From Armatimonadia bacterium (lineage in GTDB: Bacteria > Armatimonadota > Zipacnadia > Zipacnadales > UBA11051), in the NCBI GenBank assembly GCA_039683575.1, contig JBDKRC010000144.1:1-13432 (forward strand): a stretch of DNA of 13,432 nucleotides, given 5' to 3'. Position numbers and translations under genes: made by a program. The notes under the pieces were generated by a model, which searched no databases, was not told the origin of the DNA, and saw only the letters and a list, made by a program, of their open reading frames with translations. This document shows, piece after piece, positions 1 to 13,432 of the stretch. Each line of letters opens with the position of its first letter. Position 1 is the stretch's first letter.

Positions 1-15
1 CCCTCTCCGTCGATT

Positions 16-2520
16 CTACTCCCCCCCCACCACCTTCCTCACGCCCACCGTCTCCGCCCCCGCCTTCCGCACCACCTCCACCCGCGCCTTTCCGCCCAGC
101 TTCACCTCATCCACCCTCTCCCCCACCTTCACCGCAAACCCACCCGCCGTCGCCGTAACCAACGGCAACTCCTTCACTCCTGGCTTCAGCGGATAGAACA
201 CATACGCCACCTGGCTCTCCCCATTCGCCTGCCACTCATACGTCGCCACCGGGATCGGCTCGCATTCCAGCCCGCTCTTGAGCGTCCACCCCAGCAGGAA
301 TGGGTCCTTCTGCCCCTTGATCACCTGCGCCCGCAGCCCCGCCTTCGCCACCGGGATGATCGCCAGGTTCGCCTTGTCGCCGTTGTCCGTCAGGATGGTC
401 TTCCCGTCCTCCAGCACCCGCGCCTCCGCCGGCCGCAGGTGGAAATACGCCCGGTAGTCGTGCAGCCGCTGATCCTTCGGCGTCAGCGTATCAATCACGA
501 TCCAGTAGTCCGGCTTCACGAACATGATCTCCCGCCGCTGAACCGCCACCCGCTCCTTCTTGGGCCCAAAGCCCTCGTCATACATCCCTGCGGCGTAGTC
601 AAACGCTTCGTTGCTGAACCACGGGTTATCCTGCGGCGCCTTGTTCACATAGCTGTCCCGCGCCTCGCCCCGCCGGTTCTGGCCCATCCCATCCACAAAC
701 ACCGTGCTATGCGCCGTAGCCCCGAGCACATACCGCCGCCAGTCCGACGCATCATAGGTATAAACGCCGGTATCAATCACCAGCCGGCTCCCATACGCGT
801 TCAACACAAACCCCAGCTTATCCTCGTGCTGGTGGCCATACCCGAACGGCCCGGCCTCGAAGGCGCAATACAGGTCCGCTGGCCCCCACCCGCCACGCAT
901 AGCGTATTGCCCTGCCCACTTGTAGGCATGCGACAGGCCCGCGGGCGCCTTCCCCTCGGCTCCCCTGGTCACCAGCCACTTCCAGTCCTCACGCCCCGGG
1001 AAGTACTTCAGCCCATCCGCGAGCGTCCTGCGCATGTCTGTGGGCCCGGAGTCGTTCCACGCCGGAGACGCCCCGTCGGGCGCCATCAGCCACATGTTGT
1101 AATCCCACATCCGCTCCAGCTTCGCCAGGTAATCAGCCGGCAGCGTCTGCCCGGTCAGCTTCGCGACCTCTACCAGACCCAGGAAGTTGTACAACGACAC
1201 CTGGTGGTAGCCCGGCGCCAGCTCAATCTGTGCCCCATCCGGATACACCTGCACATCAAGGTCCGCATACAGCCGTGCCACCGCCGTATCCCGCCAATCC
1301 GCCGCCTCCTTGAACTCCGGAAACAGCGCCCCCACATGATACAGCCCGTTGCACTCCATCGTCAGCCAGTTGCCCGAAGTCGGGTACTGCTTCAGATATC
1401 GCGCGTGCTCCACCATGGACTTGACCATGTCAATGATCGCGTCATCGGTGAAGCTTGGCGAAGACAAAAAGTAGAAGAACGTGTTCGGCCACGGCCCCGC
1501 CATCCGAATCCCGCACTCAATCGTCCGCCACCGCGAACCGGCCCCGTTGTTGACCTTGCCATTCGGAATCGGGCAGTCCCGCACCCAGTCCTGCAGGTTA
1601 TACACAAACTCCCGCGCGTACTTCTCATCCCCCGTCGCCCAGTACGCCCGCCCCAGTTGCGGCCACCAGTGGTGTCGGCTGAACTGCCACACCCACTCGT
1701 TGTTCACCGGGTTCGTCGGGTTGACCGTCCAGTCAATGTCCCCGCCCTTGAAGTCATACGGCACGCTACAGACCACATACCGCCGCTTCATGGCCTCCTC
1801 GGCCGCCCGCATGTCGGGCTTCGCCTCCGGCTGCTGCGGCCGGGCTCGCCAGTCAAAGCTCCACGGGTGCGGCAACCCCTTCAGATACTTCACATACTCC
1901 CGCCGCGCAGAGGCCCAGTCGCCCCTCCCCACCGCTTCCTTGACCGCTCCCAGCCCCTCCCGCTCCAGGTCCAGCGCCTCAAAGAACCCCTCGTCCGTCA
2001 GCCTCGGCCCCACCACCGGCCCGCGGTTCTCAAGCTTTACGTCATCCACGAAGACCACCGCCTCCGGGTTAGGCGTCTGCTCCCAACCCGTAGCTGTAAA
2101 CAGCATCCCGCCGATCTTGTCCCACCCCAGCGGCGTCCGCGCAGCCCCCAACTCTTCCCGCAGCCTGAACGTGAACTCCCGCCACGCCCCCGGCTGGACC
2201 GTAATCCGCGCCGAGTAGTAGTCCGAGCCCTCGGTCGCGTCATTCTCCGAAGCGATAATCATCATGAATGAGGCGCCCCCCAGCGTCTCCGTCCGCAGCC
2301 GCATCGTCAGCGTATCGAACCCGCTCCAGTCCCCCGGCACCTGCCCGAAGTTCACCGCCGACGTCTCGCCATGGTGCCAGCGCAGACACGCCGTCCCGCC
2401 ATGCGCGCCCACCTTCACGATCGTTGCCCCGCGCACTGGCTCGGTCTCGCCATAGATGACTTGCGCCCACAACACGCCGGGAATCAACAGAGAGAGGACT
2501 GCCGCAGTCAGAAAGCGCAT
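16..2520 (-). CDS. Secreted heparinase II/III-family polysaccharide lyase (heparinase III/PL12-like) with an N-terminal carbohydrate-binding-like beta-sandwich domain
   Basis: 834-aa ORF. Sec signal peptide MRFLTAAVLSLLIPGVLWA; RBS GAGGAG (2528-2533) 7 nt before ATG. Motifs recalled from heparinase III-type lyases: WVWQFSRHHWW, WRTIECGIR, SGNWLTME (Asn), QVYPDGAQIELAPGYH (Tyr), GHQHEDKLGF (His), DTGVYTY, AHSTVFVDG, RREIMFVKPDYWIVIDTL. The N-terminal ~150 aa (DWSGFDTL...WREFTF...GWDKI...VFVDDVKL) resemble a galactose-binding/CBM11-like fold. Substrate cannot be assigned from sequence. Confidence 0.88.
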   Translation of the reverse strand: MRFLTAAVLSLLIPGVLWAQVIYGETEPVRGATIVKVGAHGGTACLRWHHGETSAVNFGQVPGDWSGFDTLTMRLRTETLGGASFMMIIASENDATEGSDYYSARITVQPGAWREFTFRLREELGAARTPLGWDKIGGMLFTATGWEQTPNPEAVVFVDDVKLENRGPVVGPRLTDEGFFEALDLEREGLGAVKEAVGRGDWASARREYVKYLKGLPHPWSFDWRARPQQPEAKPDMRAAEEAMKRRYVVCSVPYDFKGGDIDWTVNPTNPVNNEWVWQFSRHHWWPQLGRAYWATGDEKYAREFVYNLQDWVRDCPIPNGKVNNGAGSRWRTIECGIRMAGPWPNTFFYFLSSPSFTDDAIIDMVKSMVEHARYLKQYPTSGNWLTMECNGLYHVGALFPEFKEAADWRDTAVARLYADLDVQVYPDGAQIELAPGYHQVSLYNFLGLVEVAKLTGQTLPADYLAKLERMWDYNMWLMAPDGASPAWNDSGPTDMRRTLADGLKYFPGREDWKWLVTRGAEGKAPAGLSHAYKWAGQYAMRGGWGPADLYCAFEAGPFGYGHQHEDKLGFVLNAYGSRLVIDTGVYTYDASDWRRYVLGATAHSTVFVDGMGQNRRGEARDSYVNKAPQDNPWFSNEAFDYAAGMYDEGFGPKKERVAVQRREIMFVKPDYWIVIDTLTPKDQRLHDYRAYFHLRPAEARVLEDGKTILTDNGDKANLAIIPVAKAGLRAQVIKGQKDPFLLGWTLKSGLECEPIPVATYEWQANGESQVAYVFYPLKPGVKELPLVTATAGGFAVKVGERVDEVKLGGKARVEVVRKAGAETVGVRKVVGGE

Positions 2521-2600
2521 GGGGCCACTCCTCAGGGGGGATTACATATGCCGAAATTCGCCGTGGACGGCTGTTCATCCTGCGCCGCGGCGTCGGCAGC

Positions 2601-3476
2601 TCAGCCGCCGAGCGCAATCGCGAAGATACCCACCAGCATCAGCGCCGTACCCGATGCCCGCCACACCAGGCCCTGCTCCTTGAGGGCTTTCGCGCCCAGT
2701 ATGACTCCGAATAGCAGGCCAATGTTGCGCAGTGACGCCACATACGCCACCGATCCGAGCTTCATGGCCGTCACAATCATGAAGTACGCCACGAACGACA
2801 CGACCATCACTATGAGGGCTGATTTCCAGTTGGCGCGCCACTCCAACGAGATGTCCTCGACGCGTCGCTGTCCAAACGTAAACAGCGTGAGAAACGCAAC
2901 CAGATACAGGTGCATGAGGCAGAGATAGGCCAGCGGCGAGTCCGCACGGACCGACCCTGCCTTGTCGAGCATGTGATACGCAGCTATCCCCACCGCTGCC
3001 AGCACTGCCATCCGCGACGCCGGTTGCAACATCTCCCGCCACGAGAAACCGCCATTGGCCCCGTTGCACGCCCCCACGCTCAGTACCAGGCTTCCGAGCA
3101 CGATCAACCCGATGCCGATGCCCCCGACCTCTGTAAGTCTCTCCCCCAGCAGCGGCCACGCGGCCACCGCGATGATCGCGGGCGCCAATCCACGAGACAG
3201 AGGGTACACATGCGACAGGTCGCCGCACGAGTAGCCCTTCCCCATCAGTGTGAGGTACGTCGCCTGGACCAGTCCACCCGCTACCGGAATGTACCACGGT
3301 CCGAAATTCGTGCCATGTAGCAGCATCCAAATGAGCGGTCCCAGCCAGACAATCGGGCTGACCGCCATCATGAGGAACATGAATGAGACTTGATCGCGGG
3401 CTTTCTTCGCCAGGAAGTTCCAGAAGGCATGCAGCACGGCAGAGCACAGCACCAGCAACAGCACGGAGAAACTCAT
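2601..3476 (-). CDS. DMT superfamily / EamA-family transporter
   Basis: 291-aa hydrophobic ORF with about 10 TM segments in two EamA repeats. Typical motifs SAVLHAFWNFLAK, Y..GDLSHVYPLSRG, LLGERL, AYVASLRNIGLLFGVILG...LKE. Ends in TGA at the expected domain end (…IALGG). Confidence 0.92.
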   Translation of the reverse strand: MSFSVLLLVLCSAVLHAFWNFLAKKARDQVSFMFLMMAVSPIVWLGPLIWMLLHGTNFGPWYIPVAGGLVQATYLTLMGKGYSCGDLSHVYPLSRGLAPAIIAVAAWPLLGERLTEVGGIGIGLIVLGSLVLSVGACNGANGGFSWREMLQPASRMAVLAAVGIAAYHMLDKAGSVRADSPLAYLCLMHLYLVAFLTLFTFGQRRVEDISLEWRANWKSALIVMVVSFVAYFMIVTAMKLGSVAYVASLRNIGLLFGVILGAKALKEQGLVWRASGTALMLVGIFAIALGG

Positions 3477-3506
3477 CTGCAGTCCAATCTACGACCTTCG
3501 TTCACG

Positions 3507-3567
3507 AAAACTGGGAATTGCCCTGGGGCGCCCGGCCTTCACCGCGCGCCCTCTGGCAATTCCCAGT
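3507..3567 (-). terminator. Long hairpin with short U-tract; probable intrinsic terminator of the peptidase-lipoprotein operon
   Basis: Perfect 13-bp inverted repeat ACTGGGAATTGCC (3510-3522) / GGCAATTCCCAGT (3555-3567), with inner pairing GGGCGC (3526-3531) / GCGCCC (3546-3551). On the minus strand it starts 22 nt after the lipoprotein stop and ends in TTTT (aaaa at 3507-3510). The U-tract is short. Confidence 0.6.
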
Positions 3568-3589
3568 CAGTAGCTCACAACTGAAGAGA

Positions 3590-4618
3590 CTATTCGGGAC
3601 TGGGCGGCACCTGCAGCCCCGCCACTGTGATTGTCACGAACTCGTTCGTCGGGGTAGTCGATACCTGGTTCGCCCAGTCAGTAACGATGTACTGCACCCG
3701 GTATGTCTGCGGATTCTGCTTCCCATCGGTCCCGTAGGGGTTGTTATTCGCCGGAAGCTCAGTCGTCGCCCGGTACGTTTCCTGCGTTCCCAACACCAGC
3801 GGCAACGTGATCCGGTATGAAGTCGTATCCGGCCGGAAGATCTCCGCCTGCACCGTCTTCACACCATCGCCGTCGGTGACCGCTACCGTAATGCTGACGT
3901 CCCCGCCGGTAGCCGGAAGTGACATCGGGGCGACCAGGAAGCTCGAAACGTCCGGGCTTCCCGCTTCTACCACAGTGATGTCAGACTCCGCCTCGACCGT
4001 ACCACACACCGCCCGCAGTTTGCCAGTCCCCTCCCGCGTGGCCGTGAAGATCACTTTCTTCGTCGAAGCGTCATAGCTGACCACGCCAACCCCGCCCGTG
4101 ACGTAGAACGTCGGCGTCACCGCAAGGGAGCCCGAGGAAGTCCGCACGGACGCAGTAAACGTTGCGCTGCCGTTCAGATCAACCTCAACCTCCTCTGGCG
4201 TAAGGTCAAGCACGCTCGGTGCCGGAGCGTCCACACGCAGCACCGTCACCATCACGCTCGTGGTGAGGTCCTTCTGCACCGGAACGCCGGTAACGGTCTG
4301 CTCGCCGTAAGTGGGCTCACCGATGGTATCAACCACGATTGTCTGGTTACCGACCGGGATCCCCCGGACGGTGAACGCTCCGGTTGTGCTCGTGGTCGCC
4401 ACGCCCAGTGGGCTCCCCGTCTCGCTCCGCACGATCACGGAAGCGCCCGAAATGCCCGATGTCGGGGCGTCGGCACGGACCACTCGTCCGGAGATCGTCC
4501 CGGTGTCGAGCGGATTGCCATCGTCGTGGGAGATCCCATCCCCACCGCCGCAGCCGCCCAGGACGAGAATGGCGAGGAGGATTGCGGCCAGGGTTGCGGC
4601 GAGCGGAAGACGCGTCAT
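3590..4618 (-). CDS. Lipoprotein with a carboxypeptidase-regulatory-like (transthyretin/CnaB-like) domain and two further Ig-like beta domains
   Basis: Preferred start is ATG 4618 (MTRLPLAATLAAILLAILVLGG-C) with AAAGGA about 10 nt upstream; the ORF track start is 4645. Lipobox LGG-C followed by a GGGDG linker. The segment TGTISGRVV…GISGASV…ATTSTTGAFTVRGIPVGNQTIVV is typical of CarboxypepD_reg-like domains. The rest is Thr/Val-rich beta sequence. Confidence 0.8.
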   Translation of the reverse strand: MTRLPLAATLAAILLAILVLGGCGGGDGISHDDGNPLDTGTISGRVVRADAPTSGISGASVIVRSETGSPLGVATTSTTGAFTVRGIPVGNQTIVVDTIGEPTYGEQTVTGVPVQKDLTTSVMVTVLRVDAPAPSVLDLTPEEVEVDLNGSATFTASVRTSSGSLAVTPTFYVTGGVGVVSYDASTKKVIFTATREGTGKLRAVCGTVEAESDITVVEAGSPDVSSFLVAPMSLPATGGDVSITVAVTDGDGVKTVQAEIFRPDTTSYRITLPLVLGTQETYRATTELPANNNPYGTDGKQNPQTYRVQYIVTDWANQVSTTPTNEFVTITVAGLQVPPSPE

Positions 4619-4672
4619 ACGTACTTCATCCTTTCCAGTGCCCACCGCGGCCGCGCGCGCGCGCCTTGACGG

Positions 4673-7600
4673 TTAGGGCGTAACCTTCAACGGGCTGATG
4701 GCCTTAACACTCTCACCCGACTCGCTGCGAGCGGTCACTTGCGCCAGGTACTGCCCTGCCGGCGCCCGCGTCCCCAGCTCCGTCCGGCCATCCCACAACA
4801 CCACATTATTCCCCGCCGGGCGCGTTTTCCCTTCTTCCACCAGCCGAACAACTCGCCCCGCCATGTTCATGATCGTAACATCCACCGCCGCAGCCGACGA
4901 CAGGTTCAGCGTCACCTGCGCGCCCCCGCCCCGCAGCGACTGGGCCGTGACGCCCTGCAGCATCAACTGGCCTGTCCGTTGCGTCGATACCGTCAACTGC
5001 AGGCTCCGCGTCGTCTCCCCCTCACGCGGCGTGAAGCTATAGCGTCCCACTGTCCGCAGGTATACGCTCTGCCCACCCGCCAGGTCCTTCAGGATTGCCG
5101 TTGCGCCCTTGGGAAGATGCGACAGGTCCGACGCCTTCAGCGTCACCGCCTGTCCCGCCTTGAGGTTCTCTATCTTCAGATTCCAGATTATATCGTTTGT
5201 GGAGGTCTGTGCAAGCGCCACACCATATCGCCCGCTGCCCTGCGTCCCCGGGCTGCTCACGCTGAGCACCGGCGCCCCTGTAGCCGGTGGCGGCTTGGCC
5301 AGCAGCACCTGCTTGCTCGCCGTCCCCACATAGCATGCCGCATCGGGCCCGGCCGCGCTGCCAATCTGCAGCGGCACCGACCATTCCACCTGCCACGGCC
5401 GCGCCGTGCGCCGCACCGCCTGCGTCCTCATGGTCCCGCTTGCGGCGCTGCTCACTCCCAGCGGCCGGCTAAGCGTCAGCGTGCAAGCCTTGCGCGCCAG
5501 CACCCAAAACCCCTGCCACGGCTGAATCAGCTTCGCTTCGCTGCCAACCGCCGGGTACGCCAACTCATAGACCTGCGCAGCGTCGTTGTAAGTCCACGCG
5601 AACGCGGCCATCACACCCGCCCCGTCCGCGCTTGTCAGGTCCATGGTGGCGCCGCTGTACGTCACAGTCGCCTCGGAAAAGTCTATCGTGGTGAAGAACG
5701 GGTTGGCAAGCTGGTGCCATCCCGGCGTCAAGTCGATCTCAAAGTCACCCGCGGGCGCCGACAGCCCGTCCGGGCTCACTGTCGTAGCCTGAGGCAGCTT
5801 CACCCAGAAACCCCTGCCGAGGTGCATCTGCAGCGTCTCCGGCACCGGTCGGCTCAGGGAATCGTAGAGGTACGCGCCACTCGACGGGGTCCACCGGCAG
5901 TAGCCGAAAGAGCCCGCCGGCAGCCCAAAGAACGTCGCCGGGTCACCGTCTGCAGGCACCGCCGGGGCGCCCATGAAGTGCAGCCCAGCCGCGAATGTTA
6001 TGTCGGTGTTCGAGTAGGACTGCACCGGCCCGATCCCCGTCAGGCTCCGATTCTCGTTACCCAGCGTATCCCGCACGCCAACGGCGTAGTAGTAACTGAC
6101 CCCGTCAGTGACCGCTGTATCGACATACTCGACAGTGCTGCTGGAGGTGATTGTGGCAATTGGCGTCAGGCTCGCAACCGAGTCAAAAGCCGTCCTTGAC
6201 CGGTAGACCCGGAACGAGGCGAAGTCCGCCGGAGCCGTGTAGGCACTCCAGGTCAAAACGATGGCCCCGCCACTGTCATCTGGCCTGTCGCTCACCCCAA
6301 GCCCGGCGACGGTTGCTGGCGGGCTGTCATTCAACGATTGCGTCGGTCCCACCAAGCTCGTGTCGGTCCACCGCGTGCCGTCAGTGACTCGCACCTTGTA
6401 GTAGTAGTCCGTCCCGTCCGTTACCGCGTTGTCTACATACCCCTCAGACCCCGGCGGCAGGCTCTTGAGCACCGTAAACGACCCGCTACCCCCTGTGCGG
6501 CGGTACACCTTGTAGGCTGTGACCGTATTGGAGCCCGCGCCATCGTCCGGCGACGTCTGCCACGTTAGCGTGATGCTGCCGCCATCGTCACCGCTCGTGT
6601 CCGCCGCCGCCAGATCCCGTGCCGCAGCCGGCGCCAGCGTCACCCCCAACGCCCGCGCGACATTGATCCGCCCGCCGCCAAGTCTCCCCGAGTACCCCGC
6701 ATTCAGCGAGTCAATGTTGTCGCCGCAACTCCGCACCCGCTCGATTACCTGCGCTGGCGTCCACGTCGGATTCTGGCTGATTATCAAGGCTGCCAGCCCT
6801 GCGACAAGCGGCGACGAAAACGACGTCCCGCTGTTGGTCTGGAAGTACTGGTTGAAGCCGCTTACCGTGGGGAAATAGGCCGCCGGGCCAAACAGCGCGT
6901 CCCCCGGTGCCATGACGTCGATGAAATGCGCCGTCGAGCTGTCGAAGTTGCTGTACGAGCTCTTGCGGTCATACCGGTCGGTCGCCCCTACGCCAATCAC
7001 GCAGTTGCTCGCCCAGACGTTCGTGCCGTCATTGCAGACCGGAGACTCCCAGGTGCTCGGCGCATCCGTAAGCTCGGCGCCGCTGTTACCACCGGCAACC
7101 ACCACCACACAACCCGCTTCATAGGCTGCCACGAGCGGCGCCGTGAACAGTTCCGTGTAATCGCCGCCGATGCTCAGATTGATCACATCGGCGCCCTTGG
7201 CCACCGCATAGTTGATCGCGTCAATTACGGTAGACACAGCCGTGCCGCCATCATCCGGGAATACCTGCAGCGGCATGATCTTGCAGCCCCAGGCCATCCC
7301 GGCCGTCCCATAGCTGTCATTCCCCAGCGCCCCCGCCAGCCCCGCCACCAGCGTCCCGTGGTTTACCTGCTCGTCGGCCTCACCGTTGTAGTCATCGTCC
7401 CTCCCATTGGGTGACGGGTTCGGATTGGCATTGTTGGAGTAGAAATCCCACCCGTTGACGTCGTCAATATAGCCGTTACCGTCGTCATCCCGCCCGTTCC
7501 CCGCTATCTCCCCGGGGTTGCGCCAGATCTTCCCGCTGAAGTCTGGATGGTCCATGTATACGCCCGAGTCTATGACCGCAATGACCACGCTGCTGCTGCC

Positions 7601-8053
7601 GGTCGTCACGTCCCAGCCCGCGGGACTCTGAATGATCGGGTGGTGCCACTGATCCGCGTACCGCGTATCATTGGGGACCAGCGCGGGGTACATCAGCAAA
7701 TCGGGTTCGGCCACGGCCACCGCCGGGTCCATCCGCAGGTCCCCTGCCATCTTCAGCACATCGCTGTTTGCCGGCAGATCCAGCGCATAGATTCGGTGCC
7801 CCAGCGAGCGCACCCGCCCGCTCTGCGCCTTGCCCAGCACCCCGGCCAGCTTCTGCGCATCCACACCCGGCCGCACCTGCACCAGCACGCGGTCGGCGAC
7901 CGCTAGACGCGCCTGCATTTTCGTCCCGTGCATCGTCCGCACCATCTTTGGCGAACCGATGGTCACGGTCTTCAGCGCGTCCGCTGCTGCCCCGGTCACT
8001 CCTGCGACCAAAAGCAAGAGCCCCAAAAGCAGCGGGCCGAAGGCCCGTAACAC
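4673..8053 (-). CDS. Secreted S8 (subtilisin-like) serine peptidase B with prodomain, two FN3-like repeats and a C-terminal FlgD-Ig-like domain (about 1126 aa)
   Basis: Catalytic motifs IAVIDSG (Asp), NHGTLVAG (His), VAGGNSG (oxyanion Asn), SGTSFSSPLVAG (Ser). Ca-binding insert NGRDDDGNGYIDDVNGWDF. C-terminus NMAGRVVR…WDGR…G…PAGQY. Start re-assigned to GTG 8053 (GGAGG just upstream with short spacing; signal peptide MLRAFGPLLLGLLLLVAGVTGAAA). The ORF-track N-terminus to 8398 overlaps the upstream paralog and looks like junk. The exact start is less certain than the product. Confidence 0.88.
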   Translation of the reverse strand: MLRAFGPLLLGLLLLVAGVTGAAADALKTVTIGSPKMVRTMHGTKMQARLAVADRVLVQVRPGVDAQKLAGVLGKAQSGRVRSLGHRIYALDLPANSDVLKMAGDLRMDPAVAVAEPDLLMYPALVPNDTRYADQWHHPIIQSPAGWDVTTGSSSVVIAVIDSGVYMDHPDFSGKIWRNPGEIAGNGRDDDGNGYIDDVNGWDFYSNNANPNPSPNGRDDDYNGEADEQVNHGTLVAGLAGALGNDSYGTAGMAWGCKIMPLQVFPDDGGTAVSTVIDAINYAVAKGADVINLSIGGDYTELFTAPLVAAYEAGCVVVVAGGNSGAELTDAPSTWESPVCNDGTNVWASNCVIGVGATDRYDRKSSYSNFDSSTAHFIDVMAPGDALFGPAAYFPTVSGFNQYFQTNSGTSFSSPLVAGLAALIISQNPTWTPAQVIERVRSCGDNIDSLNAGYSGRLGGGRINVARALGVTLAPAAARDLAAADTSGDDGGSITLTWQTSPDDGAGSNTVTAYKVYRRTGGSGSFTVLKSLPPGSEGYVDNAVTDGTDYYYKVRVTDGTRWTDTSLVGPTQSLNDSPPATVAGLGVSDRPDDSGGAIVLTWSAYTAPADFASFRVYRSRTAFDSVASLTPIATITSSSTVEYVDTAVTDGVSYYYAVGVRDTLGNENRSLTGIGPVQSYSNTDITFAAGLHFMGAPAVPADGDPATFFGLPAGSFGYCRWTPSSGAYLYDSLSRPVPETLQMHLGRGFWVKLPQATTVSPDGLSAPAGDFEIDLTPGWHQLANPFFTTIDFSEATVTYSGATMDLTSADGAGVMAAFAWTYNDAAQVYELAYPAVGSEAKLIQPWQGFWVLARKACTLTLSRPLGVSSAASGTMRTQAVRRTARPWQVEWSVPLQIGSAAGPDAACYVGTASKQVLLAKPPPATGAPVLSVSSPGTQGSGRYGVALAQTSTNDIIWNLKIENLKAGQAVTLKASDLSHLPKGATAILKDLAGGQSVYLRTVGRYSFTPREGETTRSLQLTVSTQRTGQLMLQGVTAQSLRGGGAQVTLNLSSAAAVDVTIMNMAGRVVRLVEEGKTRPAGNNVVLWDGRTELGTRAPAGQYLAQVTARSESGESVKAISPLKVTP

Positions 8054-8102
8054 GGACCTCCGGCTTAGCTGTTGAAGTGTGAGCGCGCGGGCGCAATTGT
8101 TG

Positions 8103-8216
8103 TTATCTGCGGAACGACAATCCTTGCACTGCATTGACAATCTGCCCGTCCTCGGTCCGGGCGCTGACTCTGACCAGATACACCCCGGCCGGGACCCGCA
8201 GCCCATTATCATTGCG
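8103..8216 (-). other. In-frame continuation of peptidase A beyond the TGA: 37 codons plus TAA that complete the FlgD-Ig-like domain
   Basis: Manual translation after TGA 8217-8219 gives RNDNGLRVPAGVYLVRVSARTEDGQIVNAVQGLSFRR, then TAA (8103-8105). It aligns without gaps to the last 37 aa of peptidase B (RTELGTRAPAGQYLAQVTARSESGESVKAISPLKVTP), 16/37 identical. Confidence 0.9.
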
Positions 8217-11200
8217 TCAATTCCACAGCTCCGTGCTGAGCCCTGCCTGGCTGACAGTGCTTCCGAGCCTCCGCACGGGCCGCCCGGCGATGTTAACCAC
8301 AGAGACCTCAACCTCCGCCGGTGCTGACAGAGAGTAGCTGATTTGCGCTCCTTCTGCTGTGGCTCCGGCTGCGAGGCTGCTGATTGCAAGCAAGTCACCG
8401 ACCTTTGAACTGATCTCGACTGTAAAGTCTCGCGTCGTGGCCTGTGGCGTCATGCTGAAGCTGTAGCTGCTCGTCGTCCGCATGTATACGGACTTCCCGC
8501 TCACCGTGTCGCGTAGGATCGGGCGGCAACCCCGCGGCAACTGTGACAGGTCCGGCCAGCTCAGCTTGACCTGCGCCCCTGCCTGCGCGCACGTCACGCG
8601 CGTCTGCCATTCCTGCTTGTCTCCCAGCGACTTCACAAAGCTCGTCGCGGACCGCGCCCCCTCACCGACAAAGGACAGGTCCACCCCTCCGGCAACCACC
8701 GGCGGGCTCGCGATCCCGTTCACGCTGGCAGGCTCGGAACAGACGCCCAGGAAATTATCAGTATCAGCGGCTCCGTCTACGGACGCCGAGAGCCGCATGG
8801 CCCAATCAACTGTAGCGGTTTGGGTAGCCGCGGGGAGCGCTGCCGAAGTGGCAACCGCGCGCGGATTGTCCAGGATCAAGTTGCCGCTGCGGGAGGCATA
8901 GAAGAAGAAGCCGTCGCCGCGGCGCATGGTCTGTTGAGAGAAGGGCAGCGATTCACTGACCAGCTTGTACCCCCGGGTGGTGTTGTCATAGATCCATGCA
9001 TAGCCGGCGGTCAATCCCTGGTCATTCGACTGCTCGAGCGTCAGTGAAGTTCCCGAAACCACCACTCGCGCCCCGACAATACTGACCTCGTCTACATACG
9101 GGTTCCCGAGCTGGTTCCAACCGGCCACAAAGGGGATCTCGGTGTCCCCGGTGGGGGCCGAACCGCTCAGGTTCAAAGTGAGCGCCGTCGCCGTCCGCAG
9201 CCAGTACCCCTTCCCCTCCGCCTGCGCCAACAGCGCCGTATCGGTGGCACTGGTCCCCGGGTACACCGCATACGTGTTAGTCGCCGGGTTATACCGGCAC
9301 AGCGTCGCGCCGTTGCTCACCAACTGGCTCAGGTCCATGTTCGGTATTTCCAGCCCGAGGCTGATCATGGACAGACCCGCCGGGAAGCTGAACGTGTAGT
9401 TCGGGTTCGCCCGCACCGGTCCCACCGCGTCCACCTGCGTCAGTTCATTCGACACGAGTTCGTTGTCCACCGCGGTCACGGCATAGTAGTAATCGGTGTT
9501 ATCTTCCACCGACCGGTCCTGGTACGAGGTCGCGGTCCGGTCGCTGACCCGTGCCAGCGGTTCCATGTCCAGCACGCTGCTGAAGTCTTCTTCCGACCGG
9601 TAGATGCGGAACTCTTTGAAGTCATCCGGCGCCACGAAGCCGCTCCAGCGCAGCACTATGCAGCCGCCCTCGTCGCCCTGCTTGTCCTCCGCCGTGAAGT
9701 TCACAGCCGGCGGCGCCAGGTCGTCCCGCGCCTGTGCCGGGCTGGTCACATCCGAGCTTGCCGACATCTTGGCGTCATACGCTATGACCTTGTAGTAGTA
9801 ATCCGTGCCATCATCAACCGGCGTATCCAGGTACGAGCTTATCCCCGGCGACACGCTGGCTATCTCGACAAACTGGCCCTCAGCCGTATCACTGCGCAAG
9901 ACCGCGTAACGGGTGATGTCGTTGGCGCCCCGGCCGTCATCCACCGACAGTCCCCAGGTGATCGTGATGCTCCCACCCTCATCGCCGGGCGTATCCTTGG
10001 CGGTCACCGACCGCGGCGCTCCGGGAGCGGTGTCCACGAAGCAAGCCGACGCCGACACCCGCCCGGCCCCCATCATCCCCACGAACAGCGGGTTGAGGCT
10101 GTTGATGTCAAGGCAGCTATTCACGAGCCGCTGCCGCACCGCGGACGGCGTGGCATTCGGCGTATCAGCCAAAATCAGCGATGCCAACCCCGTCACAATG
10201 GCCGCCGACGCCGAAGTCCCGTCAATCGCCCAGTAACTGTTGTGGAAGTAGCTTGAGCTGTACCCGGTGCTGTAGATGTCCTCTCCCGGCGCCATCACGT
10301 CGAGGAGGCTGCGGTGGGACTGGTCAATCACCGAGTACTGGGTTAGCGTGTCTTCGGCATCGACAGCGCCCACGCCGATCACAAAGTCATCCGTCAGCAT
10401 CGGCCCGTCATTGCAGACCGGTGACAACCACGTCGCCGAATCGTCCGTGAACCCTGCAGCGTATGCATCCGAGTAGGTCCAGTTCCAGCCGCGGTTACCG
10501 CCCGCCGCCACAATCACAACGCCCTGGTCGTACGCCCACTTGATCGGCGGCGTCCACTCGGGGACATAGAAGCTCGTGATGCTCAGGTTGACGATGTCCG
10601 CCCCGTTCGCCACCGCATACTCAAAGCCCTTGATGGCGGTGCTCGCTTCCGTCCCCTGGTCGGAGTAGATCTGCACGGGCATCAGCTTGCACTGCCAGTT
10701 CGCCCCGGCAACCCCAAGCGAGTTGTTGCCATTCGCCCCGATGATCCCCGCCATGTGCGTCCCGTGCTGCCGCACGTCCCAGTAGTAGTAAGCATCGTCA
10801 TTCGGGCTCGGATCGCCGTTGCCGTTGACGAAGTCGTAGCCATTCACATCATCAATGTAGCCGTTGTTGTCATCATCCAGACCATTGCCGGGCACTTCCC
10901 CCGCATTCGTCCAGAAGCGCCCCTGCAGGTCCTCGTGCAGAACATCCACGCCGCTGTCCACCACCGCCACTACAGTGCTGGCCGACCCCGTCTGCACATC
11001 CCAGGCCGCCGGCATGCCAATCTTGCTCCAGTGCCACTGCTGCGCAAACGACGGATCGTTGGGTATCCCGCAAACGTACGTCACCTGATCAGGCGAAGCC
11101 GACTTCACGATCGACTGCGCCCTCATCCGCGCCAGCCCGTCCGGCACACTCATGCCCTCAGGCAGTCCGATCAGATAAAGCCCCGGCGTCTTGAAGTCAT

Positions 11201-11477
11201 ACAGGAGGGTGCAGCCGGTAGTGGACAGCATCCGATCAAGCTGCGCCTGCCCAACCGTCGGCAGCAGCGATACGAGCACCTGTCCCGACATCGCGTAGTC
11301 ATACACGTTGCTCCAGTAACCCCAACTCCAGAGATACCGGGGCGACATCCGCTCTGTAGCCTTACCGTTGATGGTTGGGGGCGTCTGAGCCAGACACGCA
11401 AGTGGTATCGTGGCCACCAGGGCAACGAGCAACAACCGGCGCAGTGCAGTGTGGGAAGAAGAGACAATGGGGATCAT
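8217..11477 (-). CDS. Secreted S8 (subtilisin-like) serine peptidase A, paralog of the downstream gene; C-terminal FlgD-Ig-like domain interrupted by TGA (full frame extends to 8103)
   Basis: Catalytic motifs VAVVDSG, QHGTHMAG, AAGGNRG, DGTSASAAIVTG. Ca-binding insert NGLDDDNNGYIDDVNGYDF. Two FN3-like repeats. Start ATG 11477 has AGGAGG 7 nt upstream and gives a signal peptide (…LRRLLLVALVATIPLACLA-Q); the ORF track start is 11519. Length is 1086 aa to TGA, or 1124 aa if read to TAA 8103. Confidence 0.88.
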   Translation of the reverse strand: MIPIVSSSHTALRRLLLVALVATIPLACLAQTPPTINGKATERMSPRYLWSWGYWSNVYDYAMSGQVLVSLLPTVGQAQLDRMLSTTGCTLLYDFKTPGLYLIGLPEGMSVPDGLARMRAQSIVKSASPDQVTYVCGIPNDPSFAQQWHWSKIGMPAAWDVQTGSASTVVAVVDSGVDVLHEDLQGRFWTNAGEVPGNGLDDDNNGYIDDVNGYDFVNGNGDPSPNDDAYYYWDVRQHGTHMAGIIGANGNNSLGVAGANWQCKLMPVQIYSDQGTEASTAIKGFEYAVANGADIVNLSITSFYVPEWTPPIKWAYDQGVVIVAAGGNRGWNWTYSDAYAAGFTDDSATWLSPVCNDGPMLTDDFVIGVGAVDAEDTLTQYSVIDQSHRSLLDVMAPGEDIYSTGYSSSYFHNSYWAIDGTSASAAIVTGLASLILADTPNATPSAVRQRLVNSCLDINSLNPLFVGMMGAGRVSASACFVDTAPGAPRSVTAKDTPGDEGGSITITWGLSVDDGRGANDITRYAVLRSDTAEGQFVEIASVSPGISSYLDTPVDDGTDYYYKVIAYDAKMSASSDVTSPAQARDDLAPPAVNFTAEDKQGDEGGCIVLRWSGFVAPDDFKEFRIYRSEEDFSSVLDMEPLARVSDRTATSYQDRSVEDNTDYYYAVTAVDNELVSNELTQVDAVGPVRANPNYTFSFPAGLSMISLGLEIPNMDLSQLVSNGATLCRYNPATNTYAVYPGTSATDTALLAQAEGKGYWLRTATALTLNLSGSAPTGDTEIPFVAGWNQLGNPYVDEVSIVGARVVVSGTSLTLEQSNDQGLTAGYAWIYDNTTRGYKLVSESLPFSQQTMRRGDGFFFYASRSGNLILDNPRAVATSAALPAATQTATVDWAMRLSASVDGAADTDNFLGVCSEPASVNGIASPPVVAGGVDLSFVGEGARSATSFVKSLGDKQEWQTRVTCAQAGAQVKLSWPDLSQLPRGCRPILRDTVSGKSVYMRTTSSYSFSMTPQATTRDFTVEISSKVGDLLAISSLAAGATAEGAQISYSLSAPAEVEVSVVNIAGRPVRRLGSTVSQAGLSTELWN

Positions 11478-11536
11478 AGCGTGGCCTCCTGGTGCTACAA
11501 GTGCGACAGGGTACGACACGCAAAGACGTCAAGAAG

Positions 11537-11565
11537 ATGATAACAAAGCCACAAACAAGTGTCAA
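11537..11565 (-). promoter_or_regulatory. sigma70-type promoter for the peptidase operon
   Basis: Minus strand reads TTGACA (11565-11560), 17 nt, TATCAT (11542-11537), with TG-n immediately before the -10 (extended -10). It sits in an AT-richer patch about 60 nt upstream of ATG 11477. Confidence 0.8.
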
Positions 11566-11590
11566 CGAAACCGCAGCCGCCCAGCCCGCT

Positions 11591-11764
<174 letters not shown>

Positions 11765-11765
11765 C

Positions 11766-11853
11766 AGGCCCGAAGGGCCGTCCGGCCTCTAGCCAGGGCC
11801 GCAAGGCCCTGGATCCCCCGCCCAAATCATCTTGAGCCCCGAAGGGGCGACAG
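11766..11853 (+). repeat. Three-hairpin palindromic element (IS200/IS605-end or PATE/MITE-like)
   Basis: GGCCC-GAA-GGGCC (11767-11779), CCAGGGCC-GCAA-GGCCCTGG (11793-11812, GNRA loop) and GCCCC-GAA-GGGGC followed by GACAG (11836-11853). The hairpins are seen directly; the family assignment comes from recalled similarity only. Confidence 0.55.
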
Positions 11854-11863
11854 CCCCTCCGAA

Positions 11864-11892
11864 CTGTTTTCTGTCTTCTGTTTTCTGTCTTC
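11864..11892 (+). repeat. Heptamer tandem repeat (CTGTYTT)4
   Basis: CTGTTTT CTGTCTT CTGTTTT CTGTCTT C, lying 12 nt past the MFS stop codon. Confidence 0.85.
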
Positions 11893-11904
11893 GCCGTTCC
11901 CCCC

Positions 11905-13164
11905 TCACTCCTCCGCGCACACCTCCACCGCCCGCAAAAACCCCGCCCCAATCGCTCCTGCCACCGCCACGCCACCCGCCAGCAACACCGCCGGCAGGTA
12001 CGACCCCGTCGCATCCGCCATCGCCCCCGCCACCACCGGCCCCAGCGCCTGTCCTACGCCCAGAAACAGCGTCACAAACCCCAGCGCCGCCGGTGCCATT
12101 CGCGCCCCCAGCATGTCCCCACACTGCGCCGCCACCACCGCCGGAATGCTCCACGCCGTCAACCCGAACAGCACCGCCGACAGCGTGAATCCCGCCGACA
12201 CCGGCCACAGCGCAAACAGCGCGTACGAGAGCGCCTGGATCATATAGATGATCACCATGGTATACTTGCGCCCGATTCGGTCCGACACACTCCCCCAAAG
12301 CAGCCCGCACGCCAGGCTCAGCCACCCCATCATCATGAACAGGTTCCCCGCCGCCTGGGTCGTATAGCCGCCCTCCGCAATCAGCGCCTTGTTGAAGAAC
12401 GTCATGTATACCAGATACGAGAACCCATACGCCACATACACAATCCCCAGGTGCCACACCGCCCCCGACTTGTACACCGCTCCCCAGTCCAGCGGCGCCG
12501 GACTGCCTGACGTCGCCGCGGGCACAGCCGTCTCCTCCGCCCCTACCGGCAGCAGCCCCATGTCCTGCGGCCGCCTGCGCAGCAAGGCCAGCGACAGGAA
12601 CGCAATCGCAATCCCCAGCCCTCCGCACCACAGCCAGCAAACCCGCCACCCGTACCCCCCATACATCGCGAGCAGCGCCGGCACACCCGGCCCCATCGTT
12701 ATCAGCGCCAGTGAAGACCCTGAAACCGCGATCCCCGACGCCAGCCCCCGCCTCCGCAGCGCAAACCACGCCGGCACCAGCCCGAGCACCGGCACATTTG
12801 TCGCCCCGCTGCCAATCCCGCTGACCGCCCGCCAGAGCATCGCCTCAGGAAAATTCGGCGCCAGCCCCGTCAGAACCATGGCCGCTCCGGTCACAAACAC
12901 CCCTGCCACAATCACGCGGCAAGGCCCAAACCGCGACGCCAGCGCCCCGCCAATCAGCGCCAGCACCAGATACCCCGTCAGATTCGCCGTAGCCAGCGCC
13001 CCCGCAGCCATGTTATCGAGCCCCAGCCCCCTCTGCATCGCGGGCAGGATCATCGAATACCCCATCCGGGCCATGCCCAGTGAGGTAAACACCCCCAAGG
13101 TCCCCACGCCCAGAACCACCCACCCATAGTGCACTCGCGGCTTCAAAGCCTTCTCAGCTTCCAT
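11905..13164 (-). CDS. MFS transporter (YbfB/YjiJ-like, MFS_4/MFS_1)
   Basis: 419 aa with about 12 TM segments. N-terminal YGWVV…SLGMARMGYSMILPAM…AGALATANLTGYL. Motif A variants GALASRFGPCR and GSVSDRIGRK; WF..RRRGLASGI. Confidence 0.93.
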   Translation of the reverse strand: MEAEKALKPRVHYGWVVLGVGTLGVFTSLGMARMGYSMILPAMQRGLGLDNMAAGALATANLTGYLVLALIGGALASRFGPCRVIVAGVFVTGAAMVLTGLAPNFPEAMLWRAVSGIGSGATNVPVLGLVPAWFALRRRGLASGIAVSGSSLALITMGPGVPALLAMYGGYGWRVCWLWCGGLGIAIAFLSLALLRRRPQDMGLLPVGAEETAVPAATSGSPAPLDWGAVYKSGAVWHLGIVYVAYGFSYLVYMTFFNKALIAEGGYTTQAAGNLFMMMGWLSLACGLLWGSVSDRIGRKYTMVIIYMIQALSYALFALWPVSAGFTLSAVLFGLTAWSIPAVVAAQCGDMLGARMAPAALGFVTLFLGVGQALGPVVAGAMADATGSYLPAVLLAGGVAVAGAIGAGFLRAVEVCAEE

Positions 13165-13193
13165 AGATCACTCACCAAGATAGTGTCCCGCAC

Positions 13194-13432
<239 letters not shown>

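Follow-up and report, generated by a model that had tools for sequence, protein, structure and literature searches.

A premature in-frame UGA in the gene for a secreted Armatimonadia S8 peptidase probably reflects a recent nonsense change at a glycine codon

A gene for a secreted S8 peptidase of an Armatimonadia bacterium (peptidase A) is interrupted near its 3' end by an in-frame TGA, beyond which the same frame stays open. Is this codon a fresh mutation, an error of the assembly or a UGA that the cell reads as an amino acid? We addressed this question in a window of 13,432 nucleotides, by which we mean the whole stretch of DNA analyzed (contig JBDKRC010000144.1; the genome is called G000 below). 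We confirmed the TGA at 8219-8217 on the minus strand, in the frame starting at the ATG at 11477, in the context ...GAG CTG TGG AAT TGA CGC AAT GAT AAT GGG...; the next base is a C, making this a UGA-C context. Past the TGA come 37 sense codons, RNDNGLRVPAGVYLVRVSARTEDGQIVNAVQGLSFRR, and then a TAA at 8105-8103. The frame thus consists of 1086 codons, the TGA and a further 37 codons, and would specify 1124 amino acids if read through. The exact 1086-residue truncated product is recorded once, as P0024, from the window's own contig.

The motifs DSGVD, HGTH and GTSAS are readable in the translation of peptidase A, and from familiar motifs of this kind we take them to be the catalytic Asp/His/Ser triad. 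The truncated protein is laid out as a signal-peptide-like N terminus, a weak match to a prodomain, an S8 subtilase domain (Pfam Peptidase_S8, PF00082; residues 167-455, 156.2 bits, cut-off 21.8, E=1.5e-45), a beta-rich stretch in the middle and strands one to five of a C-terminal Ig-like domain. The features of the locus are collected in Table 1.

Table 1. Features of the peptidase A locus in the window
Feature	Position	Strand	Details
AGGAGG ribosome-binding site	11485..11490	-	7 nt before ATG 11477
Peptidase A frame up to the premature stop	8220..11477	-	1086 codons
FlgD_ig (PF13860) match spanning the TGA	8151..8351	-	38.2 bits, profile positions 11-78 of 79, one TGA inside
Premature TGA, where the closest relatives have Gly	8217..8219	-	
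37-codon tail past the TGA	8106..8216	-	loop and last two beta-strands of the FlgD-Ig-like domain
Tail peptides encoded downstream of the TGA		-	VPAGVYLVR, TEDGQIVNAVQGLSFR
Predicted long imperfect RNA hairpin in the tail-coding RNA	8131..8215	-	-41.4 kcal/mol, z=-3.09; second test z=-2.6, lowest of 33 paralogous copies
Small hairpin, marginal fit to a bacterial SECIS	8172..8190	-	7 bp including 3 G-U, loop GUGUA, 33 nt after the UGA, -7.6 kcal/mol
TAA, ancestral stop of peptidase A	8103..8105	-	
Peptidase B, intact, 1126 aa	4673..8053	-	GTG 8053 to TAA 4675-4673, GGAGG before GTG

In the read-through protein, the FlgD_ig profile matched residues 1044-1109 of 1124 with 35.8 bits against a Pfam cut-off of 27. 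Since this match runs across the TGA, the tail is a genuine part of the domain rather than a frame left open by chance. A first-pass annotation of the window had placed the TGA inside a FlgD-Ig-like domain with an intact frame beyond it, and both the sequence and Pfam agree. It had also put the codon at the Gly of a W(N/D)GR motif, and the TGA indeed faces the Gly of WDGR in the neighboring paralog, peptidase B. Its figures for the pair were reproduced on recounting: both tails are 37 amino acids long and align gap-free with 16 identities, and the two proteins come to 1124 (with readthrough) and 1126 residues, the latter having been put at about 1126. In many relatives, among the matches listed, a second, weaker match likewise lies near the best one on the same contig.

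To place the break in the fold, we used an AlphaFold2 model (pLDDT 89.3) of P0027, a 230-residue C-terminal fragment from another metagenome-assembled genome (MAG). In this model the glycine at the TGA site, Gly193, opens a loop (192-203) that is followed by strands 204-213 and 219-228. The model thus shows that truncation at this point is predicted to remove the last two of the seven beta-strands of the peptidase A tail domain.

The closest relatives all have a glycine where the window has its stop. P0027 is identical to the window product at 224 of 229 positions (98%), reads Gly at the site (...STALWNGRNDNG...) and matches all 37 tail residues. P0002 and P0028 (1120 amino acids; 88% identical over the last 325) read WNG and differ from the peptidase A tail at 2 of its 37 residues. 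A stop was found at this position in none of these three close relatives and in none of 19 ortholog loci from 19 related genomes, where the aligned residue was G in ten, Q in four, C in two, A in two and H in one. Among the matches listed in the ortholog scan, G000 alone had a stop. Scanning metagenome contigs with P0027 gave 46 loci, the best of them 53% identical, and shorter protein fragments from other assemblies gave four matches, the best 55% identical and none near-identical. By these comparisons the TGA is confined to this one assembly. A sense codon in close relatives, which the first-pass annotation had named as evidence against recoding, is what P0027, P0002 and P0028 all carry. The three were compared as protein; because their codon is known only in that form, we infer the ancestral GGA from the residue.

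We therefore put at roughly 60% the probability that the TGA is a recent, lineage-private nonsense change at a Gly codon, that the secreted S8 peptidase gene around it is otherwise normal and that RF2 terminates translation there. The nearest relatives' glycine points to an ordinary recent mutation or a sequencing error and not to a special reading of the code. A single-base nonsense change and a base-call error were also the two explanations that the first-pass annotation had ranked first, in keeping with the glycine of the close relatives and the stop-free orthologs. Most simply, one G-to-T change on the coding strand, real in the cells' DNA, would have turned GGA into TGA; GGA makes up 15 of the 99 Gly codons of the gene, so a one-step origin is plausible. 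That the 37 downstream codons look perfectly kept would reflect only the youth of the change, which has left no time for further decay. RF2 would read the TGA as a plain stop, and the product would finish at ...ELWN, lacking the loop and the last two of the seven strands. The remainder of the tail domain would probably be unable to fold, and any sorting or surface attachment that the domain provides would be lost. In every substantive respect the locus resembles an ordinary nonsense allele or nascent pseudogene, with a single stop in a domain-complete frame, a sense codon in relatives one step away, no conservation of the stop and a codon that is a normal terminator; the genome merely also has selenocysteine machinery and an unusual tRNA-Trp.

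The same observations bear on an error of the consensus, base calling or assembly, in which case the cells carry a Gly codon, the TGA exists in the contig consensus only and the gene is intact. We regard such an error as rather unlikely, but as the strongest of the alternatives. The TGA allele is present on one contig only and was seen in no other data set, all three near-identical sequences over the site read Gly, and the tail is without any decay. The locus also assembles poorly across MAGs: P0005, P0025 and P0026, near-identical sequences from other MAGs, share the start Met of peptidase A, and all are cut within the gene. Strain variation near the site (T>G at 8230 and 9-nt indels at 8090-8096 in contigs from public runs) can, moreover, give a mixed consensus. 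The public runs were compared as assembled contigs; those of X1, X6 and X7 span the site; the run nearest to G000 is X3, which lacks a contig there. Positions 8217-8219 do not appear among the differences listed for X1, X6 and X7, which neither confirms nor denies the TGA, and these three contigs have the P0027-type allele at 8230 and are therefore uninformative about G000's own strain. Each of the three tallies exactly one A>C place beyond the differences listed, and X3 tallies none; an A>C at plus-strand position 8219 would turn TGA into GGA, a weak hint of an error. Against an error stands the cleanness of the assembly where we sampled it, with one stop in 83 domain matches. Of the 40 FlgD_ig matches in the genome, peptidase A is the only one with an internal stop, and all 43 ABC_tran matches are free of them, so broken frames are not widespread in the assembly. 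In genes for dispensable secreted proteins, moreover, true nonsense polymorphisms are more frequent than substitution errors in a consensus.

TGA is an ordinary stop codon in this genome. The RF2 gene, prfB, is present (497.8 bits), TGA terminates 817 of 2464 long coding-like ORFs, and the anticodon UCA occurs on tRNA-Sec only, no Gly or Trp tRNA(UCA) having been found. TAG is the commonest stop of the genome. At the equivalent site in 32 other scored copies of the domain, the codon is GGC, GGG or GGT in 30 and CTA or CTG in two. The first-pass annotation had considered genome-wide recoding unlikely on the grounds that the DMT (EamA) and MFS genes end in TGA, as both do within the window; RF2, the stop usage and the 39 intact domain copies exclude it more firmly. 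With RF2 present, UGA a terminator and UCA confined to tRNA-Sec, the genome lacks the marks of the UGA-reassigned codes (tables 4 and 25). A changed code, with UGA read as Gly or Trp throughout, or a programmed and conserved readthrough, which the annotation had raised as the more exciting option, is accordingly close to negligible. The open, domain-completing frame past the stop is all that speaks for either; the 19 orthologs and the three close relatives lack the stop, and TGA occurs in none of the other 39 FlgD_ig copies.

Partial decoding of a real nonsense codon calls for a separate assessment, and here the genome has an unusual feature. The sole detected tRNA-Trp(CCA) (C229:3921-3997) has a 4-bp anticodon stem with a C27-U43 mismatch at its top, a 7-nt anticodon loop and normal A9 and G24, as read from the aragorn drawing and from an Infernal alignment in which the first anticodon-stem pair is non-standard. 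It thus corresponds to the Blastocrithidia-like 4-bp-stem tRNA-Trp(CCA), described in PMC13092985 as having an unpaired 27:43, a 7-nt anticodon loop and neither A9C nor G24A. When overexpressed, a 4-bp-stem tRNA is reported to increase readthrough of UGA about 2.5-fold in an E. coli reporter, and genomes with such a tRNA tend toward fewer UGA stops (PMC13092985). In E. coli, UGAC in turn counts as an inefficient stop signal (PMC11126948, citing Poole et al. 1995). This form of tRNA-Trp is absent from the genus mates of G000.

A leaky UGA-C partly read as Trp by this tRNA, giving mostly truncated and some full-length enzyme, would fit these features. It would also fit the position of the site in a loop where orthologs accept G, C, Q, A and H, and the slight excess of backup stops after TGA: an in-frame stop lies within 20 codons of the terminator in 46.8% of ORFs ending in TGA (n=810), compared with 39.8% for TAG (n=1233) and 40.4% for TAA (n=386). 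We nonetheless think it improbable. RF2 is present and one third of long ORFs end in TGA, and coding-like sequence is no commoner after TGA (33/341) than after TAG (63/592) or TAA (20/185). By the account of PMC13092985 itself, the effect of the 4-bp stem at native tRNA levels is untested, and a related genome that shares the 4-bp-stem form, G004, has an ortholog that reads Gly. The TGA is not conserved, so nothing points to selection for readthrough. The Blastocrithidia-like system is similar in that the sole detected tRNA-Trp has the unpaired 27:43 with normal A9 and G24 and in that the stop is UGA; it differs in that G000 has no reassignment, has RF2 and abundant UGA stops, and shows a single, non-conserved in-frame UGA.

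Selenocysteine is a more specific way of reading the codon. A search for the sel genes, suggested by the first-pass annotation, found selA (543.4 bits), selD (387.3), selB (373.2) and tRNA-Sec together on C331:2902-8131, the proteins scoring above curated cut-offs; the selD gene has no internal stop. With bacterial SECIS constraints from PMC13188914 (Fig. 2 legend; energy threshold -7.5 kcal/mol), one hairpin past the UGA qualified, at -7.6 kcal/mol. The same test is passed at 6 of 32 paralog sites and at 143 of 2000 random genome positions, and the hairpin lies outside the minimum-energy fold, whose apical loop is 44 nt from the UGA. The longer hairpin in the tail-coding RNA is probably a chance structure; judged from the protein, the Val-to-Ala exchange in P0002 and P0028 would break one of its stem pairs. 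Rfam, searched over 7600-8700 at E values as high as 10, produced two matches at the level of chance, both away from the TGA site.

Insertion of selenocysteine by SelB and tRNA-Sec through a hairpin in the tail-coding RNA is thus very improbable, even with a full sel gene set, a hairpin within the published constraints, a downstream fold whose z-score is the lowest of 33 copies, and a Cys at the site in some more distant orthologs, namely L012 and L014 (2 of the 19 loci) and P0006. The closest relatives, P0027, P0002 and P0028, have Gly there, neither Cys nor Sec, and the hairpin passes only at the threshold of a non-specific test. The Cys-bearing orthologs own a second Cys, in YLVCV or YLICL, at a position where peptidase A has Arg and thus lacks a partner; a redox motif is missing, and the peptidase A family is not a known selenoprotein family. 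Bacterial selenoprotein genes likewise show an in-frame UGA with the frame kept beyond it, a sel set in the genome and a formally fitting hairpin, but here the closest homologs have Gly, the setting is an extracellular Ig-like domain without redox context, the hairpin fits marginally and non-specifically, and the UGA shows no conservation. The first-pass annotation's view that Sec was poorly supported has held up, although it could not know of the complete machinery or of the marginal SECIS fit of one hairpin.

The sel operon is present, and no selenoprotein was identified in the genome. Formate dehydrogenase alpha was not found above the cut-off (TIGR01591), and TIGR01553 had no match in the genome. 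A screen for in-frame TGA by GC position returned 185 TGA, 335 TAG and 57 TAA candidates without recovering the known peptidase A site. A screen by codon usage and hairpins returned 11 candidates, and the five of these that were translated looked like antisense frames, apart from one that looked like a natural stop in an integrase-like tail; this screen also missed the peptidase A site and so gives no evidence for an absence of selenoproteins.

Taken as one, a real UGA that is partly decoded in vivo, mainly as Trp through the 4-bp-stem tRNA and the UGA-C context and to a lesser extent as Sec through the SECIS-like hairpin, has in our estimate a small chance of being correct. If so, the strain would produce the truncated protease in free form and, as a minor product, the full-length enzyme with its tail, and would illustrate in nature how intrinsically leaky UGA decoding can buffer a fresh nonsense codon.

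In annotation, the gene is best described as encoding a peptidase and flagged for a premature stop or a possible sequencing error; it should be called neither recoded nor a selenoprotein gene, and its 37-codon tail is not to be listed as a gene of its own. When a 98% identical relative has a sense codon, a conserved tail past a stop signals a young change and not recoding.

The tail domain itself merits a comment. A PorU sortase was not found in this genome (96% complete): the best match to NF033707 reached 24.7 bits where the cut-off is 420, and covered the C-terminal parts of the model alone. TIGR04183, the T9SS type A sorting domain, scored 20.4 bits with the window protein and 22.1 with P0027, under its cut-off of 23. 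A literature search for the domain in Armatimonadetes returned nothing relevant by title or opening of the abstract, and Foldseek against the PDB gave generic Ig-sandwich matches only. The domain differs from the T9SS type A C-terminal domain in its sub-cut-off score, in the lack of a detected PorU and in belonging to Armatimonadota rather than Bacteroidota. It resembles that domain and the FlgD Ig-like domain in being a C-terminal beta-sandwich of about 80 residues that recurs on numerous secreted multidomain proteins within a single genome (40 matches). It also matches Por_Secre_tail and the C-terminal portions of the PorU and PorZ models weakly, and PorU and the FlgD hook cap by structure. 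About 40 proteins of the genome share such a tail, yet no PorU accompanies them. These Ig-like tails, like the tRNA-Trp, the use of TAG and the sel operon, may outweigh the stop itself in worth.

The window makes up the whole of contig C144 (13,432 bases) in the source genome, G000 (6.23 Mb in 352 contigs, 63.5% G+C, 96% complete), and every window gene with a Pfam match is carried on the minus strand. An AGGAGG sequence lies upstream of the peptidase A start codon (ATG at 11477). On translation, the gene runs for 1086 codons to ...ELWN and a TGA (8219-8217), followed by 37 sense codons and a TAA (8105-8103), and the profile search placed the TGA inside the FlgD_ig match. Our own count on the translations bore out the comparison with the paralog peptidase B made in the first-pass annotation: both tails are 37 aa with 16 identities, and the readthrough product would be 1124 aa against 1126 aa.

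Features of the window and of the selenocysteine cluster in G000
Feature	Position	Strand	Basis or remark
Heparinase II/III	16-2520	minus	Pfam
EamA transporter	2601-3476	minus	Pfam; ends in TGA
CarboxypepD_reg-domain protein	3590-4645	minus	Pfam
Peptidase B	4673-8053	minus	Pfam
Peptidase A	8103-11477	minus	Pfam Peptidase_S8 (E=1.5e-45) and C-terminal FlgD_ig
MFS transporter	11905-13164	minus	Pfam; ends in TGA
TrAA12-like frame, cut	contig end	minus	Pfam
selA	C331:2902-4302		cluster in G000
selD	C331:4476-5396		cluster in G000
selB	C331:6043-7923		cluster in G000
tRNA-Sec	C331:8036-8131		aragorn

We looked across 40 related genomes, all of which gave matches; among the matches listed, a stop was present only in that of G000 itself. 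Opposite the TGA, the best 19 ortholog loci (one per genome) had Gly in 10, Gln in 4, Cys in 2, Ala in 2, and His in 1. Since these orthologs are just 38 to 52% identical over the C-terminal 113 aa, we gave more weight to closer relatives, obtained by protein search and cluster look-up. P0027, a C-terminal piece of 230 aa from a different MAG, shares 224 of 229 positions and all 37 tail residues with the window product, and reads ...STALWNGRNDNG... at the site. P0002 and P0028 (1120 aa) show 88% identity over the last 325 residues, with WNG at the site and 2 of the 37 tail residues different. Gly was therefore found in all three near-identical sequences covering the site. The first-pass annotation had held that a sense codon in close orthologs would refute recoding; judged from these alignments, TGA is not conserved, which decides the question against recoding and leaves its suggestion of programmed readthrough unsupported. 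In the cluster look-up, the exact truncated 1086-aa product (P0024) was recorded from the window contig alone, and three members carried the source name 'MAG: S8 family serine peptidase, partial [Armatimonadia bacterium]'.

TGA is not read differently in this organism. RF2 was found by profile search (497.8 bits; cut-off, 370), and 817 of 2464 long coding-like open frames end in TGA, compared with 1253 in TAG and 394 in TAA, in a crude set made without a gene caller. The EamA and MFS genes also end in TGA, in keeping with the earlier judgment that genome-wide recoding was unlikely. Aragorn called 42 tRNAs in G000, of which only tRNA-Sec has the anticodon UCA. A stop falls inside 1 of 40 FlgD_ig matches in G000, that of peptidase A, and inside none of 43 ABC_tran matches. 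Across 33 in-register domain copies, the codon aligned to the TGA is GGC in 16, GGG in 10, GGT in 4, CTA or CTG in 2, and TGA in peptidase A. Coding-like sequence right after the stop was not enriched for TGA (33/341, versus 63/592 for TAG and 20/185 for TAA). In the same crude set, a further in-frame stop within 20 codons was slightly more frequent after TGA (46.8%) than after TAG (39.8%) or TAA (40.4%). TAG, the commonest stop among these long frames, is an unusual choice for a bacterium of 63.5% G+C.

In this Armatimonadia MAG, then, the secreted subtilase carries either an ordinary premature stop of very recent origin or an error; Gly in close relatives and the normal use of TGA as a stop uphold the reading preferred at first pass, a recent nonsense change or base-call error. 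We put the probability of a real change at about 0.6: the assembly was clean where sampled, and genes for dispensable secreted proteins carry genuine nonsense alleles more often than a consensus carries substitution errors; on the same grounds, a consensus error is less likely. Partial readthrough by Trp insertion is conceivable, if improbable. In the sole tRNA-Trp(CCA) found in G000 (C229:3921-3997, minus strand; L083:72-148), C27 and U43 are mismatched at the top of the anticodon stem, which leaves it with 4 bp; its loop has 7 nt, and A9 and G24 are normal. Among the 30 tRNA-Trp genes of this order that we examined (that of G000 and those of 29 of the 37 relatives that gave a match), the form is shared by G000 and G004 alone; all three genus mates have A27:U43. 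Passages of PMC13092985 assign 4-bp stems to 8.9% of bacterial tRNA-Trp(CCA) genes, associate them with lower UGA stop usage, and report that, in an E. coli reporter, overexpression of the tRNA increased UGA readthrough by about 2.5-fold, native levels being described as untested. A passage of PMC11126948, citing Poole et al. 1995, describes UGAC as terminating weakly in E. coli. This tRNA and the UGAC context make some Trp insertion at the UGA conceivable, and the position falls in a variable loop, but nothing points to selected or substantial Trp insertion.

Selenocysteine insertion at the UGA is very improbable. The search for sel genes proposed in the first-pass annotation did find a complete cluster (C331:2902-8131), and the RNA 3' of the UGA has an unusually stable predicted fold (-41.4 kcal/mol, z=-3.09; a second run gave z=-2.6, below that of any other of the 33 domain copies). 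A hairpin at 8172-8190 (-7.6 kcal/mol, three G-U pairs) passes published bacterial SECIS constraints (Fig. 2 legend of PMC13188914), but only just; with the same constraints, pass rates were 6/32 at paralog sites and 143/2000 at random positions. The hairpin does not form in the minimum-energy structure, in which the apical loop is 44 nt away from the UGA. Cys occupies the TGA position in two same-genus orthologs (L012 of G003 and L014 of G002) and in P0006, each of which has another Cys one strand further on (YLVCV or YLICL), at a residue that is Arg in the window product; in these species the two Cys residues point to a disulfide within the tail domain. We rate Sec low, as the first-pass annotation had, because the closest relatives have Gly, no redox motif is present, and the setting is extracellular and Ig-like. 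Despite the sel cluster, no formate dehydrogenase alpha subunit scored above cut-off in G000, and selenoprotein screens of the genome gave no convincing gene.

Parts of the window occur in public wastewater, sludge, and digester metagenome runs (top share of words, 0.45), and assembled contigs from four of these runs were compared with it. Contigs of X1 (7002-8339), X6 (8201-8448), and X7 (8196-8656; an RNA-library run) cover the site and carry T>G at 8230, a Glu-to-Ala change matching the P0027-type allele. None of the differences listed falls at 8217-8219. The tallies include one A>C each in X1, X6, and X7, outside the differences listed, and none in X3, which supplied the pieces most like G000 and has no contig over the site. 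A plus-strand A>C at 8219 would turn TGA into GGA, and the unlisted changes are a hint of this, not a reading. Contigs of X7 match much of peptidase A at 95 to 99% identity within 8196-9998, a weak hint of transcription, given that RNA libraries may also contain DNA.

An AlphaFold2 model of P0027 was confident (14-sequence alignment; mean pLDDT, 89.3). It shows the last domain as an Ig-like sandwich with strands at 138-145, 150-156, 160-167, 173-182, 185-191, 204-213, and 219-228. The loop between strands five and six (192-203) starts with Asn192-Gly193, and Gly193 is the residue replaced by the stop. The truncated product would lack two of the seven strands and so, on this model, should not form the domain. 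The Foldseek matches were to sandwich folds of a generic kind, among them those of PorU (6za2_A) and the FlgD hook cap (7eha_C). The NCBIfam model Por_Secre_tail scored 20.4 to 22.1 bits, below its cut-off of 23, and no PorU sortase was found in G000, so the domain should not be classified as a T9SS signal.

About 40 large secreted-type proteins of G000 share this FlgD-Ig-like C-terminal domain (for example, on C79, C275, C196, and C238, and at 4721-4930 and 8151-8351 of the window). Its presence at so many protein ends suggests a sorting or anchoring role, which truncated peptidase A would lose, and this ending may represent a separate kind of C-terminal tag used for sorting or anchoring in Armatimonadia.

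Aragorn also called a 95-nt tRNA-like gene at C115:11751-11845 (73.7% G+C; anticodon loop of 8 nt, long extra arm) and gave its anticodon as the four-letter 'acgg' (Arg or Pro); this may be either a spurious call or a tRNA of the quadruplet type. In many of the 40 related genomes, the contig with the best match also has, among the matches listed, a weaker one close by (e.g., G003:C53, G002:C6, and G019:C16), suggesting that the tandem S8 pair (A then B; 4673-11477) is conserved. The 49-nt spacer between the two genes, which precedes the GGAGG of peptidase B, varies in length at the strain level, with 9-base GC-rich insertions relative to the window at 8090-8096 in X1 and X6 contigs.
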